DNA from: Escherichia coli
Lineage (GTDB): Bacteria; Pseudomonadota; Gammaproteobacteria; Enterobacterales; Enterobacteriaceae
Reading direction: 5' to 3' (one strand)
DNA: 64,000 bases
NCBI GenBank assembly: GCA_031701365.1
Contig: GCA_031701365.1_4118.1
Part shown: positions 1 to 64,000 of the stretch, one piece after another
How positions within the stretch are numbered: the first letter of the stretch is position 1
Layout of the letters: each line of letters begins with the position of its first letter
Program-made: the position numbers and the translations under genes
The notes under the pieces: model-generated
The model's database searches: none
What the model saw: the letters and a program-made list of their open reading frames with translations, nothing else
What the model was told of the DNA's origin: nothing

Positions 1-108
1 GAGAAAAAAGGTAAATTGGAACGTGAACGTGCTAAACAGGAAATTGCACAACTTTCCTATGAACTGGAAGACACTCTTCGTGAAATTGCCGAAAAAGCTA
101 ACAAGTAA
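1..108 (+). CDS. 3' end of an upstream gene (partial; EKKGKLERERAKQEIAQLSYELEDTLREIAEKANK*)
   Basis: Open frame from window edge to TAA at 106-108; charged helical tail; followed by hairpin/promoter. Confidence 0.5.
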   Translation, partial: EKKGKLERERAKQEIAQLSYELEDTLREIAEKANK

Positions 109-111
109 TAG

Positions 112-140
112 TTGACATATGAGTGCGTTTTTAATATAAT
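112..140 (+). promoter_or_regulatory. sigma70-type promoter (TTGACA-17-TATAAT)
   Basis: TTGACA 112-117, 17-nt spacer, TATAAT 135-140; 45 nt upstream of ATG 188. Confidence 0.6.
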
Positions 141-163
141 CTTATTGAAAACGCACTCTTTTT
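121..163 (+). terminator. hairpin GAGTGCGTTTT/AAAACGCACTC + T-run, overlapping the promoter
   Basis: Inverted repeat 121-131/148-158 followed by TTTTTAA. Confidence 0.5.
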
Positions 164-187
164 AATGTACAGATAAGGAACTAACTT

Positions 188-877
188 ATGAAACGTCGTC
201 ATATTAGTGTTGATATTGAAGCTCTTGGAACACCTGAACTTTCCGGTTATGATATTATTATCCCAAATTACGCAGCAGTAGTAGTTCCAAGTAAACCTGA
301 AAATGACATTCGTCAGTTCTTATATATTAAATTACCATACCAGGATCAAGTTGCTACTGGTTTAAAATCAGACGCAGGTGCAATGGATTTTTGGATGAAT
401 ACATGTCAGAAAGAATACCCTAATGCATATGCTGAAGTTGCCAGTACTATGAAACTCAAAGCACCTGAACTGTATGGACCGAATGGTCAATCACGACGAT
501 TTTTTGCATACAGTAGTATTGTTGATTTCTGGAAAGAATTACGTTACAATGATTATGGTGAAGAAGTTCCTCATTCAGTCTGGGGCAACGGATGTAACTT
601 CGATTGTAGTATTTTACAAGCAAACCATTTAAAACTAATGAACGCTGGTGAGTTGTGGAAGTATGATGCACCTGAAAATGCACGCACATTGAAACGTTTA
701 TTGAATGAAGAAGCTCGTATTGAAATGGATGAAATCGTTTCGGTACAGTTGGATAAATTTATCACATATGCAAATACGTGTGGGATTAATGGGTTGGAGT
801 TACATCATCCACTATTTGATGCAGCACGTGAAGCAATCCAGATTTCATTCTGTCTAAACAAGCTTAAAATGGATTAA
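188..877 (+). CDS. DEDD-family 3'-5' exonuclease (DexA-like)
   Basis: 229 aa; N-terminal 'ISVDIEALGT' (Exo I D-x-E-like) and later H/D motifs; size matches phage DexA-type exonucleases; RBS AAGGA. Confidence 0.5.
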   Translation: MKRRHISVDIEALGTPELSGYDIIIPNYAAVVVPSKPENDIRQFLYIKLPYQDQVATGLKSDAGAMDFWMNTCQKEYPNAYAEVASTMKLKAPELYGPNGQSRRFFAYSSIVDFWKELRYNDYGEEVPHSVWGNGCNFDCSILQANHLKLMNAGELWKYDAPENARTLKRLLNEEARIEMDEIVSVQLDKFITYANTCGINGLELHHPLFDAAREAIQISFCLNKLKMD

Positions 878-880
878 TAC

Positions 881-1975
881 ATGAATTTCATTATTCTGTT
901 AATACCTGCTCTTATCGTTGTATTCGTTATGAAATACATGTACGATAAGCATATCAGTACTAAAGAACTATTGATTCATATTGGTTGTTGTCTGGTTGGT
1001 GCGGCTCTTGTTCTTGGTATTTCATACGCAATCAACTATAGCCAGCTTTATGATGTTGAGATTCTGAATGGTCAAGTAACTTCAAAATACAGCCACAAAG
1101 AATATTGCACACAATCTAGTTCATGTAAGCACTATACATGGCATGAGAAGTGCCATACGCGATATGATAGTAAAGGTAAATCACATCGTGAGTGTGAATC
1201 ATATAAGGTTTTTGATTACTCATATGAAGTTGATTGGTATGTGAAAAGTACAGTAGGTGAGTTTGAGATTGAACGTGTGAACCGTCAAGGTACAATGACA
1301 CCACCACGTTGGCAGCAAGTTATTATTGGTGACTATGCCGCAGCAGAGAGTTCATATATCAACTATCTATTTGCTGATAAGAACTCATTGTTTAGTCCTG
1401 AAGAACTACACAACATGTATGATGAAAAGTATCTTAGTACTATTCCAGAATACCCAAGTGTAGTTGATTATTACAAAACACATCACGTAATTAACACTAC
1501 AAATTACAACGTTGATGGTTACGATGAATACCTTCGTAATGAGCTAAAAACGATGGGTGCACGTAAGCAGGTAAACATCCAAGTACTAGTATATGATTAC
1601 AAAGATGTGGATTTTGTTGATGCTACCCTTGCATCGTGGCGTGGTGGTAAGAAGAATGATGTTATTATGTTCTTTGGTATTGACAATGATGGTAACGTTG
1701 TTAAATTCAACAGTACATCATTTGCACAAGGAATGAAGAATGAAGAGTTACATGCAAAGATGCGTATTGATGCATTAAATGAAAAATTAACTCTTGACTT
1801 ACTAGTTAAAGAAGTACATAATATTGACAAACATTTTGAGAGACTCTCTAATAAAGAGTTTGAGTACTTGTCAGTTAAAATGGAACCTAGAAAAGATGTT
1901 CTTATCGGTGCTTCCATTGTGTTGTTGATTCTGTCTATTTTTATTGGCCTTTATATGAGGGATAACGATTTATGA
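881..1975 (+). CDS. membrane protein, N- and C-terminal TM helices, Cys/His-rich segment
   Basis: 364 aa; hydrophobic N-terminus and C-terminus; 'CTQSSSCKHYTWHEKCHTRY...HRECESYK' cluster. Confidence 0.55.
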   Translation: MNFIILLIPALIVVFVMKYMYDKHISTKELLIHIGCCLVGAALVLGISYAINYSQLYDVEILNGQVTSKYSHKEYCTQSSSCKHYTWHEKCHTRYDSKGKSHRECESYKVFDYSYEVDWYVKSTVGEFEIERVNRQGTMTPPRWQQVIIGDYAAAESSYINYLFADKNSLFSPEELHNMYDEKYLSTIPEYPSVVDYYKTHHVINTTNYNVDGYDEYLRNELKTMGARKQVNIQVLVYDYKDVDFVDATLASWRGGKKNDVIMFFGIDNDGNVVKFNSTSFAQGMKNEELHAKMRIDALNEKLTLDLLVKEVHNIDKHFERLSNKEFEYLSVKMEPRKDVLIGASIVLLILSIFIGLYMRDNDL

Positions 1976-2526
1976 ATGGTAAACTCCTTGCGTTAATTGG
2001 TATTTTGGTAGTTATCGTACTAATGGTGTTTGGTTCTATTAGTATGTATGTTGGTGCACATGATCGTGCAGTTGAGTTTGAAGGAAACATTAAAAAGTAT
2101 TATGATGCATCAGAAAGTCAACTTAGCAATTATACTCTTACTATTCAAGATAAGGTTCAAGTAGCCGATAAGTATAAAGATGCGTTGAAAGAAACGATTG
2201 AATCATACTTTAAAGGGCGTGAAGGTGTTGACCAGAAGTTTGTAATGTCACAGATTCAACAACAGGTTCCAAATCTTGATCCTAAAATTTATCAGGAATT
2301 GATGGTGACAATTGAAACAGGACGTACAAAGTTCAACAATCTTCAGAAAATGAAAATTGACCAGTGTACTGATTATGCTAAGTTCCGCAAAGGCTTCTGG
2401 AATTCCAAAATTCTTGATTCGAATACGTTTCCAAGTGAAAATATTGAACACCTTTGTACAGTAGTATCTGATACACGTACCAAGAAAGCAATGGATACTG
2501 GTATTCAAGAATCAATTAAACTATAA
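1972..2526 (+). CDS. membrane-anchored protein (single N-terminal TM)
   Basis: 184 aa; ATGA overlap with upstream gene; hydrophobic N-terminus. Confidence 0.55.
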   Translation: MNGKLLALIGILVVIVLMVFGSISMYVGAHDRAVEFEGNIKKYYDASESQLSNYTLTIQDKVQVADKYKDALKETIESYFKGREGVDQKFVMSQIQQQVPNLDPKIYQELMVTIETGRTKFNNLQKMKIDQCTDYAKFRKGFWNSKILDSNTFPSENIEHLCTVVSDTRTKKAMDTGIQESIKL

Positions 2527-2535
2527 TTAAATGTT

Positions 2536-2560
2536 GGGAGTACTTTGTACTCCCCTTTTC
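2536..2560 (+). terminator. rho-independent terminator GGGAGTAC-TTT-GTACTCCC + TTTT
   Basis: Perfect 8-bp stem containing AGTACT half-sites, then T-run. Confidence 0.6.
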
Positions 2561-2573
2561 TATGGGGTGTACT

Positions 2574-3131
2574 ATGTTTTTAAAAAATACTTATGAATTA
2601 ATTAAAATGCTTCAAAATATGAATTCAGGTGGATTGTTTCCCTATTACTCTGAGGATGAAACTCATCGTTTAGTACTTAAATTGGATGAGACTGGACGTA
2701 TTATATCACTAAGAACAACAGTCCCCAGTATAGAACCAGTAATTACCAAATCGACTCAAAATTCAGGAACTGCTGTTCAAACACCACAAATGTACACGAT
2801 TAGCACTCCACCTATTAAACGAGTTGCTTGTATTGTGAATATAAAAGTATCTAAGGACTATCGTGACTTAATATCAGTAGAATGGTCAGAACTAACATCA
2901 TCATTGGCAGCTAATGGATTTGTAGTAACAAATCCAAGTCCAGCACAAAATGTGAAAGAAGGACAACAGATCATGAGTGCATTGTATCTTAGTAATGGTT
3001 GTGTTATCATCAATGGTAAGTTGTATAGCGATGCCGACCCCACTGCATTCACTGAAGATTTGATTAGTGATAAAGAATACAGCATTCTAGAAATTATGAA
3101 TTTGAAAAAGGTATATGAAAACCATGACTAG
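2574..3131 (+). CDS. hypothetical protein
   Basis: ORF track 2562..3131; ATG 2562 lies in the terminator T-run, so ATG 2574 with upstream GGGG is preferred. Confidence 0.5.
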   Translation: MFLKNTYELIKMLQNMNSGGLFPYYSEDETHRLVLKLDETGRIISLRTTVPSIEPVITKSTQNSGTAVQTPQMYTISTPPIKRVACIVNIKVSKDYRDLISVEWSELTSSLAANGFVVTNPSPAQNVKEGQQIMSALYLSNGCVIINGKLYSDADPTAFTEDLISDKEYSILEIMNLKKVYENHD

Positions 3132-3696
3132 ATTTCATCAAGATGATTTGCCATTTATCCAAGAACTAGAAGAACTGGTGATAAGTATTATGGATGAAAT
3201 TAGTACTTGGGATATAACAGTTTTTCGAAATGTATATGATAAAGTTGTGAATTTTAAAAATGTTAATATTGAAGTAAAACATAATAATTTTTACTTAACA
3301 AAACAATTCATTCTAACTCGACCAGGATCAAAGCCAGTTAAACGTAATTTATCATTCGGACACCTGATTGGTGCAGAAAATGTACATGATGAATGGGTTG
3401 ATTCAATCTATTCGTATACAAAAGAACTTATTCCTGATATTGAGAAAAGATATTATCTTAGTATCACATTAGATGAACAAGGAAAACTAAATGCGTATTC
3501 CATAAATTCATCAGCACACGTTCCATTACATTCAACGTCAATTGGTGATAAACAATTACTAATCGATTCATCAACATGGCACAATAGGGAAAGTTTCTCC
3601 GCTGAAACTTTTCAGTACTCGGTATCTGAACCAAAGTCTCCATTTGATTTTGTGTTTGTTAATAACATCCTTTTACGTTTTGGTGTAGGAGTCTAA
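3115..3696 (+). CDS. hypothetical protein (weak FFQ-like C-terminal motif 'AETFQYSVSE')
   Basis: 193 aa ORF, overlaps upstream stop. Confidence 0.5.
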   Translation: MKTMTRFHQDDLPFIQELEELVISIMDEISTWDITVFRNVYDKVVNFKNVNIEVKHNNFYLTKQFILTRPGSKPVKRNLSFGHLIGAENVHDEWVDSIYSYTKELIPDIEKRYYLSITLDEQGKLNAYSINSSAHVPLHSTSIGDKQLLIDSSTWHNRESFSAETFQYSVSEPKSPFDFVFVNNILLRFGVGV

Positions 3697-3698
3697 TT

Positions 3699-4052
3699 AT
3701 GCTAATTTATTTGAGTGTTCTTGTTATTTCATTACTGGTATCATTAGCAGTACTGAAAGCTGTTGCAATCGGTCGTAGTAAAATTGACAATACTGAAACG
3801 AGTTCCGTTCTAGATTTGATTATGGATCATCCTAAAGTCTGTGGTATTATTGTATTGTTTGTTATTCTGATTAATACGTATATTGTCAGGGATCATTTAT
3901 ATAATATGTATGATTGTAGTGTTAGATCTATATCACAAGGTGTTGAAACTGACTATAGCTGGTACTATGAGAAATGTAGATTTAAAAATCAGCATGGTAT
4001 TTGGGTTGATTTTGACAAACTACGTGGAACTCCTTCAGGAGAAGAAGAATAA
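3699..4052 (+). CDS. small membrane protein (two TM helices)
   Basis: 117 aa, hydrophobic N-terminal half. Confidence 0.5.
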   Translation: MLIYLSVLVISLLVSLAVLKAVAIGRSKIDNTETSSVLDLIMDHPKVCGIIVLFVILINTYIVRDHLYNMYDCSVRSISQGVETDYSWYYEKCRFKNQHGIWVDFDKLRGTPSGEEE

Positions 4053-4054
4053 TT

Positions 4055-4546
4055 ATGTTTGAGTTCCCAGAAGAGTCATTTGACTTTATTGACCCTACTG
4101 ATGATGGATACCGACACATTAACATTTATAGTAAAGCTAGAACTAAGTTAGGTAGAGATCTATCTAACTTTTCTTCGCATAGCTTCACACTTGAACCATA
4201 TGGTTGGTTCCCTTCAGTTGAAACATTTTACTTTTGGTTTTTAACTGGACAAAAACATGATGACCTTAGAAAAGTATCTGGTGCAGCAGCAAAAGCAGCC
4301 GCTAACAAATATATGCATGATCGAATTGAAATGACGGATGATTGTATTTCTATTATTCAAGATGCTATTTGTGCTAAGATAATTCAAAATCCAGAGTTAG
4401 CCGAAAGATTAAGAAAAAGCAAGTTACCTTTTTACCATTACTATGTATATGGTGGTAAAGTTGTAGATGTATCCGACGAACATGATTGGTTTGTTAAAAC
4501 ATTCGAATATATAAGAACGGTGTTAAAGGAAAACTATAATGGGTAA
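4055..4546 (+). CDS. hypothetical protein
   Basis: 163 aa ORF, tight spacing to neighbours. Confidence 0.5.
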   Translation: MFEFPEESFDFIDPTDDGYRHINIYSKARTKLGRDLSNFSSHSFTLEPYGWFPSVETFYFWFLTGQKHDDLRKVSGAAAKAAANKYMHDRIEMTDDCISIIQDAICAKIIQNPELAERLRKSKLPFYHYYVYGGKVVDVSDEHDWFVKTFEYIRTVLKENYNG

Positions 4547-4817
4547 ATGTTGGGTATGCTTCAAGGTGTTTGATGAAGAATATGAAATAATATTAGATGT
4601 ATTGCCACAGCAGTACATGGTGTGTAATGAAAAATACAAATTGGACACCTACCCGACCCCCAAGTACATGGGAATATGTCCTTTGTGTGATGCAAATGGC
4701 GTGTCCAATAGTGAGATTTCATTCACTAACCAAGCTACAACTAACTGTGTATCTGGGTATATAAGAGAGAATCGAGAATATTTTATTAGGAGATTATATG
4801 AACGACAAAATCTTTGA
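4539..4817 (+). CDS. small Cys-rich (zinc-ribbon-like) protein
   Basis: 92 aa; CxxC ... CxxC pairs (CWVC, CPLC). Confidence 0.45.
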   Translation: MGKCWVCFKVFDEEYEIILDVLPQQYMVCNEKYKLDTYPTPKYMGICPLCDANGVSNSEISFTNQATTNCVSGYIRENREYFIRRLYERQNL

Positions 4818-5028
4818 TACATATGACATCGATACTTTACTAACACCATCTGATAACAGTACTGTTAAAATGGACATGTACTGGATTGTCGTTGATAAAA
4901 AAGTATTTAGACATAAAATTACTAAAGTTTGGCAATGTAATAAAAACAAATCTATTGTTGAAGGATTGGCACAATGCATTCCTAATGCAGAGGTTTTATT
5001 TTTACCATACGCATATACAAAGGAATAA
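4798..5028 (+). CDS. hypothetical protein
   Basis: 76 aa ORF. Confidence 0.4.
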   Translation: MNDKIFDTYDIDTLLTPSDNSTVKMDMYWIVVDKKVFRHKITKVWQCNKNKSIVEGLAQCIPNAEVLFLPYAYTKE

Positions 5029-5029
5029 A

Positions 5030-5191
5030 ATGAAAAAAACTTGGAAAATATTCACAATACCTGCTATAATGTTGTTATTGGCACTTTTCACACCGCAGAG
5101 TCATGTATTGTCTCTTAATATTGTGGAAATAATTCTTCTTGTAATTCACTGTGTCGTGTGTTATAATTATGTAAAAGGTGATAAAGAATGA
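5030..5191 (+). CDS. small membrane protein
   Basis: ATG 5030 after AAGGA; 'MKKTWKIFTIPAIMLLLALF...'; track ORF 4886..5191 trimmed. Confidence 0.4.
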   Translation: MKKTWKIFTIPAIMLLLALFTPQSHVLSLNIVEIILLVIHCVVCYNYVKGDKE

Positions 5192-5610
5192 AGTTCTTTA
5201 AAATTCGAATTGGTGTAAGTTCTGGTTTATCTCATTGGGTATTTTATGATTTACCTGATAGTTATACTATTGATGATGTAATTGATTTATATACCGAAGA
5301 TCAACAATGGGTGTTAGATACCGAAACACATAGAATTGATTGTCAAGAGATTAGTGAAGAAGATTACAAGCACGGAAAGCAAGCCATGAAGTATTTTGAA
5401 ACAAATATCAAAATGCTGTCTGAAAACGTATTTCCTGTAAAAGAATGGGCAATTTTACTTGCTAATCCTAAAAAACCTGTTAGAATTGGTTATCCAAATT
5501 TTCATATGGTGTATCGTATGAATGATAAGCGAGAGCTTAACTATCAATACGATTACGATTCATCTAAGTTTGGAGTTCTTAAACAATTTTTAAAGGCTTA
5601 TCCAGTATGA
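5188..5610 (+). CDS. hypothetical protein
   Basis: 140 aa ORF, ATGA overlap. Confidence 0.5.
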   Translation: MKFFKIRIGVSSGLSHWVFYDLPDSYTIDDVIDLYTEDQQWVLDTETHRIDCQEISEEDYKHGKQAMKYFETNIKMLSENVFPVKEWAILLANPKKPVRIGYPNFHMVYRMNDKRELNYQYDYDSSKFGVLKQFLKAYPV

Positions 5611-5942
5611 GTGAAGATAGTAAAGAGTATATTTTACGTTGTTCTTGTGGCGATAAAATGGAGCATTGCGTTCACATTGCACAATTTGACTTGACAGAGG
5701 AATATGGAGATGATAAACTTGGTCAATGTCTGATAAGTATGCGTTTAAATCCTTTTTTAAAATGGTATAACCGTGTATGGGTTGCAGTAAAGTATGTTTT
5801 TGGTGTAAACGACTATCAATATGTAGAAGCAACAATTGATGTTGACATTCTAAAAGAAGTTGTGTTACAATTAGAAGATACTAGAACTGATGAGGTTAAA
5901 AAAGAACAAAGAGAAAAACGTACTGATGTGAAGGTTTTATGA
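5607..5942 (+). CDS. hypothetical protein (Cys/His cluster)
   Basis: 111 aa; 'CSCGDKMEHCVH'. Confidence 0.5.
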   Translation: MSEDSKEYILRCSCGDKMEHCVHIAQFDLTEEYGDDKLGQCLISMRLNPFLKWYNRVWVAVKYVFGVNDYQYVEATIDVDILKEVVLQLEDTRTDEVKKEQREKRTDVKVL

Positions 5943-6133
5943 GTACTGAACTTTATGAAAAAAAGTACTGTACAAATTGCTCAACTGAGTATACAATACA
6001 AGGTATGTTGATTTGTACAATATGTCAGTCAAAGAAATCAGCAACTTTCATCGTTGATGATAGATTTGGTGATTTGAAACAGTTTAAAGCAAACCGCAAT
6101 CTTCGTATTTTTAGCAATCTAAATAAGGAATAA
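5939..6133 (+). CDS. small zinc-ribbon-like protein
   Basis: 64 aa; CTNC ... CTIC. Confidence 0.45.
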   Translation: MSTELYEKKYCTNCSTEYTIQGMLICTICQSKKSATFIVDDRFGDLKQFKANRNLRIFSNLNKE

Positions 6134-6136
6134 TAT

Positions 6137-6565
6137 ATGAATATCGAACAAACTATCCGTGAACATTCTTTCTTCGCTCCAGAAACTGGTCGTGTTATTG
6201 AGAGCGTCAAAATCGAAGAACTAATGGTCAATGTTAAATACAAAGAACCAAATGATGAGATTAGCAGTACTTTTTGTGCTCTACGTGCACCATTCCGTAA
6301 TGAAAAAGCTAAGAAACCAGCATATGTTCTTGCCATTGCACTGGGTTGTGTTGTAAAACTTGCAGTTGATGAAAATCTTCTGAATATTAAAGTTGCACCA
6401 AGCAATGACGATGAAAACATTGATTTGAACTTTGATGGTTCTCTTGATGAAGATGTATTTTTCCAACAGTCACTTGTTTACGACTTCCGTACAGTGACAC
6501 ATTCTCACATCAAGTTCATTAATGAAATGGTTGAGATTGTTGCTGAATACGAAGAATCTCTCTAA
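6137..6565 (+). CDS. FFQ-motif family protein
   Basis: 142 aa; C-terminal 'DEDVFFQQSLVYDF'. Confidence 0.6.
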   Translation: MNIEQTIREHSFFAPETGRVIESVKIEELMVNVKYKEPNDEISSTFCALRAPFRNEKAKKPAYVLAIALGCVVKLAVDENLLNIKVAPSNDDENIDLNFDGSLDEDVFFQQSLVYDFRTVTHSHIKFINEMVEIVAEYEESL

Positions 6566-6576
6566 GTAAATACAAA

Positions 6577-6600
6577 AGCCTCCATCATGGAGGCTTTTAT
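6577..6600 (+). terminator. rho-independent terminator (AGCCTCCATG/CATGGAGGCT + TTTAT)
   Basis: Palindromic stem directly after stop at 6565. Confidence 0.6.
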
Positions 6601-6618
6601 CACATAAGGAAATGAAAT

Positions 6619-7170
6619 ATGATAGACCAAATTAAAATCCTTACAAAGCAAATCACTGATTTTCTTTCTGATAAAGATGGATTTAATACAGAAGTAAAAA
6701 TGCACGGTGTTAGTGTTGATGTAATTGCACCAAATGGTAATGTAACAAGTTACGACATGTATGAATTACTTCTTTATACTCTAGCAGTACGTAAACTAGG
6801 TAGTGATATTGAACTCAACATCAATACTGATGAAAGTGGAAATAAAATTTTTGCAATCAACACCAGTGCTAAATTCGATATCAGTACTGAAATTAAAAAA
6901 ATAAATGAAAGTTTTATTGGCTTTAAGCATGAATCAATTCAAAGTGTTTTTATTGGAAAGCAAACTTCTAATAGTGAATGCCCATATTGTGTAATGACTT
7001 TATATAAAGATGGAAACTGGATGCGTCAAGATTTAGTATTTGCTGAACTTCTGTATGCATTTACACATGAACTTAAAATCGAATTGGACGATAGTGTTTA
7101 TTGCTTTAAGAAAATTCGCAATATAACTAAAGATATACAAACCCAACTTAAAGAATTAAATGATAAATAA
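6619..7170 (+). CDS. hypothetical protein
   Basis: 183 aa ORF with RBS. Confidence 0.55.
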   Translation: MIDQIKILTKQITDFLSDKDGFNTEVKMHGVSVDVIAPNGNVTSYDMYELLLYTLAVRKLGSDIELNINTDESGNKIFAINTSAKFDISTEIKKINESFIGFKHESIQSVFIGKQTSNSECPYCVMTLYKDGNWMRQDLVFAELLYAFTHELKIELDDSVYCFKKIRNITKDIQTQLKELNDK

Positions 7171-7285
7171 ATATACCAGAAATGGTTAACATATCATGTT
7201 ACTTTCCTCCCTTACATAATAATGATGCGTTATTATATTTTCATTTTGTTCTTATTCCCCTTTTGGTACAAAATCATTTTAGTAC

Positions 7286-7310
7286 TGCCCCGTTCTTCGG
7301 GGCATTTTTA
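7286..7310 (+). terminator. rho-independent terminator (TGCCCCG-TTCTT-CGGGGCA + T-run)
   Basis: GC stem + TTTTTATT; lies inside track ORF 7182..7727, so that ORF start is trimmed. Confidence 0.6.
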
Positions 7311-7331
7311 TTATCTAAAATTCGAGTATAT

Positions 7332-7727
7332 ATGAAAAATAATATTGGAACTTCAATAATTAAACCACTTTCTTATTACCTTGAAAAATTTAGAAGCACA
7401 AATGGTAAAAAATTTAATAATATATTTCAGTTCTCTCACAAAGAATATATTACAATTGATCATTTTTCAAAGAAACTAATGTATGTAAATGATAATATTA
7501 ATATTATTAGATTATCTTTCGATATTGAGTTAGATAAATTAACATTTACTGAATACATTAATAAAAAAACTTCTTTTTTATGTCAATACAATAGGAAAGT
7601 ATATAGTAATATTTCTATGTATCTAAATGATGAATATCACTTTCAACAATCTACAATAGAAGAAGTATTATTCAGTACTGAAGAATTAAAAGAACTATAT
7701 TACTGGTATAATTATTTTACATCTTGA
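7332..7727 (+). CDS. FFQ-motif family protein
   Basis: ATG 7332 downstream of terminator; C-terminal 'DEYHFQQSTIEEV'. Confidence 0.55.
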   Translation: MKNNIGTSIIKPLSYYLEKFRSTNGKKFNNIFQFSHKEYITIDHFSKKLMYVNDNINIIRLSFDIELDKLTFTEYINKKTSFLCQYNRKVYSNISMYLNDEYHFQQSTIEEVLFSTEELKELYYWYNYFTS

Positions 7728-7782
7728 CATTATTGTGGGTTTATCCTACAATACATGATGATGCTGCATTGAGGATAAATTT

Positions 7783-8193
7783 ATGAGTTTAGATTTACAC
7801 AATGAAATAAAATATTTTTTAGATTTGAACATATCAGAATTGAACCACCACGTCAATCATATGACTAGTACTGTATGGTGGTCTAATGAACAAGACGACC
7901 CAATTATCCAACTAAGTGATGAATCGTCAATTATGCGATTTTATAAGATTAATTATAAAAAGAACATCAAGATCACATATGTACCATACAAAAACATACT
8001 ACTAGTCGAAACACTTAATCCAAGTTCTTTATTAAAAATCACCGATTTAGATACATTACAAACAAGTGAATCTTTATTCCAACGTTCATTAGTTGATGAT
8101 CTTGGTGGTATTACTTTTGAAGATATATTACAATTCAAGAAGATGTATAGTGAATTGTTAGAGATTAAAAACACTTTAGTAATGAGGAATTGA
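7783..8193 (+). CDS. FFQ-motif family protein
   Basis: 'SESLFQRSLVDDLGGITFEDILQF'. Confidence 0.6.
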   Translation: MSLDLHNEIKYFLDLNISELNHHVNHMTSTVWWSNEQDDPIIQLSDESSIMRFYKINYKKNIKITYVPYKNILLVETLNPSSLLKITDLDTLQTSESLFQRSLVDDLGGITFEDILQFKKMYSELLEIKNTLVMRN

Positions 8194-8194
8194 T

Positions 8195-8599
8195 ATGGTA
8201 AGTTTACTAGATATTGACAATACCAGTTTAGTGCTGGTGAAAAAAGGTTTAATTCCCAATTCTACAAAAATTGATTATGCTGTTATTGAAACAAATATGG
8301 GAAATATCTGGTATGATTCAGAAAGTGATATTGTGATTAGCTGTGTAGACAGTGATCGTTCTGAATGTTGTAGAGTCGGGCATGACGGACAATTTGTTTT
8401 TGAATTTCGTTATTGGAAGGACTCAAAATTTCACCAAGAACTGGTTGCATTGTCAAATGAACTGTATACAGAAGAAACTTTCTTCATGGAAAGTACTATT
8501 AATAATGTTGGTTCAGTAACGTATGAGCACTATAAAAAAGTATATGCACTATTCAGAGAAGTTATGAAAATTATCAGAACTGCTGAAGGTAAAGAATAA
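8195..8599 (+). CDS. FFQ-motif family protein
   Basis: 'TEETFFMESTINNVGSVTYEHY'. Confidence 0.6.
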   Translation: MVSLLDIDNTSLVLVKKGLIPNSTKIDYAVIETNMGNIWYDSESDIVISCVDSDRSECCRVGHDGQFVFEFRYWKDSKFHQELVALSNELYTEETFFMESTINNVGSVTYEHYKKVYALFREVMKIIRTAEGKE

Positions 8600-8600
8600 C

Positions 8601-8978
8601 ATGACTACTATATATGATATTTTGGGTGTTCTGAGTAAAAATATAGATGATGATTTTGTTATTGTTCAAGATACTAGAAATACATTTCAACTACCATTAG
8701 GTTCACCAGATAGGTTAATTTTTAATAGATACTCAAATGAACTAACTTACATCCATGATGGGATTGCAATTGTATCAGTTTCTATAAACGACTATACAAT
8801 ACGATATGTATATGACTTCAACGATTATTGTACAAGAATCCACAGTATTGATATTTCCGAAGAGGAACTATTCCAATTGTCAGTGATTGAGAAAAATGTA
8901 ATAGGAATTACAGAAATTGATATTATTAAAAAAGCATTAAACTATACAAATATAAGAATTAATGGTGGGTGCAGATGA
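8601..8978 (+). CDS. FFQ-motif family protein
   Basis: 'SEEELFQLSVIEKNVIGITEID'. Confidence 0.6.
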   Translation: MTTIYDILGVLSKNIDDDFVIVQDTRNTFQLPLGSPDRLIFNRYSNELTYIHDGIAIVSVSINDYTIRYVYDFNDYCTRIHSIDISEEELFQLSVIEKNVIGITEIDIIKKALNYTNIRINGGCR

Positions 8979-9430
8979 ATGTTGACGAAATAAAAAATCA
9001 TTTTGAAATTGCAATGTCATGTGAATTTGACACACAACGTGTTCATTACCCGAAAGAACATATACGCATTTGTTGTGAATTGTCAGATGATTGTAATATT
9101 TTTATTGGAAAAACCTATGACATGATCGATCTTTCATGTATAGATCCATTGGAAAGAAAAACAAAATATTTATATCTGTACAACACAACATCAGATACGA
9201 TTGCAATACAACTAATATCAACCACAACATCCCAAAGTTATTATAACATAACTGAGGTTAGTAGTTTAACGTTAACCGAAGAAGGATTCTTTCAACAATC
9301 GCTTATTCGTGAAATTGGTGTTAGTTATGATGAGTTAAATGTATTAGTAGATTGTTTTGAAAAATTGAGTACTTTTGTATTATCCCTTTTTAATATACAG
9401 TCGCAAAATCCAATGGTGGTGAAATGCTAA
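8969..9430 (+). CDS. FFQ-motif family protein
   Basis: 'TEEGFFQQSLIREIGVSYDELN'. Confidence 0.6.
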   Translation: MQMNVDEIKNHFEIAMSCEFDTQRVHYPKEHIRICCELSDDCNIFIGKTYDMIDLSCIDPLERKTKYLYLYNTTSDTIAIQLISTTTSQSYYNITEVSSLTLTEEGFFQQSLIREIGVSYDELNVLVDCFEKLSTFVLSLFNIQSQNPMVVKC

Positions 9431-9864
9431 ATCCAAGTAAATTTCTCCACTTACTTTCGATAACATCAATACCGGATCTTACCAGTGAAACTAATGAATA
9501 TCGTGAAGCTGGGGTGGTGTCTATGGAACTCGATACATTTGACCACAAATGCTATGTGACATATGACCCACCGCGTTATGGTAAAGAACATTCTTCTTTT
9601 ATTTTTGTATTCGTATACACTGTATATGATAATACAACACTTGATGATGTTTGTATTGACACTTACGAAATTTGTGATAATATCATAACTGATGACAACA
9701 ATAACTCATTTGATATGTCACTATATAACACAGAAGAATCGTTGTTTCAACTTAGTACTGTTATTGATGCACCATCATTAGAAGATATAAAACAATTTCA
9801 CGAACATCTTGACGCAGTTCGTGAGATGTTCTATAATCATTATCCAGAAGTAGAGTTCAATTAA
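9424..9864 (+). CDS. FFQ-motif family protein
   Basis: 'TEESLFQLSTVIDAPSLEDIKQF'. Confidence 0.6.
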   Translation: MLNPSKFLHLLSITSIPDLTSETNEYREAGVVSMELDTFDHKCYVTYDPPRYGKEHSSFIFVFVYTVYDNTTLDDVCIDTYEICDNIITDDNNNSFDMSLYNTEESLFQLSTVIDAPSLEDIKQFHEHLDAVREMFYNHYPEVEFN

Positions 9865-9878
9865 CTAAAGGTAATAAG

Positions 9879-10139
9879 ATGACTAAAGTAGTTCGTAAAC
9901 GCCACATGATGAACATGGATGAATTTCGCACATTTGACAAATATCGTACTATGTTTCGTATGCTTTCACAGGGCCGTCCAATCGTCATTGTAACAGAGAA
10001 TTACATGTCACCTGAGATTATGTTTGGTAATTATGAAAAGGTCTTCATGTTGTACGTGAAGCGTGGATTACTTACAATCAAGACATTAGCTGAAGCAACT
10101 GATGAAGATATGGATGGTGATAATACCTTTACCATGTGA
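9879..10139 (+). CDS. hypothetical protein
   Basis: 86 aa ORF with RBS. Confidence 0.5.
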   Translation: MTKVVRKRHMMNMDEFRTFDKYRTMFRMLSQGRPIVIVTENYMSPEIMFGNYEKVFMLYVKRGLLTIKTLAEATDEDMDGDNTFTM

Positions 10140-10178
10140 GGAAATATATGTCTGAAAAGCCAAAAGAACCATTAGATC

Positions 10179-10469
10179 GTGATGATGATTTTTATGACGA
10201 ACGATATGGAGATGATGATGAGTGAACATAGTGCTGTGCTTAAAAAGATTTTAAAGGATCTTGATGGTGAGTTTAATGTCACAGAAGAAGAATATCAGAA
10301 TTGGAAGAAAGGTTTTGAACAACTAACCGAGTACGATAAAGTGTTCAATATGATTGGCGTAATTAGCCAGTACTTACTCGGTGGAGGACGTGCAAGTGCT
10401 TCAATTCTGGCATCTGCAATCATCTGTACATCACGATGGTGTGATGAAAAAAGTTTGGAAGATTTCTAA
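10179..10469 (+). CDS. hypothetical protein (Met-rich N-terminus, start uncertain)
   Basis: 96 aa ORF; several candidate ATGs; a 25-aa acidic ORF 10148..10225 overlaps the start. Confidence 0.4.
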   Translation: MMMIFMTNDMEMMMSEHSAVLKKILKDLDGEFNVTEEEYQNWKKGFEQLTEYDKVFNMIGVISQYLLGGGRASASILASAIICTSRWCDEKSLEDF

Positions 10470-10521
10470 ATAAGATGCTATAATATATTATAGTACCTTA
10501 ACAATATAAAAAGGATTTTAT

Positions 10522-11382
10522 ATGAAACCTATCCGAGTACTTTCTCTTTTTAATGGAATGAGTGTGGGATATATGGCATTGCAAGATGCTGGTATCCCAG
10601 TTGAAAAATATTATTCATCCGAAATTGATAAGTACGCAATAGCTGAATCTCAATCTAACTTTCCTGATATTATCCAATTGGGTGATGTAACTAAGTGGAG
10701 AGAATGGGATATTGAGTGGGACAAAATAGATTTATTAATGGGTGGTTTCCCATGCCAAGCTTGGTCAGTTGCAGGTAAACAGGGTGGTTTAAATGATATA
10801 CGTGGGCAGTTATTTTTAGTAATGGTTGAAATTTTTGATCATATCAAAAGTCTCAATCCTAACTTGAAATTTCTGTTTGAAAATGTTAAAATGAAGGAAG
10901 ATTTCAAAGAATACATTAATAGTATTTTAGGAATCACGCCAGTACTGATAAACTCCCAGCATTATACGCCTCACTTCAGGCAGAGATATTACTGGTACAG
11001 TACTGATAAGCTTTTTATACCACCTGCATTATCCAATGCACCTAAACTTCAAGATATTATTGAAGATGGTTGGTACACTGACAGAACCGCTTCGTACTGT
11101 ATAGATGCTAACTATTTTAAAGGTGGTGATTGTAACCAGTACTTTAATAAATCCAGACGACAATTGGTGTTTCGTGACCCAGTGATCAGTCGTCAATATC
11201 TATTAGAGAATGGCAAAAGAAATATTGACTATAGACACTTAAGTGTAGTAGAATGTTGTAAATTACAGGGTGTTCCTGAAGATTTCTTTAAAGTGTCTAG
11301 TAAGACACAAGCATACAAAATGCTTGGGAATGGATGGACTATGCCAGTTATATCACATTTACTAAGAGAGATATTCTTTTGA
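10522..11382 (+). CDS. DNA (cytosine-5)-methyltransferase, orphan
   Basis: 286 aa; motif I-like 'LSLFNGMSVG', catalytic 'GGFPCQAWS' (PCQ), 'FENV' (ENV), C-terminal 'GNGWTMPV'. Confidence 0.75.
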   Translation: MKPIRVLSLFNGMSVGYMALQDAGIPVEKYYSSEIDKYAIAESQSNFPDIIQLGDVTKWREWDIEWDKIDLLMGGFPCQAWSVAGKQGGLNDIRGQLFLVMVEIFDHIKSLNPNLKFLFENVKMKEDFKEYINSILGITPVLINSQHYTPHFRQRYYWYSTDKLFIPPALSNAPKLQDIIEDGWYTDRTASYCIDANYFKGGDCNQYFNKSRRQLVFRDPVISRQYLLENGKRNIDYRHLSVVECCKLQGVPEDFFKVSSKTQAYKMLGNGWTMPVISHLLREIFF

Positions 11383-11864
11383 ACATAAACAAATACCAAA
11401 CTTATATAAAACGTACAGAAAGTTTCAAACGGCTGGCTGTAAAATCTGAATTAGAATTTAATTTGTATTATCCTAATATTGGTGATGAGGTATTTTATTG
11501 CTCTCATTCAAAGAATGGAACTTTACTTAAATCGGGTAAAGGAACTATTGTTGATATGACCGCAAATTTCAGAGGTAAACTTAATGTAATCTACAAAGTA
11601 CAAGATTCAAGTACTGAGTGTATTCATGAAGTGATGCATAACATACCTGCATATCCAAAAGATTTTGTTCAGCTAATATCTCGAAGGGAGAAACCTATGT
11701 TTTATTGTGGTTACGACAAATTAACCAAACAAATTATTCCTAATACTATGGGAAAATTTAAAAGTGATGTGAAATCTGAACTTGAAAAGAAATTTGGCAC
11801 GTCATGGGAAACTGAAAACGAGTTTATCGAAATTCGTTTAATTGAAATTACTATACTTGAATAA
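11334..11864 (+). CDS. hypothetical protein
   Basis: 176 aa ORF overlapping the methyltransferase 3' end by 49 nt; start uncertain. Confidence 0.45.
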   Translation: MDYASYITFTKRDILLNINKYQTYIKRTESFKRLAVKSELEFNLYYPNIGDEVFYCSHSKNGTLLKSGKGTIVDMTANFRGKLNVIYKVQDSSTECIHEVMHNIPAYPKDFVQLISRREKPMFYCGYDKLTKQIIPNTMGKFKSDVKSELEKKFGTSWETENEFIEIRLIEITILE

Positions 11865-11870
11865 TTACAA

Positions 11871-11894
11871 ATCCACGCAATGCGTGGATTTTTC
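11871..11894 (+). terminator. rho-independent terminator (ATCCACGC-AAT-GCGTGGAT + T-run)
   Basis: Perfect 8-bp stem then TTTTTC. Confidence 0.6.
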
Positions 11895-11906
11895 ATAGGT
11901 GCATAT

Positions 11907-12110
11907 ATGCCAAATCCTTATGTTAAAATTATTAATAATATTCTCGATTCATGGGAAGATGTTATTACTGGTAAAAAGAAACCATCACCAGTACATGCTT
12001 TATCTGGGAAACTTCAATTCAGAATGTCAAACCAAACTGAAACATTTAATAATCATGATATTTGCATTACATTAAAAACACCTATTAGTATTGTAATTAA
12101 AAAAAAATAA
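11907..12110 (+). CDS. hypothetical protein; possible N-terminal part of a frameshifted FFQ-family gene
   Basis: ATG 11907 after AGGTG; ends at TAA immediately after an A9 run (12099-12107). Confidence 0.4.
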   Translation: MPNPYVKIINNILDSWEDVITGKKKPSPVHALSGKLQFRMSNQTETFNNHDICITLKTPISIVIKKK

Positions 12111-12120
12111 AGATGATGAA

Positions 12121-12423
12121 TTGACATTATCTATTGGTCGTGATAAAATCATTTTAAGTAATTTGTCTGAAGAAGAATTCTTTCAAAGAAGTACTATTAT
12201 CGATATGAAAGATTTCACATATGAATCATTGGTTGAACTCAATACACGTTTTAACGATATTCAGGAACGATTGCGACCAATTCTTCGTATCGAAGAAGAA
12301 GCCTGGATTGAAAGTATTAGGAAGATGCAAGAAATGTTGAAAGAAAATATTAACAATCTGGGTAAAGCTACAATGGAATTTGGTAAAACTTTTAAACTGA
12401 ACTTTTTAAAGGATCGTAAATGA
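12121..12423 (+). CDS. FFQ-motif family protein fragment (TTG start in track; possibly fused to 11907..12110 by frameshift)
   Basis: 'SEEEFFQRSTIIDM' near N-terminus; frame open back to 12097 with no ATG. Confidence 0.4.
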   Translation: MTLSIGRDKIILSNLSEEEFFQRSTIIDMKDFTYESLVELNTRFNDIQERLRPILRIEEEAWIESIRKMQEMLKENINNLGKATMEFGKTFKLNFLKDRK

Positions 12424-12875
12424 AAATTGATAATTTGATTCATGTTTTAGGATCTTTACATAAAATATTATCACATCTACATGAGATAAAGAAACTGGGA
12501 TTTAACATCTCAAATTCAATTGAAACTACATTTAAATATCAATCAATTACTGGTGATGGTTATTACATAATCGAATATACTTATGAAACCGATCCAGACT
12601 TCTATCCTCTTACGTTGAGAATTTATCCAACAAATCCGAGAGGAATTCACGACATATCATCAATTTCACTTGATCCAGATGGTGAAACGAGTATTGAATA
12701 CAATAATGATTCAAAACCAGAATTTTACATTGATGATATTAAAATGATGTTCAACGATGAATATGTGTTCCAGCAAAGTACAGTGCATGATGTTGGAAGT
12801 ACTAATGGACAATTTTGGAATACATGTTATTATCATATGATTGAAATTTGTAAATTACTAAAAGGCGATGATTAA
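12420..12875 (+). CDS. FFQ-motif family protein
   Basis: 'DEYVFQQSTVHDVG'. Confidence 0.6.
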   Translation: MKIDNLIHVLGSLHKILSHLHEIKKLGFNISNSIETTFKYQSITGDGYYIIEYTYETDPDFYPLTLRIYPTNPRGIHDISSISLDPDGETSIEYNNDSKPEFYIDDIKMMFNDEYVFQQSTVHDVGSTNGQFWNTCYYHMIEICKLLKGDD

Positions 12876-13258
12876 TGAAATACAGCATTGAAGTACATTA
12901 CACTACAGGGGACACTGAAAATTGTTATGACGTTCTTAATACAATTGATATTCAATGGTCTTCTAAAGAGGAAGCAGTTGCTGCTTTACAGTGCCTAAAA
13001 GAGCATTGGGTGTTTTATATGAAGCAAGATAATTGCTATACTAAAGAACACGAAACTATCGTTGAAAATGCTAAACAAAAAGAGTGGTTTGACCCAATAT
13101 CACCAGAATATTCATTCTTGGTTAAAGTTGGCGATGTGACAGTTCCATTACGAACACCGTGGAACGGCTACTTTGAAACTCTTCATAATGCACGAGTTGT
13201 CGCTGTTGATAATCCTGAGCAAATCGATTTCGATTCATTGGACTGGAAAAAACTATGA
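12875..13258 (+). CDS. hypothetical protein
   Basis: 127 aa ORF. Confidence 0.5.
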   Translation: MKYSIEVHYTTGDTENCYDVLNTIDIQWSSKEEAVAALQCLKEHWVFYMKQDNCYTKEHETIVENAKQKEWFDPISPEYSFLVKVGDVTVPLRTPWNGYFETLHNARVVAVDNPEQIDFDSLDWKKL

Positions 13259-13698
13259 CAGTACTGCACCAATTGAAGAAGGTTAAGCATCCAGTTGTAT
13301 ACGAGGATTGGAAGCGACAAAAGACAATGGGTGATTTTTATTTCCCAAAATCTAAAGTTCTTGCGAATTCAAGATGTACATATGTCACACATAATGGTAA
13401 AGATACCGTATTTGTTGAAATGGGTTTCAATCCATCAAATACAATGTTCAGTACTAACCAGACATTTTACAAATTTCATATCAATAAAGATTCATTTTCA
13501 ATTATGATTATAAAATTTTTAGTTGAAGATCTGGTATACAGTGAAGAAAAAGTTCCTTTATCATTAGTGGATATTCCTTATGATAATTTAGAGGAAATGT
13601 ACTTCCAACAGTTGACAGTGCAAGAAAACTTCGGTATGATAGGACTTCAAGAGTTAGAGATGATTAAGCAAATTCGTGATATCTACTTTAAGGAGTAA
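13255..13698 (+). CDS. FFQ-motif family protein
   Basis: 'EEMYFQQLTVQENFG'. Confidence 0.6.
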   Translation: MTVLHQLKKVKHPVVYEDWKRQKTMGDFYFPKSKVLANSRCTYVTHNGKDTVFVEMGFNPSNTMFSTNQTFYKFHINKDSFSIMIIKFLVEDLVYSEEKVPLSLVDIPYDNLEEMYFQQLTVQENFGMIGLQELEMIKQIRDIYFKE

Positions 13699-13700
13699 CT

Positions 13701-13844
13701 ATGCCAGTACGTAACAGTACTTCACGCTTTACGCTTCAACAGAAAGCAGATCTTTTGAATATGGCTAACAAAGATTCTAATTTTTACTATCTAGTACTCG
13801 GTGGGTCAGTAGAAAAGATTGACCTACGTGAGTGTATGAAATAA
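13701..13844 (+). CDS. small protein (47 aa)
   Basis: ATG 13701 after AAGGAG; below track cutoff; hand-translated. Confidence 0.4.
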   Translation: MPVRNSTSRFTLQQKADLLNMANKDSNFYYLVLGGSVEKIDLRECMK

Positions 13845-13860
13845 CAAAAGGGGACTAAAA

Positions 13861-14031
13861 ATGAGTCTACGTGAATCATGGGAACAATTTAAAGAAGAGA
13901 TTGGTTATCGTGGTGTTAAGATTGAAAAAATCAATCGAACCGAAAGCATCAAAGCCAGTACTAATGGCACTACCTATGATCGTTATGATGAAAAGTATGG
14001 TTTGCATTCTAAACCGAAGGATACTGAATAA
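13861..14031 (+). CDS. small protein (56 aa)
   Basis: ATG with G-rich RBS; TAATG overlap with next ORF. Confidence 0.4.
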   Translation: MSLRESWEQFKEEIGYRGVKIEKINRTESIKASTNGTTYDRYDEKYGLHSKPKDTE

Positions 14032-14174
14032 TGGTATACACTAACATTTTTACTGGTATTATGCGTAAATTTATTAATGGTACTGGATACGTATCTAATG
14101 ACAACGGTAGTACATGGGTAAAAAATAATACGTCTGAATCTTTAGTAAAAAGTCTTCCGTATTATAAAGCTTGA
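14031..14174 (+). CDS. small protein (47 aa)
   Basis: Translationally coupled to previous ORF; stop TGA lies in next promoter -35. Confidence 0.35.
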   Translation: MVYTNIFTGIMRKFINGTGYVSNDNGSTWVKNNTSESLVKSLPYYKA

Positions 14175-14199
14175 CACATGAAAATGGAGTATATATAAT
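14171..14199 (+). promoter_or_regulatory. sigma70-type promoter (TTGACA-17-TATAAT)
   Basis: TTGACA 14171-76; TATAAT 14194-99. Confidence 0.6.
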
Positions 14200-14231
14200 A
14201 CTCCTATATTAATTAAACGAGGATATACGAA

Positions 14232-14804
14232 ATGGCTGGTGTTGATAAAATTTGTGAATTCAGTTCAGATTATGAAGGTTACGAGATGTACAAGTCCAAG
14301 CGTAATCACATTCAAGTACTGTCAAAGTACCGTAAAGAATTCCGAGGCCACAAAGCAACATTGTATGTTTTTGAGAATGGATATTCTGAAGTTTTCACAA
14401 GTGGTGGGTACAGTACAGCTAACATGGCACATATCAACCCAAACCCAACTGAAGATGATTGGAATAGTGGTAACGCTTTTCGTATTTCAATTTTGAATAA
14501 AATGAATCGTTACGACCGTTATTGTACATTCTTTGAAAATATTTCAGAATACAAGCAAGCATTAAAGAAATATAATCAACGCTTACTAATGAATTATGAT
14601 TACATTCTTCATGTGCCAACTGTTCCAGGTCAGGTTAATGGTCTGTATACGAATAGCACACATGATTTAACTGCGGTGAAGCGTCGCCTCAAACGTATGT
14701 TGGGTTGTCGTAATTTAACAATCAAGGTTATGCGTAATGAATCAATGTATAACTTTTTAGATGTACTACACTACACACTGAAGGATAATAATGGAAACAA
14801 TTAA
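14232..14804 (+). CDS. hypothetical protein
   Basis: 190 aa ORF downstream of promoter. Confidence 0.55.
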   Translation: MAGVDKICEFSSDYEGYEMYKSKRNHIQVLSKYRKEFRGHKATLYVFENGYSEVFTSGGYSTANMAHINPNPTEDDWNSGNAFRISILNKMNRYDRYCTFFENISEYKQALKKYNQRLLMNYDYILHVPTVPGQVNGLYTNSTHDLTAVKRRLKRMLGCRNLTIKVMRNESMYNFLDVLHYTLKDNNGNN

Positions 14805-14988
14805 GTTTATGTTTGAGGTGTTTGTTGCATTCATCTTATGTGCTGTGTCTATTACTATTTCTTTAATCCCAGTAATCGTTTACCAAGTTAATGGTGGGAC
14901 AGATCCAACAATTGATATTTTACTTCGTTGTTTCGGCTTTTTTATATGGTTGGCGATGTTTATGTACTACATGCATCTTGAGGATTGA
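14791..14988 (+). CDS. small membrane protein
   Basis: 65 aa, two hydrophobic helices. Confidence 0.5.
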   Translation: METIKFMFEVFVAFILCAVSITISLIPVIVYQVNGGTDPTIDILLRCFGFFIWLAMFMYYMHLED

Positions 14989-15821
14989 TTATGTCATTAG
15001 AAAAAATAATCATTTCTGAATTCCGAAAGTATATCATGGATTGTGATAGAGATGTGCAGCGTAAGTTCAATGAGTACCTTGACAAATATCCGTATTTGAT
15101 GTTTAATCCGTTTGAAACTGATGATGATTTATATCTTGGTTTTTACATAGGATTTACTCAACGAATTCTTCATAAAGATGAAATGAAACAATCTGAGATT
15201 TGGGTAGAAACTGACTCATCAGAGTCTAATGTTTTTTATCTTTATACATATTATGCCGAAATTGTTAGAGATACGACACCTGATGGTTGTCTATTTATAC
15301 AATCGTCTGATATTGAAAGAATATATATCGAACCTGTATCTTTAGATATGGTTGCCCAGCTTCCAACTATCCAACAGTTAGGTGCAGACGAATTAACTTA
15401 TTCTGTATTTGAATATCTAGGTAGAGATGATTTGACTCAAGAAATTGATAAAATGGTTTCTAAATATACTTCATCACTTATTTCAAATGGTAAACTTAAA
15501 TTAGAATTAATTTTTGAAGATACTAGTATTAATCCAGTAAGAGGGGTAACAATTGGAAAAGTTACCATACGTGTTGTTTACGATAATGAAGTATTAGGAT
15601 ATATTTCAAAACGTGGACATGATTTATGTATAATTAGTACATTCGTTGTTTCTCGTAAAAAATGGAATGATTTAATGCAAAAAATCGTGGACGGTAGTAA
15701 AATTCGTGATATAATATGTAATGACATGGTAATTATTAATCCTGATGTTGACTGTGATGTATATTTTCCAGTTCCTGGATTTACACGAGAAAACTTTAGT
15801 AAATTGAAGGATAAGAAATGA
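14985..15821 (+). CDS. hypothetical protein
   Basis: 278 aa ORF, ATGA overlap. Confidence 0.55.
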   Translation: MIMSLEKIIISEFRKYIMDCDRDVQRKFNEYLDKYPYLMFNPFETDDDLYLGFYIGFTQRILHKDEMKQSEIWVETDSSESNVFYLYTYYAEIVRDTTPDGCLFIQSSDIERIYIEPVSLDMVAQLPTIQQLGADELTYSVFEYLGRDDLTQEIDKMVSKYTSSLISNGKLKLELIFEDTSINPVRGVTIGKVTIRVVYDNEVLGYISKRGHDLCIISTFVVSRKKWNDLMQKIVDGSKIRDIICNDMVIINPDVDCDVYFPVPGFTRENFSKLKDKK

Positions 15822-16108
15822 AAATTTTAGAAGTCTTGCTAGAAAAAGATGCATCTGGTACTCTTTATGTTGGTAATGAGTTCAGTCCAGATCCAATTGA
15901 TATGTTACAGAGAATCCAAACACTGACTCAAAACATCTCGGTTAAAAAACCGTTTCAGAAAGAATTGGAAATCTTTTGTGATAAAGATATCGAACAGCAT
16001 GATAATGTGATTTCAGATATTAAAAGTCTATTGACAAAAAATGGTTATGTAGAGTATAATCCTCCTATCGTAATCGTTATTCCAGACTTCATGAAAGGAA
16101 CAATCTAA
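15818..16108 (+). CDS. hypothetical protein
   Basis: 96 aa ORF. Confidence 0.5.
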   Translation: MKILEVLLEKDASGTLYVGNEFSPDPIDMLQRIQTLTQNISVKKPFQKELEIFCDKDIEQHDNVISDIKSLLTKNGYVEYNPPIVIVIPDFMKGTI

Positions 16109-16377
16109 TGACTAAAGACGAAATGAAATCTCGCTTAAGCGAACTGAAGAAAGAACGTAAACTAGTACGTTTAGACTGGGATATCCTTAACAGGAAAGAT
16201 GAGCAATCATATGCTAACTGGAGTTCTGATAAAGTACGAAATGACCGTTCTAAAGAAGATGCAAAGCAATTCATGGCATTATCGAAGCGACTATCATCTT
16301 TGAACAGTGAAATTACTGGCCTTCAGAAAGAGATCATTTCCATTCTTAAAGCGGAGATTGAATCACTCTATGAATAA
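16108..16377 (+). CDS. hypothetical coiled-coil protein
   Basis: 89 aa, charged heptad-like sequence. Confidence 0.5.
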   Translation: MTKDEMKSRLSELKKERKLVRLDWDILNRKDEQSYANWSSDKVRNDRSKEDAKQFMALSKRLSSLNSEITGLQKEIISILKAEIESLYE

Positions 16378-16666
16378 ACATGAAGTAATTCATTTTGATG
16401 ATAAGATCTATATTCCAAATATTGATAGTACTGAAACATATTACCTAATCAATAAGATTATGGCTGAAACAAATACGTGTTGTCGTCAACAGCCAGGAAA
16501 ATATGAGTTCAGTCAGACTATTGGTTATTACCGATATGATATGTTAGAATCATTTACAATTGATAAGTCTAAAGTTATTGACATTCTTGTACAGAATGGA
16601 TATAATGAACAACGTGTAAATGATACGGATTTACCAGTTTCAAAAATTGTTCTTTCTAATAATTAA
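16370..16666 (+). CDS. hypothetical protein
   Basis: ATG 16370 overlapping previous stop by 8 nt (track ORF 16307 trimmed). Confidence 0.45.
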   Translation: MNKHEVIHFDDKIYIPNIDSTETYYLINKIMAETNTCCRQQPGKYEFSQTIGYYRYDMLESFTIDKSKVIDILVQNGYNEQRVNDTDLPVSKIVLSNN

Positions 16667-16669
16667 AAA

Positions 16670-16698
16670 TTGGACAAGAACAGATATTGTGATATAAT
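16670..16698 (+). promoter_or_regulatory. extended -10 promoter (TTGGAC-17-TGaTATAAT)
   Basis: TGTGATATAAT at 16688-98; same motif recurs at 36676-36687. Confidence 0.5.
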
Positions 16699-16781
16699 GT
16701 TTGTTATCGGCAGATATTAAAATGCAAACCATTCCTCAATGATGAGGGTTTTTCATAAAAAAGAAATAAAAGGGTATTAAA

Positions 16782-16991
16782 ATGGCTAAAGAAACTAACG
16801 CACAAGTACTAGATATCACCGACTTCGACCGCACTGTGAACTACATTCAATTCCAGATTCATCAAGCAGAAGAAGCTCTAGCAGTATTCCACGGTACTGG
16901 TGCAAGGCCAATCCGTTTTGCTCACTTGATTGCATGGAAGAAAAGTCTTCAAGAAGAACTATCTGAACTGCGTAAAGCAAATCGTAAGTAA
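16782..16991 (+). CDS. small protein flanked by hairpins
   Basis: 69 aa; terminator-like hairpins both sides (16728-16755, 17002-17032). Confidence 0.5.
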   Translation: MAKETNAQVLDITDFDRTVNYIQFQIHQAEEALAVFHGTGARPIRFAHLIAWKKSLQEELSELRKANRK

Positions 16992-17056
16992 TTTATCTTA
17001 CCGCCTCATCATTTTTGATGGGGCATTTTAATCATATAAAGTAAGAGGATTTATAA

Positions 17057-17563
17057 ATGAGTGTTGAATATTGGTTTTTGTTTGTGTGTATTGGTACACT
17101 TGCATTAATCACCATTGGATTGATTTTCAATACCATGATTAGTGGAAGTAAGTACTTTAAGACATTCCAACTTTTAATGTCTGCTATGCCATATAGTGCT
17201 GATGCCGAAAAAACAATTTCTCTAATTTTAGATAAGTTCGATGCAAATCTTTTGGTGGCTAAAATTTCAGCATGTGATACAAATATTTCATTTTACACTG
17301 TAGAGACAGAACAGAATGGGATTGATACACAATACTCAAATCCAGTAGTTGCTGAAATTTTCATTGGTTCAAAATATTATGCCTATGGATATGTAAGAAA
17401 ATATTATTCAGAAGCAAAAGCTGAGTTGACGAAGAAGCGACCATCAATAAAAACTTTAAAACGCATCATTGCGTTGGAAAAATCACTTCGTGGTCAAACA
17501 AGCGTTAATGAGCCACCATCAGTGATTAAATCCAAAAAAAGTAATGTTGTGGAGTTGGAGTAA
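17057..17563 (+). CDS. membrane-anchored protein
   Basis: 168 aa; N-terminal TM. Confidence 0.5.
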   Translation: MSVEYWFLFVCIGTLALITIGLIFNTMISGSKYFKTFQLLMSAMPYSADAEKTISLILDKFDANLLVAKISACDTNISFYTVETEQNGIDTQYSNPVVAEIFIGSKYYAYGYVRKYYSEAKAELTKKRPSIKTLKRIIALEKSLRGQTSVNEPPSVIKSKKSNVVELE

Positions 17564-17853
17564 TGGAACCAGAAAAATCAAGAAAAATTCTTATTGATGT
17601 CCAAACTAAATTACTAGATATTATGGAAATCATCAATGAGTTACCACAGGGTTATCAGTACAAAGTTCGTGAAATGTTATCTTGTGCCGAAACCGTTGTT
17701 TCTATGTACGATGATATTCAACATGGTATTATCCCTGATATTCTCAAAGATGACGTAAATATTAACACTGAGGTAAAAGAAACTAAATTAGAATCAGAAA
17801 CAGTATCTAATAAAAAAGTTCTAGACCTTAGTGGTATAAAAATTAATATCTAA
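17563..17853 (+). CDS. hypothetical protein
   Basis: 96 aa ORF. Confidence 0.5.
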   Translation: MEPEKSRKILIDVQTKLLDIMEIINELPQGYQYKVREMLSCAETVVSMYDDIQHGIIPDILKDDVNINTEVKETKLESETVSNKKVLDLSGIKINI

Positions 17854-17875
17854 AAAACATCCAATAGGAGAAGTA

Positions 17876-18025
17876 ATGAGTAATCAAAAAATCGACTTAG
17901 TAGTAAAACTTCAAGAGATTCAAGCACTAGCTAAAGACCTTGATAACACACGTGCATCAGTAGTTGATTCACTATGTGCAACAATCCTGACTGTTTTTAC
18001 AGATTACGAAAAGAAATCTGATTAA
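17876..18025 (+). CDS. small protein (49 aa)
   Basis: ATG after AGGAG; followed by terminator; hand-translated. Confidence 0.4.
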   Translation: MSNQKIDLVVKLQEIQALAKDLDNTRASVVDSLCATILTVFTDYEKKSD

Positions 18026-18041
18026 ACGTTACTTTGTAAAT

Positions 18042-18068
18042 ACCCAGTCAAGTACTGGGTATTTTTTT
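18042..18068 (+). terminator. rho-independent terminator (ACCCAGT-CAAGT-ACTGGGT + T7)
   Basis: Perfect stem and long T-run. Confidence 0.65.
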
Positions 18069-18079
18069 AAGGAAATAAA

Positions 18080-18472
18080 ATGACTGAATCAGAACTACAC
18101 GAAATGATAGATTTCATTTATGAAATGGTGCAAGATAAAAATAACATCAATACAATTACTACTGGACCAAGACAAATTGGTAACCAAATGACCTATTCGT
18201 TGTCTTTATGGTTACACCCTAACTTCAAGGTTGATTGTTTGTATTACCGTCCTGATATTGATGCCTATTATTTTATAAATCATGATGCATTAATGAAACC
18301 AAATAAGAAACCAGTTGATGATTCTTTTGTGACATATCCATTTTACCTTGCTCATTCAGATGAAGATGAATTTCAAAAATCTACAGTTTTAAACAAAGGT
18401 GAAATTTGCATCCCTTATGCACTTAAAGATAAAATGATTCACATCACCGAAGTTATGAAAACATGCTTGTAA
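18080..18472 (+). CDS. FFQ-motif family protein
   Basis: 'DEDEFQKSTVLNKGEI'. Confidence 0.55.
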   Translation: MTESELHEMIDFIYEMVQDKNNINTITTGPRQIGNQMTYSLSLWLHPNFKVDCLYYRPDIDAYYFINHDALMKPNKKPVDDSFVTYPFYLAHSDEDEFQKSTVLNKGEICIPYALKDKMIHITEVMKTCL

Positions 18473-18520
18473 GTGCAATGAATCTCTAGTATAATACTAT
18501 GACTTTTTTAAGGAGAACAT

Positions 18521-19090
18521 ATGAACTTTATTAAATTCAACACATCTGAGTTAGAAGCATACTTTAATACAAATAATAAATTCAATATTATTCTTAAAGA
18601 CGGAACAACTGTTATCGGAGTATCATTGCTTTCATTTGATGGCGAAAAACTCAAAACTGTTTATAAATTCACCAATCTTGATGGTGATTACTGGGATACA
18701 TCAGATGTATCTAAAATTTGTACACATTATGTATTTGAATCAATTGAAGTTGGTGATGGATGGGCATTGACCTGTAATGGTAATAAAGTATTTTCTGGTA
18801 ACATATTTGGGGTAATTTCAAGTAAAGAAATCGTAGACCATCATCTTCATGTTCTCAATAATAACGCCAACACTTATACACCTGATAATATCAAAATTCA
18901 CGATATTGTAACATATACTGATTATAATGGTTTCAGTCATAAAGCAATCGTAACTGAAGTTAAAAAACCAAAAAATTATTTCGACCACGGTTTAATTGAA
19001 GTATATATGGTAGGTGGCGACACACAATACTTTGAACATTTCACTTATACTGGTTGGGATAGATTTCTAACCGTTATTGAGGAATACTAA
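18521..19090 (+). CDS. hypothetical protein
   Basis: 189 aa ORF; promoter-like TTGTAA-17-TATAAT at 18467-18495. Confidence 0.55.
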   Translation: MNFIKFNTSELEAYFNTNNKFNIILKDGTTVIGVSLLSFDGEKLKTVYKFTNLDGDYWDTSDVSKICTHYVFESIEVGDGWALTCNGNKVFSGNIFGVISSKEIVDHHLHVLNNNANTYTPDNIKIHDIVTYTDYNGFSHKAIVTEVKKPKNYFDHGLIEVYMVGGDTQYFEHFTYTGWDRFLTVIEEY

Positions 19091-19091
19091 C

Positions 19092-19580
19092 ATGCCTATT
19101 CGTGGTGTACCAGAGCCATTAAATGAAGTATTAAAATATGTTAATATTGAACTGCGAGATGTAAATCTTCGAAGAAATAATATATATTACTTTAAATCAA
19201 CTGAAATGTGTTCAGTGCAAGTAATTATAGGTACATCTGTTAAGATAACTCGTGTACTTGATGGTAGTACAGATTTCGTCGAATACAACGTACTTACTAA
19301 CAAAGTAACACACACATATAAATGGAGTGGGTATAAAACTATTAAGTATGAGTTTGATGTTGCTAGAACTGAAGAAGAACGATTTATGTTAAGTACTATC
19401 AATCCAGCAAACTACCCTGAACTTGATACATTTTTGCTAATTTTAAAACTGTATAATGAAGCAAATGGGAAAGCTAAGGAGTATGATAGAATTATGTATG
19501 AACGCAAAAAAGAACGTGCTCAGAAAAGTTATGATCTTTATGATAACCCATATGTAAAATATAATAAGGGGAGAAAATGA
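19092..19580 (+). CDS. FFQ-motif family protein
   Basis: ATG 19092 after GAGGA; 'TEEERFMLSTINPANYPEL'. Confidence 0.55.
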   Translation: MPIRGVPEPLNEVLKYVNIELRDVNLRRNNIYYFKSTEMCSVQVIIGTSVKITRVLDGSTDFVEYNVLTNKVTHTYKWSGYKTIKYEFDVARTEEERFMLSTINPANYPELDTFLLILKLYNEANGKAKEYDRIMYERKKERAQKSYDLYDNPYVKYNKGRK

Positions 19581-19981
19581 ATAACGAAGTTGAAATTATC
19601 ATAACTCCACCTATACAAAGCCTTGATGTATCTATTAGTGATTTTTTAGAAAAATATTATGAATGGTTTAATGAAGATTCAGTAATTTATAACCATTCAT
19701 TACCTGATGGTTTCGTTGAGCTTATTGAATTAAATGCCAAATCACTATACTTCTGTGTTGAATACAATGATTATATGACAGATGAAGCATATCGTTTTCG
19801 TTGTACATTGTATCCTAACCATTTTTCCATTGGTTATAAAGACTATCAGTACTGCACCACTAACTACAGTGTAGAGGAAGAATTTCAGTACAATTTACTT
19901 TATCCAGATTTAGATTATACTATTGCAGTACTGTTATCTAAAATTATGGATTTTTATAAAGGTAAATACAGTGCAGCCTAA
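19577..19981 (+). CDS. FFQ-motif family protein (divergent)
   Basis: 'VEEEFQYNLLYPDL'. Confidence 0.5.
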   Translation: MNNEVEIIITPPIQSLDVSISDFLEKYYEWFNEDSVIYNHSLPDGFVELIELNAKSLYFCVEYNDYMTDEAYRFRCTLYPNHFSIGYKDYQYCTTNYSVEEEFQYNLLYPDLDYTIAVLLSKIMDFYKGKYSAA

Positions 19982-20152
19982 AACATTTGACGAGTGGTAT
20001 CAAATGCATTACAATATAAATGCAGGTGATGTATACTTCTTTAAGTTGGAGTTGTTTTTATTGTTAAATGATCCCGAATCGTACTATAACAATATCATTC
20101 ACTGTGATGATTTTAGTACATATTTTAGTATAGCCGTTATGGATATTAAGAG

Positions 20153-20329
20153 ATGACACATGAAGAATGGTTAGATGAACTAAAATTCAAACATAATCCT
20201 TTTGGTTTTGGTATACGCCAAGGTCATTATGATGTGTTAAAAGATAAACAACTTTTCAAATCATTTGTACTTGATGCGGATAGCAACCACTGGTTCATCT
20301 ATGAGCTTGCAATTAGAGACAAAAAATAG
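20153..20329 (+). CDS. MTHEEW-family mini-protein
   Basis: 58 aa starting MTHEEWL; hand-translated. Confidence 0.4.
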   Translation: MTHEEWLDELKFKHNPFGFGIRQGHYDVLKDKQLFKSFVLDADSNHWFIYELAIRDKK

Positions 20330-20334
20330 TAAGA

Positions 20335-20670
<336 letters not shown>

Positions 20671-20671
20671 A

Positions 20672-20854
20672 ATGACACACGAAGAATGGATGTCCAAACA
20701 GCATAAAGAACATGACTGCTTTGGGAATGGTATTCGTCAGGTACATTATGATATTCTCAAAGATATAAATTTATTCATAAAATATGTTTTGGATGAAAAT
20801 AAACATTGGTTTATATATGAGATTGCATATAGAAACTCAAATAAACAAAAATAA
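20672..20854 (+). CDS. MTHEEW-family mini-protein
   Basis: Starts MTHEEWM; ends 'HWFIYEIAYR' like the 20153 copy ('HWFIYELAIR'). Confidence 0.45.
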   Translation: MTHEEWMSKQHKEHDCFGNGIRQVHYDILKDINLFIKYVLDENKHWFIYEIAYRNSNKQK

Positions 20855-20868
20855 ATAAGGAATATATT

Positions 20869-21087
20869 ATGGAAACAACGTTATTTGAAGTTATTCAAGC
20901 ATTAAAAACTGGTGATGACATTCAAGTATTGCTACATGGTTATCGTTTAAAAGGCACTGTGGTTTTAGTTAATGACACAACGTTAGTTATTGCCGAAACA
21001 AATCCATATGATAGTAATCAAGTTGCTAATATCCATATTGATATTAAAAGCATTATTGGTGTAGGCGTAAATAAAAATCAAGAATAA
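20869..21087 (+). CDS. hypothetical protein
   Basis: 72 aa ORF. Confidence 0.45.
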   Translation: METTLFEVIQALKTGDDIQVLLHGYRLKGTVVLVNDTTLVIAETNPYDSNQVANIHIDIKSIIGVGVNKNQE

Positions 21088-21165
21088 CAAATGTTTTTGA
21101 AAAAACCAGAAAATGAATGATTTTTTTGGGACAACTCAAAAATATATGATATAATAATTAGTACA

Positions 21166-21255
<90 letters not shown>

Positions 21256-21259
21256 ATAT

Positions 21260-21361
<102 letters not shown>

Positions 21362-21364
21362 AAC

Positions 21365-21487
21365 CATGACGCATGAAGAATGGATGAATGACATTAATTT
21401 TAGATATGCAGGTTTCGGTAACTGGAGAAAGTATCATTGGGAAATCATGTCAGACCCAGCAGAATACGATAAACTTATAAACCATGA
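21365..21487 (+). CDS. MTHEEW-family mini-protein
   Basis: 40 aa starting MTHEEWM. Confidence 0.35.
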
Positions 21488-21526
21488 AGCGTATCCGTGG
21501 TTCTTTATTGAAATAATGGTACGAAC

Positions 21527-21692
<166 letters not shown>

Positions 21693-21700
21693 AAAAAAAG

Positions 21701-21733
<33 letters not shown>

Positions 21734-21734
21734 A

Positions 21735-22114
<380 letters not shown>

Positions 22115-22171
22115 CTAAATAATTCAGTACTGAGAATATTAATATGTTTAAAGATGAACGTCCAGATTTGT

Positions 22172-22209
<38 letters not shown>

Positions 22210-22214
22210 GAATT

Positions 22215-22557
22215 CCACAATCAGACGTATATGGTGTAAGTTACGTCGATGCTATCCAGAACAAGATCTCTGGTACTCTAGGAAGTGGTGAATGTTAACC
22301 TAGACGGGTTTGATAATTGGACGATAGGCAATTATTACTTGACTAGCAGGTTGAAACTAGAGGTGACAGTCCTTCACCAAACTGGAAAACCGGATGGACT
22401 TTTATTTAAAAGGGTAAGGCGTGGAAATATGTTTACAGAAGTTGCTTTTAGTAGCCTGTACGCACCACGTCAAGGTAGCCGAAAGGTAAGTTAAAACGGG
22501 TGGTTATAAAGCTGAATTAACAGCGGCGTTTAAAAGCGTCACCATCCATTTTTTTTT
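22215..22557 (+). ncRNA. candidate small stable RNA inside the tRNA cluster
   Basis: ~340 nt without a convincing ORF, higher GC, promoter directly upstream, ends in a T9 run (22549-22557). Confidence 0.3.
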
Positions 22558-22573
22558 AATTAAAGTTGGCAAT

Positions 22574-23067
<494 letters not shown>

Positions 23068-23070
23068 TAC

Positions 23071-23226
<156 letters not shown>

Positions 23227-23247
23227 CATAAACAATGAGAGGTATAA

Positions 23248-23765
<518 letters not shown>

Positions 23766-23805
23766 CAGGGGAGGTTGTGATTCCCGATTCAGTAGTTTTA
23801 AAGCT

Positions 23806-23914
<109 letters not shown>

Positions 23915-24075
23915 AGAGGTACTTAGAGTATACTCAGTTCACCTTTAGCTAAAATGGTCACGGTAGAATATTGTTGCAACAGTATTCAGTACTACTTTTT
24001 TAATTGACATAACTTTGAATGGAGTGTATTATGTTCCAAGAAGAAAACTGGGGTTTTTAACATAACGGGGAATGT

Positions 24076-24218
<143 letters not shown>

Positions 24219-24261
24219 AATGCGAAAGAGTATGGAGACTTGTTGGTTATCTTACTTCCTA

Positions 24262-24350
<89 letters not shown>

Positions 24351-24351
24351 T

Positions 24352-24813
<462 letters not shown>

Positions 24814-24821
<8 letters not shown>

Positions 24822-25179
24822 TCTAATAGTACGTATAATGCAAGATGTTTGTAATAACCTTTATACAGGCAATTTTGACGATCCGAACATAAAAATATTA
24901 TGTTATGATGGTTTTACAATGGTACATCCAGCCTATTCAAATAATATATACGTAGCATATACAAGTGAAAATCTATTGTATCAATTTGATATATATAGTA
25001 CAATGACAAAGATAATTTTGGATGCATCTAAACCAGCAATCTTTATTGCTTCTCATGATTACCATTATACTGAAGAATCACTATTTCAGTACTCAATGAT
25101 TAATGACATTGGTGGGTTGACATTGGATGAGGTTAATGCTATACTAGCTGTCTCACGTTTGGTTAAAACCCACAATTAG
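24814..25179 (+). CDS. FFQ-motif family protein
   Basis: 'TEESLFQYSMINDIGGLTLDEVNAIL'. Confidence 0.6.
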
Positions 25180-25188
25180 GAGATTCAT

Positions 25189-25380
25189 ATGTTCTGGAAT
25201 TTATTATGCTTGTTTGGTCGCACATTAGTACTTGCAATTATTCATACACCTGGCATTCGTAATTATGTTTCTTATGAATTTAAGAAAGATTATCACAACG
25301 GTACTGAAGTACGTGCCACTAAAATGTGCAAAGACTTCAATGTATCCGTTCCTCCATTTAAGAAGTACGAGGATGAATAA
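25189..25380 (+). CDS. small membrane-anchored protein
   Basis: 63 aa; hydrophobic N-terminus. Confidence 0.45.
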   Translation: MFWNLLCLFGRTLVLAIIHTPGIRNYVSYEFKKDYHNGTEVRATKMCKDFNVSVPPFKKYEDE

Positions 25381-25664
25381 TGGAATTCATTGTTGCACCT
25401 GATGAACTTAAAACATTCACGTTCAGAGATAATAATAATTATCCTTATACAAATCATTCATTGAATTCATTACATGTTATTTCAATCATTGCATCTGAAT
25501 ATAGAGATAATCCATGTATTGATTTTAAAACCACTGATGGTGAATATACATGGGTGATCCCAAAAGATAAATATAGTTATCAAGGGGCAGTAGATATTCG
25601 TGACTCGATTCTAAAACAAATCGAAGATGGAAATACTCATCCTAAACTAAAAACTCAGTACTGA
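25380..25664 (+). CDS. hypothetical protein
   Basis: 94 aa ORF, ATG overlaps previous stop. Confidence 0.5.
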   Translation: MEFIVAPDELKTFTFRDNNNYPYTNHSLNSLHVISIIASEYRDNPCIDFKTTDGEYTWVIPKDKYSYQGAVDIRDSILKQIEDGNTHPKLKTQY

Positions 25665-25819
25665 AATCGTTTAACCCGATAGCTTCTAGTCAGTACTGAT
25701 TCCTCCTTATGTATAGAAGCTATCACTTTTTACGTATAATGATATTACCCTCAAATTCATTATATTCGTTACCCTCTAACAGTATCTTTTTATTCCTCTT
25801 GGATGCTGTAATTTAGAAG

Positions 25820-25849
25820 TTGACATTTTAACTTCTTATATGTTATACT
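25820..25849 (+). promoter_or_regulatory. sigma70-type promoter (TTGACA-18-TATACT)
   Basis: TTGACA 25820-25; TATACT 25844-49. Confidence 0.45.
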
Positions 25850-25852
25850 TAA

Positions 25853-25879
25853 GGCTGATTCAATGAATCGGCCTTTTTT
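25853..25879 (+). terminator. hairpin GGCTGATTC-AAT-GAATCGGCC + T6 (leader terminator/attenuator-like)
   Basis: 9-bp stem with one G-U, then TTTTTT; between promoter and next start codon. Confidence 0.5.
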
Positions 25880-25897
25880 CTTATATAGGTGAATGCA

Positions 25898-26317
25898 ATG
25901 AGTTATTTGTTTACTTTAATTGATAAGTATGTTGACATTGTATACCGTCAAGTTTGTAGTGATACGTTTGAAACAAAAAACCCAATTAGAGATGGCATTT
26001 TTGATGTTGTCGTTGGATCATTTTTGAATGGGTACACCGAGTCATTATACAACAGTAATAATATTTTTATTTCAGTTCAATCAAGGCATACATCAGACTA
26101 TGCTGTTAGCATTGATATTTGGGAAAATAATATAGAAATAGACATAACGGAAAATACTAACATTTGTGTTGATGATACATTTAATCAATTAACTGAAGAA
26201 ATGTACTTGCAGTTGAATTTTGTACATGATCTTACAAATATCAGTTATGATACATTAAGGAAAATATGTTTTCTTAGTGGGGTGATTCGTAGTAATATGA
26301 GTAAGTATGGGAAGTGA
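25898..26317 (+). CDS. FFQ-motif family protein (divergent)
   Basis: ATG 25898 after AGGTG; 'TEEMYLQLNFVHDLTNISYDTL'. Confidence 0.5.
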   Translation: MSYLFTLIDKYVDIVYRQVCSDTFETKNPIRDGIFDVVVGSFLNGYTESLYNSNNIFISVQSRHTSDYAVSIDIWENNIEIDITENTNICVDDTFNQLTEEMYLQLNFVHDLTNISYDTLRKICFLSGVIRSNMSKYGK

Positions 26318-26735
26318 AATGTTAAAAATTCCACCTAAGTCGTTAACACATCTTATTGAATGTGGTGTAATATTTTCCGAAGGTGATACCTCATCATACA
26401 CATCGGTCGATGAACCTTATAATTTTTCATACCAATCTTATAAAAATAATTCTAAAATTTCTTGTAGAGAGGCTGAAAACATATTAATAGATGTTTCGTT
26501 ACATAATGTTCCGAAATTTTACATTGATATCTTTGGTGATTCTTTGACAATTCGAACATATGATTATTTTATTAACAAAGACCTCTTGAATCTTCCAATT
26601 GAACATGATAGTATAGATTCAGAACTTTTCTTTCAACTATCAACTGTTTATGATTTACAGGGTTTAACTGTTGAACAGTTGAATGGTATTTTTGAGATTT
26701 CACGAAACATACGAAGCAGGAACACAAATGTCTAA
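26307..26735 (+). CDS. FFQ-motif family protein
   Basis: 'DSELFFQLSTVYDLQGLTVEQLNGIF'. Confidence 0.6.
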   Translation: MGSEMLKIPPKSLTHLIECGVIFSEGDTSSYTSVDEPYNFSYQSYKNNSKISCREAENILIDVSLHNVPKFYIDIFGDSLTIRTYDYFINKDLLNLPIEHDSIDSELFFQLSTVYDLQGLTVEQLNGIFEISRNIRSRNTNV

Positions 26736-27138
26736 TATTTTAAATGAAAAAACAGTTGATGTGGCTATTGGCGTTCTTAACACTGCAACTTCATTTCAGA
26801 AGAAACACAGTGTTGTATACTTTGGTGAAGATTGTTGGCTGAGCTATACTAATAATTCGTTTATAATTCGTGTAGAGGCTGATGATATTGGATTAACCGT
26901 TCAGGTAGGATATACCAAAACTGGTAAACAAATCACTGTCATTGTCGATAAACTTACGTCTTCTTTTTATGATAGTATAAATGATTGTGAACACTATAGT
27001 TCAACATTTTATGATACCGAAGAAGAACATTTTATGGATAGTACTGTTAAAGAGTTAGCTATTCCATATAATCTAATGAAAGCCGTGAGTGATTTAATTT
27101 TAAAATATAAAAAAATAGGAGTTACTAATGCAATTTAA
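26728..27138 (+). CDS. FFQ-motif family protein
   Basis: ATG 26728 (AGGA upstream); 'TEEEHFMDSTVKELAIPYNL'. Confidence 0.5.
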   Translation: MSNILNEKTVDVAIGVLNTATSFQKKHSVVYFGEDCWLSYTNNSFIIRVEADDIGLTVQVGYTKTGKQITVIVDKLTSSFYDSINDCEHYSSTFYDTEEEHFMDSTVKELAIPYNLMKAVSDLILKYKKIGVTNAI

Positions 27139-27574
27139 TGGTAAAGTTTCCAAAGTAGGTTTGGTTTTTGAAAACTGTGAATTTGTTGATATTGATGTAA
27201 AGAATGTTTTATGGATGCATATTGCTGATGAGAAGACTCTTTGTAGCCGTTTTTCAAACGGACTGACAATTAGTACTGTAATCGGTGAGTTTGGTATTGC
27301 TTTACGAAGCAATACACCATCTGATTTCATGGATAACTCTACATTGTTGGAACGTTTGAAAATGCGTGACGTGACACACGTTTATCTTTATGATACTAAC
27401 GGTGTTATTCAACGTTATGTAGTCGAATGGGCTGATTACAACCTTAATGGGCAATATTCAGTTAACCAGCGTGTTCAACTAACGCCAGGTGGAAATATTG
27501 TGTTTGTTAGTTCAACTGGCAAATTAATCAGTGTAGATGATAAAAACATTGACCTATTCACAGCATATAACTAA
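27128..27574 (+). CDS. hypothetical protein
   Basis: 148 aa ORF. Confidence 0.5.
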   Translation: MQFNGKVSKVGLVFENCEFVDIDVKNVLWMHIADEKTLCSRFSNGLTISTVIGEFGIALRSNTPSDFMDNSTLLERLKMRDVTHVYLYDTNGVIQRYVVEWADYNLNGQYSVNQRVQLTPGGNIVFVSSTGKLISVDDKNIDLFTAYN

Positions 27575-27585
27575 TACGAGCTTCT

Positions 27586-28005
27586 ATGAAAACAATCAAA
27601 ATTCATTTCAAAGACACTTGGACAGAAGTAAGTACTGGTAATATTCAGGATATTTTATATAGTACTGAAACTATTCATGTTTATGATGAAGAAACTGCTG
27701 CCGAGCAGTTAAAAGTTTTGCATCGTAGTGTTGGTGAGCACACTGAATATGGAATTAAACATACTCGTGAATTACTTACTACTAATCACATTGAAACCCG
27801 TAAAGCAAACTTATCAAAAGAAGAAATGTTTGATTTCATCCTGAACCATAAAGTTCATATTGAACCTGATGGGTCGATATGGGAGAACACTGCTGGACAA
27901 AAAGTGCTGAAAAAATATCATGTTTCTATTGATAATGTAAAAATGTCAGGGTATGATTTGGAAGATGCAATTAATGAATATGTATCTAGGCAGAGGGCAA
28001 ATTGA
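27586..28005 (+). CDS. hypothetical protein
   Basis: 139 aa ORF. Confidence 0.5.
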   Translation: MKTIKIHFKDTWTEVSTGNIQDILYSTETIHVYDEETAAEQLKVLHRSVGEHTEYGIKHTRELLTTNHIETRKANLSKEEMFDFILNHKVHIEPDGSIWENTAGQKVLKKYHVSIDNVKMSGYDLEDAINEYVSRQRAN

Positions 28006-28376
28006 TGAGCTTGATAACATTTACAATTATTTGTTGCATTACTATTGTACTTTGTCGCCTGATTCATGTATACTCATATCATAAAGCGTTGCGAATCGAA
28101 CAAGAGATTTACAACGAAAACCGAGAACCAGAACCAGTCAAGAAGCCACCTTCCCCTTATGGGTTGAAACGTGAGATGCATTCTCAAAGTAAAAAGTGGG
28201 GTTATGCAATTACTAAAAATGGCTACATCTATACTGCAAGTAATGGTTATTTTCAAATTCACCACGAATTAGAAGTGGCAGTTCAAATTTTGTGGGAGAT
28301 GGAGGACATAGGTGGTTATGAGCGTACTAAGTTTGAATTCATATCAAATGATCCAGGAACTTCACGAGAAACATGA
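28002..28376 (+). CDS. membrane-anchored protein
   Basis: 124 aa; N-terminal TM. Confidence 0.5.
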   Translation: MMSLITFTIICCITIVLCRLIHVYSYHKALRIEQEIYNENREPEPVKKPPSPYGLKREMHSQSKKWGYAITKNGYIYTASNGYFQIHHELEVAVQILWEMEDIGGYERTKFEFISNDPGTSRET

Positions 28377-28521
28377 TATAATTGTTGATGTGGAGAAGAA
28401 GGAAGTCATTATGAAAAAGCAAGCATATAGAATTTTAGAAGACTTCCATCTAAAAGCATTTATAATGAAGTTCTGTACAGATGAACATCTTACCGGACGA
28501 GTAATACGTAAGGAGTTGTAA

Positions 28522-28863
28522 ATGAACTTAAGTTCAACAATTCAGTACTTGAGCAGTAACTTCGAGAAAATTATTTCTCGCGGTGGGATGATTGTACACC
28601 CAGAAACAGAGGAAATGTACATCATTGGATTTGATAAAAATTCTTATGATCAAGTACTTGTAATTTCCAAGTTAGAAAGTTATAATGAAGTTGTTCAGTT
28701 TTGCTGTACCGAATTTGGTATCTATATTAAAGACGCTGAAACAAATACAATTTCGCATTATTTTTATCACACATTGATGGGTACTAAAGATTTCGGTTTG
28801 AAGTTCGATGATTTAGTACAATGTCACTATATGTTTAAAACCTTCCCAGCTAGTGGGCACTAA
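28522..28863 (+). CDS. hypothetical protein
   Basis: 113 aa ORF. Confidence 0.5.
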   Translation: MNLSSTIQYLSSNFEKIISRGGMIVHPETEEMYIIGFDKNSYDQVLVISKLESYNEVVQFCCTEFGIYIKDAETNTISHYFYHTLMGTKDFGLKFDDLVQCHYMFKTFPASGH

Positions 28864-28876
28864 GGAGTATATCAAT

Positions 28877-29665
28877 ATGAGCAACATTTTCTTCAAAACT
28901 ATTTCTTTCAAAAAAGCATCTTACTCCTACGCCTACGTTGATGGTAAAGTGCTTAATATTGTACTGGATGGTGTTGATGTACCAGTTGAATTTAAAACAC
29001 ATGAAGAAGCAGTTGAAGGTGCTAAAGAATTGAATTCAATTCTTAATGGTGAAGTAAGTCAAAAACAAAATGTAAAATCTGATTTAGATGTACTTTTGGA
29101 AAAAATCAAAACTGGTGAAGTATTAGAAATTTTAGACAACTGTAATGAAAAACTTCGTAATGTAGTTAATAATGTTCGTGACCAGATTCAAGAAAAAGCA
29201 CTAGAGCAAGCATTCAAACATGTATCCAAGAATGCTGAATCTCGTATTGATGGTATGGTTAAAAATCTTGATGATGTACTATCCCATCTCTTTACTAAAG
29301 AATACGAACAAGAAGTTGAAGAAGAACCAGTAAAAGAAACCAAAAAAGAAAAACGTAGCTTTGGTTCAGGTGATGATGTGTTTGGCTTTACGAATGTCCG
29401 AACAAGTGCAGATGAACCAAAAGAAATTAGTGAGATGCTCATTGGTGACATGACAACTAAGCAGCTTCGTAATGAAATTGACAAGTTTGTAACTAGTTGT
29501 ATCAAATCAGAACGTGCACAAAGTATGTTTAAAAGCATTAGTGAGAACTTTGGTCCAGAAGCAACTGAGCAGGCACTAACTGCATTTAAAGAATTGATTT
29601 ATAATGTAGCCATTAGCAATCCAGATAAAACACTTGAAGAAGTTCTACGTGACAATTTCAAATAA
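28877..29665 (+). CDS. hypothetical charged/helical protein
   Basis: ATG 28877 after AAGGAG (track start 28853 is GTG); ~262 aa, E/K-rich. Confidence 0.55.
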   Translation: MSNIFFKTISFKKASYSYAYVDGKVLNIVLDGVDVPVEFKTHEEAVEGAKELNSILNGEVSQKQNVKSDLDVLLEKIKTGEVLEILDNCNEKLRNVVNNVRDQIQEKALEQAFKHVSKNAESRIDGMVKNLDDVLSHLFTKEYEQEVEEEPVKETKKEKRSFGSGDDVFGFTNVRTSADEPKEISEMLIGDMTTKQLRNEIDKFVTSCIKSERAQSMFKSISENFGPEATEQALTAFKELIYNVAISNPDKTLEEVLRDNFK

Positions 29666-29677
29666 TTAGATAAAATT

Positions 29678-29707
29678 AAAGCCACTACAATGTAGTGGCT
29701 TTTTTTA
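29678..29707. terminator. bidirectional rho-independent terminator
   Basis: Stem GCCACTA/TAGTGGC flanked by A-run and T-run; sits between convergent genes. Confidence 0.65.
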
Positions 29708-30862
29708 TTATGCGTTGTAACCAACTATTACGACTGAGCAGTCAAGCGGTTCTACTACTTTAAGAATTACATTATCATCTTCATCCACTTGTATTTCACT
29801 ATGAACTACATGATTGTCTGAAGAATATAATTGAACTTGTGGTAGTGCTTTACCATGTTCAGTTACTGGAACTGAGATAGAGTACATAGAGTCTTCACCG
29901 AGAACCCACTCACTTAAAGTATATTCTTTATGGAAAGGAGTAGTATGCAGTGTTTTTCCGATTATACTCAAAGAAACAGGTAAATTATCAGTTTGATACA
30001 CAGTAATATTACCTTCTGCGTCTACAGAAAGATCTACACCAACTTGATATAAGTCACCACTGTATGCTTGAAGTGCTAAGTACTGTCCACGATCATGAAC
30101 ATCAAATGGAACAACCGCAGAAAATACACCTTCCGAAACAGGTTCAAATTGGGATAGAAGAACTGATGTAACAAAATCAATATCCTCACCACTTTCAAGA
30201 ACATCAAATTCCACCACTTTAGTGTTATAATATGGAGAAGTGAGCGTAGCAGTACCTTTCCCTGATTGTGTGATAACATCAACTGGAATTGTAAATGCAT
30301 CATTAACAAATTGGGTAGTAAAGTATTCTGTTCCGTCTGGTAATACGATTGTTATTACCATACCATTAGTATCAATTTCTGAACCAGTATTGAATAATTT
30401 ACCACTAATTGAGTCATTACCAACAAATACTGGTGAAATGAGAATATTATCTATATCACGATCTATAATACCACATTCAGGTGTATACATATGATACAAG
30501 GTTTGTGAACTACCTAAAATTGTTTTATGTAGCATGAATTTATATACAAATCCAGTATCAGTTTCTTGTGGCTCTTCGGAATATCCACGAACAAAGAAAC
30601 AATTTTTATTAATTTCACTTAATAGTTGGTCATTAGTTTTATTGTAATTTAATAGATAACCTTTATTATCTTTAGTTGTTATTTGTACTTTACGATATAT
30701 TATATTAGTTCTGGGATCAACTAAATCATATAATCTATGGCTTCTTTGGCGATAGATTCTAATATTTTTTAGTCTAGTTCCATCGTTGAGGATTGCACCA
30801 TCAACAACATAACCACATTCACCAAACTTATAGCGTCCAGCCGCAGCAATTGACCTTGACAT
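29708..30862 (-). CDS. hypothetical protein, only complete minus-strand gene in the window
   Basis: 384 aa; strong SD (GGAGGG) before ATG; beta-rich, T/S/V/G-rich composition. Confidence 0.6.
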   Translation of the reverse strand: MSRSIAAAGRYKFGECGYVVDGAILNDGTRLKNIRIYRQRSHRLYDLVDPRTNIIYRKVQITTKDNKGYLLNYNKTNDQLLSEINKNCFFVRGYSEEPQETDTGFVYKFMLHKTILGSSQTLYHMYTPECGIIDRDIDNILISPVFVGNDSISGKLFNTGSEIDTNGMVITIVLPDGTEYFTTQFVNDAFTIPVDVITQSGKGTATLTSPYYNTKVVEFDVLESGEDIDFVTSVLLSQFEPVSEGVFSAVVPFDVHDRGQYLALQAYSGDLYQVGVDLSVDAEGNITVYQTDNLPVSLSIIGKTLHTTPFHKEYTLSEWVLGEDSMYSISVPVTEHGKALPQVQLYSSDNHVVHSEIQVDEDDNVILKVVEPLDCSVVIVGYNA

Positions 30863-30978
30863 TTATCCCTCCATTGGTATAATTATTATAACGTATTTAT
30901 TATGCATATCCAAAAAATGAGCTTGACGGGTGTATGATTTGGTGTTATCATGTAGTGAATGAATAATGAGGTGTTTTT

Positions 30979-31563
30979 ATGAATGTTATTGATAATAGAT
31001 TAGTACTGAAAAATGGAAAAATGACTGTTAAGTTATATAAAGATGAAGCTGATTCTTTCATGGCAAAAGCGATTGAAAAATCAGAACGATATAAACTTTT
31101 GGCTCCAGCCAGTAAATCGCCATATGGTTTTAATCATGCACATAGTCATTTTGTTGGTATGGTATGTGAGCACGCATCTTTAGTACTTTTTAATGAAATT
31201 GAAAACAATACTGGTATTAAACTTAATATCGATCCAGCATTCCAAAATGAAGCACGTGACGGTGAATGTGATATTAAGGTAAACAACCTTCGTATTGAAG
31301 TAAAAGGTATCAAGTATAAATCATGGACTGACTTTGGACCATGTGTTAGTACTCGACAGTTAAAAAATATCCAGAAAAAAGCTGACGTAATACTATGGGT
31401 ATTGTATAATGAGAAAAAACAAGAGTTCACGTTTGAGGGATTCAACTATGTAAAAGATATTAGTTCTATCCCAGTTATCCTCACTGGTGTACCAGGGCGA
31501 CCAATGATTGAAAATCACCCAGTACTCGGTATTATGAAACCACTACAGGAGTTACCATTGTGA
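30979..31563 (+). CDS. hypothetical protein
   Basis: 194 aa ORF; divergent from minus-strand gene. Confidence 0.55.
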   Translation: MNVIDNRLVLKNGKMTVKLYKDEADSFMAKAIEKSERYKLLAPASKSPYGFNHAHSHFVGMVCEHASLVLFNEIENNTGIKLNIDPAFQNEARDGECDIKVNNLRIEVKGIKYKSWTDFGPCVSTRQLKNIQKKADVILWVLYNEKKQEFTFEGFNYVKDISSIPVILTGVPGRPMIENHPVLGIMKPLQELPL

Positions 31564-31787
31564 TTACTGCAACTGTATATCAAGATATCAATGAAGAATT
31601 TCATTCTAAAATTGCGTTCTTATCATTTCCTGTACTCCCAGTAGTTGGGTCAACGTTGAATCTTACCATTTGTGGGTTTGAGAAATATTATAAAGTTCTA
31701 GATATTGAGTACTGTGCTGATGTGTATTCATGTAATAGTGAAATTGCAATTCCAGTATCAATCGATATTATTGTAAAAGAGGTTTGA
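31560..31787 (+). CDS. hypothetical protein
   Basis: 75 aa ORF. Confidence 0.45.
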   Translation: MITATVYQDINEEFHSKIAFLSFPVLPVVGSTLNLTICGFEKYYKVLDIEYCADVYSCNSEIAIPVSIDIIVKEV

Positions 31788-31789
31788 TT

Positions 31790-32245
31790 ATGTTTAAGAA
31801 TTTTATGGTTATCGTAGCAGTACTGTTTGGTACATCATGTTTTATTTCCCCAGTACACGCAGAAGAACAACGTCAAACTATTAAAACTATTGGGACTGGT
31901 AAAACTCCCCCTAAACGTACTGCTGACGAATACATGCCTGAAATGCGTGAACGTTATCGTCAGACATACAGGGAAAAACATGCTAATGATAAACCCATCA
32001 AGAAGCATAAATGGGAAGTTGTTAAATCTCCTTCATTTTGTGCTGGATATGCTAAAGTAAAGATTGAGCAGCACAAAAAACAGTACTATAAAGATATGTA
32101 TTCCTTCTATGACTCCAGAATTTCTGACACAGATATGATGGCAGGGAAGGTTGATAAAGAAGAATTTCTACAAGGCTATGATATGATGGACGATGACAAA
32201 ATCATGGAATGCGTTGAAGTGTATGAAAAATACAGAGGCTTCTGA
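31790..32245 (+). CDS. secreted protein (signal peptide)
   Basis: ATG 31790; 'MFKNFMVIVAVLFGTSCFISPVHA|EEQ'. Confidence 0.5.
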   Translation: MFKNFMVIVAVLFGTSCFISPVHAEEQRQTIKTIGTGKTPPKRTADEYMPEMRERYRQTYREKHANDKPIKKHKWEVVKSPSFCAGYAKVKIEQHKKQYYKDMYSFYDSRISDTDMMAGKVDKEEFLQGYDMMDDDKIMECVEVYEKYRGF

Positions 32246-32721
32246 TGTTAACAATAGTGTTGTTGGTTAGTCCATTTGTGTATTTTGTGCTGTATAATAT
32301 TTTTAGTAATGCTAATCATTTTAAATATGCACAAACAATTGCAAAACATGAAGGATTTTGGAATTTTTTCCCAGCGTTACTATGCTCATATCTATACCAT
32401 GAACGCTATTTCATTTTTCCTGAATATAAAAATTATGGTTATGATTCTAAAGTAAATGGTATAATTGAGTACTGTATAAGAAATTATATTAATAATAATG
32501 ATAACGTCCAAGTAAGAATAGGAAATGGTAATATATCAAGAATAGTTTTCATACCTGATATACAAGACCCAATATACTTATATCCATATGATTATAGTAT
32601 TAGTGTAGGTTGTTCGATACATGGTAGTAAATCTATGTACGATTATTTTATCTTACCACCAACACAAATTAGATTAATAGAAAAATATTTGAGGGAAAAG
32701 TTTGACAACAAAGATTCTTAG
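32245..32721 (+). CDS. membrane-anchored protein
   Basis: 158 aa; N-terminal TM. Confidence 0.5.
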   Translation: MLTIVLLVSPFVYFVLYNIFSNANHFKYAQTIAKHEGFWNFFPALLCSYLYHERYFIFPEYKNYGYDSKVNGIIEYCIRNYINNNDNVQVRIGNGNISRIVFIPDIQDPIYLYPYDYSISVGCSIHGSKSMYDYFILPPTQIRLIEKYLREKFDNKDS

Positions 32722-32762
32722 TATTATAATTAACACACCAAGTAACCCAAGGGGGATGGAAA

Positions 32763-33221
32763 ATGGATGTATTAGCTACAAATTTCAAACGTAATGTTGA
32801 AGAGCGTGAAGGTTATTTTAGTATTAGTGAAGTTGTCGATGACAATTTCAAACAATACATTTTTAATAGTGCAATTAAATTAAAATGCACAAAGGATTCA
32901 CCTGATCGTAGCTTTACTAAATGGATTGCATATTGGGAGGATTCACCAGTTGCAATTGAAATGACTGTGATTACAACAGTACTTGAAACTGGTTACATCA
33001 AAGCCATTATAGTTGATAAGAAAGTCCGTACTCTTGATGAAATTAATCCATATCCAGCCCGAAATTCTAAAGTTTTTGGTGTGTTGGTTGATGGTAAATT
33101 TATGATAGAAAAAGATGCAAAGGAATATGTAATTAATAAACTTCAAACTACATCAGAAAAAAAGGAAGTAGTGGACCAAAACTCTGTTGATGCAATCAAA
33201 AAAGCATGGGGACTAAAGTAA
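32763..33221 (+). CDS. hypothetical protein
   Basis: 152 aa ORF with RBS GGGGGATGG. Confidence 0.5.
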   Translation: MDVLATNFKRNVEEREGYFSISEVVDDNFKQYIFNSAIKLKCTKDSPDRSFTKWIAYWEDSPVAIEMTVITTVLETGYIKAIIVDKKVRTLDEINPYPARNSKVFGVLVDGKFMIEKDAKEYVINKLQTTSEKKEVVDQNSVDAIKKAWGLK

Positions 33222-33222
33222 T

Positions 33223-33645
33223 ATGTTCACACTAAGTAATGCAAAATATCTTTTTCTTATTAGTATTATTGGTTGGGTTATGGCTCCAGTGCTAAATGCA
33301 CTGGGGTTTTCCGATGAACATAAACTTTTAAATGTTTCAGGTTTAATTCAGGGTATTTCATGGTATACATTAATTACATTTTCAGTGTGCATCAATACAT
33401 TTGCCCGTGATTATCGACGTTTGTTATATCTGAAAGTATTTGGAACTACACGATATAGTTTTGTTTACACTTTCATTTTAGTACCGTGTATGTTATATGC
33501 ATTTGTATTTGATTACTATACATATCTATGGGTATGTGGAACTATGTTTGTTATGTTGGAATACATCAGAACTGTTCAAAACTCATATGCCGATGAGTTT
33601 CATGATCTAGAAGTTAAACGAAAATTAACGGAGCTAAACAAATGA
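33223..33645 (+). CDS. integral membrane protein (about 4 TM)
   Basis: 140 aa, multiple hydrophobic segments. Confidence 0.5.
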   Translation: MFTLSNAKYLFLISIIGWVMAPVLNALGFSDEHKLLNVSGLIQGISWYTLITFSVCINTFARDYRRLLYLKVFGTTRYSFVYTFILVPCMLYAFVFDYYTYLWVCGTMFVMLEYIRTVQNSYADEFHDLEVKRKLTELNK

Positions 33646-34067
33646 GAGGCTATAATAAGATTTGTATTTTTGTATTTTTAGTTTGTGCATTCAATTCGTT
33701 TGGTTACTACTGTACAGAAAATAATATTTCATATGGTTTAAATCCTTTGTGGTTTACAATTTCCAATGTAGCACAAATTGGTATTGCTCTTATGTCTGCA
33801 CTTATGTTCTGTCCAATTGTCACTATGGATACTGATCATGAAAGGCTTGGATTTCTCCGTGATACTGGAGACGAACCTTACAGTAGATTGATTGTGTTGT
33901 ATCCATTTATTGTTATTTTAGGTACTAACATCCAACTTGGGTCATTATCTAATAGTGTTACATCAGCAGCTATTGCTATATTTGCATTCACATTTTTTAT
34001 GGTACACAAATCAGTACTTAATTGGTATATCACAAAAATGGCAGAAGAAGGTACTAAAAATACTTGA
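33642..34067 (+). CDS. integral membrane protein (about 4 TM)
   Basis: 141 aa; stop TGA lies in downstream promoter -35. Confidence 0.5.
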   Translation: MRGYNKICIFVFLVCAFNSFGYYCTENNISYGLNPLWFTISNVAQIGIALMSALMFCPIVTMDTDHERLGFLRDTGDEPYSRLIVLYPFIVILGTNIQLGSLSNSVTSAAIAIFAFTFFMVHKSVLNWYITKMAEEGTKNT

Positions 34068-34092
34068 CATAATTTAGTATGTTATATATAAT
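34064..34092 (+). promoter_or_regulatory. sigma70-type promoter (TTGACA-17-TATAAT)
   Basis: TTGACA 34064-69; TATAAT 34087-92. Confidence 0.55.
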
Positions 34093-34126
34093 TATTTTGT
34101 TAAAAACAAATTAGAGTAAGGAACTT

Positions 34127-34378
34127 ATGAACATCGATAAGGTCAAAGAACTTAGTGCTGCACTAATTAAGAATGAAGAAGTTTGTGAAGAACTTCGCAG
34201 TACTATCAAAGTTGAGTACGCACGACTCCAAGGTATGCTTCAAGAATCAGAATGGGTAGTAACTAAATCTATCGAAGCAATCTATAAGGATATCGAATCC
34301 CTTTTCAACAAGAAAAGTAAGATTGAATCTGATTCATATAACAAACGTAAAGAGTTATCTACTGCACTTGGTATCTAA
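34127..34378 (+). CDS. small helical protein
   Basis: 83 aa. Confidence 0.5.
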   Translation: MNIDKVKELSAALIKNEEVCEELRSTIKVEYARLQGMLQESEWVVTKSIEAIYKDIESLFNKKSKIESDSYNKRKELSTALGI

Positions 34379-34384
34379 AAGTAT

Positions 34385-34413
34385 TTGACATAACAAATAA
34401 TATGGAGTACAAT
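34385..34413 (+). promoter_or_regulatory. sigma70-type promoter (TTGACA-17-TACAAT)
   Basis: TTGACA 34385-90; TACAAT 34408-13. Confidence 0.55.
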
Positions 34414-34452
34414 GTGCTCCTAATTTAATTATCAGCTAAAAAGGAAAACATT

Positions 34453-34713
34453 ATGAAATCTATTCTCGTTGCAGTTAACCTGGTTGCTTCCCCATCTTTC
34501 AACTTCAAACAAGTTGTTGCTGATAATCTGAAGAAGATCTGTCCAAACGCTGAATTGACTTTCTGTGTGTTTGATTCAGAAAAAGTAACTAAAGTTGATC
34601 TAAACTATCTTTTGAACGAAGTACAAAGCGTTTCTGGTGAAAGTAACTTAAAAGTTATTCATGAGATTGCAGAAGATTATGATGACACTCTAGTAATTTC
34701 GGAGAAATTCTAA
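34453..34713 (+). CDS. hypothetical protein
   Basis: 86 aa. Confidence 0.5.
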   Translation: MKSILVAVNLVASPSFNFKQVVADNLKKICPNAELTFCVFDSEKVTKVDLNYLLNEVQSVSGESNLKVIHEIAEDYDDTLVISEKF

Positions 34714-34718
34714 ATCAA

Positions 34719-35138
34719 ATGATTACATTCATTCAGTACTTAATCATTAAATTTTTTGGCTATTATACGATTGAGGGCAAAGCTACGCTTGCACATAAAA
34801 TCTTTGTAGCATTATGTACGGGTGATTATGACGTATTGAATAAGTACTGTAAATCTAAAGAATGTATTGATATAATGGCACTTCGTATCTATGAGTGCCG
34901 ATCCAATAGATACAATTTTTACCAGTACAGATTTGATAAAGAAGAATTTGATAGCATCAAAATGCTAAAGAATTTATGTAACAATAAAAAGAATATGCAT
35001 ATATCAGAATTTGTTGCTTTGTATTTTTATTTAAAAAGTTCATTGTATATGAACACGATGCAAAGATTCGATACTAGAATTAATGTATTCACCGATAAAG
35101 AATTTTATATATACGATAAATTCTTAGATAAGGTTTAA
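34719..35138 (+). CDS. hypothetical protein
   Basis: 139 aa. Confidence 0.5.
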   Translation: MITFIQYLIIKFFGYYTIEGKATLAHKIFVALCTGDYDVLNKYCKSKECIDIMALRIYECRSNRYNFYQYRFDKEEFDSIKMLKNLCNNKKNMHISEFVALYFYLKSSLYMNTMQRFDTRINVFTDKEFYIYDKFLDKV

Positions 35139-35139
35139 T

Positions 35140-35637
35140 ATGACAACTGTTTATATTGATAAACGATTAAATTTATTGATTACCGATTCTAGAGTTACGT
35201 CAACTATACCACGAAACTTATTTGGTTTTTTCCCACTAAGACCAAAATATCAATATGGAGTTGTTAATCAAAAAACTTTATATGTACATGACCGTTTATT
35301 CAGTGCTAGTGGGTCAGTAAGTGAAATTGATAAAGTACTGGATTGGTTAATTAATAAAGTACCAGTTATACCTGACAGAAAGTTAAGTTGCCATTGTGTG
35401 CTTCTTTCTAAAGATTATGTTATTCATATGATTTTAACTAAAGGAAAGTTTATTAAAAAACTTGAATATCTACATGAAGACTACACTTTCTTTATGGGAA
35501 GTGGTGGAGAATACATGCTAGATGCTGCTATTCATGAAGAACATACAACTTTATATGATAAAGTGTTTAGTACTTTCATGGATGTGCATAACCATGATTG
35601 CTTCACAGATGATAATATTAATGTATATCGATTTTGA
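35140..35637 (+). CDS. hypothetical protein immediately upstream of sigma factor
   Basis: 165 aa. Confidence 0.5.
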   Translation: MTTVYIDKRLNLLITDSRVTSTIPRNLFGFFPLRPKYQYGVVNQKTLYVHDRLFSASGSVSEIDKVLDWLINKVPVIPDRKLSCHCVLLSKDYVIHMILTKGKFIKKLEYLHEDYTFFMGSGGEYMLDAAIHEEHTTLYDKVFSTFMDVHNHDCFTDDNINVYRF

Positions 35638-35658
35638 TTTCGTCATTAGGAGATGTAA

Positions 35659-36624
35659 GTGAAAAAGCTTGATTTAAATACAATTGCCGAAGAAGTTCTG
35701 GATGAATGTTTTGCTAATGAAGAAGTCAACACACTAGAAGCCTTAGATTTCGTTGAAGATAAAGATGAAAATGAAGGTAAAGTACAAAGCAGTTTCAAAT
35801 ATAATATTACACTTAAGCGACCACCAAATGTTTCCAATGAAGATCTAATTCGTGATATTCAAGCTGGTATCAATGTAAAGAAAAACACTGAACTGTTAGT
35901 TCGTTACAATTATGGACTTATTATTGATGTAGCAAGTAAATGTACTTGTTATATCCCATTTGAAGATAAGATTTCATATGGTGTTGAGGGGTTCATGAGA
36001 GCACTAAAAACCTTTGATCTTAATAAGAATGTTAAGTTCATTACCTATGCTTCTTCTAGTATTTACATGACAGTTTATAACGAAAGTTCTGACGCTAACT
36101 ATATGGTACACTTCCCACGTTATATGAGTGTTCATAAGATCAAAGTAAAAAGATTCTGTCAGGAATATATGCGTAAACATGGTGTTCGCCCAACTCCTGA
36201 AATAATCTCAGAGGGTACTGGGATTGAGATTCAGCATGTTAATAACTGTTTGTTATTTCAAAGCGAATACACTTCTCTGGATGCACCATTAGACGGTGTT
36301 ACCGATGGTACACTAGGTGACATTATTCATTCACCTGCTTCTGATTTTAACCTCAATGTTGATAGTATCCGTGCACCTTTACGTTATGCTATCAATGAAC
36401 TGACCAACGAATTGAGTACTAAAGAACGTGAGATTATCCAGCGTGTTCATGGTCTAGGTGAATATGAACCTGAAACGCTTCGTGAGATTGCTGATAATGG
36501 TTTTGTTGATGATAATGGAAAATATGTTAAATCCCGTTCATCAATACACCGAAAGTACAGTGAAGCTATGCAAAAGCTTAAGAAGCTAGTACTTGCAAAA
36601 GGGTACGAATACGAAGATTTCTAA
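35659..36624 (+). CDS. sigma-70-family RNA polymerase sigma factor
   Basis: 321 aa, GTG start after AGGAG; region-2-like 'YGVEGFMRALKTFD...FITYASSSIYMTV', region-4-like 'LSTKEREIIQRVHGL...ETLREIA...SRSSIHRKYSEAMQKLKKL'. Confidence 0.6.
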   Translation: MKKLDLNTIAEEVLDECFANEEVNTLEALDFVEDKDENEGKVQSSFKYNITLKRPPNVSNEDLIRDIQAGINVKKNTELLVRYNYGLIIDVASKCTCYIPFEDKISYGVEGFMRALKTFDLNKNVKFITYASSSIYMTVYNESSDANYMVHFPRYMSVHKIKVKRFCQEYMRKHGVRPTPEIISEGTGIEIQHVNNCLLFQSEYTSLDAPLDGVTDGTLGDIIHSPASDFNLNVDSIRAPLRYAINELTNELSTKEREIIQRVHGLGEYEPETLREIADNGFVDDNGKYVKSRSSIHRKYSEAMQKLKKLVLAKGYEYEDF

Positions 36625-36630
36625 AGAAAA

Positions 36631-36657
36631 AAGGTTGGCTTATGCCAACCTTTTTTT
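36631..36657 (+). terminator. rho-independent terminator (AAGGTTGGC-TTAT-GCCAACCTT + T7)
   Basis: Perfect 9-bp stem and T-run after sigma gene stop. Confidence 0.7.
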
Positions 36658-36689
36658 ATGGGATGAAGTAAAAGTTTGTGATATAATTA

Positions 36690-37180
36690 TCTTGTACAAT
36701 TCTGTTGGCATGATATTCATGTACCTGATCCACTCGAAAACGTAGAGGGCAGTTGAGCAGTCCGACAGTGCGAACAGCAAAAGAAACCCGTTAGATGTGG
36801 GCATAGTTTGAACCCCTCACGGCAATGCGGCTGTATAAAGAACCACGTTAGGATAGCTGGTGGTTCCTTGATAGACATATAAGGATAACACCTTACGAAT
36901 TATCTAAGGGAGAGTTATCGAATTTTGTACAGGAAAGTTGCGTCCAAAATTTGAGTACTCACATTAAGTATTTGATTGCATAGATACTTAATGAAGATAC
37001 ACTATGTTTAAAAGTGTAGACCGTCATATGAAACTGAAGTAGAGAGAAACAGGATGACCCGCTTTCGCACTCGTTATGAGTAATCTTCAATGCAATAGCT
37101 CTGATACCATCAGCGTCAAATTTCCCTCCTTGTGGGGGGAAGAAAAATCCCTTCCTCAAATCCCGTCAATATTAAAAGTC
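36690..37180 (+). ncRNA. candidate structured non-coding RNA / non-coding island
   Basis: ~500 nt with stops in all plus frames, locally elevated GC, preceded by extended -10 (TGaTATAAT 36676-87), followed by promoter at 37182. Confidence 0.3.
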
Positions 37181-37274
37181 CTTGACAGTTATTAATCATT
37201 CGCGTAGAATACGTAGTATTAGAAGCGAACAGACATCTCGAAGAGATGGATGATTAACCATTAAGGAATATCCA

Positions 37275-37484
37275 ATGAATTCAGTAATCTTTTTAGTAGT
37301 CGCTTTCTCTGTTAATTCCGGTATACAAATAACCCCAATGAATTCCATGAATCAATGCATAGCAGTACGTGATAGTACATACGAACAAGTAAACAAAGAT
37401 ATTTGGATTACAGTTAATAAAGAACAAATGTGGTGTTACAATAGTAATACTAACACAAAGCTTATTGTAGGACAAACTCAATGA
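37275..37484 (+). CDS. small secreted/membrane protein
   Basis: 69 aa; hydrophobic N-terminus. Confidence 0.45.
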   Translation: MNSVIFLVVAFSVNSGIQITPMNSMNQCIAVRDSTYEQVNKDIWITVNKEQMWCYNSNTNTKLIVGQTQ

Positions 37485-37711
37485 GTTATGGTGTTCGTTT
37501 TGAGATTCGTTCTATTGTCATCGATGCAGAGAAACAAGTATCGTTAGATGGTGATATACGTGAAATTTATCTATCATGTATCCGTGCGAAATCTGAAGCA
37601 GATGCCTTAGTACAAATGTATAGTTTTAACTTTTCAAATGGATTCTATTTGGTACGAGTTGTTGAAGTTAAAAAAGTAATTCTTGGTTGTTGCATAGAAG
37701 GAATAATGTAA
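37481..37711 (+). CDS. hypothetical protein
   Basis: 76 aa ORF, ATGA overlap. Confidence 0.45.
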   Translation: MSYGVRFEIRSIVIDAEKQVSLDGDIREIYLSCIRAKSEADALVQMYSFNFSNGFYLVRVVEVKKVILGCCIEGIM

Positions 37712-38500
37712 ATGAGCACTATCGATGAACTGATTCAACGGAATTCAAAATATTACCAACCATCAGAAATTGTGGATAACATTACTAAATCTGAGTTTGG
37801 ACCGAACACACGCAAACTCATTCATGTAATGTCACGTGATGGCTTTAAATGTGATTGTTGTGGTGAATCAAATGTAGTATTCACTTTACACAAGCACAGT
37901 ACTAAAGAACGTTATAAATTCAGACCTTATGTACTTAAAGGGAAACGTCTTGTACGCATGACGTTAGACCATAACGTACTGGACTGTCTTCAGGGCGGTA
38001 ATGATAAAGAGAACATGACTGCATTGTGTGAAGATTGTAACGCATTACGTCAGCATAAGTTTGCTGAGTACAGTGAGTTTAAACACTGGTATCATAACGC
38101 GGATCGTTCAATCGAGCCTGACGTTAACTACTGCTTCATTGAGTACATTAAGAATGCAAAAGATACATACATTCTTAAATCAATGTCACCTATTACCGTG
38201 TTTCCTGAGAACCTATTCACTACATTAAAGAATAGTTTTATTGTAGGTGATATTGATGCATTCAAGTATTTTGACAAAGGTGCAAAACATTTTGAAATTC
38301 AATGTCTTAGTACTGCACTATGTGAACTCATTAAAATTTACATAAAAGAGTATTTGGGTATTGACAATGTACGTGTACCAGAGTATACTTTTTCTATTGA
38401 ATTCAATTGTGAATCAATCAAAGAGTTTGGAATTCTTTTCAATAAACAAATAGAACTTGCAATTCAAAACGAAATCAAGTACTATACTACTAACATTTAA
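37712..38500 (+). CDS. HNH endonuclease
   Basis: 262 aa; 'FKCDCCGES' (CxxC), 'TLDHNVLDCLQGGNDKENMTALCEDCNALRQHK' (DH...N...CxxC-N). Confidence 0.7.
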   Translation: MSTIDELIQRNSKYYQPSEIVDNITKSEFGPNTRKLIHVMSRDGFKCDCCGESNVVFTLHKHSTKERYKFRPYVLKGKRLVRMTLDHNVLDCLQGGNDKENMTALCEDCNALRQHKFAEYSEFKHWYHNADRSIEPDVNYCFIEYIKNAKDTYILKSMSPITVFPENLFTTLKNSFIVGDIDAFKYFDKGAKHFEIQCLSTALCELIKIYIKEYLGIDNVRVPEYTFSIEFNCESIKEFGILFNKQIELAIQNEIKYYTTNI

Positions 38501-38515
38501 TCAGAGGAAATTATC

Positions 38516-38698
38516 ATGCAAATCATCATTCTTATCGTTGGTATCATGTTGGGTGTTTATGGTCACTCATGGATGAACGAGAAGTTTCCTAATACGCGTC
38601 CTGAATATTGCAGTTCTAATGTATTCCAGAATGGTGAGAAACCAAAGGAAAGCATTGGTAAAAAGCTGGATAAAGTACTTGATGTGATCAATGAATAA
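38516..38698 (+). CDS. small membrane protein
   Basis: 60 aa; 'MQIIILIVGIMLGVYG'. Confidence 0.45.
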   Translation: MQIIILIVGIMLGVYGHSWMNEKFPNTRPEYCSSNVFQNGEKPKESIGKKLDKVLDVINE

Positions 38699-38708
38699 GG
38701 GCCATAAA

Positions 38709-38909
38709 ATGTTTAAACCGAATTCCAATGTTGGAAAGAAAGTTCAATTACTTGAGGATGTATCCACTCTGAGTGGGATTTTCCCAAGAGGTCACATCAT
38801 GACTATTATTGCCGAAACATCCCGTGGTTGGGACTTGGAAGATGCTGATGGTAATCGCATCCTTGAGGCTGGCTTCTATGGTCATCGTGAATATAAAATT
38901 ATCGATTAA
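38709..38909 (+). CDS. hypothetical protein
   Basis: ATG 38709 after AAGGG; track ORF 38691 trimmed. Confidence 0.45.
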   Translation: MFKPNSNVGKKVQLLEDVSTLSGIFPRGHIMTIIAETSRGWDLEDADGNRILEAGFYGHREYKIID

Positions 38910-39006
38910 GGATATAAAATGATGTTAGAGGCTATCGTTGGTATTGTTAGTTTTAGTCATCTGTGTTGCTTGCTTTGGGTATATGATGATTTTTGGTGAT
39001 TAATAC

Positions 39007-39034
39007 TTGACAGAAGATATCAGTACTGTATAAT
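39007..39034 (+). promoter_or_regulatory. CAGTACTG-class promoter (TTGACA-16-TATAAT)
   Basis: 'cttgacagaagatatcagtactgtataatgtttatatcaa'. Confidence 0.6.
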
Positions 39035-39079
39035 GTTTATATCAAACGAAATCCACTTTAACAAATGATAGGAAATATT

Positions 39080-39358
39080 ATGTCTTTTTCTAAAGAAGAA
39101 CGTGACCTTATTAAAAAAGCAATCTGGTTTTATGCTAATGAAGGGAAGTGCGATGAAGAAAAAGCACGTGAACTGTGTAATATCTTTGAGAAGAAACAAG
39201 ATCTAAAAGTGTATCGTATCCGTGATTTGGATGAAGGGGATCGTATTGTCCTAGCTGAAACAAAAGAAGAAGCAGAACAAATCTTCACTGATAAAAACGA
39301 AAATCCACATTGGATGGAAGAAGTCTGTGATGTTAAAAAAGGTACTTATATCGATTGA
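39080..39358 (+). CDS. hypothetical protein
   Basis: ATG 39080 with AGGA RBS; stop TGA embedded in next promoter -35. Confidence 0.5.
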   Translation: MSFSKEERDLIKKAIWFYANEGKCDEEKARELCNIFEKKQDLKVYRIRDLDEGDRIVLAETKEEAEQIFTDKNENPHWMEEVCDVKKGTYID

Positions 39359-39383
39359 CAGTACTGAATAATAGCAGTATAAT
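39355..39383 (+). promoter_or_regulatory. CAGTACTG-class promoter (TTGACA-17-TATAAT)
   Basis: 'ttgacagtactgaataatagcagtataatgtttatatcaa'. Confidence 0.6.
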
Positions 39384-39476
39384 GTTTATATCAAAGGGAA
39401 TGCAGTGAAAGGAAAGACAGCATAATCGTACTCGTCACTGCGTTTCCACCCTTTTAAATTAATTAAGGAATTAACT

Positions 39477-39785
39477 ATGTTTCAAACTAACACTCAAGGT
39501 TTTGTAATCATCGATTTGAATCAAAACAGCGGTTATTGGATGAAACCTACTGACGCATGTATGCAGTTTGATTTCTTAGGTTACAGAATTAGTGTAAGTA
39601 CTGGTGCTTCTGTACTGAGGGGTGGTTGTATCGTTGAACATCTGGTAACTGATCCAGAAGGTCGTGAGTATGAAATCGCAGGTTCAGTACAAGATGCCAT
39701 TATGTTTGTATGTCAGCGTGAAATGAATGGTTCGAACTCAAATGCACTGACTCATGCTCTTTCTCAAGAAGTGGAGGTTCGTTAA
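39477..39785 (+). CDS. hypothetical protein
   Basis: 102 aa; leader hairpin 39400-39440 upstream. Confidence 0.5.
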   Translation: MFQTNTQGFVIIDLNQNSGYWMKPTDACMQFDFLGYRISVSTGASVLRGGCIVEHLVTDPEGREYEIAGSVQDAIMFVCQREMNGSNSNALTHALSQEVEVR

Positions 39786-40036
39786 TGAAATACATTGTAG
39801 CAGTACTCGTCGCATTTTTACTCACTGCATGTGATGCTTCAACCAAAGAACGCACAAGTGATTTTGAACTCCCTACTGAATTAAAAGAAGCAGGATGTAA
39901 GATTTATCGTATGCAACAGGAAGGTGCTGGTGCAACGTTGTATACAGTTTATTGTCCTAATGCAAACACCAGTACTGGATACACTAGCGGAAAAACACGA
40001 ATCAACACTTCAGTGATTAATGGAGTACAACAATGA
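39785..40036 (+). CDS. putative lipoprotein
   Basis: 'MKYIVAVLVAFLLTAC|DAS' lipobox-like L-T-A-C. Confidence 0.55.
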   Translation: MKYIVAVLVAFLLTACDASTKERTSDFELPTELKEAGCKIYRMQQEGAGATLYTVYCPNANTSTGYTSGKTRINTSVINGVQQ

Positions 40037-40401
40037 GCCTTGATACAACCCGTGCAACAGATTTATTCACTCGTCTGAATGATGAAGAATATCTTGCTGA
40101 AATAAAGTACAAGCTTGAAAAACTGGCTCGAAGTGCTGAAGTAATTGAAGTTAAAGGTCATTTACCAATGGATCAATTCCATACGTTCAAAGAAGATATG
40201 GTTTATTATCCAAATGAAATTTGGATTGAGTGGGAACATTGGACTAACAAAACTCTACGCATTGAAGGTTATTGTGTGAATTATGAATCTGAACCTGGTG
40301 ATGTTACAAAAACTCTCTCCATTTGGTGTACAAAAACACATGAACTAGTTGAGGTGAATTTGAATTATATGAAAGGTTTCCGTTGGGGTGATATTCAATG
40401 A
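40033..40401 (+). CDS. hypothetical protein
   Basis: 122 aa. Confidence 0.5.
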   Translation: MSLDTTRATDLFTRLNDEEYLAEIKYKLEKLARSAEVIEVKGHLPMDQFHTFKEDMVYYPNEIWIEWEHWTNKTLRIEGYCVNYESEPGDVTKTLSIWCTKTHELVEVNLNYMKGFRWGDIQ

Positions 40402-40673
40402 TTAAAAAACTATTGACAGTTGTCTTTGTATTCTGTACAATGTTTCTTACAGCATGTAATGATGACGGCAGGTTTAGTGCAAAAGACTTAGTTCGTCAGG
40501 ATTGTAAATTCACAGGCAAGTCTTTTATTAACGAGTATGAAATATGTACACAATCAGGTCGTATCTGTGGTGGTTGGGAAAAACGTCAGGAGCGATTGTA
40601 TGTATATGAATGCCCTGGACATCACAACAAAGTACTAAGCACACACAAACTTGTTTATGATAAGGTTGAATAA
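40398..40673 (+). CDS. putative lipoprotein
   Basis: 'MIKKLLTVVFVFCTMFLTAC|NDD' lipobox-like. Confidence 0.55.
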   Translation: MIKKLLTVVFVFCTMFLTACNDDGRFSAKDLVRQDCKFTGKSFINEYEICTQSGRICGGWEKRQERLYVYECPGHHNKVLSTHKLVYDKVE

Positions 40674-40888
40674 TGACTACCAATGAAATGATGCAGGTTA
40701 TTTGGGATAAAGGTTGTGATATTAAAATCACTAGTACTGATGTTCGTGTATTCAAAACTGAATATATGGAGTACTTGGATCTTGATACTTATAATAATAT
40801 TGTATCAATTGAACACAAAGGTGCAGTACTGGAAACGATTGATGTAGTACTCAAGAAAGCTACCGACCTATTAGGAGTGGCAGTGTGA
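40673..40888 (+). CDS. hypothetical protein
   Basis: 71 aa. Confidence 0.45.
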   Translation: MTTNEMMQVIWDKGCDIKITSTDVRVFKTEYMEYLDLDTYNNIVSIEHKGAVLETIDVVLKKATDLLGVAV

Positions 40889-41039
40889 ATAACAAAGAGT
40901 GGGAAGATTACCGCAAGAAGTGCCGAGAGTTTGATAAAGAACTCACAGGTACAGTGAACGCGGTAATGTGGGTATCTGCAATTATTTCAGTACTTGGTTT
41001 GGGTGCTATTATTATTAATAAATTATTCTAAGGACTAAT

Positions 41040-41240
41040 ATGTTTACTTTATATCTTGCAGTAGTACTAACTAATGGTGAAATCACTCGCACCGTTGGTG
41101 AAGGTGTATATAAAACACCTGATCAGTGTTACTCTGCAACTCATTGGCCTCGTGATGCTGGTGATGAATCTCGCACTGAATACAAATGTATGAAGATTAA
41201 AGGTGACTTTGTAAATCTAAAGGTTATTGAGACTAAGTAA
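41040..41240 (+). CDS. small protein (hydrophobic N-terminus)
   Basis: 66 aa. Confidence 0.45.
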   Translation: MFTLYLAVVLTNGEITRTVGEGVYKTPDQCYSATHWPRDAGDESRTEYKCMKIKGDFVNLKVIETK

Positions 41241-41758
41241 TGGATATTAATGAGTTGTTGAAATTAGTGTTTAATCGTGAACGCCGCGATACAAGACCAA
41301 TTGAATATCAAGATGTGATACGCATTGAAACTGATTTCTGTTATGGTAAAACAACTCATGATCTTTTGAATCTCTCTGGAAAACGATATGCTGATATTTG
41401 TTTTTCAGAGAGAAGTGATGGTTCAGAAATAACAAGTACTGATATTGTTTGTTACGCACGCAGTGCTGATAAATCTTATGAAATAGAACTTATATATTCC
41501 CCTAGTTCTAAAACAAATCATCACCGCCATATTTTATATGATGTTTACACACCACCTGGTATTGCTGAATATTTTGTTATTGATTATAGTACTGAAGAAA
41601 ATGTGTTTCAACAAAGTTTGATTCATAACTTTGAGGTGAATGATCCATTAGTACCAAAGTTGTTCAAACTACTTGACACCATCGATGTTGACTTTGAATT
41701 TGTTATGTGCATTAGAACTTCTTTATTCAATGAATTCATGGAACTTTTTAATATATGA
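41240..41758 (+). CDS. FFQ-motif family protein
   Basis: 'TEENVFQQSLIHNFEV'. Confidence 0.55.
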   Translation: MDINELLKLVFNRERRDTRPIEYQDVIRIETDFCYGKTTHDLLNLSGKRYADICFSERSDGSEITSTDIVCYARSADKSYEIELIYSPSSKTNHHRHILYDVYTPPGIAEYFVIDYSTEENVFQQSLIHNFEVNDPLVPKLFKLLDTIDVDFEFVMCIRTSLFNEFMELFNI

Positions 41759-41976
41759 ATAGATACTATGTTGTGTATGAACACGTCTCTGAATTTAATA
41801 ACATACGCGGGTTTTCCAGAGTAGTCACCAAGATGGATGTATTCATTCGTGCTCTTAGTGAAGTAGATGCACTGTTTAAATTGTTTGATGAAATTACAAA
41901 GTATAACACACCTAAAACACACCGCTATGTGGAAACTGTACATTGCATTATGCTAACTGAAAGTGATGAGGAATGA
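41755..41976 (+). CDS. hypothetical protein
   Basis: 73 aa. Confidence 0.45.
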   Translation: MNRYYVVYEHVSEFNNIRGFSRVVTKMDVFIRALSEVDALFKLFDEITKYNTPKTHRYVETVHCIMLTESDEE

Positions 41977-41979
41977 TAA

Positions 41980-42198
41980 ATGAATTTATATCTAGTTGAA
42001 GGTTTAGTACAAGTCTATAAACCAGAAGGTGAAGGTCAACGTTTTTCACACGTAGAAGAATTTAAGTACGTTGTACAGGCTGATGGTCAGTACGATGCGG
42101 AAATTCAAGTAGATGAATCATTCCGTAAGAAAAATGAAATTGGTAAATTTCAATACCAGAACTTACAATACAAAGTATGGCCTAGCATAAATGACTAA
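41980..42198 (+). CDS. hypothetical protein
   Basis: 72 aa. Confidence 0.45.
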   Translation: MNLYLVEGLVQVYKPEGEGQRFSHVEEFKYVVQADGQYDAEIQVDESFRKKNEIGKFQYQNLQYKVWPSIND

Positions 42199-42406
42199 GA
42201 TGTGGTGGTGTCATGGTGTATATAACGTGTATGTAAATGGTAGATATAAAATGTCTAGTACCTATGCAAGACGTGTTAATGCGAACAACCAAGTTGATGC
42301 TGCCTGTGAGATCATTGAGTGGTATGCTGAGTTCAATGCACCTGACTATATGTACGAAATAGTTACAATAAATGTTGTACAAATCGATACATCTTTGATA
42401 CAATAA
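42191..42406 (+). CDS. hypothetical protein
   Basis: 71 aa. Confidence 0.45.
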   Translation: MTKMWWCHGVYNVYVNGRYKMSSTYARRVNANNQVDAACEIIEWYAEFNAPDYMYEIVTINVVQIDTSLIQ

Positions 42407-42437
42407 CCACATCAAAAAAATGCATATGAGGATACTT

Positions 42438-43100
42438 ATGTTAGTTAATCTTAATTTCATCACTTCACCTGACTGGGCATTACGTGGGGTTTCTTTAAAC
42501 TTCAAGGAAACTATGTTTGATTACATTGGTGAGTGTACATTGGTAAATGCAACTTTTGACCCAAATCATCCGTTCTGGGCTGAAATTCATGATCCAACTG
42601 TAAACAACAATACATCTGTTATGACTATTGTCCAGACTAAACATGCAGGTATCCTTGCAGGTTATCGACCTGGACATGCAATTGAACACTTCACTGATTA
42701 CGATGTAGTGGATGAATACCCAATGATCCATGAAGATGGAAGTCTATACACATCTGAAGACTTCCGTGCTATCTTTAATAGTACTGATGATATTCTACCA
42801 AGTGGACGTCCACGTCCTGAGTCTTATCTTATGCATTCATCTTATGGTGTAGCAGATACGCTTGAACAGATTATGAAGAAGTACAAGAACCTAATTGAAG
42901 GTCCAGAAGAAATTGTCCTGTGCTATCACCCAGTACTGAAGTCTGAACAACCAAAGGATGGTGGATGGCGTTGGCATAAGAATGGTGATTATATTGGTAC
43001 TAAACGAAGTAAAGAACGTTTTGAGTACTTGTATGATGAACCAGATGTTGATGTGGTTTTGTGTTATAATTTTATTAAGGTGAAAAAGAAATGTATCTAG
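42438..43100 (+). CDS. hypothetical protein
   Basis: ATG 42438 after GAGGA; ~220 aa. Confidence 0.5.
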   Translation: MLVNLNFITSPDWALRGVSLNFKETMFDYIGECTLVNATFDPNHPFWAEIHDPTVNNNTSVMTIVQTKHAGILAGYRPGHAIEHFTDYDVVDEYPMIHEDGSLYTSEDFRAIFNSTDDILPSGRPRPESYLMHSSYGVADTLEQIMKKYKNLIEGPEEIVLCYHPVLKSEQPKDGGWRWHKNGDYIGTKRSKERFEYLYDEPDVDVVLCYNFIKVKKKCI

Positions 43101-43330
43101 TACTAAGTTTTGTTGTTGCACTATTGTTTATGTTTTATCCTACACTAGTAGCATTAGCCACTAAACGACCGATTGTAGATATTACTACTGTATTCTTGCT
43201 AAACGTGGCATTAGTACTGGTTTCTATTATCATTCCCGTGAGCTTTACTGTTATTGATATTGTGTCGGTATTACTCTTCGTAATCAGTTATCTTATGCTT
43301 ATTGAAGAAAAACCAGTTGACAACCATTAG
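43091..43330 (+). CDS. small membrane protein
   Basis: 79 aa, two TM. Confidence 0.5.
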   Translation: MYLVLSFVVALLFMFYPTLVALATKRPIVDITTVFLLNVALVLVSIIIPVSFTVIDIVSVLLFVISYLMLIEEKPVDNH

Positions 43331-43344
43331 TAGTACTGTATAAT
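43317..43344 (+). promoter_or_regulatory. CAGTACTG-class promoter (TTGACA-16-TATAAT)
   Basis: 'ttgacaaccattagtagtactgtataatgg'. Confidence 0.55.
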
Positions 43345-43390
43345 GGTTCCTGTAGTCTGAAACTTAACACTTAAACTTGAGGTAAAAAAT

Positions 43391-43717
43391 ATGCTATCAG
43401 TACTAATTTCAATTCCGTCTTTAATTCTGATTTGGCTTCTGGTTTACGAATGCTTTATTACTGATGATAATGATAAAAAAGAGTTCTCTGAGTTGTTTAT
43501 GCTTGATTCACCAATTGTACGTATTTTCTATACAGTCGTTGTGGTTTCAGTAATTGTATGGGTTTTGAGTTTTATCTTTCCACTCGGTGCAGTAGTTAAA
43601 ACTTTGGATTTGGTTGAGAACTTTGTTGCAATTATGTGGCTAATCAAAGCACTATTTGCAGGAAATGTTAAAATTTGGATTGATATTATCAAATTCAAGT
43701 TCACGAATAAGATGTAA
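43391..43717 (+). CDS. integral membrane protein
   Basis: 108 aa, 3 hydrophobic helices. Confidence 0.5.
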   Translation: MLSVLISIPSLILIWLLVYECFITDDNDKKEFSELFMLDSPIVRIFYTVVVVSVIVWVLSFIFPLGAVVKTLDLVENFVAIMWLIKALFAGNVKIWIDIIKFKFTNKM

Positions 43718-43795
43718 CAGTCAAAATACCTCTATAGTATTAAATACTTCTGTACTATATATATGTACAGAAGTATTTCTCGTTAGAGGTTTGTT

Positions 43796-44155
43796 ATGAA
43801 AAGTTATATAAAATTAATAGCACTTGTGTGTGCATTATTTTCATGTTTTAGTTATGGTGCAGCAGCAGAAACATATTGTCGTAGTACTAAGGGAACGTGG
43901 CATGTATTGACTAACGACCCTAGAAATGGTAAAAATATAGTTGTTGATGGCGTGATTTATCGTTTTAAAGTAGAAAGTATTATTGGTAATAAAAAAATCT
44001 CGACTTATAGAGATGATTCTGGTACATTAGCAAACGTAATATTAATTGTAGACCCAAGAACTGGTAATGGTGATATCTATATAGTAATTTACTTGGACTC
44101 ATCGGTACGCCGTGACCTAGATATAGATAAATTGAACTTACACTGTGAAATATAG
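43796..44155 (+). CDS. secreted two-cysteine protein (family member 1)
   Basis: Signal peptide 'MKSYIKLIALVCALFSCFSYGAAA'; mature Cys near N- and C-termini; 'VVDGVIYRFKVESI'. Confidence 0.55.
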   Translation: MKSYIKLIALVCALFSCFSYGAAAETYCRSTKGTWHVLTNDPRNGKNIVVDGVIYRFKVESIIGNKKISTYRDDSGTLANVILIVDPRTGNGDIYIVIYLDSSVRRDLDIDKLNLHCEI

Positions 44156-44166
44156 GACTTAAAAAA

Positions 44167-44544
44167 ATGGTAAACACTATTTTACTTTTGTTGTTGAATA
44201 TTCCAATTATTCTGTCTTTTTTAATTTCTATTTTTATGGCAGGATATTGTTTAGTTGCAGTAATTCATTTTATTTTAACAAACAAATATGTCCTAATTTC
44301 TAAGCTTGATTCTATTTTTGCTTGCGATTCAATGGCTTATAACTTATGGTTAATTTGTTCTTGCATTATGGGAGTAACTTTCCTTCTGCATGTATTTGAT
44401 GTCCTTGACCAAAAGTTCGTATACATCAGTACTGGATTGGCACTTTATCCTGCTACGTGGTACTTGATTTACGTTGGTGATATATGGTATAGTACTTATA
44501 AAGAATATCAGCACAAGAAATCACTTAACGTTGGAGGAAAATAA
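44167..44544 (+). CDS. integral membrane protein
   Basis: 125 aa, multiple TM. Confidence 0.5.
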   Translation: MVNTILLLLLNIPIILSFLISIFMAGYCLVAVIHFILTNKYVLISKLDSIFACDSMAYNLWLICSCIMGVTFLLHVFDVLDQKFVYISTGLALYPATWYLIYVGDIWYSTYKEYQHKKSLNVGGK

Positions 44545-44546
44545 TC

Positions 44547-44897
44547 ATGAAAACTATTTTATTTTTTGTATGTATGTTAATGTGTGGGTTGTCATATGCT
44601 GAACCATTAGAAGGTTTAGTTTGTACAGATGGTAATATTAAACATATCTATCAAGGTGATAGTGACGATAGAGATATTGTATATATTGATGGACAATCAT
44701 ATACGTTTGTTAAAGAGCATACAGTAGGCGACATTAGCTTCACTGAGTTTTCCAACGATACAGACCCTAACTTCTTAGCGTTTATTGAAGTAGATGTGTA
44801 TGAAGATAGTAATGGTACACAATATGCTAAATTAGTTATGATGCGTCGTGGTGCTAAAGAAACTAGTTTTGGTGGCTTGTGTAAATATAAGGATTGA
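44547..44897 (+). CDS. secreted two-cysteine protein (family member 2)
   Basis: Signal peptide 'MKTILFFVCMLMCGLSYA'; 'YIDGQSYTFVKEHTV'; C-terminal Cys. Confidence 0.55.
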   Translation: MKTILFFVCMLMCGLSYAEPLEGLVCTDGNIKHIYQGDSDDRDIVYIDGQSYTFVKEHTVGDISFTEFSNDTDPNFLAFIEVDVYEDSNGTQYAKLVMMRRGAKETSFGGLCKYKD

Positions 44898-44901
44898 TAT
44901 T

Positions 44902-45093
44902 ATGTTGATTTATCAAGGTGATAATATTCGTGTTATGCAGCATCCCTACTTACAAATCTTTGATGTGCAGCAGTATATGGAAGGTGATGACCCAAGAACC
45001 TATGGTCGTAAGTATGATTACTTCACTGTAAAGCAGTGTAAAAATATTAACGAAGTACGACAATTAGTTCAAGAACTTCAAAACAAAGGTTGA
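44902..45093 (+). CDS. hypothetical protein
   Basis: ATG 44902; stop TGA inside the PeSL stem/-35. Confidence 0.45.
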   Translation: MLIYQGDNIRVMQHPYLQIFDVQQYMEGDDPRTYGRKYDYFTVKQCKNINEVRQLVQELQNKG

Positions 45094-45119
45094 CTTCGGT
45101 CAGCCTTTTTTGTTATAAT
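45086..45119 (+). promoter_or_regulatory. PeSL-like cassette: hairpin AAGGTTGAC-TTCG-GTCAGCCTT + T-run fused to promoter (TTGACT-18-TATAAT)
   Basis: Stem contains the -35; TATAAT 45114-19. Confidence 0.65.
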
Positions 45120-45147
45120 TCTATTAATAAATTAGAGGATTTTAATT

Positions 45148-45588
45148 ATGTATGTATATCGTTTTGAACTTAAATTTAGTTACATCGAACCTGACTTAAA
45201 ACCAGCCCTAACTGTTGGCCCGTTTGCACGGTATTCAGCCAGATACAGTACTAAAAATGGATTTGACCGTTTGCTCATGACTACACCTTCTCAATTCCAA
45301 CCTGAACCAACTGAGGATGGGATCTATTCAATCAAAAGTGGATGGGTATTTGGCTGTCAAAGTTTGAAAGATTTGTTCAGATTCTTCACTATGGACTTAG
45401 GTAAATTGCATCGTGCTGGGTTTGCTATATCTGTATATGAAGTTCCAGACCACCATGTAGACATTGGTCGTAATCAAGTTCAGTACTATTGCGGTAGTGC
45501 TAAATTAGTTCGTATCATGTCAGTTAAGGAAGCAAAGGATGAGTTCCGACAAAGTAAAAGAGAAACAAATGAGGTAATATATGGATAA
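45148..45588 (+). CDS. hypothetical protein
   Basis: 146 aa. Confidence 0.5.
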   Translation: MYVYRFELKFSYIEPDLKPALTVGPFARYSARYSTKNGFDRLLMTTPSQFQPEPTEDGIYSIKSGWVFGCQSLKDLFRFFTMDLGKLHRAGFAISVYEVPDHHVDIGRNQVQYYCGSAKLVRIMSVKEAKDEFRQSKRETNEVIYG

Positions 45589-45925
45589 AACTCAAATAGA
45601 ATTAAAGAAATTTGTTTCATTCTATCTTCCTGATGACCCACGTAATTCACAAAAAGATATTGAATATTATAATATCCTATCTAAACAGTTAATGAGAAAG
45701 TTTCAACAGTGTTTAACAATATTCAATACAGATGGAAGACGTAGATACCGAATCGTTTCAATGAATGATGAAAACGCAAATTTCTTTGATTACGATGTGG
45801 TTTTTAGAGCATATAATGATGATCGTATAAAATTAAATTATGATCAAATTATACTTGACCTGAATGTTATATGTGTTATAATCACTCACGTAGCCGAACT
45901 TAATGGTTTTAAAGAATGGTATTGA
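45581..45925 (+). CDS. hypothetical protein
   Basis: 114 aa. Confidence 0.5.
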   Translation: MDKTQIELKKFVSFYLPDDPRNSQKDIEYYNILSKQLMRKFQQCLTIFNTDGRRRYRIVSMNDENANFFDYDVVFRAYNDDRIKLNYDQIILDLNVICVIITHVAELNGFKEWY

Positions 45926-45939
45926 ATAGAGGATAACAT

Positions 45940-46206
45940 ATGAAGCTTAAATTACAATATAATGGATTTACTTTACGTAATGATACTGAATTTATTAATC
46001 GTTCTCCTGGTGCTGAACTGTTTTTACGAGAGATGAACATTCCTTTCATCATTACTACAGTGGGCGACCGTGAAGTTCTACAATACGCAGAGCATCCGAT
46101 CATTGATGTTCCTTGGTACTCTGAGCATATGTACATGGATATGGCACGTCGCTACAACTGTAAGTTCGTAGTTGAAGGTGATAAAATTACAGTCGAATTT
46201 AAATAA
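45940..46206 (+). CDS. hypothetical protein
   Basis: 88 aa. Confidence 0.5.
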   Translation: MKLKLQYNGFTLRNDTEFINRSPGAELFLREMNIPFIITTVGDREVLQYAEHPIIDVPWYSEHMYMDMARRYNCKFVVEGDKITVEFK

Positions 46207-46217
46207 GGTAAATTAAA

Positions 46218-46511
46218 ATGATCAGTACTTCAGTTAATGAAAGCATCGTCGCTGACGTAGAAATGGTTAAAGAATGTGCAGATGAAACTCTTCGTGATAT
46301 GTACATTAATGATTTAATTACTGAATACGGTAGTCGTGGTGTACACGAATTTATTCGTTTAAGTGGAGAGTTGATGAAAAATCGAATTCGTATGAAGCTT
46401 AACGTACATCCAAAAGCATGGGCATTTACATTAAAATACGCAGAAGATATTGTGAATTTGCGTCGAACTGAAGTATATGAACGTTTGCACAATGGTATGT
46501 TAGATAAATGA
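46218..46511 (+). CDS. hypothetical protein
   Basis: 97 aa. Confidence 0.5.
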   Translation: MISTSVNESIVADVEMVKECADETLRDMYINDLITEYGSRGVHEFIRLSGELMKNRIRMKLNVHPKAWAFTLKYAEDIVNLRRTEVYERLHNGMLDK

Positions 46512-46520
46512 TTGTAAAAT

Positions 46521-46550
46521 AGGAATTCTTAAATGAATTCCTTTTTGTTT
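46521..46550 (+). terminator. rho-independent terminator (AGGAATTC-loop-GAATTCCT + T-run)
   Basis: Perfect 8-bp stem then TTTTTGTTT. Confidence 0.65.
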
Positions 46551-46563
46551 ATAAGGTATAGTA

Positions 46564-46785
46564 ATGAAATATATAGTACTTGTACTGATATTATTCAGTA
46601 CTGTTGTAAGTGCTAAACAAAAAGAATATATTAAATGTATAAATTATGAAGAGAAATATGTTGAAACATATAAAAAAAGTATAATTAAAAACGTTTCGAT
46701 TACTAACAGAGCAACAATCATTGTACTTAAAAATGGGTTAATTATGCTATATAAACCACACGTTAAATGTGAAATTATTAATTGA
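46564..46785 (+). CDS. small secreted protein
   Basis: 'MKYIVLVLILFSTVVSA|KQ'. Confidence 0.5.
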   Translation: MKYIVLVLILFSTVVSAKQKEYIKCINYEEKYVETYKKSIIKNVSITNRATIIVLKNGLIMLYKPHVKCEIIN

Positions 46786-46792
46786 GGAAAAT

Positions 46793-47365
46793 ATGAATCG
46801 TAAAGGTCGTTTTAAAGTATCAAAAAAGAACAAAAGTTCTAGGTTTAAACCTATTGTTTTAACAGTTAAATCTAACAAAGAATTAACTGCACTTAGTAAA
46901 AAGATAATTTCATCTAAGATTGAAGTATCATACGTAAATTCATTAAAATATATGAATATAAAACCACTGGACAAACTCATTTCACTTATATTTCAGCGTA
47001 ATGATTTTGAGATATCAGTAGATGATTATAGAGCCTATAATGCTGGTTTCATTAATGTTACTTGTAATAAAAAGCTAACTGAGTTGGAAAACTTGTCATG
47101 TATAGTAAATCTAGATAAAGGTGTAGTGAAATACAATTTTGTACATTTTACTAATATTAATAATGGCATGGGTGTACAATCCAGACCTATAGTACCTACA
47201 TGTGATGTTACTAAATTAGCAAAGCTCAATGATGAAGAATATTTTCAAGAAAGTATTGTGACTGAGCATTTAGATGATATAATAGCTACTTACAAAGAGT
47301 GTATATGGGTTTTGAATGCTATAAAGCCTAAATTGTGTTTAATGAATATTGTTCGTGATTTATGA
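46793..47365 (+). CDS. FFQ-motif family protein
   Basis: ATG 46793 after GAGGA; 'DEEYFQESIVTEHLDDII'. Confidence 0.55.
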   Translation: MNRKGRFKVSKKNKSSRFKPIVLTVKSNKELTALSKKIISSKIEVSYVNSLKYMNIKPLDKLISLIFQRNDFEISVDDYRAYNAGFINVTCNKKLTELENLSCIVNLDKGVVKYNFVHFTNINNGMGVQSRPIVPTCDVTKLAKLNDEEYFQESIVTEHLDDIIATYKECIWVLNAIKPKLCLMNIVRDL

Positions 47366-47378
47366 ATGGGGAATCGTA

Positions 47379-47822
47379 ATGAGTTGGGTAAATGTTAATA
47401 GTATTGAACTTAACGAACAAGATATTTTTGCATTTGTAAATTTAACCAATAATACAGTACTAAAAGGGCGTTTGTTCAGTGCGAGTGATGGATATAAATG
47501 GATCTCTTTGATGGATGATAGTGGTGTGATTTATAATGTAATGCAATTACCCCAATGGGTATATAGTAACACTGCCGACGATGTTCTTGCCGCAGTTATG
47601 CGTGAGTTTGAAAAACTCCCAGGTGGTGATATCAAAAACAAAGTTTTTAATGCAGAACGTAAAAATTATACAGCACAGCAATTGGAATCCCTTGCCATTG
47701 CTGCTTATCAAGCTGCTATTAAGAAGCCAGAGTGCGTTATTCTTAAGTATGTACCAGACTTAAAACTTACGTTGGAAGACATGGATGCATTCATTTTTAC
47801 ATCTGAACTTGATCAGTACTAA
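47379..47822 (+). CDS. hypothetical protein
   Basis: ATG 47379 after GGGGA. Confidence 0.5.
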   Translation: MSWVNVNSIELNEQDIFAFVNLTNNTVLKGRLFSASDGYKWISLMDDSGVIYNVMQLPQWVYSNTADDVLAAVMREFEKLPGGDIKNKVFNAERKNYTAQQLESLAIAAYQAAIKKPECVILKYVPDLKLTLEDMDAFIFTSELDQY

Positions 47823-47937
47823 TTTAACTTTGGGACAACCATTCTTATTATGATATAATGTTTTATGTCATTCGATATAAATGACAACGGAACTATAAAT
47901 ATTATAGTAAAATTTATCTCTTATAGGAGTTATAAAA

Positions 47938-48321
47938 ATGGTTGATAAATGGAATAAGAAAGATCCATCACATGATGTTGATATTTCTGGTCTAGACAAT
48001 GCACATAAGCACAAGTATCTAGATTCACTAGGTCTTCTAAAACCAGACCAAAGTCTTGCACATGATCGTCCATCCCGTGAAAAAGCATTTAGCCTAGAAT
48101 CACTAGGTCATGAGCTTAATCGTGTGTTTGAGGATCACCCAATCTATGTACGTGATATTATCGAGAAACTTAAAGTAACTCCTAAAGAGCACTTTAAAGC
48201 AACAGTACACTCTGCATTCCGTGCATTGCATGATTCTCTCAAGAAAACTCACAATCTTCGTAAAATTCATGATGAAATCGTGAATGCAATCGAAAGTGAA
48301 AAACATAAGTTCAAGAAGTAA
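47938..48321 (+). CDS. basic charged protein, paralog of 48566..49843
   Basis: Shares 'Y(L/V)(D/N)SLGLL' and 'KEL(K/Q)..PKE..K' segments with the next gene. Confidence 0.5.
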   Translation: MVDKWNKKDPSHDVDISGLDNAHKHKYLDSLGLLKPDQSLAHDRPSREKAFSLESLGHELNRVFEDHPIYVRDIIEKLKVTPKEHFKATVHSAFRALHDSLKKTHNLRKIHDEIVNAIESEKHKFKK

Positions 48322-48327
48322 TAAAAA

Positions 48328-48361
48328 GGGGTTGACTAAGGTCAGCCCTTTGTTGTATCAT
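48328..48361 (+). promoter_or_regulatory. PeSL-like cassette (GGGGTTGAC-TAAG-GTCAGCCC; TTGACT-18-TATCAT)
   Basis: Variant loop TAAG; no strong T-run. Confidence 0.5.
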
Positions 48362-48390
48362 AACTTCTCAATATAACTGAGGTATCATAT

Positions 48391-48504
48391 ATGCAAGGTT
48401 TGAAATTTGTAGTTGCTGCACTCATCGCCGCAGTACTGGTTGGTGGTGTATTCTATGTAGTGGATCAAAAAGTAAATCCACCTGCACAAGAACAATCTAA
48501 GTAA
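48391..48504 (+). CDS. small membrane peptide (37 aa) between two PeSL cassettes
   Basis: 'MQGLKFVVAALIAAVLVGGVFYVV...'; hand-translated. Confidence 0.4.
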   Translation: MQGLKFVVAALIAAVLVGGVFYVVDQKVNPPAQEQSK

Positions 48505-48510
48505 CAAAAT

Positions 48511-48543
48511 AAGGTTGACTTCGGTCAGCCTTTTCTTTATACT
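48511..48543 (+). promoter_or_regulatory. PeSL-like cassette (AAGGTTGAC-TTCG-GTCAGCCTT; TTGACT-17-TATACT)
   Basis: Stem + T-run + -10 at 48538-43. Confidence 0.65.
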
Positions 48544-48565
48544 ATAAATATAGACATAGAGAAAA

Positions 48566-49843
48566 ATGAAATCTATGGAGAGAAATCAAATGCCAAGTAA
48601 TTTTACTGATAAAAATGGTGGTAACATGGCTGGTCACTCGGATAAATGGAGTGAACGCAACCGCCGACCAAATAGTTATCAAGCAGGTCAAGGTTCACGT
48701 GGATCACGTAACCAAGGAACTGGTCTAGCTGGTAAAGCAAACGCAGAAGCAGGTGAAGTTAAGAGTACTGAGAACATGACTGAGCTAGAAAAGCTACGTT
48801 ATGTTAATTCATTGGGACTTCTTAATGCTACACAAAAACAACGCCTAGCTGATATGGAACGTGAAGAAAAAGAAAAGTCTGCTCCTGCGAAAGAAGAACC
48901 AAAACAAGAAGCACCAAAGGCGGTTAACCCTGTCAAAGAATTGTCTGATAAGTTAGGTAAGATTTTTGCTAATAAACCACAACTTATCCAAGGTATTGTG
49001 AAAGAATTGCAATCTGTACCTAAAGAAGAATTAAAAGTCAAAGCACAAGCTGTACTTGATGCAATGAGTGGAAATACCAGTACTGAACCAACTGAAGTAT
49101 TCAGTACTATAATGCGTGCACTTGAAGGTACACCACAAGGTGATGTGCCTTCACAAGAGGAAGTAAGTCTTGAAAGCGTACTTAAAACATTTGATAGTAT
49201 TGGTAAAGAAGACCGTGCTAATGCTCAACAAGTTAAGAATGTACTAGCTAAGTTAGAAAACCGTCTGGAAGGTAAAGACGATAAGATTAAATTAGTATCT
49301 GATGCAGTTAACGATGCACTTAAATCTTATGTACAAGGTGAAAAGAGTCGTTTTGTAACTGCAATGGATGCTGCATTCAATACTATGAAAAAGTATGAAG
49401 CTGATCATGGTGAGAAGGTTACACGAGATGGTTATCTGATGCGTGATGATGAAGAAGGTGCAGTAGAACAGAACGATGTTCATTCAGACGAAGAAATTGA
49501 TGACATGGAAGCTGAACTGTCACAAGACCGCCAAATGACTGAAAAATCCCATAACGAACTACAGAAATTAATGCAATGGGTTGCAGATGTTGGTGAAAAA
49601 GCTGGTGCTGATAAGAAGAGTATAAATCGAAATCTTAGTTGGATTAAAGATAAAGTTGGTAACAACGCTCGTAAACTACAAAAAGCGTGGACTGATGTAG
49701 TGAATGGTGCTGTTGACATTGATGTTGAATCCGGTGAGGCATATGATTATGCATTGACTACACTTGATGACTCTTTCCGTGATTACGAAAATGGAAATGT
49801 AACTCCTTGGGAAAAGGACATCATGAGCAAATACGGTAAATGA
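48566..49843 (+). CDS. highly charged A/K/E-rich protein (internal-protein-like composition)
   Basis: 425 aa; low-complexity charged regions; paralogous segments with 47938..48321. Confidence 0.55.
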   Translation: MKSMERNQMPSNFTDKNGGNMAGHSDKWSERNRRPNSYQAGQGSRGSRNQGTGLAGKANAEAGEVKSTENMTELEKLRYVNSLGLLNATQKQRLADMEREEKEKSAPAKEEPKQEAPKAVNPVKELSDKLGKIFANKPQLIQGIVKELQSVPKEELKVKAQAVLDAMSGNTSTEPTEVFSTIMRALEGTPQGDVPSQEEVSLESVLKTFDSIGKEDRANAQQVKNVLAKLENRLEGKDDKIKLVSDAVNDALKSYVQGEKSRFVTAMDAAFNTMKKYEADHGEKVTRDGYLMRDDEEGAVEQNDVHSDEEIDDMEAELSQDRQMTEKSHNELQKLMQWVADVGEKAGADKKSINRNLSWIKDKVGNNARKLQKAWTDVVNGAVDIDVESGEAYDYALTTLDDSFRDYENGNVTPWEKDIMSKYGK

Positions 49844-49851
49844 TAAAACAA

Positions 49852-49885
49852 AAGGTTGACTTCGGTCAGCCTTTTTTTGTAAATA
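49852..49885 (+). promoter_or_regulatory. PeSL-like cassette (AAGGTTGAC-TTCG-GTCAGCCTT + T7; weak -10)
   Basis: Identical stem to other copies; -10 region degenerate. Confidence 0.55.
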
Positions 49886-49914
49886 CAAAAGAGGAATTAA
49901 GAAGAGGGATTACA

Positions 49915-50166
49915 ATGAAAAAATATATTATATTTGGAATTGTATTATTTTCCAGTACTGCTTATGGTGCAGATTATCATTGCTCCGTAGCAAGGCAGGA
50001 TTTCAGAAATGGGGAGTTCTATACTACCTCATACACAAAAGGAATAATACACGACACCGACAGAACTATTGGATTTAATGCGTTTGACAACAAAGATTCA
50101 TATACTTCAGGTATACTATCTGAGCGTAAGACTGATGTAATGGGAATAGAAAAAGAGTTCCGGTGA
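49915..50166 (+). CDS. small secreted protein
   Basis: ATG 49915; 'MKKYIIFGIVLFSSTAYG|ADYHC'. Confidence 0.5.
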   Translation: MKKYIIFGIVLFSSTAYGADYHCSVARQDFRNGEFYTTSYTKGIIHDTDRTIGFNAFDNKDSYTSGILSERKTDVMGIEKEFR

Positions 50167-50176
50167 TTCCGTAGCA

Positions 50177-50500
50177 ATGTGCAATGACATTGAAAGTACT
50201 AAAACAATTTATTATAATAATGAACGTAACTATCGTTTTCATAATTTAACCACAAATAAAAGTTTACTATTTTACAATTGTAAAGAAGTAATACTCCCAT
50301 CAGACAATAGCTGTACTCCAACTAATCAACCCCCAGCACAATGTAATACTCCCTCTGAACCTGATAAAAATAAAAAAGACAAAGATAAAGATAAAAAAGA
50401 AGACAAAAAACCTTTAAAAGATAAAAAGAAAGATAAAAAACCTAATCCGTTTAAAAATAATAAACCAGCACAACCCGATATGACGTGTAAAATAAAATAA
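50177..50500 (+). CDS. Lys/Asp-rich low-complexity protein
   Basis: 107 aa; 'KNKKDKDKDKKEDKKPLKDKKKDKKP'. Confidence 0.45.
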   Translation: MCNDIESTKTIYYNNERNYRFHNLTTNKSLLFYNCKEVILPSDNSCTPTNQPPAQCNTPSEPDKNKKDKDKDKKEDKKPLKDKKKDKKPNPFKNNKPAQPDMTCKIK

Positions 50501-50509
50501 GGATATATA

Positions 50510-50929
50510 ATGAAAAAGATTTTTTTAAGTATTATTTTAGTACTTTTTAGTTTTAATGTATATGCAACAGATGCTAAACAGGTTGCAAATACAGTAAAAG
50601 ATGTTATAGTAGATAATGCTCCTACATTAGAGGAAATTGGGGTAAAAACTTGTGATATAGTAATATATAATTTAGTTAATGATGAACGAGTTATGTTGAA
50701 TACGTATGAACAAGTAGTCCCATTGGTTGAATCTGGTGATGCTTTTAGCTTTACATATAAAGTTAAATTAACAGGAGGGGTTGAAGTTAATCTTGACATT
50801 GATACCGCTTCAGTACTAAAAGATAAACTAGGATATGTGTTCAATCGTATTCGTGAAGAAGGTCATCTTAAGTATGTTTATGAAAGTAAAATACTAAAAC
50901 GTGCAATAGTTATAGAAAACTGTAAATGA
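50510..50929 (+). CDS. secreted protein
   Basis: 'MKKIFLSIILVLFSFNVYA|TDA'. Confidence 0.5.
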   Translation: MKKIFLSIILVLFSFNVYATDAKQVANTVKDVIVDNAPTLEEIGVKTCDIVIYNLVNDERVMLNTYEQVVPLVESGDAFSFTYKVKLTGGVEVNLDIDTASVLKDKLGYVFNRIREEGHLKYVYESKILKRAIVIENCK

Positions 50930-50937
50930 TAATAAAA

Positions 50938-50970
50938 GGGTTGACTTCGGTCAGCCTTTTTTGTTATGAT
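50938..50970 (+). promoter_or_regulatory. PeSL-like cassette (GGGTTGAC-TTCG-GTCAGCC + T-run; TTGACT-18-TATGAT)
   Basis: Same stem-loop; -10 at 50965-70. Confidence 0.6.
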
Positions 50971-50998
50971 GTTGATATTAACTACAGAGGATAAAGTA

Positions 50999-51640
50999 AT
51001 GACTAAGCAAGAAATATTCAAAACTTTAATTGACATTTTGCGTCCATCAAAAACTCGTTGTGCGATGGAGTTTGATATTCCTTATGCTGAACGCGTAATC
51101 TTTCCACAAGTTAAAGCTGCTGGACTTACTTTGCTTGGAATGGGGATGTACTCTGTAGTAGTTGAACATAAAAACTATCCTGGGCGTGCATTTAAAGTAA
51201 CCACATCCCGTTGGGATGGTTTTCGTGCTTATGCAAAGTACTGCATTGAAAACGCAGGAACCAAGTTTCTTCCAGTGATCTACAGTGCAAACGAACAAGG
51301 AAACTTTGGATGGTATGAGATGGACAAGTACTATCCTATAATTAAACAAAAAAATAATTATGATGACTTTGTTAGTACTAAAATTGGAGATTTATATTCT
51401 TATGCACATGCTGGTCAGTACGCTACTTCAGTGAATGATATGCGTGGAAATTCTGAAGAGATTGCTATTGCGACGGTCGCTGCTAACATCATGAAAGAGT
51501 TTCACGGGCGTTTTGTACCAGACATTCATTCCAGTAATGTCATGATGGATAAAGATGGCAATGTATTCATTACTGATCCTCTTTCGTGTGATGTACGTAG
51601 AGAAATACCAGTTACTGAAGAAGATCCAGTTTTTTATTGA
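50999..51640 (+). CDS. protein-kinase-like fold protein (putative small kinase)
   Basis: Gly-loop-like 'LGMGMYSVVV', 'RAFKV' lysine, catalytic-loop-like 'DIHSSNVMMDKDGNVFITDP'. Confidence 0.45.
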   Translation: MTKQEIFKTLIDILRPSKTRCAMEFDIPYAERVIFPQVKAAGLTLLGMGMYSVVVEHKNYPGRAFKVTTSRWDGFRAYAKYCIENAGTKFLPVIYSANEQGNFGWYEMDKYYPIIKQKNNYDDFVSTKIGDLYSYAHAGQYATSVNDMRGNSEEIAIATVAANIMKEFHGRFVPDIHSSNVMMDKDGNVFITDPLSCDVRREIPVTEEDPVFY

Positions 51641-51701
51641 CAGAACTGATGTTCTGGTGTATTCTTAATAAACCATAAAAATTGCGGTAAAGGATAAAAT
51701 C

Positions 51702-51983
51702 ATGCGTTCATTTGAAAACTTAATAGGTAAGCATCTTTTATCTGAAATTGATGCAGACGTTAAAGAATTATCCAAATCAAAAAGTTACATTCATTTGGAT
51801 GAACTGTTTATTAAGTACGGTGAGATTGGTTTTAAGTCATTATTTGTTTTTACTATGAAAGTACATAGTTTAAAGTACTTCGATTTGAGTGCTAAAGATG
51901 GTGAACCGAATCTATATTACATGTATTACCTTAAGAACAAAGATGAAGCTAATACATTACTCTCTGAATATATATTGGGGTAA
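51702..51983 (+). CDS. hypothetical protein
   Basis: 93 aa. Confidence 0.5.
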   Translation: MRSFENLIGKHLLSEIDADVKELSKSKSYIHLDELFIKYGEIGFKSLFVFTMKVHSLKYFDLSAKDGEPNLYYMYYLKNKDEANTLLSEYILG

Positions 51984-51985
51984 AA

Positions 51986-52324
51986 ATGGAACAATATTTT
52001 GAATTAATAAACAAAGTATCATTTTATGTAGTATCTTTGGTTTGGGTGTATTATATGTTTTGCTACATTATTGCATTCTTCCGATACACTACTTTATATG
52101 AACGTATCTACTATGATGCCCCAATTTCATTCTTGATGTTTTGTGCATGTACGTGGGGAATATTAGAAGTACTGATATGTGGGTATAGTACTGATGAATT
52201 AAATCTGGTATCGGTCTTGACTGGGTTTTCATTTGTTGTTATGATAGCTGCCGTTCCAGTATGGTTGTTCTTTGGACTAGTTCATCGCATTGATATATGG
52301 CGTTCTAATATCCCTGAAAAGTAA
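51986..52324 (+). CDS. small 3-TM membrane protein family, member A
   Basis: 112 aa; basic patch after TM1; C-terminal 'RSNIPEK'. Confidence 0.6.
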   Translation: MEQYFELINKVSFYVVSLVWVYYMFCYIIAFFRYTTLYERIYYDAPISFLMFCACTWGILEVLICGYSTDELNLVSVLTGFSFVVMIAAVPVWLFFGLVHRIDIWRSNIPEK

Positions 52325-52333
52325 GGATTTGTA

Positions 52334-52675
52334 ATGATTTATTACACTAACATGTTTGCCTATGCTGTTGCTTGCATTTACATTGTTTACTTCTTATTCG
52401 GTGGAGTACTGTGCTTCTTTAAGTACAAAACGTTGTTCAACCGAATGTACCCAAATCATCCAATTGTAGTTGTACTTTTGATTCTTTCAGTTTCTCAAAT
52501 AATCGTTGAAACTACAATGGGTATCAGTAGTGTACATTATAGTTTTGGTACTATAGTAATTATTACTATGCTTATTGCATACATTTTAGTACTTGGATAT
52601 GGTATCTTTGGTAATATTGGTATGAAAATGTATCATCGAATTAAAACATTACGTGATAATCTACCGGAGCGTTGA
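52334..52675 (+). CDS. small 3-TM membrane protein family, member B
   Basis: 'FFKYKTLFNRMYP'; C-terminal 'RDNLPER'. Confidence 0.6.
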   Translation: MIYYTNMFAYAVACIYIVYFLFGGVLCFFKYKTLFNRMYPNHPIVVVLLILSVSQIIVETTMGISSVHYSFGTIVIITMLIAYILVLGYGIFGNIGMKMYHRIKTLRDNLPER

Positions 52676-52676
52676 T

Positions 52677-53021
52677 ATGTATAATTTGAACCTAATCTCA
52701 TATATTATAACAACACTGTTTACATTCTATGCCTTTGTTGGTATAATCCTACTGTACTTTAAATTTTATAAAGTGTTTAACCGTTTCTATCCTTCAATGG
52801 AGAATGAGTTTTTCTTTGTGTTGTACGTAGGTTACACATTAATGGCTACATGTTTCACTGTAGCCGATGGTGTCATCGGCATTAAAACTGATTCCCCAAA
52901 TGGTAGTACGCTGGTTGCATTTATTCTTACCGGATTCCTTGCAACTTATATTGCCTTCATTACAACATGGTCAGTGGTTGAATTTCTCTTGCGACTACGA
53001 AAGAATATGCCGAATCGATAG
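52677..53021 (+). CDS. small 3-TM membrane protein family, member C
   Basis: ATG 52677 after GGAG; 'YFKFYKVFNRFYP'; C-terminal 'RKNMPNR'. Confidence 0.6.
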   Translation: MYNLNLISYIITTLFTFYAFVGIILLYFKFYKVFNRFYPSMENEFFFVLYVGYTLMATCFTVADGVIGIKTDSPNGSTLVAFILTGFLATYIAFITTWSVVEFLLRLRKNMPNR

Positions 53022-53030
53022 GAGACATAT

Positions 53031-53285
53031 ATGTTTGCATTGCGTAACAAAAACACTAAAGAATTATTATGTATTGATACCGTATGGGATTGTGCGGGTT
53101 CAACTACAGTTCTTGAAGAAGGAACTGGATATTGCGTGTTTGTTGTACATGATAGGAATGAACTCGAATTATTACTTGCTGAGTTCAATGCTGGTGGTAA
53201 TCCTAACAGTACTGAATACCCTGAGATTATCAATCCAGCACCTCCAGGTTCATATGAAATCCTACCACTATGGGTGTTGAAATAA
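53031..53285 (+). CDS. hypothetical protein
   Basis: 84 aa. Confidence 0.5.
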   Translation: MFALRNKNTKELLCIDTVWDCAGSTTVLEEGTGYCVFVVHDRNELELLLAEFNAGGNPNSTEYPEIINPAPPGSYEILPLWVLK

Positions 53286-53665
53286 TGCGACAAATGTACA
53301 AAGTAACCGAGCTAAACAAGCGTCTGGTTAAACAATCTATGTTTGAGGATAAAGAGTCTTACTATAACTTTAAACGTGCTGTAGAGGCTGCTATCCACAT
53401 CCAGAAGCTTAAAGAACGTGGTTGTATTATTCTGGAAAATGGTTCGGAAGTTGTAACGGATGACTTTAGTGTAGCGTTTGATGTTTCACCTGATGGGACG
53501 CTATCAATGCCCCGCTTAGGAACTGGAAACATGACTGTTTGGGTTGGCTTCACTATGGGGAATGTACCTGGTACTGTGTACGTAGATGATGCGGAATTGA
53601 AAGACAGTTTCAAAAACTTATCTTATCTTGAACCACAATACGCACATGAAATGAATTTATTTTGA
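53285..53665 (+). CDS. hypothetical protein
   Basis: ATG 53285 (TAATG overlap). Confidence 0.5.
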   Translation: MRQMYKVTELNKRLVKQSMFEDKESYYNFKRAVEAAIHIQKLKERGCIILENGSEVVTDDFSVAFDVSPDGTLSMPRLGTGNMTVWVGFTMGNVPGTVYVDDAELKDSFKNLSYLEPQYAHEMNLF

Positions 53666-53666
53666 G

Positions 53667-53694
53667 TTGACAAACACATTCAGTACTGTATAAT
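53667..53694 (+). promoter_or_regulatory. CAGTACTG-class promoter (TTGACA-16-TATAAT)
   Basis: 'gttgacaaacacattcagtactgtataatgcttatcaa'. Confidence 0.6.
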
Positions 53695-53742
53695 GCTTAT
53701 CAAGGGGGATGAACTTCTCATCCCTACAATCGAGGAACTACC

Positions 53743-54297
53743 ATGATTACTTTTAAGAAAACTGCTAACCACATCCATGAAATCTACATTAACGGTCATA
53801 AAGCTGGCCTTCTTCGTTTACTCGCCCATCACCCTGATGCTACCGTATCTGATAATGAACCTAAAGATTGGCGTGTCTTTTTCTTTGGAAAGTACAGTGA
53901 TTTTCAAGTATCAAACCTGAAGAACATTCGTTCAGTATGCACGTTAACTGAAATTAAAGAAAAGTTAGCACAAGCATTGAAAACTAATCCAGATGGTGTT
54001 CTTCCACCTGATAACTTTGTAGAGAAAGGTTATGCCTTAGCTCATTTCAAAGATGGTACTATTCAATCTATCAGTACTGAATATGAATATCATTGGACTG
54101 AGTACTTCACTTATGGTTCGAGTAATACATTGATGGATTCACGTAGTAAATTGGAAGAAGTACTGACTCGTATGAATGAACGCGAGCGTCAGTTATATGA
54201 CAAACCAGAAATGTGGAGTTCAACTTACATTGACCGTATTGACTATGTTATTATGACTCCAATCTTTGACACTGCTTACTATGATTCTTTGAAATAA
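53743..54297 (+). CDS. hypothetical protein
   Basis: 184 aa. Confidence 0.55.
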   Translation: MITFKKTANHIHEIYINGHKAGLLRLLAHHPDATVSDNEPKDWRVFFFGKYSDFQVSNLKNIRSVCTLTEIKEKLAQALKTNPDGVLPPDNFVEKGYALAHFKDGTIQSISTEYEYHWTEYFTYGSSNTLMDSRSKLEEVLTRMNERERQLYDKPEMWSSTYIDRIDYVIMTPIFDTAYYDSLK

Positions 54298-54308
54298 GGA
54301 TAACTTAT

Positions 54309-54485
54309 ATGAAACTACGTACTCGTAATCGACTGATGGATGCACTGTACCATGAACAGCTTTCACTGAATGAAGTGAAGCGTCAGTTAATGTACACATA
54401 TCAGTTTCCCGCTCGCATTGCAAAACAACGTGCTAAAGAATTGCTGAAAGAAGCAATCGAGTACTGGGAATCTGATTCGTACTAA
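54309..54485 (+). CDS. small basic helical protein (58 aa)
   Basis: Hand-translated; below track cutoff. Confidence 0.35.
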   Translation: MKLRTRNRLMDALYHEQLSLNEVKRQLMYTYQFPARIAKQRAKELLKEAIEYWESDSY

Positions 54486-54513
54486 TTGTCACGTTAATTA
54501 AGTGAGGCGATAA

Positions 54514-54765
54514 ATGAAAATTTTATTAGTTCTAATACTACTAATTGTTTTACCATTTACGTTAGTATCCCCTGAACTTGCATGGAATGTGTTTGTGTAC
54601 TTACTATGTACTATGGTGGTAAATGGTATCTTGTTCTTAGTTCTATTCATAAATGGAATAGGACACGGTGGAGGATGGACCAGTACTGCTAATATTGTAC
54701 ATAAAACCACTATGTCTTTATTTGTAGTGTGGAATTTATTCTGGACTTGGTTTGTGTTCTTCTAA
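54514..54765 (+). CDS. small membrane protein
   Basis: 83 aa; 3 hydrophobic segments. Confidence 0.5.
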   Translation: MKILLVLILLIVLPFTLVSPELAWNVFVYLLCTMVVNGILFLVLFINGIGHGGGWTSTANIVHKTTMSLFVVWNLFWTWFVFF

Positions 54766-54773
54766 TTAAAAAT

Positions 54774-55145
54774 ATGAATATAGATTTGAAAGGTGCAACA
54801 CGAACTGTTATCCTCATTGGTGAATATGCTATCAAGATTCCAACCTTTAAAAGTTGGAAGCTATTCTTAACAGGGATGATAGCTAACCTCAATGAACGTT
54901 CGTGGATGCAGTACTCCAATCGTAGTGATACTGGTATCTGTCCTACTTTGTGGTCATCATGTACTGGACTAGTAACTGTACAGAAACGTTGTAAGCCAGT
55001 TCAACATAGGGGTTTATTTTGGGTGGAGTTGTGTGCTTTAGCATTGAATTCAGAGTTAAGTACTGACTTCTTTTATTCAGATGCGAAGCCAGAAAACTTT
55101 GGTTATCTGAATGGTAAGTTAGTTAAACTTGATTACGGAGATTAA
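54774..55145 (+). CDS. truncated protein-kinase-like ORF (N-lobe through DFG-like motif)
   Basis: 'GEYAIKIP' (beta3 Lys-like), 'SDAKPENFGYLNGKLVKLDYGD*' (D-x-K-P-x-N then DYG, stop directly after). Confidence 0.4.
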   Translation: MNIDLKGATRTVILIGEYAIKIPTFKSWKLFLTGMIANLNERSWMQYSNRSDTGICPTLWSSCTGLVTVQKRCKPVQHRGLFWVELCALALNSELSTDFFYSDAKPENFGYLNGKLVKLDYGD

Positions 55146-55227
55146 TATGTACGCGTGAAAGTCTAGTAGAAATTGAATACGACTAAGTAAACCAAGATTT
55201 TTTTGAAGTTACACAAAGGAACATAAC

Positions 55228-55422
55228 ATGTTATTAGTATATTCAAAGCGTTTCTGGATTTCATTTATTGTACTATCGCTAATCGGCTTCGGTGTGAGTA
55301 TACTCTTTTCGTGGGATGATTTGGATACATGGTATTATGAAGTTCCGTGGTACATGAAGATGGCTCCTTGTTACGCGGCATTGTTCGTGTCCTTCCTTAT
55401 TGTTGTCTTCAGTGAGGATTAG
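55228..55422 (+). CDS. small membrane protein
   Basis: 64 aa. Confidence 0.45.
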   Translation: MLLVYSKRFWISFIVLSLIGFGVSILFSWDDLDTWYYEVPWYMKMAPCYAALFVSFLIVVFSED

Positions 55423-55489
55423 TTGATGTAGTGGCAGTCAACTCGATGGGTATGAGATTGTTAAGTTGGGAATTATTGAGTAAAAGGTA

Positions 55490-55518
55490 TTGACACCGTT
55501 CCCATTTAACAGTATTAT
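55490..55518 (+). promoter_or_regulatory. sigma70-type promoter (TTGACA-17-TATTAT) with conserved leader
   Basis: Leader 'tgtacaccaagtaatgaggaat' nearly identical to 55859-55880. Confidence 0.5.
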
Positions 55519-55555
55519 GTATGTACACCAAGTAATGAGGAATAGGAGTGAAACA

Positions 55556-55816
55556 ATGTTAACACCTGAACAGCAAGAAGCCCAAATCGCTAAACACAGC
55601 CTTGACTTTCCTAACGGTATGACAGTTAAAGAACTGAAAGCACTCATTGCTGATTGGCCTGAAACTAACCAATACGGTGAAGATACTAAAGTACTGATCA
55701 GCACTCAAGATGGTATTGATTGCACAGTGCATTCATCTTGGTGCAGTGAAGTTCGTTTCAATGCAAACGATGAACTGGTATATGATCTTAGTTTGGATGT
55801 AGAAGACCGCAATTAA
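55556..55816 (+). CDS. hypothetical protein
   Basis: ATG 55556 after GAGGAATAGGAG. Confidence 0.5.
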   Translation: MLTPEQQEAQIAKHSLDFPNGMTVKELKALIADWPETNQYGEDTKVLISTQDGIDCTVHSSWCSEVRFNANDELVYDLSLDVEDRN

Positions 55817-55887
55817 GACAAATAAAAGGATTGACACTAGTTCTATAGTATTGTAACATGTGTACACCAAATAATGAGGAATCTGAA

Positions 55888-56247
55888 ATGGCATCTTTAA
55901 CTGAAATCACTGAACTGAATCCACTGGCAATTAGTACTGTTCAACGCACAAAGACGTTTTACTTTCGTCCAGTCGATGGTTGGAAGCGTGGTGAGAATGG
56001 CGACTATCGTGTTCTGGAAGATAATCTCGTTGAACGTGTGAATTCAGAACTTAATGTTTATGAAGGTGTTACGGTTGTACGTTCACATTCTCGTTATTTC
56101 GAATACTACATTGAGTCTTCATCGGTAAATGAAAACCGTTCATTTTCTGTTGACAATACTGATGCACTGCGTAATGCAGTATCTATTTTGTGCAATATTG
56201 CAGAAGAAATGGGTTTAACTATCGTAACGATTGGTGAGTTAGCATGA
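55888..56247 (+). CDS. hypothetical protein
   Basis: ATG 55888 after duplicated leader/RBS cassette. Confidence 0.5.
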   Translation: MASLTEITELNPLAISTVQRTKTFYFRPVDGWKRGENGDYRVLEDNLVERVNSELNVYEGVTVVRSHSRYFEYYIESSSVNENRSFSVDNTDALRNAVSILCNIAEEMGLTIVTIGELA

Positions 56248-56441
56248 TTAAAACTTTTATTCTTACAATGGTATTTGGTTCTTATGGTTATGGTGGTGGT
56301 GTGGCGACCGTTGAGTATCCAGTATACGAAGATTGCAAAGCTGCTGCTGAAGTGTTTGTAAAAACAACTAAAGATTTGGCTACCGTTACTGATGCCAAAG
56401 CGTGGTGTACAACTAAAAATACACCAGAAACTAAGAAGTAA
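56244..56441 (+). CDS. small secreted/membrane protein
   Basis: 65 aa; hydrophobic N-terminus then Gly-rich. Confidence 0.45.
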   Translation: MIKTFILTMVFGSYGYGGGVATVEYPVYEDCKAAAEVFVKTTKDLATVTDAKAWCTTKNTPETKK

Positions 56442-56448
56442 AAAATAA

Positions 56449-56482
56449 AGGGTTGACAGTAGTCATCCCTTTTTGCTATAAT
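56449..56482 (+). promoter_or_regulatory. PeSL-like cassette (AGGGTTGAC-AGTA-GTCATCCCT + T-run; TTGACA-18-TATAAT)
   Basis: Directly upstream of denV; shares 'ctttttgctataat(c/t)atttcatc' with copies 7 and 8. Confidence 0.65.
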
Positions 56483-56510
56483 CATTTCATCGAAACGAGA
56501 GGATGAAAAC

Positions 56511-56948
56511 ATGACACGCATTAACTTAGTACACGTTAAAGAACTTGCTGACCAACATCTGATGGCTGAATACCGTGAACTCCCACGTGTGTTTGGTGCT
56601 GTACAAAAACATGTTCAAGCAGGTAAACGAGTACGTGATTTCAAAATTAACAGTACTTATCTGTTAGGTTCAGGTCATGTAACATTCTTCTATAACAAGT
56701 TATTGTACTTACAGAAGCGTCATATTGATATTGTTAACGAATGTTTGCGTCGTGGTATGAAGATTCAAAACATTGAAGTAAACGACATTAGCAGCTTCCC
56801 TGCGGAGTTTTGCCAGGACTATGTGCCATCTGATTCAGAGATTAAAATGTCTCGTGACCGTTTGATTGAGAAGCTCCAGATGAAGCCTACGTGGTATAAG
56901 TTTACTGATGTTGAGTTACCTGAGTACTATACCGAGATGATTAAGTAA
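56511..56948 (+). CDS. denV: endonuclease V, pyrimidine-dimer DNA glycosylase (T4 DenV homolog)
   Basis: 145 aa; 'MTRINL...[33 protein letters not shown]...GHVTFFY' matches the T4 endonuclease V sequence as I recall it, including N-terminal Thr2 and catalytic-region residues. Confidence 0.9.
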
Positions 56949-56961
56949 ATAGAGATTAAAA

Positions 56962-57177
56962 ATGATACTTGACACTTCTAGATACAAGTTTTCAAACAAC
57001 CAGAACACAAATAGAACACACACCATGAAATGGTGGTTGAGACATCGTGATAAGGTTTTGAACACACACACCGTATCAGAACTTATCTCGGCAATTATAG
57101 AATTAAGCGATGATGATTGTGTTGAAAACAATATATATAATTTATGGAATGATTATATTAACATAACTAAGGGTTGA
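56962..57177 (+). CDS. hypothetical protein
   Basis: 71 aa. Confidence 0.45.
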   Translation: MILDTSRYKFSNNQNTNRTHTMKWWLRHRDKVLNTHTVSELISAIIELSDDDCVENNIYNLWNDYINITKG

Positions 57178-57203
57178 CTTCGGTCAGCCCTTTTTGCTAT
57201 AAT
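57171..57203 (+). promoter_or_regulatory. PeSL-like cassette (GGGTTGAC-TTCG-GTCAGCCC + T5; TTGACT-18-TATAAT)
   Basis: ~45-bp identical to copy at 59198. Confidence 0.7.
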
Positions 57204-57229
57204 TATTTCATCAACACAAGAGGTAACAA

Positions 57230-57466
57230 ATGAAACTATCTTTTATACGATTAGCTGAATTCTTCGGTACTGATATTATTACTTTACAACAAATTGCAGA
57301 CAATACTTCATTAAGTACACAAGAAGTACTTGACTTAGATGTAATTAAGTGTGATAATACTTCCATCGATTTCAAAGAAGGTCTTGTCGAAAAAGATAAG
57401 ATTCAGGCTAAGATTAATGGTGCTGGACGGGTTCAGTACTGGAAAGGAGTTTTGAGTAATGTATAA
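57230..57466 (+). CDS. hypothetical protein
   Basis: 78 aa. Confidence 0.5.
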   Translation: MKLSFIRLAEFFGTDIITLQQIADNTSLSTQEVLDLDVIKCDNTSIDFKEGLVEKDKIQAKINGAGRVQYWKGVLSNV

Positions 57467-58835
57467 CAATGAACATAAAAAATTAATTGAAAATTTTGAT
57501 GGTTATGTATATATAAAGTCAGAAAAACTTAATAACAACTGTTATATACATTATAATCATCCTGAACGTTATCTTCCAGTCAAAATTGAATTATCTGATC
57601 TTGTTAAAAGTGTTAAAAAAAATAAAAATCAACTAGCTCCACTACGAACAAAAGAAGAAATAGTTGAAATTGTTAGAAATAAATTTATTAATAAAAAACA
57701 ATATTCAATAAAAAAAATTGATTATAATAAAAGAAGTTCTGAGTGTATTGTTCATTATGATGACAATTCTGGAATTACATATACAGTTTCATTACAAACT
57801 TTAATATATAAAAATTGGGAACCAGAGACAGCTAAGCCAAGAAAGACATTGAATATGCATATTGAATATGCAAAGAAAAAATTACATGAATTAGGTCATG
57901 AATTTATAAAATTTAATAGTGATAAAATTGATAAAAAAACATATGTTATTTACAAACATAGCTCAAGAATATTACCATGTGAAATACAATATTACGAATT
58001 GCGTAGATGTGATGATAAATTAATACCTCATTTGACTATAGATGAAATAAAAGCAAAAGTTGAGCATGAAGCATCAATACAAAATGTAATAATAACAGAT
58101 ATTATAGAATGTATAAATTTATCATATTCTAATATAAAATATAAATTACCTGAAAATAATGATATAGGTGGTGAAGTACAATATATAAGTATGATTAAGG
58201 ATGGATTTTCGTTTAGACATAAAAATAATATCAAAACTGATAATTTTTATTATAATTATGGTGTGGAGTTTTGTAAAAAAAATGGTTTGGTATTCATAAA
58301 AGTGATTGAGTATAATAAAAAAATGACAAAATATCATTTTAAAATGCTAAATGGTGAAGATTGGAAACCAACTTATAGCTCTTTGGCACATAGTGGTTCT
58401 TTATGTAAAGGTGGATACCAAAATAATAATGCTGCCCGTGTATATGTGAATAATGACCATTGTGGTGAAGCTGACAATGCTGGGAAAACCATGCAAAAAA
58501 AATTCAATAATAGATTAACGGTTAGAAATAATTCATTTTATAAAAATTATGGTATTAAAAATTTTTGGAAAAATGAATTATTGATTTTATTTAATAATAA
58601 AAATGGTGGTAAATTAGCTACTGAATTGGAAAAAATAATTCATACAACTGCATTATGTGGAAGACCACATGGAAGAACCGGTTATTATGAAAAAGGCGAT
58701 GGGTGCACAGAAACATTCAACAACATCCATCGACCTAAAGTTAACGAAGCCATTAAAAAGTTCTTAGCAGAACATGAAGGTGAGTACATTATCGAACGTG
58801 ATATCAATGGTATTTTTGGTGAAGTAATTTTGTAA
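57459..58835 (+). CDS. AT-rich Lys/Asn/Tyr-rich protein with internal ~40-aa repeats (possible acquired/mobile gene; nuclease role unproven)
   Basis: 458 aa; four repeats of 'x-Y-x-I-K-...-Y-x-I-H-Y'-like module; Cys/His-containing C-terminal region; local composition markedly more AT-rich than flanks. Confidence 0.5.
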   Translation: MYNNEHKKLIENFDGYVYIKSEKLNNNCYIHYNHPERYLPVKIELSDLVKSVKKNKNQLAPLRTKEEIVEIVRNKFINKKQYSIKKIDYNKRSSECIVHYDDNSGITYTVSLQTLIYKNWEPETAKPRKTLNMHIEYAKKKLHELGHEFIKFNSDKIDKKTYVIYKHSSRILPCEIQYYELRRCDDKLIPHLTIDEIKAKVEHEASIQNVIITDIIECINLSYSNIKYKLPENNDIGGEVQYISMIKDGFSFRHKNNIKTDNFYYNYGVEFCKKNGLVFIKVIEYNKKMTKYHFKMLNGEDWKPTYSSLAHSGSLCKGGYQNNNAARVYVNNDHCGEADNAGKTMQKKFNNRLTVRNNSFYKNYGIKNFWKNELLILFNNKNGGKLATELEKIIHTTALCGRPHGRTGYYEKGDGCTETFNNIHRPKVNEAIKKFLAEHEGEYIIERDINGIFGEVIL

Positions 58836-58855
58836 AACAAAAGAGGTTAATTAAA

Positions 58856-59182
58856 ATGAAAAAGTTAATGTTAGTTATGTTAATGTGTTTATCAACAACA
58901 GTGAATGCAAAAACTGAAGCATCAACAACATGTAAATCCACAAAAACTGACACTATCTACAATTTGTATTTGGATGTAACAACACAAACAGCAAAAATAG
59001 ATGGAAAGAAGTTTATGTTTGAAAGTCAAGAAGTATTTAAAGATGGAAGTGGTTCGTATACTATTTTTTCAAATGATAAATTGAATCAAAAATTAAAAGT
59101 TTTTGTTATTAAACCTAATAAGATAAAATATATTATTACCTATAATGGTAAAAATATTGATATGGGTAATTGTGTGTATTAA
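58856..59182 (+). CDS. secreted two-cysteine protein (family member 3)
   Basis: 'MKKLMLVMLMCLSTTVNA|KTE'; 'KIDGKKFMFESQEV'; C-terminal 'GNCVY'. Confidence 0.55.
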   Translation: MKKLMLVMLMCLSTTVNAKTEASTTCKSTKTDTIYNLYLDVTTQTAKIDGKKFMFESQEVFKDGSGSYTIFSNDKLNQKLKVFVIKPNKIKYIITYNGKNIDMGNCVY

Positions 59183-59197
59183 ATATGTTTATAAAAA

Positions 59198-59230
59198 GGG
59201 TTGACTTCGGTCAGCCCTTTTTGCTATAAT
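59198..59230 (+). promoter_or_regulatory. PeSL-like cassette (GGGTTGAC-TTCG-GTCAGCCC + T5; TTGACT-18-TATAAT)
   Basis: Identical to 57171 copy through 'gctataattatttcatcaac'. Confidence 0.7.
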
Positions 59231-59258
59231 TATTTCATCAACTGATGAGGATAACGAA

Positions 59259-60029
59259 ATGACCAGAGAAGCACGCAGCATTCAAATCCAGAAAAACTTC
59301 AACTCCATGATGGTTGCTCTTGAGTGTTTGCTCGATGATAGCAGTACTGTAAAAAGTATGGTTGTCAGTGGTGCTCCTGGTGTTGGTAAGACTTACACCT
59401 TGTCCCAACGTCTCCAGAAGGCTCATGACGCAGCAGAATGGAACGTAGCTACTATCAGTGGTAAGATGACTACACTGGCTCTGTACGAAGTTCTGTACAA
59501 GAATCGTCACAGCACCAACGTATTAGTACTTGATGATATGGATAGCATCTTTGAATCAGAAGATGGTATGAACCTACTCAAAGCTGTTTTGGATAGTGGT
59601 AAGCGTACTGTATCTTATATGACTAGCTCTAAGTACTTGAGCACTAACGGCATTCCTAATAGCTTTGATTTTAATGGTCGCATCGTATTCATTACTAACA
59701 AAGATTTAGCGTTAGATGCTAAAGCTAAAACTAAAATGTCTGCTCATTATGCTGCTCTTATGTCTCGTTCTGTGTACGTGGATTTACAGATTCAGACTAA
59801 AAGTGATATCATGATTCATATTGAAAATGTAATGACTAAGACTAATATCCTTGCATCTAAAGGTGTTAACAGTAACGGTAGTAAAGCAATTCTGAACTGG
59901 ATGTTAAAACATGAAGATAATCTTCGTGCACCATCCCTGCGTATGCCTTTGTTGATTTCAGCAGTATATAACAACAATCCGTATGATTGGGAAGAACAAT
60001 GTGAAAACTTGTTCCTTGAGAAAATCTAA
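59259..60029 (+). CDS. P-loop NTPase (AAA-like ATPase)
   Basis: Walker A 'SGAPGVGKT', Walker B 'VLVLDDMD'. Confidence 0.65.
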   Translation: MTREARSIQIQKNFNSMMVALECLLDDSSTVKSMVVSGAPGVGKTYTLSQRLQKAHDAAEWNVATISGKMTTLALYEVLYKNRHSTNVLVLDDMDSIFESEDGMNLLKAVLDSGKRTVSYMTSSKYLSTNGIPNSFDFNGRIVFITNKDLALDAKAKTKMSAHYAALMSRSVYVDLQIQTKSDIMIHIENVMTKTNILASKGVNSNGSKAILNWMLKHEDNLRAPSLRMPLLISAVYNNNPYDWEEQCENLFLEKI

Positions 60030-60038
60030 TTACATATG

Positions 60039-60070
60039 TTGACAGTACTACCATCGTGTAGTACTATAAT
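60039..60070 (+). promoter_or_regulatory. AGTACT-containing promoter (TTGACA ... TACTATAAT)
   Basis: 'gttgacagtactaccatcgtgtagtactataatggg'; exact -10 ambiguous. Confidence 0.45.
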
Positions 60071-60096
60071 GGGAGTATAATCTGCGGAGAAGAAAT

Positions 60097-60438
60097 ATGC
60101 TTGAGTTTTTTAATTCAGATACAATGCTTGGTATCACGCTAATTTACATGTTTGTATTTTTGTGTTATCATTCAATTGTAATTAGTCTGTGGTATTTTAA
60201 AAGGAAAATTGTTTTTAAATTGTATTCGGATGATAATGTAGTCTTAGTTTTATATAGTATTATCCAAGGTGGGTTTATTTTATTTGGTGTGATGACATAT
60301 GCGATTTACATGTTACAAATTGATAATACACCACACATTACACAATATCTTGTGTTTTCAGGTCTAATCGTGTGGTTATTGGTGTGTACTATGTATTTTA
60401 TTATTAAAGCTCGTGATAACTTTAAATGGGGATTCTAA
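60097..60438 (+). CDS. small 3-TM membrane protein family, member D
   Basis: 'MLEFFNSDTMLGITLIYMFVFLCYH...WYFKRKIVFKLY'. Confidence 0.6.
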   Translation: MLEFFNSDTMLGITLIYMFVFLCYHSIVISLWYFKRKIVFKLYSDDNVVLVLYSIIQGGFILFGVMTYAIYMLQIDNTPHITQYLVFSGLIVWLLVCTMYFIIKARDNFKWGF

Positions 60439-60776
60439 TGTTAGAATTTTTTAAATCAGATACAATGATTAGTATTACTTTGATTTATCTTTTTGGTTTT
60501 TTCTTTTATCATGCACTGGTTGTAGTACTATGGTATTTTAAAAAGAAAATTGTTTTTAAACTGTATCCAGTGAGGAATTCATCACTAGTTCTTTACACAC
60601 TTGTTCAAGGTTTGTTTGCAATTGTTGGTCTTATGGCACACTTAATTTATTGTGCTAATCCTCACTTGAACTCAATCTCACAATATATTGTATTCTTTGG
60701 GTTGTTCATTTGGTTAGTTGTATACTTAATCCATCTCATTATTCATGGTAGAGATAAAATTCGCGGAGACTTCTAA
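60438..60776 (+). CDS. small 3-TM membrane protein family, member E
   Basis: 'MLEFFKSDTMISITLIYLFGFFFYH...WYFKKKIVFKLY'; close paralog of D. Confidence 0.6.
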   Translation: MLEFFKSDTMISITLIYLFGFFFYHALVVVLWYFKKKIVFKLYPVRNSSLVLYTLVQGLFAIVGLMAHLIYCANPHLNSISQYIVFFGLFIWLVVYLIHLIIHGRDKIRGDF

Positions 60777-61123
60777 TGTTTGAAGCTTATCTTGAGTTTT
60801 TAAGGAGTAGTCCAGTTGCACATTCACTTGCAGGGATTATTCTAACAACTTATGTATCATTTTGGGTAGTTATGTTTCTAGGATGGTATTTTAAACGACA
60901 ATTCTATAAACGTAATGGTGAAGATTTTATGAATTCTGCCATTAATCAATCGTTGTTTGCATCAACATTGATTGCATGTATTGTAGCAACACTCACAGGA
61001 AAGGTACTACCAGCTTTTTCCGCAGTTTACGGCACACTTGGGATGATATGTTTAACTTTTATATTGACCATTAAAATTTGTTGTGTTATGATTGAACTTC
61101 GAAATAAGATACCGGAGGAATGA
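60776..61123 (+). CDS. small 3-TM membrane protein family, member F
   Basis: 'WYFKRQFYKRN'; C-terminal 'RNKIPEE'. Confidence 0.6.
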   Translation: MFEAYLEFLRSSPVAHSLAGIILTTYVSFWVVMFLGWYFKRQFYKRNGEDFMNSAINQSLFASTLIACIVATLTGKVLPAFSAVYGTLGMICLTFILTIKICCVMIELRNKIPEE

Positions 61124-61458
61124 TGGAGTACTTTATTGATTTACTTCCGTGGTATATGAAAGTTAGTACCATGTACTATATTATTAGTGCTGGATTCTAC
61201 TTTCTGATGTGGTTCTTTAAACGACCAATTTCAGTATTCATCGCTGATAACATGCTGCAATTAAAATTACATGTATGGTTCTTGGCTTCTATGATTATGC
61301 CAACTATTCACTACTCGCTAATTAGTAGAGGGTTTCGTTCTAATGGTGAACCTGTAGTGCTTGTATTCTATTGGGTTTCAACTATAGTATATATTGGACT
61401 TTTTTTGTTGCCAGTGGTTCATAAATTACGTTCTAAAGTTCCTGATGCGAGGTACTAA
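61120..61458 (+). CDS. small 3-TM membrane protein family, member G
   Basis: 'WFFKRPISVF'; C-terminal 'RSKVPDARY'. Confidence 0.6.
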   Translation: MMEYFIDLLPWYMKVSTMYYIISAGFYFLMWFFKRPISVFIADNMLQLKLHVWFLASMIMPTIHYSLISRGFRSNGEPVVLVFYWVSTIVYIGLFLLPVVHKLRSKVPDARY

Positions 61459-61772
61459 TGGATATAGTAACATTGATTTACACGTTGTATTCATTCTATT
61501 TCATTATGTGTTGGGTTGGATTTTTATTTGTACTCAAGATGTTTGATTATGTTGAAAAACAGATAAAAGAATTTTGTATTCCTTTTATCGGTTCAACCAT
61601 TATTAGTGTTTCTTGTGTGTATTTTTTGGTTTTTGATCCACCAGATAACACTGCAATGATTGACTTGATGTTACTACCAACAACTGTTACTTTTTTATGT
61701 AGTCTGATGCCGCCGATTAGCCGTGGACTAACAGAATTTAGACGCAATCAAAAGCGTAAACGAGGGATGTAA
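61458..61772 (+). CDS. small membrane protein family, member H
   Basis: 104 aa; basic C-terminal tail. Confidence 0.55.
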   Translation: MDIVTLIYTLYSFYFIMCWVGFLFVLKMFDYVEKQIKEFCIPFIGSTIISVSCVYFLVFDPPDNTAMIDLMLLPTTVTFLCSLMPPISRGLTEFRRNQKRKRGM

Positions 61773-62140
61773 TGGAAATTGCTCTTATTATCTTAACTGC
61801 TATGTTGTTTATTAGTACTGTGGTTATAATTGGTAAATTCTTTTGTGTATCATTTTTAGAAACGGTATACGATGAAATTGCTGATGATTATGAACTACAA
61901 GCCGGATTTTTCATTACGTATTGGCTTAGTTTATTTTGTCTAGTCATTGCTTGGATTTTACATATCTTTAAATGGGGTATGGTAGACGGTGATCCTATTA
62001 TGGCAATTATTGTTCTAGTGTTTGGTATCCTTGGTGGTGCAGTGCATAATCTAATGGTTATCTGGCAAACTGTTCAATATGTTTTGGTTCCCTATTTCGA
62101 AAAGATGCACAGTACAATTAAAAAACGTAAACGAGGTTAG
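61772..62140 (+). CDS. small membrane protein family, member I
   Basis: 122 aa; basic tail 'KKRKRG'. Confidence 0.55.
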   Translation: MEIALIILTAMLFISTVVIIGKFFCVSFLETVYDEIADDYELQAGFFITYWLSLFCLVIAWILHIFKWGMVDGDPIMAIIVLVFGILGGAVHNLMVIWQTVQYVLVPYFEKMHSTIKKRKRG

Positions 62141-62141
62141 T

Positions 62142-62504
62142 ATGAACGGGATAGAATTATCTTTCGTTGGTCAATTACTAGTAATGGCGTATACATTTAT
62201 ATTCTCACTGAATGCATTCGTGTGCATTGGGAAGTACTTCCATAAGCGACCATTATCAAATATATATGATGTAATCCAAAAGAGATATAGTCCAGCATAT
62301 ACTGTGTTGGGTACAGTATTCAATTTTGGTTTTATTGTATTAATAATTGGACTGTTCACATCATCTTTGAATACAATAACCTTCGGTCTTATGATATGTT
62401 CATTGGTATTAGCAGTAATTATATGTTGTTTAGTACTGCACCTTGTGGTACTATTGTATATAAAGATCTCTGAAATCCACCAACGTTTGGGTATGAGGAA
62501 ATAA
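62142..62504 (+). CDS. small membrane protein family, member J
   Basis: ATG 62142; 'GKYFHKRP' after TM1. Confidence 0.55.
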   Translation: MNGIELSFVGQLLVMAYTFIFSLNAFVCIGKYFHKRPLSNIYDVIQKRYSPAYTVLGTVFNFGFIVLIIGLFTSSLNTITFGLMICSLVLAVIICCLVLHLVVLLYIKISEIHQRLGMRK

Positions 62505-62505
62505 T

Positions 62506-62877
62506 ATGAGTTACCGTGAGATATTTTCCATTATTTCAATTATTATGTTCAGTACTGGAACACTGGTATGGTTATTATACTTCTTCTGTATTAATCCAGT
62601 GTATAATATGTTATGTAATATTAAATCAAGTGCCGGATATATCACTTTTATGGTCTTTATGGGATATTATTGTCTAAGCATTTTAGGTGTTGTTTTGGTT
62701 GTTATATTTGATGTGGGACCAAATAGTGATGGTATGGAAATACATGAATTAATAACCATGTTTGGATGTATGATACCAACAGCACTACTGTTTGTAGCTA
62801 CTGGTAGTGGATTGATAAAATTATATAATTATTTAAAATCCATTCATAATTCCATTCATAATAAGCGTATGTCATAA
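62506..62877 (+). CDS. small membrane protein family, member K
   Basis: 123 aa; 3 TM; basic tail. Confidence 0.55.
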   Translation: MSYREIFSIISIIMFSTGTLVWLLYFFCINPVYNMLCNIKSSAGYITFMVFMGYYCLSILGVVLVVIFDVGPNSDGMEIHELITMFGCMIPTALLFVATGSGLIKLYNYLKSIHNSIHNKRMS

Positions 62878-62918
62878 TAAAAATCCAGTACTATTAAGTA
62901 CTGGATGTATAAGGAGTT

Positions 62919-63581
62919 ATGATGAAATCAAAATTAGGTTTGTTTTATAAAAACTATTTTGTTAAACAACGTAAATTTATAAAAAAATATTTCTCTGGCG
63001 AGAAGTCTAGTCCTATAATCTTTAAAAGACCAAGTTATAATACTTACTTAGCTGGTGCTAAACAGTCTAAGAAATTTATTACTCTTTTACATAAAAACAA
63101 AATTAAAGCTTCTTATGTTGAAACGAGAAGAAACTCATCAATAACTCCTGGTGATTTTATTGAGTACGGATGTTTCAATATTAAGTACAATGATAATACA
63201 TACTTTATGGATATTGATTGTAATACATCCAATCTTTTTAACATTGTAGTAAATCCATTAAAACAATATAATGTTTATGGTGATTCTATTATCAAATTAA
63301 TCAAAAACAAAGATAGCTTTGATTTTGAAATAAATGTTTTAGATGATAATTTTGACGAAGTACCAGTAAACCCTGAAATCTGTGATATTTTAAACAGTTT
63401 AAAAGGTAGTACCTACAATATATCATCTGATTTAATGTTTCAGTACTCATTAATCCATAAAGATATTGAAAAGTATATTGAATGCTCCAAAATTTTGAAT
63501 TATCTTTACGATGAATTTAAAAAGAGTTCTAAAATAACCGCATACACTTTGTACAATATTCCTAAAATGGTGAATCTTTGA
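62919..63581 (+). CDS. hypothetical protein (AT-rich)
   Basis: 220 aa; preceded by AGTACT palindromic hairpin 62883-62910. Confidence 0.5.
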   Translation: MMKSKLGLFYKNYFVKQRKFIKKYFSGEKSSPIIFKRPSYNTYLAGAKQSKKFITLLHKNKIKASYVETRRNSSITPGDFIEYGCFNIKYNDNTYFMDIDCNTSNLFNIVVNPLKQYNVYGDSIIKLIKNKDSFDFEINVLDDNFDEVPVNPEICDILNSLKGSTYNISSDLMFQYSLIHKDIEKYIECSKILNYLYDEFKKSSKITAYTLYNIPKMVNL

Positions 63582-64000
63582 CAAATACAGTACTGGCAAC
63601 TCCACCGTCTGTAATATATTGTCCAGTACTGTAAATTTGTATACCATCGGTTAAGTAAGTTCTGTATAAAGTTGCTGTAACATATACGTTATTCATATTC
63701 ATCTCTATTGGTAGTACACATTTGGTATAGGCTGAGACATCTGTTTGTGTACCTATACCTAATTGACCTGCGTTATCGCCTGTGTTATAACCAGTTGCGT
63801 AAACACCTAATGAAGTTATAATATGATTAGAAAAATATGAATAACCCACACTGCTTCTTATTATATCACCTGGTGCTTGTGTTGTTTGTCTTAACGAAAT
63901 ATATGTTTGTGATGTAGAACCATTTGCTAACTGACCAAAGTATTGTCCACCACCATGATATGCAAATAATTTATTAGTACTATTATTATTTGCTATAGCA
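63562..64000 (-). CDS. tail-fibre/adhesin-like late protein, C-terminal part (partial; 5' end beyond window)
   Basis: Minus-strand frame open from 63562 to the window edge; G/Y/T/S-rich ('GGGQYFGQLANGSTSQTYISL...GYNTGDNAGQLGIGTQTD'); convergent with plus-strand genes. Confidence 0.5.
   Translation of the reverse strand, partial: AIANNNSTNKLFAYHGGGQYFGQLANGSTSQTYISLRQTTQAPGDIIRSSVGYSYFSNHIITSLGVYATGYNTGDNAGQLGIGTQTDVSAYTKCVLPIEMNMNNVYVTATLYRTYLTDGIQIYSTGQYITDGGVASTVFVKDSPF

What the first reader, a model, noticed from the sequence alone, without database searches (positions are those of the whole stretch)
22215..22557. Promoter-driven ORF-free segment inside the tRNA cluster: candidate small stable RNA
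About 340 nt between the tandem CAGTACTG promoters (ending 22209) and the next gene (22574) lack a convincing ORF; the track's 69-aa ORF 22285-22494 has no RBS and atypical composition. The segment is locally GC-richer than the flanks and ends in a T9 run. Established knowledge: T4 encodes small stable RNAs of unknown function (rnaC/rnaD) within its tRNA gene region, so an analogous RNA here is plausible.
Basis: partly seen in the sequence, partly recalled or inferred. Interest (0 to 1): 0.55.

Follow-up and report, generated by a model that had tools for sequence, protein, structure and literature searches.

The report
Two conserved phage non-coding RNAs
The ORF-free stretch in this jumbo phage's tRNA cluster holds two conserved structured non-coding RNAs of unknown function, and one of them, a roughly 188-nt RNA with two pseudoknots, also sits among the tRNA genes of unrelated T4-like and T5-like phages and matches no catalogued RNA family.

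Summary
The window comes from an Asteriusvirus (121Q/PBECO4-like jumbo coliphage).

The interval 22212-22557 is non-coding and holds two independent modules.

- **Module A (22212-22399, about 188 nt).** It has six helices and two pseudoknots that tie down both ends. On an unfitted alignment 90.5% of pair cells are paired, against 26-40% when the partners are slid. In my hand alignment 24 of 39 pair positions show compensatory changes. There are 28 G.U cells and no A.C cells, so the RNA is read from the + strand. Homologues sit between tRNA genes, on the tRNA strand and unannotated, in T4-like Bragavirus, T5-like Novosibvirus, Aeromonas Ishigurovirus and Ceceduovirus, Klebsiella Alcyoneusvirus and metagenomic phages.
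- **Module B (22414-22548, about 135 nt).** It is a stem-loop domain, a GNRA hairpin and a repeated Y-shaped, tRNA-minihelix-like 3' element (B2), followed by T9.

Neither module matches Rfam 15, tRNA or tmRNA models, T4 rnaC/rnaD or the T5 stable RNAs. Neither is found in 5,426 E. coli genomes or 72,556 plasmids. The 69-aa ORF is not conserved. Natural relatives lack A, B or both, so both are accessory.

Function is unknown. My best inference is stable trans-acting RNAs. Expression is not shown.

The parts
22111..22140 (+). Upstream, weaker CAGTACTG-type promoter-like site (TTGACT-18-AATATT).
   Evidence: sequence.
22181..22209 (+). Strong sigma-70-type promoter: TTGACT, 17-nt spacer containing CAGTACTG, and TG-extended TATAAT (22204-22209). 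It predicts a transcription start around 22215-22217, at the 5' end of module A.
   Evidence: 11 of 12 matches, TG present. (motif 10 times against 0.27 expected). In JNE01 the same promoter is fused directly to module B. In K64-1 a different 11/12 promoter ends 8 nt before module A.
22212..22399 (+). Module A: a conserved structured RNA of about 188 nt with helices P1-P6 and two pseudoknots.
   Evidence: The covariance model R1 covers 22211-22404 at 222 bits. Homologues in at least 6 phage genera from several unrelated lineages lie between tRNA genes. Covariation is shown. There is no Rfam match.
22215..22218 (+). PK1 5' strand (CCAC). It pairs with GTGG at 22285-22288 in the P3 loop.
   Evidence: The pair changes are CCAC/GTGG to GCAC/GTGC (Aeromonas phages), CTAC(A)/(T)GTAG (L007) and ACTCAT/ATGAGT (L029).
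22220..22250 (+). P1 hairpin: ATC(A)GACGTA / TACGTCGAT, with a loop containing the conserved ANGRYGYA.
   Evidence: All 6 pair positions covary in the hand alignment. In Mm5 the bulge is deleted and the pairs change in a compensating way.
22256..22273 (+). P2: a variable hairpin (CCAGA...TCTGG). It is shorter in Sdy006 and Prot1, longer in L007 and absent in L029.
22277..22304 (+). P3 hairpin (TCTAGG/CCTAGA). Its loop carries the PK1 3' strand at 22285-22288.
   Evidence: 100% paired, with 4 of 6 pairs showing compensatory changes on the unfitted alignment.
22305..22342 (+). J3/4 (CGGG...), P4 hairpin (22312-22319 / 22329-22336) with the invariant loop GACGATA (22320-22326), and J4/5 (ACTTGA).
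   Evidence: Invariant columns are listed. P4 covaries (AT to TA, GC, GU). J4/5 positions 1-2 covary with P5 loop positions 4-5 (AC/GT, AG/CT, CA/TG, CC/GG).
22343..22360 (+). P5 hairpin (CTAG / CTAG, loop CAGNNNNAAA).
   Evidence: 100% paired. Ceceduovirus has CAAG/CTTG and L029 has CTGG/CCAG.
22362..22378 (+). P6 hairpin (GGTGA/TCACC). Its loop carries the PK2 5' strand GTCC at 22369-22372.
   Evidence: 100% paired. Position 4 is GC, AU, UA or CG.
22396..22399 (+). PK2 3' strand (GGAC). It pairs with the P6 loop GTCC, and it is the last conserved element of module A.
   Evidence: The pair changes are GTCC/GGAC, ACCC/GGGT, GCCC/GGGC and ATCC/GGAT. It is 100% paired.
22399..22412 (+). AT-rich palindrome CTTTTATTTAAAAG between modules A and B. 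It may be a weak terminator or a processing site. It is seen only in Rak2-like phages.
   Evidence: Sequence. Function not tested.
22414..22497 (+). Module B, 5' domain (B1). It has the stem GGCGTGG (22418-22424) / CCACGTC (22465-22471), inner helices, a tip hairpin, and a GNRA hairpin GCC-GAAA-GGT (22478-22487).
   Evidence: The same MFE architecture appears in 8 homologues. Pairing is 92.5%, against 25-44% when slid, with 4 compensatory pairs. B has its own promoter in K64-1, RaK2 and L012 and in JNE01. A B1-like segment occurs in Kuravirus.
22498..22548 (+). Module B, 3' element (B2). It is a Y-shaped three-way junction: a 7-bp closing stem GGGTGGT/ACCATCC, two hairpins, and an unpaired A. 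The closing stem and second hairpin are arranged like a tRNA acceptor/T-arm minihelix.
   Evidence: Nine copies were aligned. Pairing is 96.5%, against 30-62% when slid, with 6 compensatory pairs. Other copies follow tRNA-Ser, tRNA-Arg and other ORF-free segments in K64-1, L013 and EJP2.
22549..22557 (+). T9 run directly after B2. Together with the B2 stem it probably forms an intrinsic terminator.
   Evidence: Sequence. The simple terminator scan does not list it because the stem is branched. Termination is inferred.

Best explanation
The interval encodes two separate structured non-coding RNAs, not a protein.

Module A (22212-22399) is a compact RNA of about 188 nt. Its 5' end pairs with the P3 loop and its 3' end pairs with the P6 loop, so both termini are buried in pseudoknots around a core of invariant junction nucleotides. 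Here, and in Klebsiella phages, it starts a few bases after a strong early promoter. In T4-like, T5-like and Aeromonas phages the same RNA exactly fills a spacer between two tRNA genes. There it would be released by the enzymes that mature the neighbouring tRNAs: cleavage after the upstream CCA and RNase P at the downstream tRNA.

Module B (22414-22548) is a second small RNA. Its 3' end is a reusable Y-shaped, tRNA-minihelix-like element followed by a U-run, which serves as a terminator and/or an end-protecting and processing module.

Shown: the region is non-coding, RNA structure is under strand-specific selection, the boundaries are consistent, the modules are separable and dispensable, and they are restricted to virulent phages.

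Inferred: both accumulate as stable trans-acting RNAs. Module A most likely acts by binding a host or phage factor of the tRNA/translation or RNA-directed defence machinery, as a decoy, sponge or cofactor. A catalytic or ligand-binding role is also possible.
For: Non-coding:
- The ORF is not conserved and has only a marginal PHROG match, while the flanking genes score about 1e-81.
- Modules A and B occur separately: EJP2 has A only, JNE01 has B only, and phAPEC6 has neither.

Structure of module A:
- On the unfitted MAFFT alignment A1, 90.5% of pair cells are paired, against 26.5-39.8% when slid. The covariation score is 0.322, against 0.044-0.089 when slid, and 0 of 500 shuffles reach it. P3, P5, P6 and PK2 are 100% paired with compensatory changes.
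- In the hand structural alignment, 781 of 782 pair cells are canonical and 24 of 39 positions change on both sides.
- There are 28 G.U cells and 0 A.C cells, so the RNA is read from the + strand.
- A distant homologue that was not used to build the model (L029, 32 bits, E = 3e-7) keeps PK1 with a completely different sequence, ACTCAT/ATGAGT.

Boundaries:
- The RNA begins 1-4 nt after the upstream tRNA and ends a few nt (7-15 in the loci checked) before the next tRNA in Bragavirus and Novosibvirus. In Aeromonas phages it also begins right after a tRNA, but about 85-90 nt separate it from the next tRNA.
- It begins about 7 nt after a -10 box here and in K64-1.

Distribution:
- It is found in at least 6 phage genera from several unrelated lineages, always on the tRNA strand.
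- It is absent from E. coli genomes and from plasmids.

Module B and B2 structure.

Precedent: the T4 and T5 records annotate stable RNAs of unknown function in their tRNA regions. A distant Rak2 relative, PA5oct, expresses abundant ncRNAs by RNA-seq (PMC7318152).
Against: - There are no expression data for this phage or any homologue, so transcript ends and stability are inferred.
- Module A alone is not thermodynamically exceptional (z = -1.26), and its MFE fold differs from the comparative structure.
- The sequences form a few clades, so some covariation counts are inflated by shared ancestry.
- The hand alignment was built with the structure in mind. The unfitted alignment A1 was used as a check.
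- Nothing found here points to a specific partner or activity.
- Natural deletions show the RNAs are not needed for propagation.
Confidence: 0.8

Rival explanations
1. The interval encodes small proteins, such as the 69-aa ORF at 22285-22494, which is annotated as a hypothetical protein in several GenBank relatives.
For: The ORF exists. It is annotated in 121Q and other records. It has a marginal PHROG hit with E = 0.0084.
Against: The ORF starts with GTG and has no RBS. It straddles two modules that occur separately. It is broken in K64-1 by an inserted promoter, leaving only 45 aa. In PM2 only a 20-aa remnant overlaps module A. Substitutions are compensatory in helices rather than codon-periodic.
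Confidence: 0.03
2. The interval is a cis-acting 5' leader, such as a riboswitch, attenuator or thermometer, that controls the downstream gene at 22574.
For: It lies between a promoter and a gene. It is highly structured, with an invariant core like an aptamer. B2 plus T9 could be a conditional terminator.
Against: In T4-like, T5-like and Aeromonas phages module A lies between tRNA genes with no downstream CDS. In K64-1 and L012 a promoter separates A from B. In phAPEC6 the gene is fused to the promoter without A or B. B2 copies also follow tRNAs.
Confidence: 0.05
3. The conservation reflects a DNA-level element, such as a homing-endonuclease target, a recombination hotspot or a promoter array, spread by horizontal transfer rather than a functional RNA.
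For: Identity between unrelated phage families is 85-91%. A segD-like endonuclease gene lies nearby in Sdy006. T4 and T5 tRNA regions carry seg and HNH genes. B2 copies overlap promoter-like hexamers, with an 11/12 match in K64-1.
Against: Divergent lineages at 45-58% identity keep every helix through compensatory changes. The 28 G.U cells against 0 A.C cells show selection on one transcribed strand. The boundaries coincide with tRNA processing sites and transcription starts, not with endonuclease genes.
Confidence: 0.05
4. Module A is a ribozyme or ligand-binding RNA, for example a self-processing element or a minimal RNase P-like catalyst acting on the tRNA transcripts.
For: It has 45 invariant columns concentrated in junctions and loops, two pseudoknots and an extra 2-bp tertiary pairing. 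This density is typical of catalytic or aptamer cores. It is constantly linked to tRNA genes. By eye, GAGGUGACAGUCC...GGAC recalls RNase P CR-I/P4 (recalled from memory).
Against: There is no Rfam match to any ribozyme, riboswitch or RNase P model, even at E <= 10. The helix order does not map onto the RNase P P2/P4 topology (inference). The hosts already have RNase P, and other tRNA spacers in the same phages lack the element.
Confidence: 0.12
5. The modules are degenerate tRNA genes or tRNA-like pseudogenes without function.
For: They lie in a tRNA cluster. B2 has a 7-bp stem stacked on a hairpin, like an acceptor/T-arm, with G3.U70-like geometry and an unpaired A.
Against: ARAGORN and the Rfam tRNA, tmRNA and tRNA-Sec models find nothing there. 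Module A has no acceptor-type pairing of its ends. Purifying selection with covariation across families argues against pseudogenes.
Confidence: 0.04

Closest known systems
Bacteriophage T4 rnaC and rnaD (species 1 and species 2 stable RNAs)
   Same: They are small ORF-free RNAs encoded inside the phage tRNA gene cluster on the tRNA strand. They abut tRNA genes, presumably mature together with the tRNAs, are dispensable, and have no known function (annotation; background from established T4 literature).
   Different: There is no detectable homology. Covariance model R1 gives nothing better than E = 3.7 in the T4 tRNA region. The T4 RNAs are shorter (119 and 139 nt), and by eye parts of them look tRNA-like: rnaD ends in ...CACCA and rnaC has a GGTTCGAATCC T-arm. 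Module A has neither feature. It has two pseudoknots and is shared across phage families.
Bacteriophage T5 stable RNAs (rnaI, rnaIII, rnaIV, rna1, rna2, rna2H, rna3, rnaX)
   Same: They are annotated as 'stable RNA with unknown functions' or 'tRNA-like stable RNA'. They are interspersed with tRNA genes and early promoters. Module A occurs in the T5-like genus Novosibvirus in the same kind of position.
   Different: The covariance model finds no hit in T5 25-50 kb. BLAST finds no similarity beyond one 11-mer. None of the T5 RNAs is reported to be shared with T4-like or jumbo phages.
GOLLD and ROOL large ornate RNAs (Rfam)
   Same: They are phage- or prophage-associated, often next to tRNA genes, elaborately structured with pseudoknots, and lack an established function (my knowledge of the Breaker and Weinberg descriptions).
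   Different: They are much larger (roughly 500-800 nt) and come from different hosts (Lactobacillales, rumen and lake bacteria). Rfam 15 holds both, and neither matches here at E <= 10.
tRNA-like 3'-end processing modules (MALAT1 mascRNA, plant mitochondrial t-elements) and branched intrinsic terminators, as analogues for B2
   Same: Each is a compact acceptor/T-arm-like fold placed at the 3' end of another RNA. It could recruit RNase P, RNase Z or the CCA-adding enzyme, or simply stop transcription. B2 recurs behind different upstream RNAs.
   Different: Recognition of B2 by tRNA enzymes is untested and no tRNA model scores it. Several copies also overlap promoter-like hexamers.
Exoribonuclease-resistant RNAs (xrRNAs) of flaviviruses, a topological analogy only
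   Same: The 5' end pairs into an internal loop and an apical loop pairs with the 3' tail, which buries the ends.
   Different: There is no sequence or size similarity. E. coli lacks a 5'-3' exonuclease of the Xrn1 type. The analogy is an inference from the helix topology and was not tested.

Membership tests
Any Rfam 15 family (4227 covariance models) | A match to the family covariance model at or near its gathering score. | tested here: not met
   Only tRNAs appear in the window at gathering threshold. At E <= 10 over 22100-22700 there are only two chance-level hits, SNORA16 at 14 bits and HIV-1_SL3 at 12.5 bits. Nothing overlaps modules A or B in six related loci at E <= 1.
tRNA / tmRNA | A cloverleaf or tRNA-like domain detected by ARAGORN or by the Rfam tRNA, tmRNA or tRNA-Sec models. 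| tested here: not met
   ARAGORN finds 6 tRNAs in the window, none in 22212-22557, and no tmRNA. The same holds for related loci.
RNase P RNA | Conserved regions CR-I to CR-V with the P4 pseudoknot in the P2/P4 topology, and a match to RNaseP_bact_a, RNaseP_bact_b, RNaseP_arch, RNaseP_nuc or RNaseP-T. | tested here: not met
   No RNase P model matches at E <= 10. The helix order PK1-P1-P2-P3-P4-P5-P6-PK2 does not map onto P1-P2-P3-P4...P2'-P4' (inference). Catalysis cannot be tested here.
T4 rnaC/rnaD and T5 stable-RNA families | Sequence or structure homology to those RNAs. | tested here: not met
   Covariance model R1 finds nothing in the T4 tRNA region (best E = 3.7). It finds nothing in T5 25-50 kb. 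BLAST of the T5 RNAs against all loci gives only short chance matches.
Phage tRNA-cluster stable RNAs (a kind defined by context) | ORF-free, inside a tRNA gene cluster, and on the same strand as the tRNAs. | tested here: met
   Window tRNAs lie at 20357-24340 on the + strand. All homologues are co-oriented with adjacent tRNAs. The ORF is not conserved.
Phage tRNA-cluster stable RNAs (a kind defined by context) | Accumulates as a discrete, metabolically stable RNA during infection. | not testable with these tools
   No transcript data are available. Indirect support only: the ends are sequestered in pseudoknots and the boundaries are consistent.
Structured RNA under selection (generic) | Compensatory base changes that maintain helices, exceeding the controls. 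| tested here: met
   Module A: (0 of 500 shuffles; the slid controls are 3-7 times lower). B2. B1: (small sample).
Protein-coding gene | An ORF conserved in homologues, with a family match. | tested here: not met
   The modules also occur separately.
Intrinsic (Rho-independent) terminator, for B2 plus T9 | A stable GC-containing stem immediately followed by a U-run. | tested here: inconclusive
   In the window the 7-bp closing stem is followed by A plus T9. The stem is branched, so the scan does not list it. Other copies have AAATTTTAATTT, an interrupted run. One copy lies directly upstream of module A and carries a promoter.

The most novel reading that the evidence does not exclude
Module A is a previously undescribed class of compact, doubly pseudoknotted functional RNA. 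It would be either a ribozyme or ligand-binding RNA, or a decoy aimed at a host factor that acts on tRNA or RNA, for example an RNA-directed anti-phage effector. It would have been exchanged horizontally among unrelated virulent phages of Enterobacterales and Aeromonas as part of their tRNA cassettes. B2 would be a portable tRNA-mimicking end module.
Probability: 0.3. Interest if true: 0.85.

Novelty: new member of a known kind. Interest (0 to 1): 0.62.

Why it matters
Small stable RNAs in phage tRNA regions (T4 rnaC/rnaD and the T5 RNAs) have been known for about fifty years without a function. Each was known from essentially one phage lineage, so comparative analysis had little to work with.

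Module A is shared by jumbo, T4-like and T5-like phages, with enough divergence to define its fold and its invariant core. It occurs in cultivable coliphages. Natural variants exist that lack A, B or both (EJP2, JNE01, phAPEC6).

That makes the question directly testable through deletion and complementation, pull-downs and host-panel assays. It also adds at least two unannotated RNA families, plus a repeated 3' element, that current phage annotation mislabels as hypothetical proteins or leaves blank.

Tried and rejected
- **Rfam.** Scans at gathering threshold and at E <= 10 or E <= 1 found nothing. ARAGORN found nothing in the interval.
- **Homology to known phage RNAs.** The covariance model found nothing in T4 rnaC/rnaD, in the T5 stable RNAs or in the RNA-seq-defined ncRNAs of PA5oct.
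- **Host or plasmid origin.** There was no match in 5,426 E. coli genomes or 72,556 plasmids.
- **Collection scans.** An exact-motif scan of bacterial genomes found nothing. A gapped motif gave 120 or more loci, all chance by nhmmer. The metagenome scan added only three true copies. A B2 pattern (TATAAANNTGAATTNACAG) was too loose and returned mostly chance matches from viral contigs. The second window hit, at 50756, lies in coding sequence.
- **Thermodynamic support for module A alone.** It is not significant, and the MFE is not the real fold.
- **CM-guided realignment.** It did not fix the 5' half for the Aeromonas sequences, so I built a hand structural alignment and kept the unfitted A1 as a check.
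- **All-against-all covariation scan.** It was dominated by clade effects. Only the J4/5-L5 pairing stood out.
- **A putative hairpin CTGG-AAAA-CCGG (22382-22393).** It is not maintained in Aeromonas phages or L007, so I left it unpaired.
- **Ideas dropped after inspection.**
  - Shine-Dalgarno mimicry by GAGGTGA: only GAGGT is conserved, and the rest covaries within P6.
  - T-box-like pairing of the P1 loop with tRNA CCA ends: the loop sequence is not conserved.
  - ATCC/GGAT and CGG/CCG long-range pairs: not supported in all clades.
  - RNase P CR-I/P4 resemblance: the topology does not fit.
- **Literature searches.** They found no description of these RNAs.
Full report
**Source and observation**

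The window is from an Asteriusvirus, the Rak2-like group of jumbo coliphages. The region 22100-22700 is 98.5% identical to Escherichia phage 121Q and 98.0% to PBECO4.

- Two promoter-like sites share the spacer motif CAGTACTG. One is at 22111-22140. The stronger one is at 22181-22209 (TTGACT-17-TATAAT, TG-extended, 11 of 12 matches).
- The motif TTGACN7TTCAGTACTG occurs 10 times in the window, against 0.27 expected.
- The only sizeable ORF is 22285-22494 (69 aa, GTG start).
- GC is about 0.42, against 0.26-0.31 in the flanks.
- A T9 run lies at 22549-22557 and the next gene starts at 22574.
- tRNA genes lie on both sides, at 20357, 21166, 22977, 23071, 23154 and 24267, all on the + strand.

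**Not a protein gene**

The 69-aa ORF has only a marginal PHROG score (E = 0.0084, no stretch passing on its own). The two flanking ORFs match PHROG families at about 1e-81.

In Klebsiella phage K64-1 the corresponding ORF is broken, leaving 45 aa. In Proteus phage PM2 only a 20-aa remnant overlaps the homologous segment. The ORF also straddles two modules that occur separately in other phages, as described below.

**No catalogued RNA**

Rfam 15 reports only tRNAs in the window at gathering threshold. At E <= 10 over 22100-22700 there are only chance-level matches. Nothing overlaps the homologous segments of six related loci at E <= 1. ARAGORN finds no tRNA or tmRNA in the interval.

**The key result: cross-family conservation of the 5' half**

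A sensitive BLAST of 22205-22565 against 50,697 phage records showed three things:
- The whole interval is 97-99% identical in Asteriusvirus.
- It is about 80% identical, with an insertion, in Klebsiella Alcyoneusvirus (RaK2, K64-1).
- The 5' half alone (about 22211-22397) is 85-91% identical in T4-like Bragavirus (Proteus PM2 and Pm5461, Morganella Mm5, Shigella SdyM_006) and in T5-like Novosibvirus (Proteus phages 1, 2 and M4H10_20). A 64-nt core also matches Aeromonas T4-like phages.

In every case the match is an unannotated spacer inside the tRNA cluster:
- PM2 and SdyM_006: between tRNA-Gly and tRNA-Asp.
- Proteus phage 1: between tRNA-Leu and tRNA-Ser.
- Aeromonas phages 65, avDM6, AP1 and ZPAH1: after tRNA-Pro and before tRNA-Thr.
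- Mm5: immediately before tRNA-Glu.

ARAGORN confirms that all copies are on the tRNA strand. The Mm5 record annotates its tRNAs on the wrong strand.

Iterating from the divergent copies added the Ceceduovirus phages. Motif scans added a 120-kb viral contig (L007) and three metagenomic copies.

A control interval 1.2 kb away (23730-24270) is only 82-95% identical within Asteriusvirus and has no cross-family match.

No homologue exists in 5,426 complete E. coli genomes or in 72,556 plasmids. Among pattern matches sampled from bacterial genomes, none is a true homologue.

**Two modules**

The interval splits into module A (22212-22399) and module B (22414-22548).
- EJP2 has A without B at this locus.
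- JNE01 has the same promoter fused directly to B, with no A.
- K64-1, RaK2 and metagenomic L012 and L013 have a separate promoter between A and B.
- phAPEC6 and relatives keep the promoter and the first 37 nt or so of A. They have lost the rest of A and all of B, which fuses the promoter to the homologue of the gene at 22574.

Both modules are therefore separable and dispensable.

**Module A structure**

Nineteen distinct sequences (45-89% identical between clades) support six helices and two pseudoknots. Window coordinates are:

| Element | Strands |
|---|---|
| PK1 | 22215-18 with 22285-88 (in the P3 loop) |
| P1 | 22220-29 with 22242-50 |
| P2 | 22256-60 with 22269-73 (variable) |
| P3 | 22277-82 with 22299-304 |
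| P4 | 22312-19 with 22329-36 (invariant loop GACGATA) |
| P5 | 22343-46 with 22357-60 |
| P6 | 22362-66 with 22374-78 |
| PK2 | P6 loop 22369-72 with 22396-99 (the last conserved nucleotides) |

On the MAFFT alignment A1, which was not fitted to any structure:
- 90.5% of pair cells are paired, against 26.5-39.8% when the partners are slid by 1-3 columns.
- The covariation score is 0.322, against 0.044-0.089 when slid.
- None of 500 column shuffles reaches the observed pairing or covariation.
- P3, P5, P6 and PK2 are 100% paired with compensatory changes.

MAFFT misaligns the 5' half of the Aeromonas sequences, and realignment with a covariance model did not cure this. I therefore made a hand structural alignment and checked it against the raw sequences. 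In it, 781 of 782 pair cells are canonical and 24 of 39 positions change on both sides.

Examples of the changes:
- PK2 is GTCC/GGAC, ACCC/GGGT, GCCC/GGGC or ATCC/GGAT.
- PK1 is CCAC/GTGG, GCAC/GTGC or CTACA/TGTAG.

G.U pairs number 28 and A.C pairs number 0. The selected molecule is therefore an RNA read from the + strand, not a DNA cruciform or an antisense transcript.

A further 2-bp tertiary contact covaries in several independent steps. It joins the first two nucleotides of J4/5 to positions 4-5 of the P5 loop, as AC/GT, AG/CT, CA/TG or CC/GG.

Forty-five columns are invariant. They are concentrated in junctions and loops: CGGG, GACGATA, TTGA, CAG..AA, GAGG, AAAC and ATGG.

The covariance model R1 also found a distant homologue that was not used to build it. 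It lies right after a tRNA-Leu in a 259-kb viral contig (L029, 32 bits, E = 3e-7). It keeps P1, P3, J3/4, P4 (with a 17-nt GACGATA loop) and P5 (as CTGG/CCAG). It keeps PK1 with an entirely different sequence, ACTCAT/ATGAGT.

A caution on thermodynamics: single-sequence folding does not recover this structure, and module A alone gives z = -1.26. The evidence is comparative.

**Boundaries and biogenesis (partly inferred)**

- In tRNA-flanked copies the element begins 1-4 nt after the upstream CCA, within the common spacer AAUU.
- In Bragavirus and Novosibvirus PK2 ends a few nt (7-15 in the loci checked) before the next tRNA. In Aeromonas phages about 85-90 nt separate it from the next tRNA.
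- Here the -10 box ends at 22209, which predicts a start at 22215-22217.
- In K64-1 a different 11/12 promoter ends 8 nt before the element.

The same RNA ends can thus be produced either by transcription initiation or by the normal maturation of neighbouring tRNAs. Both ends are locked in pseudoknots, which should protect them from exonucleases and from 5'-end-dependent RNase E. That last point is an inference.

**Module B**

Eight homologues give the same fold:
- the stem GGCGTGG/CCACGTC (22418-24 / 22465-71),
- two inner helices,
- a GNRA hairpin (22478-87),
- and B2 (22498-22548).

B1 pairing is 92.5%, against 25-44% when slid, with four compensatory pairs, in a small sample.

B2 is a three-way junction with a 7-bp closing stem and two hairpins. 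The second hairpin abuts the 3' strand of the closing stem, as a T-arm abuts an acceptor stem. An unpaired A and then T9 follow.

B2 is a repeated element. Further copies follow tRNA-Ser and tRNA-Arg, follow another ORF-free segment, and sit directly upstream of module A in K64-1 and L013. A copy also lies between tRNA-Ser and tRNA-Arg in EJP2. Nine copies are 96.5% paired with six compensatory pairs, and 0 of 500 shuffles reach this.

In most copies the run after the stem is AAATTTTAATTT. One copy carries a strong promoter across its 3' half. A pure terminator role is therefore not established.

A B1-like segment (84% over 50 nt) occurs in Kuravirus podophages. It lies inside a 790-nt unannotated gap that ends in a tRNA-like T-arm and acceptor.

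**Comparison with known RNAs**

T4 annotates rnaC and rnaD, and T5 annotates eight 'stable RNAs with unknown functions', all within their tRNA regions. These are the closest known kind.

They are not homologues. R1 finds nothing in either region, and BLAST of the T5 RNAs finds nothing significant. The abundant ncRNAs found by RNA-seq in the distant relative PA5oct (PMC7318152) are not homologous either.

GOLLD and ROOL share the tRNA and phage association and the ornate structure. They are far larger and do not match.

The resemblance of GAGGUGACAGUCC...GGAC to RNase P CR-I/P4 is superficial. No RNase P model matches, and the helix order differs.

**What it most likely does**

Shown:
- The interval holds two non-coding, strand-specifically selected, modular and dispensable RNAs.
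- They are restricted to virulent phages.
- Their position is tied to tRNA clusters.

Inferred:
- They accumulate as stable trans-acting RNAs.
- Module A has a dense invariant core and buried ends. Its phages all infect Enterobacterales or Aeromonas.
- This points to a specific macromolecular partner, or possibly a catalytic or ligand-binding core, within tRNA/translation or RNA-directed defence. I put that functional reading at roughly 0.3-0.4, and the ribozyme or aptamer alternative at about 0.1.
- B2 most likely ends or protects transcripts, possibly by mimicking a tRNA minihelix.

**Verdict**

It is a new member, in fact two new families, of the old and unexplained class of phage tRNA-cluster stable RNAs. 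For the first time such an RNA has a cross-family distribution and a defined fold. Expression and function remain to be shown.

Noticed in passing
L025 (Escherichia phage vB-EcoP-XT18, Kuravirus) 1013-1803: A 790-nt unannotated gap contains a segment 84% identical to module B1 (L025 1501-1550). It ends in a tRNA-like T-arm plus acceptor (...GTAGGTCCGAACCCTACACCTGTAACCA). Neither ARAGORN nor Rfam reports anything there. It may be a large tRNA-like structured RNA.
   Followed up: partly
L004 (Klebsiella phage K64-1) 1334-1492: Another ORF-free segment with a long-range stem (AACAGGT...ACCTGTT) lies between tRNA-Gly and a B2-like element. That B2-like copy contains an 11/12 sigma-70 promoter (TTGACA-17-TATTAT, 1464-1492), which places the transcription start at the 5' end of module A.
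   Followed up: partly
L277 (Escherichia phage phAPEC6) 1476-1560: This is a natural deletion. The CAGTACTG promoter and the first 37 nt or so of module A are fused to the homologue of the window gene at 22574. The rest of A and all of B are missing. G17, Sharanji, ECO103 4-12-1 and EC22.5-2 match only the same 42 nt.
   Followed up: yes
window 21366-21530 and 21527-21691: Two adjacent 54-aa ORFs both begin MTHEEWM, which looks like a tandem duplication. phAPEC6 has three 165-nt CDSs in tandem at the same place.
   Followed up: no
window 20357-20429: ARAGORN calls tRNA-Gly(TCC) here, but the Rfam tRNA model does not list it at gathering threshold, although it lists the other five tRNAs.
   Followed up: no
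L005, L006 and L019 (Aeromonas phages), about 85-90 nt between module A and tRNA-Thr; L007 325-520: Further ORF-free spacer sequence follows module A and forms conserved-looking hairpins (for example GGTTGA...TCAACC and GGATATAATCA...TGATTATATTCC). These may be additional small RNAs. They are not homologous to module B.
   Followed up: no
L155 (phage T5) rnaX, locus 15849-16567, minus strand: rnaX contains AAACTGGAAAA, identical to 11 nt of module A (22379-22389), and a second AAACTGGAA, each preceded by GTCACCTTGAC. This is probably chance, but the motif repeats within rnaX.
   Followed up: no
L023 (Morganella phage vB_Mm5, PP397179.1) 597-915: The GenBank record annotates four tRNAs on the strand opposite to the one ARAGORN finds. 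This looks like an annotation error.
   Followed up: yes
L029 (259-kb viral contig IMGVR_UViG_3300031087_000527) 1096-1169: This contig carries the distant module A homologue. It also carries a predicted suppressor-type tRNA with anticodon CTA, which ARAGORN labels tRNA-Pyl.
   Followed up: no
window 23730-24270: A stretch of about 540 nt lies between an ORF and tRNA-Thr and has two promoter-like sites (23738 and 24004). Its only ORFs are short (63 aa on the minus strand, 29 aa on the plus strand), and relatives annotate hypothetical proteins there. It is conserved only within Asteriusvirus, at 82-95%.
   Followed up: partly

What the first reader, a model, noticed from the sequence alone, without database searches (positions are those of the whole stretch)
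35140..36624. Full-length sigma-70-family sigma factor in a T4-type early region
ORF 35659-36624 (321 aa, GTG start with AGGAG RBS) has recognisable region-2-like and region-4-like (HTH) segments. Established knowledge: T4 itself redirects host RNA polymerase with small factors (AsiA, MotA, gp55/gp33) and does not encode a sigma70-like protein of this size. A phage-borne sigma with intact -35-recognition region would imply its own promoter class. The preceding 165-aa ORF (35140-35637) is a candidate partner. Both are unverified by search.
Basis: partly seen in the sequence, partly recalled or inferred. Interest (0 to 1): 0.6.

Follow-up and report, generated by a model that had tools for sequence, protein, structure and literature searches.

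The report
Jumbo-phage sigma factor, already annotated
The ORF is a genuine sigma-70-family sigma factor, but it belongs to a RaK2-like jumbo coliphage (near-identical to phage 121Q), where it is already annotated; what this study adds is a sequence-based case that it reads its own "middle" promoter class.

Summary
Both ORFs exist as described. The 321-aa protein is a sigma-70-family factor with regions 2, 3 and 4, supported by Pfam, NCBIfam, PHROG, and an AlphaFold model matched by Foldseek to sigma-S and SigA. The window is not T4. [quoted passage not shown] No experiments on it were found.

The gene sits in an early operon behind perfect host sigma-70 promoters. The protein lacks the W433/W434 dyad, carries E585S and R588H, and has an 8-residue insertion in the region-4.2 helix-turn-helix.

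Genome-wide, 121Q has three promoter classes: sigma-70 consensus (early), TAAATA (late, gp55-like gp591), and a third class, TG(G/A)GACA-N13-TGnTATAAT. The third class precedes replication genes, tRNAs and the late-sigma gene. Its -35-like box changes between phage genera in step with the sigma recognition helix. It is canonical TTGACA in PA5oct, where no homologue of this sigma was detected. I infer a three-step sigma cascade; the link between sigma and class M has about 0.55 probability.

The upstream 165-aa ORF is an HslV/proteasome-like Ntn hydrolase. The gap downstream holds an undescribed, multi-copy, covariation-supported structured RNA.

The parts
34064..34092 (+). Host sigma-70 consensus promoter (TTGACA-17-TATAAT, 12/12) heading the operon that contains the sigma gene
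34385..34413 (+). Second sigma-70-type promoter (TTGACA-17-TACAAT, 11/12) upstream of the sigma operon
35140..35637 (+). 165-aa ORF (121Q gp166): HslV/proteasome-like Ntn hydrolase with invariant Thr2, Asp16, Lys45 and Gly-Ser-Gly 120-122. It lies immediately upstream of sigma in Asteriusvirus, the RaK2 group and the Munch group.
35649..35653 (+). AGGAG ribosome-binding site of the sigma gene
35659..36624 (+). 321-aa sigma-70-family sigma factor (121Q gp167 orthologue)
35659..35805 (+). Residues 1-49: acidic N-terminal segment (14 of the first 40 residues are Asp/Glu), predicted disordered. There is no Pfam region 1.1 or 1.2 match.
35836..36099 (+). Residues 60-147: sigma domain 2. D403, F419, F427, T429 and Y430 equivalents are kept. 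W433/W434 become S133/S134, Q437 becomes M, T440 becomes Y, and E407 becomes Y.
36118..36255 (+). Residues 154-199: sigma domain 3. H455 becomes Y155 and E458 becomes V158.
36358..36597 (+). Residues 234-313: sigma domain 4 (helix-turn-helix). The recognition helix reads S-R293-S-S-I-H297-R-K (sigma-70: T-R584-E-R-I-R588-Q-I).
36508..36531 (+). Residues 284-291 (DDNGKYVK): family-specific insertion in the turn of the region-4.2 helix-turn-helix. The model shows it as a short beta-hairpin.
36627..36658 (+). Intrinsic-terminator-like hairpin (AAAAAAGGTTGGC-TTAT-GCCAACCTTTTTTT) directly after the sigma stop codon. It was read from the sequence; the terminator scan did not list it.
36660..36687 (+). 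Class-M-type promoter (GGGATG-N13-TGATATAAT) that starts the downstream non-coding RNA
36693..37171 (+). About 480-nt structured non-coding RNA, one of four paralogues per genome. It is not part of the sigma protein but is a likely target of the promoter class assigned to it.
21128..21155 (+). Class-M promoter (GGGACA-N13-TGATATAAT) 10 nt upstream of tRNA-Ser(tga)
47832..47859 (+). Class-M promoter (GGGACA-N13-TGATATAAT)

Best explanation
The 321-aa ORF is a phage-encoded sigma-70-family sigma factor of a RaK2-like jumbo coliphage. It is transcribed early by host sigma-70 holoenzyme from consensus promoters. The protein then binds host core RNA polymerase in place of sigma-70. It directs the polymerase to a phage-specific 'middle' promoter class: an A-rich tract, then T-G-(G/A)-G-A-C-A, then 13 nt, then TG(A/C)TATAAT. 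These promoters precede replication and nucleotide-metabolism genes, phage tRNAs, a four-copy structured RNA family, and the gene for the gp55-like late sigma (gp591). The late sigma in turn would read (A/T)TAAATA late promoters. The result is a three-step cascade: host sigma-70, then the phage RpoD-like sigma, then the phage gp55-like sigma. Shown here: sigma-family membership, the early promoter context, the existence and statistics of the three promoter classes, and their gene associations. Inferred, not shown: that this sigma binds E. coli core polymerase and that class M is its cognate class. Sub-confidences: sigma-70-family protein 0.97; works as a sigma on host core 0.8; class M is its promoter class about 0.55.
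For: Sigma identity: Pfam regions 2, 3 and 4; PHROG 351 at 2.6e-60; TIGR02937 above cutoff and RpoD C-terminal model at 6e-25; phmmer to solved RpoD/SigA/RpoS chains down to 5e-17; AlphaFold model with sigma domains 2, 3 and 4, whose 170 Foldseek hits at E<=1e-3 have sigma factors in all 50 listed rows, topped by E. coli sigma-S at 2.8e-10. Early expression: 12 perfect sigma-70 promoters in the window, all on the + strand, against 0.11 expected, two of them just upstream of the operon. In CBB the sigma gene likewise follows TTGACA promoters. A distinct class: the strict class-M pattern occurs 19 times on the + strand and never on the - strand of 121Q, with 0.17 expected. It sits before SSB, primase, exonuclease, topoisomerase II, the DNA polymerase region, the ClpA-like gene and late-sigma gene gp591. 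The CBB paper also places its gp55-like gene behind a 'divergent' promoter. Covariation: at orthologous promoters the extended -10 and the spacing are kept, while the -35-like box is TG(G/A)GACA in 121Q and fENko-Kae01 (recognition helix R-x-S-x-H-R), TTGAACA in RaK2 (R-G-T-x-H-Y) and TGAAAC(G/A) in CBB/Yen904 (K-A-T-x-S-R). Primase identity to 121Q is 64-66% for all three. Residue logic: R584, which contacts the invariant C at -31, is kept. E585 and R588, which govern -33, are replaced, and -33 together with the positions upstream of it is where the box departs from TTGACA. Natural control: PA5oct gave no hit to this sigma and has canonical TTGACA at the orthologous primase and exonuclease promoters.
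Against: No experiment exists for any member of this sigma family. Class-M promoters carry a perfect extended -10 (TGnTATAAT) and a GACA half-box, so host sigma-70 could probably use them without help. The phage sigma lacks E458, and in this phage H455 is Y155; these are the residues that read TGn in sigma-70. It also lacks the W433/W434 dyad and the region-2.2 residues E407 and N409, so melting and core binding may differ or be impaired. The covariation rests on four lineages and the control on one (PA5oct, which has a different host genus). A separate phage activator that binds the box was not excluded; the AsiA/MotA search was uninformative. Class-M promoters also occur inside the early region, so the temporal label 'middle' is an assumption.
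Confidence: 0.55

Rival explanations
1. Class-M promoters are read by host sigma-70 through their extended -10. The conserved TG(G/A)GAC box is bound by a separate phage activator, as in the T4 MotA/AsiA sigma-appropriation logic. The phage sigma then serves some other, unidentified promoter set.
For: Every class-M site has a perfect TGnTATAAT. The phage sigma lacks E458, and H455 is Y in this phage, and these residues read TGn in sigma-70. Mimasvirus-type phages encode an HTH regulator two genes upstream of the sigma gene. T4 middle promoters work this way (established knowledge).
Against: No AsiA or MotA homologue was detected, although that test was insensitive. No other over-represented promoter-like dyad was found that could serve the phage sigma. 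The box sits exactly in the -35 register at 16-nt spacing and keeps the A-C that R584 reads. Box variants track the sigma recognition-helix residues.
Confidence: 0.2
2. The phage sigma is a surrogate housekeeping sigma. It recognises essentially the same promoters as sigma-70 (classes E and M alike) and keeps phage transcription going after host sigma-70 is inactivated or outcompeted.
For: The best profile and structure matches are to group 1/2 sigmas. The -11A/-7T pocket residues F419, F427, T429 and Y430 are kept, and both promoter classes use TATAAT.
Against: E585, R586, R588 and Q589 of the -35 recognition helix are all replaced, and the HTH turn carries an insertion. E585Q and R588H are known to change -33 specificity. 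The early promoters are perfect TTGACA, which fits host sigma-70 rather than this helix.
Confidence: 0.15
3. The protein no longer acts as an initiation factor. It is a decoy or inhibitor that binds host core polymerase or host factors, for example to shut off host transcription.
For: Residues important in sigma-70 for open-complex formation (W433, W434, Y425) and for core binding (E407, N409) are replaced in the whole phage family.
Against: All three domains, the region 3.2 linker and the DNA-facing helices are conserved across genera at 31-44% identity. Y430 and the -10 pocket residues are invariant. Many functional alternative sigmas lack the Trp dyad (established knowledge).
Confidence: 0.07

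Closest known systems
RpoD-like sigma factors of RaK2-like (group 2.2) jumbo phages: 121Q gp167, RaK2 ORF244, GAP32 and CBB_513
   Same: It is the same gene: 99.4% protein identity to 121Q gp167, and 35-44% to RaK2 and CBB. It has the same position in the early region and the same family-specific substitutions and HTH insertion.
   Different: Nothing substantive; this window is another isolate of the same species group. What is added here is the residue-level description and the promoter assignment in Asteriusvirus.
E. coli sigma-S / sigma-70 (group 1-2 sigma factors)
   Same: Domain order sigma-2, sigma-3, sigma-4. These are the best sequence and fold matches. D403, F419, F427, T429, Y430, P453 and R584 are conserved.
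   Different: No region 1.1, and region 1.2 is not detected. The W433/W434 dyad is lost. E407Y, Q437M, T440Y, E458V, E585S, R586S and R588H are substituted, and the HTH turn has an 8-residue insertion. Scores are far below the RpoD/RpoS equivalog cutoffs (88 against 354 bits).
Bacillus phage SPO1 gp28 followed by gp33/34 (a phage sigma cascade)
   Same: What it works like: an early gene, transcribed by host holoenzyme, encodes a sigma that redirects host core polymerase to middle promoters, and these include the gene(s) for the late sigma (established knowledge; SPO1 summarised in the abstract listed).
   Different: Different hosts, and no sequence relationship was tested. Here the late factor is a T4 gp55-type protein, and the middle promoters keep a sigma-70-like extended -10.
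T4 middle-mode transcription (AsiA/MotA sigma appropriation)
   Same: The same regulatory niche. The promoters have a sigma-70-type -10, often with TGn, plus a non-canonical box replacing the -35. They sit before replication genes and tRNAs (established knowledge).
   Different: T4 remodels host sigma-70 rather than replacing it. No AsiA or MotA was detected here (weak test). The box is TG(G/A)GACA at -35, not TGCTT at -30.
HslV (ClpQ) and 20S proteasome beta subunits (for the 165-aa neighbour)
   Same: N-terminal Thr directly after Met1, with conserved Asp16, Lys45 and Gly-Ser-Gly. The predicted alpha-beta-beta-alpha Ntn fold has HslV as its top Foldseek hit.
   Different: No Pfam Proteasome match and no sequence hit in the PDB. 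TM-scores are only 0.46-0.57. It is shorter than HslV, and no HslU partner is adjacent. The genome has a second, more canonical HslV-family gene, gp475.

Membership tests
Sigma-70 family (superfamily level) | Region 2 (core binding and -10 recognition) detectable by profile | tested here: met
   Pfam Sigma70_r2 residues 80-140, E=7e-5, 23.0 bits (gathering score 24.0, so marginally below). TIGR02937 scores 44.7 against a cutoff of 42.9. RpoD_Cterm covers residues 79-283 at 6e-25.
Sigma-70 family (superfamily level) | Region 3 | tested here: met
   Pfam Sigma70_r3 residues 162-226, E=2e-9, 37.8 bits against a gathering score of 25.3.
Sigma-70 family (superfamily level) | Region 4 helix-turn-helix | tested here: met
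   Pfam Sigma70_r4 E=3e-5, 23.8 bits against 24.1; only the first half of the profile matches because of the insertion. The AlphaFold model shows helices 254-264, 274-280 and 293-313. The family alignment places SRSSIHRK on the recognition helix.
Sigma-70 family (superfamily level) | Sigma fold | tested here: met
   Foldseek against the PDB gave 170 hits at E<=1e-3. All 50 listed rows are sigma factors, and the top hit is E. coli sigma-S 6omf_F at 2.8e-10. Model mean pLDDT is 72.
Sigma-70 family (superfamily level) | Binds core RNA polymerase and confers promoter-specific initiation | not testable with these tools
   This needs biochemistry. Region-2.2 residues E407 and N409 are substituted.
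Group 1 primary sigma (RpoD orthologue, as some GenBank records name it) | Regions 1.1 and 1.2 present; score reaches the RpoD equivalog cutoff | tested here: not met
   No PF03979 or PF00140 hit. NCBIfam RpoD models score 59-88 bits against cutoffs of 354-779.
Group 1 primary sigma (RpoD orthologue, as some GenBank records name it) | Conserved W433/W434 dyad, Q437/T440, and the TRERIRQ recognition helix | tested here: not met
   These are S133/S134, M137/Y140 and SRSSIHR in this protein. The cellular homologues in the same alignment keep WW and TRERIRQ.
T4 gp55-type late sigma | Match to the gp55 family profile | tested here: not met
   The ORF matches PHROG 351 only. The gp55-type protein of this phage group is a different gene, 121Q gp591 (PHROG 12791 at 3e-154; PHROG 234 at 8e-18).
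HslV/proteasome-type Ntn hydrolase (165-aa ORF) | N-terminal nucleophile Thr with the Asp17 / Lys33 / Gly-Ser-Gly constellation | tested here: met
   M1, T2, T3, D16, K45, G120, S121 and G122 are invariant in 16 homologues down to 44% identity. Equating them with HslV catalytic residues is by pattern, not by structural superposition.
HslV/proteasome-type Ntn hydrolase (165-aa ORF) | Ntn (alpha-beta-beta-alpha) fold | tested here: inconclusive
   The model has pLDDT 82.7 and pTM 0.71. The top Foldseek hits are HslV 6kr1_I (E=4.6e-4), 20S beta subunits and connectase, but TM-scores are only 0.46-0.57.
HslV/proteasome-type Ntn hydrolase (165-aa ORF) | Sequence-profile membership | tested here: inconclusive
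   PHROG 1040 'peptidase HslV family' at 1.3e-6. There was no Pfam hit, no PDB hit by sequence or profile, and no significant hhalign match to gp475.
Any Rfam family (downstream structured RNA) | Covariance-model match | tested here: not met
   No relevant match at gathering or permissive thresholds on five copies.

The most novel reading that the evidence does not exclude
The RaK2-like phage sigma, with its naturally occurring E585S/R588H recognition helix and a beta-hairpin inserted into the HTH turn, is the dedicated reader of the genus-specific TG(G/A)GACA-N13-TGnTATAAT promoters. It would then form the middle tier of a host-sigma-70, RpoD-like, gp55-like cascade. The same promoter class also drives a previously undescribed 470-570-nt structured RNA family. 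That family has 3-5 copies per jumbo-phage genome and also occurs at prophage edges in Serratia.
Probability: 0.45. Interest if true: 0.6.

Novelty: already known. Interest (0 to 1): 0.33.

Why it matters
The gene itself is ordinary for this phage group, so the finding as stated adds little. The value is in what it makes testable. RaK2-like jumbo phages infect E. coli K-12 and are therapy candidates, yet their transcription programme has not been studied. A full sigma that replaces the host factor, where T4 instead remodels it, together with a promoter box that co-varies with the recognition helix, would give a natural set of orthogonal sigma/promoter pairs. It would also provide a simple model of specificity evolution in region 4.2. 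The adjacent structured RNA family may be of greater interest than the sigma factor.

Tried and rejected
1. The published CBB/GAP32 'divergent' motif TGAAACG…TATA was searched in the window and occurs 0 times. The Asteriusvirus equivalent turned out to be TG(G/A)GACA.
2. The T4 late motif TATAAATA is depleted in the window: 2 per strand against 7.4 expected. The late class here is the shorter (A/T)TAAATA.
3. tblastn of T4 AsiA, MotA and gp55 against 121Q found nothing. The query sequences were recalled from memory, and even gp55 failed to hit gp591, so the test is uninformative.
4. PDB sequence and profile searches for the 165-aa ORF gave nothing relevant. hhalign against the annotated HslV-family gp475 was not significant.
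5. Pfam finds nothing for gp591 or gp475; PHROGs does.
6. Rfam gave no match for the downstream RNA at gathering or permissive thresholds. My impression that parts of it resemble the P6-P7 core of T4 group I introns comes from memory and received no support.
7. Two of the five bacterial pattern hits (Methylophilus) were chance matches inside GC-rich coding sequence.
8. Transcriptome or TSS data for Asteriusvirus or RaK2-type phages were looked for and not found.
Full report
**1. Observation**

ORF 35140-35637 encodes 165 aa. ORF 35659-36624 encodes 321 aa and starts at a GTG that follows AGGAG (35649-35653). A hairpin followed by a T-run (36627-36658) lies directly after the stop codon.

**2. 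What genome this is**

The 4-kb neighbourhood is 99.7% identical to Escherichia phage 121Q and 97-99.5% identical to PBECO4, phAPEC6, G17, Sharanji and others. These are Asteriusvirus, i.e. RaK2-like jumbo myoviruses of about 350 kb, not T4-type phages.

They do share distant T4-like core genes: gp23-, gp20-, gp17-, gp41-, gp43- and gp55-like, as annotated in 121Q.

In 121Q the two ORFs are gp166 ('hypothetical protein') and gp167 ('RNA polymerase sigma factor'). A 100%-identical protein is in NCBI, named 'sigma-70 family RNA polymerase sigma factor'.

The literature already covers this gene:
- The CBB paper describes the orthologue (CBB_513) as having regions 2, 3 and 4 and lying in the putative early region.
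- Iyer et al. list an RpoD-like sigma, alongside a minimal gp55-type one, as characteristic of group 2 jumbo phages.
- The Sharanji paper calls it a hallmark of that group.

I found no experimental work on the protein and no transcriptome of any Asteriusvirus or RaK2-type phage.

**3. Is it a sigma factor?**

Yes.
- **Pfam:** Sigma70_r3 (E=2e-9, above the gathering score), Sigma70_r2 (7e-5) and Sigma70_r4 (3e-5). The last two fall within about one bit of the gathering score.
- **PHROG 351** 'RNA polymerase sigma factor' matches at 2.6e-60.
- **NCBIfam:** TIGR02937 is above its cutoff, and the RpoD C-terminal model aligns residues 79-283 at 6e-25.
- **Solved structures:** phmmer matches RpoD, SigA, SigB and RpoS chains, with a best E-value of 5e-17.
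- **Structure prediction:** an AlphaFold model (mean pLDDT 72) shows sigma-2 (residues 60-147), sigma-3 (154-199), a low-confidence linker and sigma-4 (234-313). Foldseek returns 170 PDB hits at E<=1e-3; all 50 listed rows are sigma factors, led by E. coli sigma-S.

It is not an RpoD orthologue, although some GenBank records name it so. There is no region 1.1 or 1.2 match, and its scores are 59-88 bits against equivalog cutoffs of 354-779.

**4. Residue-level anatomy (E. coli numbering)**

Conserved across the phage family: D403, F419, F427, T429, Y430, P453 and R584 (K in Mimasvirus).

Replaced in every phage member, while cellular homologues in the same alignment keep them:
- W433/W434 become Ser, Thr or Ala.
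- E407 becomes Y, and N409 becomes V or F.
- T440 becomes Y or M.
- E458 becomes V (R in XbC2).
- E585 becomes S, G, T or A.
- R586 becomes S, T or A.
- R588 becomes H (S in Mimasvirus).
- Q589 becomes R or Y.

An insertion of 8-10 residues sits in the turn of the region-4.2 helix-turn-helix (window residues 284-291, DDNGKYVK). The model shows it as a small beta-hairpin.

According to the review PMC2613000:
- R584 contacts -31 and E585 contacts -33.
- E585Q and R588H relax specificity at -33.
- H455 and E458 read the G:C at -14 of extended -10 promoters.
- Y425, F427, Y430, W433 and W434 are needed for open-complex formation.

So the region-4 HTH is present, but it is not 'intact' in the sense of sigma-70-like specificity.

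The N-terminal 49 residues are acidic (14 of the first 40 are Asp/Glu) and predicted to be disordered.

**5. Context: an early operon**

The window holds 12 perfect TTGACA-N16-18-TATAAT promoters, all on the + strand, against 0.11 expected per strand. A further relaxed pattern, TTGACA-N-TAnnnT, gives 31 sites on the + strand and none on the - strand, against 4.1 expected.

Two of these promoters (34064 and 34385) head the run of ORFs that ends with gp166 and the sigma gene. Host sigma-70 holoenzyme should therefore transcribe the sigma gene immediately after infection. That is an inference from consensus matches, not a measurement.

In CBB the orthologue also follows TTGACA promoters.

**6. 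Does it have its own promoter class?**

I assembled 121Q positions 3609-348532 from eight annotated stretches and looked for over-represented spaced dyads and intergenic k-mers. Three classes emerge.

- **Class E.** The sigma-70 consensus: 32 perfect sites, all on the + strand, concentrated at 50-175 kb.
- **Class L.** (A/T)TAAATA, about 35-45 nt upstream of structural genes (major capsid, scaffold, portal, sheath, baseplate). TAAATA is the most enriched intergenic hexamer, 58 observed against 7.2 expected. It resembles the T4 late promoter. The phage encodes a gp55-type protein, gp591 (PHROG 12791 at 3e-154; gp55 family PHROG 234 at 8e-18).
- **Class M.** An A-rich tract, then T-G-(G/A)-G-A-C-A, then 13 nt, then TG(A/C)TATAAT. 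The strict pattern occurs 19 times on the + strand and never on the - strand, with 0.17 expected. The loose pattern occurs 26 times against 0.43 expected.

Class M precedes SSB (two tandem copies), primase, an exonuclease, topoisomerase II, the DNA polymerase region, a ClpA-like gene, the gp591 late-sigma gene, tRNA genes and the RNA family described in section 9.

It is the Asteriusvirus counterpart of the 'divergent RpoD-like' promoter (-35 TGAAACG) reported for CBB and GAP32. In CBB that promoter also precedes replication genes and the gp55-like gene.

**7. Who reads class M?**

Four observations point to the phage sigma.

(a) The replication module is syntenic in 121Q, RaK2, CBB and fENko-Kae01. 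The orthologous promoters keep the extended -10 and roughly the same spacing (13 nt, or 13-14 nt in RaK2), but the -35-like box is lineage-specific:

| Lineage | -35-like box | Recognition helix (positions 584, 585, 586, 588, 589) |
|---|---|---|
| 121Q | TG(G/A)GACA | R S S H R |
| fENko-Kae01 / Munch | TG(G/A)GACA | R T S H R |
| RaK2 | TTGAACA | R G T H Y |
| CBB / Yersinia Yen904 | TGAAAC(G/A) | K A T S R |

The Munch-group sigma is only about 37% identical to the window's sigma, yet it shares both the helix pattern and the box. RaK2's sigma is closer overall (44%) but differs in both. Primase identity to 121Q is 64-66% for all three lineages, so the box does not simply follow genome relatedness.

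(b) The hosts are all Enterobacterales, whose sigma-70 region 4.2 is essentially invariant. This is established knowledge and was not tested here. A host-read element would not be expected to diverge by phage genus, and the early promoters of the same phages remain perfect TTGACA.

(c) The invariant part of the box is the A-C at -32/-31. That matches retention of R584 (or K), the -31 contact. The box departs from TTGACA at -33 and upstream, and E585 and R588, the residues that govern -33, are replaced.

(d) Pseudomonas phage PA5oct is a relative that gave no tblastn hit to this sigma at E<=1e-5. It has canonical TTGACA in the same register at the orthologous primase and exonuclease promoters.

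Against this reading:
- Class M has a perfect extended -10, which host sigma-70 could use without a -35 element.
- The phage sigma lacks E458, and in this phage H455 is also replaced (Y155).
- A MotA-like activator cannot be excluded; the only test was uninformative.
- The comparative evidence rests on few lineages.

I put the sigma-to-class-M link at about 0.55.

**8. The 165-aa neighbour**

Its homologues (16 clusters, down to 44% identity) keep M1-T2-T3, T15-D16-S17, Q44-K45, G58 and G120-S121-G122 invariant. This is the Thr1/Asp17/Lys33/Gly-Ser-Gly pattern of proteasome-type Ntn hydrolases (pattern recognition from established knowledge).

Other evidence:
- PHROG 1040 'peptidase HslV family' matches at 1.3e-6.
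- The AlphaFold model (pLDDT 82.7) has S. aureus HslV, 20S beta subunits and connectase as its best PDB matches, with TM-scores of 0.46-0.57.
- Pfam and PDB sequence searches are negative.

The gene lies directly upstream of the sigma gene in the RaK2 group (46% identity) and the Munch group (30%), and within about 0.5 kb of it in Erwinia phage Hallingskeid. It was not detected in Mimasvirus-type phages, which nonetheless have the sigma.

Adjacency is the only evidence for a partnership, so I treat 'partner' as unproven.

**9. Side finding: a structured RNA family**

The 720-bp unannotated gap after the sigma gene has these properties:
- It contains no + strand ORF of 40 aa or more.
- Its GC content is higher than the flanks (0.39-0.46 against about 0.32).
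- It begins with a class-M-type promoter at 36660-36687.
- Part of it (36777-37211) is 94-100% identical to phages whose sigma genes are only 57-78% identical at the DNA level.

121Q has three diverged paralogues, at about 192.8, 247.5 and 326.6 kb. Each lies in an unannotated gap just downstream of a class-M promoter.

blastn finds the element at 258 places in 62 phage records, i.e. 3-5 copies per genome, across Asteriusvirus, Mimasvirus, Eneladusvirus, the Munch group and Xanthomonas jumbo phages. In each lineage examined, the copy follows that lineage's own class-M box.

Covariation evidence:
- A nine-sequence alignment (467-572 nt) gives an RNAalifold structure of 78 pairs in 15 helices, and 31 pairs show compensatory double changes.
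- 95.4% of cells are paired, against 83.7% in shuffles (0 of 500 reach the observed value) and 43-47% when partners are slid.
- The covariation score is 0.387, against 0.163 in shuffles.

Rfam 15 has no match.

Full-length homologues also occur in two Serratia genomes (one a complete chromosome) and an Enterobacteriaceae MAG. One lies about 440 nt downstream of a large serine recombinase. Another lies next to a CI-type repressor, in a stretch that also holds thiM/thiD.

Its function is unknown.

**10. Verdict**

- The 'T4-type' framing and the implied surprise are not. This is a known, annotated gene of a known phage group.
- The mechanistic proposal, a three-tier sigma cascade with a lineage-specific middle promoter box, is an inference from sequence statistics and comparative data. 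It is directly testable.

Noticed in passing
window 36693-37171 (promoter 36660-36687); paralogues in 121Q at about 192844-193316, 247522-248040 and 326612-327140; bacterial copies in L052, L054 and L055: An undescribed structured RNA family of 470-570 nt. It has 3-5 copies per RaK2-like jumbo-phage genome (258 places in 62 records), and each copy follows a class-M promoter. The consensus structure has 78 pairs, 31 with compensatory changes, and there is no Rfam match. It also occurs at mobile-element edges in Serratia chromosomes and an Enterobacteriaceae MAG.
   Followed up: partly
window 21128-21155 and 22943-22970: Class-M promoters lie directly upstream of the phage tRNA genes tRNA-Ser(tga) at 21166 and tRNA-Ser(gct) at 22977. 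The putative middle class therefore drives stable RNAs as well as replication genes.
   Followed up: partly
L006 about 9280-9310, 10560-10590 and 12730-12760 (121Q 109300, 110582, 112750); also 121Q 98719: A repeated terminator-promoter fusion: the -35 hexamer TTGACT lies inside a GC-rich terminator hairpin (AAAGGGTTGAC-TTCG-GTCAGCCCTTTT) and is followed by TGCTATAAT. A single element therefore appears to end one transcript and start the next.
   Followed up: no
L009 856-1452 (121Q gp475) and neighbours; L010 29757-32045; L012 30853-31398: Besides the HslV-like gp166, the genome encodes a more canonical HslV-family protein (gp475, PHROG 1040 at 1e-23), two ClpP-like proteases, a ClpA-like ATPase and a ClpS-like adaptor. 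That is an unusually full set of proteolysis genes for a phage.
   Followed up: no
window 37712-38500: A 262-aa HNH endonuclease gene (121Q gp170) lies about 0.5 kb downstream of the structured RNA. Another HNH gene (gp513) lies just upstream of the 247.5-kb RNA copy. Whether the endonucleases and the RNA copies move together was not examined.
   Followed up: no
window 36877-37120 compared with L016 (phage ph0011): Mosaic conservation. This stretch of the RNA is 98-100% identical to vB_Ec-M-J and 96-100% identical to UE-S1, but only 36-57% identical to ph0011. Yet ph0011 is closer than vB_Ec-M-J in the flanking sigma gene. This suggests recombinational exchange of RNA variants between phages.
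   Followed up: no
window 20357-24340: ARAGORN finds six tRNAs in the window (Gly, Ser, Ser, Met, Asn, Thr), while the 121Q record annotates seven in the corresponding region, including tRNA-Leu(taa). The spacing also differs, so this isolate differs from 121Q mainly in the tRNA region.
   Followed up: no
window about 63481-64000 (121Q gp234 onward, - strand): The window ends at the start of a long minus-strand array of paralogous RCC1-like genes (121Q gp234-gp248, annotated 'regulator of chromosome condensation'). Each is preceded by a TAAATA late-type motif.
   Followed up: no

What the first reader, a model, noticed from the sequence alone, without database searches (positions are those of the whole stretch)
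36660..37270. 600-bp non-coding island between the sigma-factor operon and the HNH endonuclease operon
In a genome with almost no intergenic space, this interval has stops in every plus-strand frame and visibly higher GC with many short complementary segments. It is preceded by a strong terminator (36631-36657) and an extended -10 element (TGTGATATAAT, 36676-36687), and followed by a promoter (about 37182-37210). It may be a structured non-coding RNA, a replication/packaging cis element, or the decayed remnant of an inserted mobile element; an HNH endonuclease gene follows 450 bp downstream. I could not recognise a known RNA family by eye.
Basis: seen in the sequence. Interest (0 to 1): 0.6.

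Follow-up and report, generated by a model that had tools for sequence, protein, structure and literature searches.

The report
New large pseudoknotted phage RNA gene
The "empty" 600 bp holds a gene for a roughly 480-nucleotide, intricately folded non-coding RNA of a family I found in no RNA database or paper, present in 3-5 copies in giant enterobacterial phages and once, beside the integrase, in some prophages; its function is unknown.

Summary
Window 36660-37270 (Escherichia jumbo phage vB_EcoM_G17, Asteriusvirus) has no conserved ORF, is GC-richer than its surroundings, follows a terminator and carries an extended -10 promoter.

What lies there is a stand-alone RNA gene, about 36694-37172 on the + strand. 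It is one of four diverged paralogs (64-74% identical) in this genome. It belongs to a family of about 100 unique sequences. These occur in RaK2-like jumbo phages (3-5 copies each) and, as a single copy, in Enterobacterales prophages and islands in the order integrase, then RNA, then a convergent CI repressor.

An 18-helix model with three pseudoknots is 89.5% base-paired across 40 sequences, against 38-45% for slid controls. Of 108 pairs, 77 show compensatory double changes. G-U pairs outnumber A-C 338 to 44, which fixes the + strand as functional.

Rfam 15 gives no match, ARAGORN finds nothing here, and literature searches found no description. The downstream HNH gene is a variable insertion and is not linked to the RNA.

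Function is unknown. I infer a trans-acting accessory RNA that binds a partner, catalyses a reaction or self-assembles. Its nearest analogues in lifestyle are ROOL and GOLLD. The cis-regulatory, replication-origin, coding and decayed-remnant readings are disfavoured.

The parts
36631..36657 (+). Intrinsic terminator of the sigma-factor operon. It is not part of the RNA and marks the upstream boundary of the transcription unit.
   Evidence: Stem 36633-39/36644-50 plus a T-run is visible. It is annotated as a terminator in G17. Terminator-driven weak Rfam hits fall here.
36659..36687 (+). Promoter of the RNA gene: -35-like TGGGAT (36659-64), a 17-nt spacer, and extended -10 TGATATAAT (36679-87).
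   Evidence: Sequence. The same TGnTAnnnT with TGAAAC/TGGGAC 17 nt upstream occurs in 83 of 100 unique family copies, prophage copies included. The transcription start is inferred at about 36693-36696 and has not been measured.
36694..37172 (+). The RNA gene itself, about 480 nt (predicted start to the end of the conserved 3' tail). It is copy 'A' of four paralogs in this phage.
   Evidence: nhmmer profile hit at 36690-37172, E 3e-107. Covariance model R1 scores 149 bits, E 3.5e-34, on 36771-36913. Structure support.
36702..36771 (+). 5' domain. P1 is 36702-08:36762-68. Variable hairpin P1a is 36709-21. P2 is 36725-35:36745-52 with the conserved loop GAAAAYGUA. The junction UGAG is invariant. 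The small helix P1' (36757-59:36769-71) has a loop that supplies the 3' strand of P1, which makes pseudoknot 1.
   Evidence: P1 is 94% paired with 8 of 9 pairs changing on both sides. P2 is 89% paired. P1' is 100% paired. In 94 sequences the middle pair of P1' reads C:G 17, A:U 21, U:A 56.
36774..36834 (+). P3 (36774-78:36830-34) and P4 (36788-91:36819-22) enclose the hairpin or insertion P4a (36799-801:36813-15). P3 and P4 are separated by an invariant internal loop, A.GAAAC / CAAUGCG.
   Evidence: P3 is 100% and P4 99.7% canonical in 94 sequences. Four of five P3 pairs covary. The blocks GAAACCCG and CGGCAAT..GGC are at least 97% invariant.
36840..36866 (+). P5 hairpin (36840-46:36860-66).
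   Evidence: All 7 pairs change on both sides, with 3-4 pair types per position.
36868..36912 (+). Invariant junction CU.GAUAGA.AUAU, the P6 hairpin (36880-84:36891-95), a variable 7-8 nt linker, and the invariant AAGGGAG (36906-12).
   Evidence: P6 covaries, for example UAAGG/CCUUA against UGAG/CUCA.
36912..36960 (+). Long hairpin 'M', a movable peripheral module (consensus UUGUACAAUAUAGAUCCGUCCAAAAUU). In other copies it sits inside H12, or in both places.
   Evidence: Alignment. It is 74% paired in the MAFFT alignment, where it is poorly aligned because it relocates.
36962..37096 (+). 3' core. Helix X is 36962-71:36984-93. The loop of X (36975-81) pairs with 37090-96, forming pseudoknot Y. 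H8 is 36998-37002:37014-18. The block GACCGU is invariant. Pseudoknot Z is 37023-27:37054-58. H10 is 37035-39:37085-89. H11 is 37042-46:37062-66, with a conserved loop ending in ACCCGC. H12 is 37069-72:37078-81.
   Evidence: Y is 99.3-99.5% paired with 6 of 7 pairs covarying. Z is 100% paired, and the window copy itself carries the compensatory GUCAU:AUGAC where others have GUUGY:RCAAC. H10 and H11 are 100% paired. X has 4-6 pair types per position.
37097..37118 (+). H13 hairpin (about 37101-05:37109-13; the register differs between copies), ending in the first conserved CGUCA (37114-18). In about half of the copies a hairpin plus U-run (intrinsic terminator) is inserted right after this point. 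The window copy has none.
   Evidence: A run of five or more T in the 3' quarter occurs in 49 of 100 copies. H13 is only 32% paired under a fixed register.
37121..37172 (+). 3' module: the hairpin UUUCCCUCC-UUGU-GGGGGGAAG (37121-42), then an A-rich tail ending in AAAUCCCGUCA (second CGUCA at 37164-68).
   Evidence: The inner 5 pairs are 97.5% canonical with C-G/U-G alternation. GGGGG and AAA.C..GUCA are at least 97% invariant in 94 sequences, prophage copies included.
37182..37210 (+). Separate sigma-70 promoter (TTGACA-17-TAGAAT) of the next operon (ORF 37275-37484 onward). It is not part of the RNA.
   Evidence: 11 of 12 positions. It is not conserved with the element in the other copies.

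Best explanation
Window 36694-37172 (+) is an independently transcribed gene for a roughly 480-nt non-coding RNA of a family for which I found no prior description.

Shown. The gene has its own host-type (sigma-70, extended -10) promoter directly after the upstream terminator. The transcript is constrained to fold into at least 18 helices, including three pseudoknots. These are organised around single-stranded blocks that are virtually invariant: UGAG, GAAACCCG, CGGCAAUGCGGC, GAUAGACAUAU, AAGGGAG, GACCGU, ACCCGC, and G5 plus AAAUCYCGUCA. The phage carries four diverged paralogs, and related jumbo phages carry 3-5. Temperate prophages and islands of Enterobacterales carry one copy between the integrase and the CI repressor.

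Inferred. The RNA acts in trans as a folded molecule and is an accessory, 'moron-like' function. It is probably made early in lytic infection and constitutively from prophages. The invariant junctions would form a compact core that binds a conserved partner (sequestering or scaffolding it), catalyses a reaction, or mediates self-assembly. The variable hairpins would be peripheral.

My estimates:
- Structured, trans-acting ncRNA gene: about 0.9.
- Within that, binder or decoy of a protein or RNA in phage-host or phage-phage conflict: about 0.4.
- Homo-oligomeric RNA architecture like ROOL/GOLLD: about 0.2.
- Ribozyme: about 0.15.
For: Family and copy number:
- blastn finds the core in 62-71 jumbo-phage records, with 3-5 places per genome.
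- There are four same-strand paralogs in the ECO103 4-12-1 genome, 64-74% identical.
- nhmmer finds 125 hits and about 100 unique copies over the loci from IMG/VR, metagenomes and GTDB genomes.

Structure:
- RNAalifold predicts 61 pairs, 40 with compensatory changes.
- My 108-pair model is 89.5% paired against 38-45% when partners are slid. Of its pairs, 77 change on both sides. The covariation score is 0.433 against 0.07-0.09. No shuffle out of 500 reaches the observed value on any of the five measures.
- In 94 sequences, P3, Z and H10 are 100% canonical, and Y, P4 and H11 are at least 99.5%. P1' is 94 of 94 canonical.

Strand: G-U 338 against A-C 44.

Specificity: CM R1 scores 149 bits in the window. 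It finds exactly 4 copies in 350 kb of the sister genome and only one true locus in 793 kb of unrelated viral DNA. Bacterial copies score 60-111 bits.

Own transcription unit: the promoter is conserved in 83 of 100 copies, about half of the copies have a terminator, and a separate promoter serves the next operon.

Not a leader: copy C and the prophage copies are followed by convergent genes.

Not a known family: Rfam 15 gives no hit at E up to 10 inside the element, and ARAGORN finds no tRNA or tmRNA there.

Analogy: ROOL and GOLLD are large, multi-pseudoknotted RNAs of phages and prophages with unknown function (PMC12286853).
Against: - No expression data exist for any member. The transcript ends, abundance and timing are all inferred from promoter and terminator sequence.
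- In PA5oct, the one relative with RNA-seq that I found, the four reported lncRNAs do not match the model.
- Single-sequence folding energy is unremarkable, with z = -1.5.
- No conserved protein partner was found next to the RNA in either setting, so the 'binder/decoy' mechanism is conjecture.
- The universally conserved 3' module lies downstream of an apparent intrinsic terminator in about half of the copies. This does not fit a simple promoter-to-terminator gene and may mean that processing, read-through or a second function is involved.
- Some helices (M, H13, outer 3' hairpin, P4a) are only 32-74% paired in the automatic alignment.
Confidence: 0.85

Rival explanations
1. Cis-acting leader. 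The element would be a very large 5' leader (riboswitch, T-box-like or put/EAR-like antitermination RNA) that controls read-through into the downstream genes. The optional terminator and the 3' hairpin would serve as its expression platform.
For: The element lies just downstream of a promoter and upstream of co-oriented ORFs for copies A, B and D. About half of the copies carry an intrinsic terminator between the RNA body and the conserved 3' module. Multi-copy, diverged paralogs are typical of riboswitch or T-box leaders.
Against: - Copy C is followed by convergent genes, including the baseplate hub on the opposite strand.
- In prophages the next gene is the convergent CI repressor.
- The window copy is followed by a separate 11/12 sigma-70 promoter for the next operon.
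- The downstream genes of the four paralogs are unrelated.
- No alternative terminator/antiterminator pairing was evident.
Confidence: 0.06
2. Replication-origin primer transcript (like ColE1 RNA II, or T4 oriF/oriG). Each copy would be an origin where a structured transcript forms a persistent R-loop, helped by the C5/G6 hairpin, and primes DNA synthesis. Several origins would be spread over a 350-kb genome.
For: Four copies are spaced 54-110 kb apart around the genome, all preceded by a strong promoter. There is a G-run/C-run element at the 3' end. RNA II-type primers are also structured RNAs of about 500 nt (general knowledge).
Against: - Cumulative GC skew follows gene orientation and shows no inflection at any copy.
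- The family also occurs as a single copy beside the integrase of prophages and in a 10-kb E. coli island. A lytic origin is not expected there.
- Three covariation-supported pseudoknots and many invariant junction nucleotides go well beyond what primer RNAs show.
- No AT-rich unwinding element is conserved downstream.
Confidence: 0.04
3. A large ribozyme. The invariant junctions and pseudoknots would form an active site, for instance for self-processing at the two conserved CGUCA sites that bracket the 3' module, or for acting on another RNA.
For: The size, the triple-pseudoknot architecture and the near-invariant single-stranded blocks are typical of group I introns, RNase P and other large ribozymes. 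The CGUCA motif is duplicated at 37114-18 and 37164-68.
Against: No similarity to any ribozyme family in Rfam. There are no flanking exons and no substrate genes such as tRNAs next to it; the tRNA island is 12 kb away. Nothing in the sequence identifies a chemistry.
Confidence: 0.12
4. Nothing functional. The interval would be a decayed remnant of an inserted mobile element or intron, or it would encode the small proteins that several GenBank records annotate here.
For: Homing-type HNH and endonuclease VII genes lie next to copies A and C. Some records annotate 3-5 'hypothetical proteins' across the element.
Against: - The element is conserved at 55-75% identity across at least nine host genera, with 77 compensated base pairs.
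- Blocks are at least 97% invariant in 94 sequences.
- The ORFs are not conserved, and indels are not multiples of three.
- The HNH gene is absent from a 99%-identical genome that keeps the RNA.
Confidence: 0.02

Closest known systems
ROOL RNA and GOLLD RNA (large 'ornate' RNAs of phages and prophages; Rfam families; cryo-EM nanocages, PMC12286853)
   Same: All are large (about 500-800 nt) stand-alone ncRNAs with many helices and multiple pseudoknots. All are carried by both lytic phages and prophages. None has a known protein partner, and function is unknown. The closest resemblance is in lifestyle.
   Different: - No sequence or structure match to either covariance model.
- Hosts are Enterobacterales (plus Xanthomonas phages) rather than Firmicutes, Actinobacteria or marine samples.
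- Not adjacent to a tRNA island (12 kb away).
- Present as 3-5 diverged paralogs per jumbo-phage genome.
- Oligomerisation is untested.
Other large bacterial ncRNA classes and ribozymes (OLE, HEARO/IscB omega-RNA, raiA, RNase P RNA, tmRNA, group I/II introns)
   Same: Comparable size range, pseudoknots and strongly conserved junction nucleotides.
   Different: - No CM hit to any of them and no ARAGORN tmRNA hit.
- No flanking exons.
- No adjacent IscB, TnpB or reverse-transcriptase gene.
- The only nearby nuclease gene (HNH, 37712-38500) is a variable insertion absent from a sister genome.
Phage 'morons' (autonomous promoter-gene-terminator cassettes in prophages)
   Same: It has its own sigma-70 promoter and often its own terminator. 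It is inserted between unrelated genes. In prophages it sits at the integrase-proximal end, where accessory cargo is usually found.
   Different: The cargo is an RNA rather than a protein. The same cassette is multi-copy in strictly lytic jumbo phages.
RNA-seq-defined lncRNAs of the related jumbo phage PA5oct (PMC7318152)
   Same: They are ORF-free transcripts of 236-619 nt in a phage of the same broad clade, and two of them are highly expressed. They show that such phages do make abundant long ncRNAs.
   Different: No detectable homology by blastn or by CM with filters off. Nothing is reported about their structure.

Membership tests
Any Rfam 15 family (4227 models, including group I/II introns, RNase P, tmRNA, 6S, ROOL, GOLLD, OLE, HEARO, retron msr) | Match to the family covariance model at or near its gathering score. 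| tested here: not met
   A sensitive cmscan (E up to 10) of 36000-38000 gives only terminator-driven or noise hits. Nothing inside 36690-37172 scores above 17.6 bits. Five diverged homologs give nothing either.
tRNA / tmRNA | Cloverleaf or tRNA-like domain detectable by ARAGORN. | tested here: not met
   ARAGORN finds 6 tRNAs at 20.3-24.3 kb and none in 36-38 kb.
Group I / group II intron | Interrupts a host gene, with flanking exons that join into an ORF or RNA. | tested here: not met
   The element starts at its own promoter after a terminator and lies between complete genes, in all four paralogs and in prophages.
ROOL / GOLLD class ('works like', not membership) | Large multi-pseudoknotted RNA carried by phages and prophages. 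| tested here: met
   About 480 nt with three covariation-supported pseudoknots, found in jumbo phages and prophages.
ROOL / GOLLD class | Located next to tRNA islands. | tested here: not met
   The nearest tRNA is 12 kb away in the window. No tRNA is annotated next to the E. coli island copy, only ffs 4 kb away.
ROOL / GOLLD class | Forms RNA-only homo-oligomeric cages through kissing loops and A-minor contacts. | not testable with these tools
   This needs native gels, SEC-MALS or cryo-EM. Note that a pairing supported by covariation (for example Y) could in principle be intermolecular, as was found for ROOL.
Riboswitch / T-box / antitermination leader (cis-regulatory RNA) | Always precedes a co-oriented regulated gene, with an expression platform. 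| tested here: not met
   Copy C and the prophage copies are followed by convergent genes. There is a separate promoter downstream of the window copy.
IscB/TnpB omega-RNA (HEARO-like) or retron ncRNA | Obligatory adjacent effector gene (IscB, TnpB or reverse transcriptase). | tested here: not met
   Neighbours differ at every copy. The HNH ORF is absent from ECO103 4-12-1. No protein is shared between the prophage loci and the jumbo genome apart from an unlinked DUF4326 protein.
Recombinase guide RNA (IS110 bridge-RNA-like) | Co-inheritance with one recombinase family. | tested here: not met
   Prophage copies sit beside either large serine recombinases or tyrosine integrases. The jumbo-phage copies examined (A-D) have no integrase gene beside them.
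R-loop / RNA II-type replication origin | Coincides with a replication start (skew inflection, initiation mapping). | tested here: inconclusive
   There is no GC-skew inflection at the four copies, but skew in this genome tracks transcription direction, so the test is weak.
Protein-coding gene | A conserved open frame, with indels in multiples of three. | tested here: not met
   The longest ORFs have a median of 63 aa and are not homologous. The frames of the three minus-strand ORFs are open in 7-27 of 94 copies. Length differences are not multiples of three in 53-68 of 94.

The most novel reading that the evidence does not exclude
This is a new class of large, triple-pseudoknotted 'ornate' RNA. 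It is not a distant member of any curated family. It is shared horizontally between strictly lytic jumbo phages (3-5 paralogs each) and temperate prophages or islands of Enterobacterales. Its invariant core would be either an RNA active site or an RNA-only assembly or decoy used in phage-host or phage-phage conflict. That would make it the enterobacterial counterpart of ROOL/GOLLD, in phages that infect E. coli K-12 and can be manipulated genetically.
Probability: 0.55. Interest if true: 0.88.

Novelty: categorically new. Interest (0 to 1): 0.8.

Why it matters
Large, highly structured bacterial or phage RNAs without a known function are rare. OLE, GOLLD, ROOL, HEARO and raiA are the main examples, and each has turned out to be mechanistically unusual.

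This family has the same hallmarks: about 480-600 nt, at least 18 helices, three pseudoknots, and invariant junctions. Unlike ROOL and GOLLD, it occurs in phages of E. coli, Salmonella, Klebsiella, Serratia and Erwinia. One of them, phage Sharanji, grows on E. coli K-12 MG1655. Genetics, pull-downs and cryo-EM are therefore directly feasible.

Its presence both in multi-copy form in lytic jumbo phages and next to integrases in prophages points to a portable accessory function. Finding that function would add an RNA player to phage-host or phage-phage biology.

There is also a practical consequence. Several GenBank records annotate spurious 'hypothetical proteins' over it, and these should be replaced by an ncRNA feature.

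Tried and rejected
- Rfam sensitive scans of the window and of five homologs found nothing.
- ARAGORN found nothing in the region.
- Two loose IMG/VR patterns (GAANACNGNNNNACCCGCTT and GATAGACATATAAG) returned mostly chance loci. They wasted two scans, and the loci were later reused as a negative control.
- Homology to the PA5oct lncRNAs was tested by blastn and by CM with filters off. There is none.
- The origin hypothesis was tested with whole-genome GC skew. No signal appeared.
- A conserved neighbouring or co-occurring protein was sought by running tblastn with all prophage-locus ORFs against the jumbo genome. The only hits were spurious ORFs inside the RNA and an unlinked DUF4326 protein.
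- PLSDB plasmids gave no hit.
- Single-sequence MFE z-scores are not significant on either strand.
- A short ORF starting at GGGGGG-AUG in the 3' module was considered. Its frame is not conserved, and the window copy lacks the AUG.
- Pairing of the invariant GCAAUG with CGUUGC was considered and rejected. The window copy breaks it while compensating helix Z instead.
- Three resemblances were noted by eye and dropped. The CsrA-like ACAGGAUG motif is not conserved in other copies. The RNase P CR-I/CR-V-like strings pair differently here. The hammerhead-like CUGAU...GAAA has the wrong topology.
- Literature searches on jumbo-phage ncRNAs, Asteriusvirus, RaK2, Sharanji and the invariant motif strings found no description.
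Full report
**1.

The window is the reverse strand of Escherichia jumbo phage vB_EcoM_G17 (MK327931.1, Asteriusvirus, 370.8 kb) at 100% identity. Window position p corresponds to G17 position 102313 - p. The flagged interval lies between two features. Upstream is a sigma-70-family gene at 35659-36624 (Pfam Sigma70_r2/r3/r4). Downstream is a small ORF at 37275-37484.

- No meaningful ORF.
- GC up to 0.46, against about 0.30-0.35 nearby.
- A textbook terminator at 36631-36657.
- An extended -10, TGATATAAT, at 36679-36687, with TGGGAT 17 nt upstream.
- A TTGACA-17-TAGAAT promoter at 37182-37210.

Two caveats apply. The generic promoter and terminator scan is not evidence by itself, since it found fewer promoter-like sites than in shuffles and missed the terminator. 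The folding energy of the single sequence is also unremarkable, with z = -1.5 on either strand.

**2. It is a conserved, multi-copy element.**

blastn of the core (36700-37180) hits 62 jumbo-phage records: Escherichia 33, Salmonella 8, Erwinia 8, Yersinia 4, Serratia 2, Pectobacterium 2, Cronobacter 2, Xanthomonas 2, Klebsiella 1. Identity is about 70% in the distant genera. Every genome shows 3-5 separate places.

I fetched 350 kb of the 352-kb genome of the unannotated, 99%-identical phage ECO103 4-12-1 and found four copies, all on the same strand, at 18, 128, 208 and 262 kb. They are 64-74% identical to each other. Only one lies in the window.

An alignment of the four copies shows blocks of near-identity separated by variable stretches with indels.

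**3. It is an RNA, on the + strand, with an elaborate fold.**

Forty sequences (55-100% identical) gave an RNAalifold consensus of 61 pairs, 40 of them with compensatory double changes.

I extended this by hand, with a covariation scan, to 108 pairs in 18 helices. The helices are P1, P1', P2, P3, P4, P4a, P5, P6, a long movable hairpin M, X, Y, H8, Z, H10, H11, H12 and a 3' hairpin.

Three interactions are pseudoknots:
- The loop of P1' (36760-68) forms P1 with the 5' end.
- The loop of X (36975-81) pairs with 37090-96 (helix Y).
- 37023-27 pairs into the loop of H11 (helix Z).

On the MAFFT alignment A1 the model scores as follows:

| Measure | Model | Slid controls |
|---|---|---|
| Cells paired | 89.5% | 38-45% |
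| Pairs with changes on both sides | 77 of 108 | 27-34 |
| Covariation score | 0.433 | 0.07-0.09 |

No shuffle out of 500 reaches the observed value on any of the five measures.

In an anchored alignment of 94 unique sequences the helices score as follows:
- P3, Z and H10 are 100% canonical.
- P4, Y and H11 are at least 99.5% canonical.
- X is 95.9% canonical, with 4-6 pair types per position.
- P1' is canonical in 94 of 94 sequences. Its middle pair reads C:G in 17, A:U in 21 and U:A in 56.

The window copy itself carries a private compensatory change in Z: GUCAU:AUGAC where the others have GUUGY:RCAAC.

G-U pairs (338 cells) far outnumber A-C (44), so the + strand is the functional one.

Between the helices lie blocks that are at least 97% invariant across all 94 sequences: UGAG, GCA, GAAACCCG, CGGCAAU..GGC, CU.GAUAGA.AUAU, AAGGGAG, GACCGU, ACCCGC, GUCA, GGGGG and AAA.C..GUCA.

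Coding is excluded. The ORFs are short, not homologous and interrupted, and indels are not in threes.

**4. It is its own transcription unit.**

Of 100 unique copies, 83 have TGnTAnnnT just upstream, with TGAAAC/TGGGAC 17 nt further up. Prophage copies have it too.

About half of the copies carry a hairpin plus U-run right after the first conserved CGUCA. The window copy does not.

All copies then continue with a conserved 3' module: a C5/G6 hairpin and an A-rich tail ending in AAAUCYCGUCA. I cannot explain why this module lies beyond an apparent terminator in half the family. Leaky termination, processing, or a peripheral hairpin that only looks like a terminator are all possible.

The downstream genes differ at each copy:
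- Copy A is followed by a separate promoter and small ORFs.
- Copy B is followed by an unknown gene and then a DNA methyltransferase.
- Copy C is followed by the convergent baseplate-hub gene.
- Copy D is followed by unknown genes.

A cis-regulatory role is therefore unlikely.

**5. It is not a known RNA.**

The sensitive Rfam 15 scan finds nothing inside the element, either in the window or in five diverged homologs. ARAGORN finds nothing.

A covariance model of the P3-P6 domain (R1: 142 positions, 24 pairs) performs as follows:
- 149 bits in the window (E 3.5e-34).
- Exactly four hits in the sister genome.
- Only the one true jumbo locus in 793 kb of unrelated viral DNA.
- A divergent copy in Klebsiella phage K64-1 (26.6 bits, E 5e-5).
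- Nothing in the four RNA-seq-defined lncRNAs of the related Pseudomonas phage PA5oct.

Full-text searches returned no description. The search terms covered jumbo-phage ncRNAs, Asteriusvirus, RaK2, Sharanji and the invariant motif strings.

**6. The family is also in bacterial chromosomes.**

I built a three-block pattern from invariant positions: CGGCNANNNGNC N30-50 GATAGANNTAT N18-34 AAGGGAG. Its matches were:
- 45 IMG/VR stretches.
- 60 metagenome stretches.
- 9 stretches in GTDB genomes.

Eight of the nine genome stretches are true homologs by nhmmer and CM. They come from Citrobacter amalonaticus, two Serratia genomes, Silvania, Enterobacter chinensis, Buttiauxella, an unnamed Enterobacteriaceae genome, and a small mis-binned contig.

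In about 20 bacterial and metagenomic loci the order is host genes, integrase, RNA (same strand), then a convergent CI-type repressor (HTH_3 plus Peptidase_S24). The integrase is a large serine recombinase in some and a tyrosine integrase in others. The RNA therefore goes with the phage backbone and not with a particular recombinase.

In E. coli it is rare: 2 of 5,426 complete genomes. There it sits unannotated in a roughly 10-kb island next to ffs, beside an IS3-disrupted integrase.

No PLSDB plasmid carries it. In the phage collection only jumbo phages do.

The prophage copies keep the whole architecture, including the promoter and the 3' module. They are as similar to some jumbo-phage paralogs (74%) as those paralogs are to each other, which implies horizontal exchange.

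No protein is shared between the prophage neighbourhoods and the jumbo genome, apart from an unlinked DUF4326 protein.

**7. The HNH gene.**

The ORF at 37712-38500 is an HNH endonuclease by PHROGs, with no Pfam hit. It is absent, together with ORF 37481-37711, from ECO103 4-12-1, which keeps the RNA. It is therefore a variable insertion and not a partner.

Copy C has an HNH endonuclease and an endonuclease VII gene just upstream. The copy in Salmonella phage 7t3 is next to endonuclease VII. I read this as free-standing homing endonucleases settling beside a highly conserved sequence. This is an inference and was not tested.

**8. How it probably works.**

Shown: it is a strand-specific, heavily constrained RNA fold with an invariant core. 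It has its own promoter. It is carried as portable cargo in two very different phage lifestyles.

Inferred:
- It is a trans-acting RNA made by host RNA polymerase, early in lytic infection and constitutively from prophages.
- Its core binds or acts on something common to Enterobacterales cells or their phages.
- The variable hairpins, including the relocating M module, are peripheral.

I cannot discriminate between a decoy or scaffold for a protein or RNA (my leading guess, about 0.4), an RNA-only assembly as in ROOL/GOLLD (about 0.2; PMC12286853) and a ribozyme (about 0.15). The cis-leader, origin-primer, coding and remnant readings are each disfavoured by specific tests (sections 3, 4 and 6).

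**9. Novelty and verdict.**

It is a new family of large, triple-pseudoknotted RNA with about 100 unique members. It is multi-copy in jumbo phages and single-copy in prophages. It is absent from Rfam 15 and from the searchable literature.

Membership in every family I considered fails on a tested defining feature. The closest analogues in lifestyle are ROOL and GOLLD.

The main weaknesses are the complete lack of expression data and of any functional clue beyond genomic context.

Noticed in passing
window 37481-38500: The HNH endonuclease gene (PHROG 35175) and the preceding small ORF are missing from the 99%-identical phage ECO103 4-12-1 at the same locus. This presence/absence polymorphism is typical of a free-standing homing endonuclease.
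   Followed up: partly
L005:28961-30469 (ECO103 4-12-1, next to RNA copy C); L012 (Salmonella phage 7t3): An HNH endonuclease and an endonuclease VII gene lie directly upstream of paralog C. The 7t3 copy is next to endonuclease VII. Homing endonucleases may target or settle beside this conserved RNA gene.
   Followed up: no
window 20357-24340: A tRNA island with six tRNA genes (Gly, Ser x2, Met, Asn, Thr) lies 12 kb upstream of the RNA. It is not adjacent, unlike the usual ROOL/GOLLD context.
   Followed up: no
window 36912-36960; L007:8060-8655; L041, L038, L031: The hairpin module with consensus UUGUACAAUAUAGAUCCGUCCAAAAUUUGA changes position within the RNA. It sits after AAGGGAG in the window copy, inside H12 in others, and in both places in paralog D.
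   Followed up: partly
L008 (paralog B), L016, L020, L025, L029, L032, L037: In one subfamily the -10 box is followed immediately by a GC-rich hairpin plus U-run, before the conserved RNA body begins. It could be an attenuator, a 5' stabiliser, or the terminator of the upstream gene overlapping the promoter. Unexplained.
   Followed up: no
window 37114-37172 and all homologs: The motif CGUCA(R) occurs twice, at the end of the RNA body and at the end of the 3' module. In about half of the copies an intrinsic terminator sits between the two, yet the 3' module stays invariant. Unexplained.
   Followed up: partly
GenBank records OR699282.2, PP886230.1, PQ330092.1, OR699181-3/8, MK773491.1 and others: Three to six 'hypothetical protein' CDSs are annotated across the RNA element in several phage records. 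They are not conserved and are almost certainly spurious.
   Followed up: yes
L305 (E. coli LR-29-1, NZ_AP027515.1 3469971-3488553): A roughly 10-kb island next to ffs carries the RNA in an unannotated 1.4-kb gap. It also carries an IS3-disrupted tyrosine integrase, DUF4326, DUF488 and dual-OB proteins, and a small recombinase. The jumbo phage also encodes a DUF4326 homolog (41% identity) far from the RNA copies.
   Followed up: partly
L366:1150-1650 (Klebsiella phage K64-1, 279.4-280.0 kb): A divergent family member keeps P2, AAGGGAG-like, GACCGUUGC...GCAACCCGC and the 3' hairpin but lacks the CGGCAAUGCGGC block. The family is therefore broader than the invariant-pattern scans show.
   Followed up: partly
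L006:49006-49106 (ECO103 4-12-1, about 199.0 kb, minus strand): A borderline hit of the covariance model (16.8 bits, E 0.11), on the same strand as the four copies. It may be a degenerate fifth copy or chance.
   Followed up: no
L315:7942-8564: A prophage-context copy is split into two profile hits by an insertion of about 84 nt at the position of the M module.
   Followed up: no
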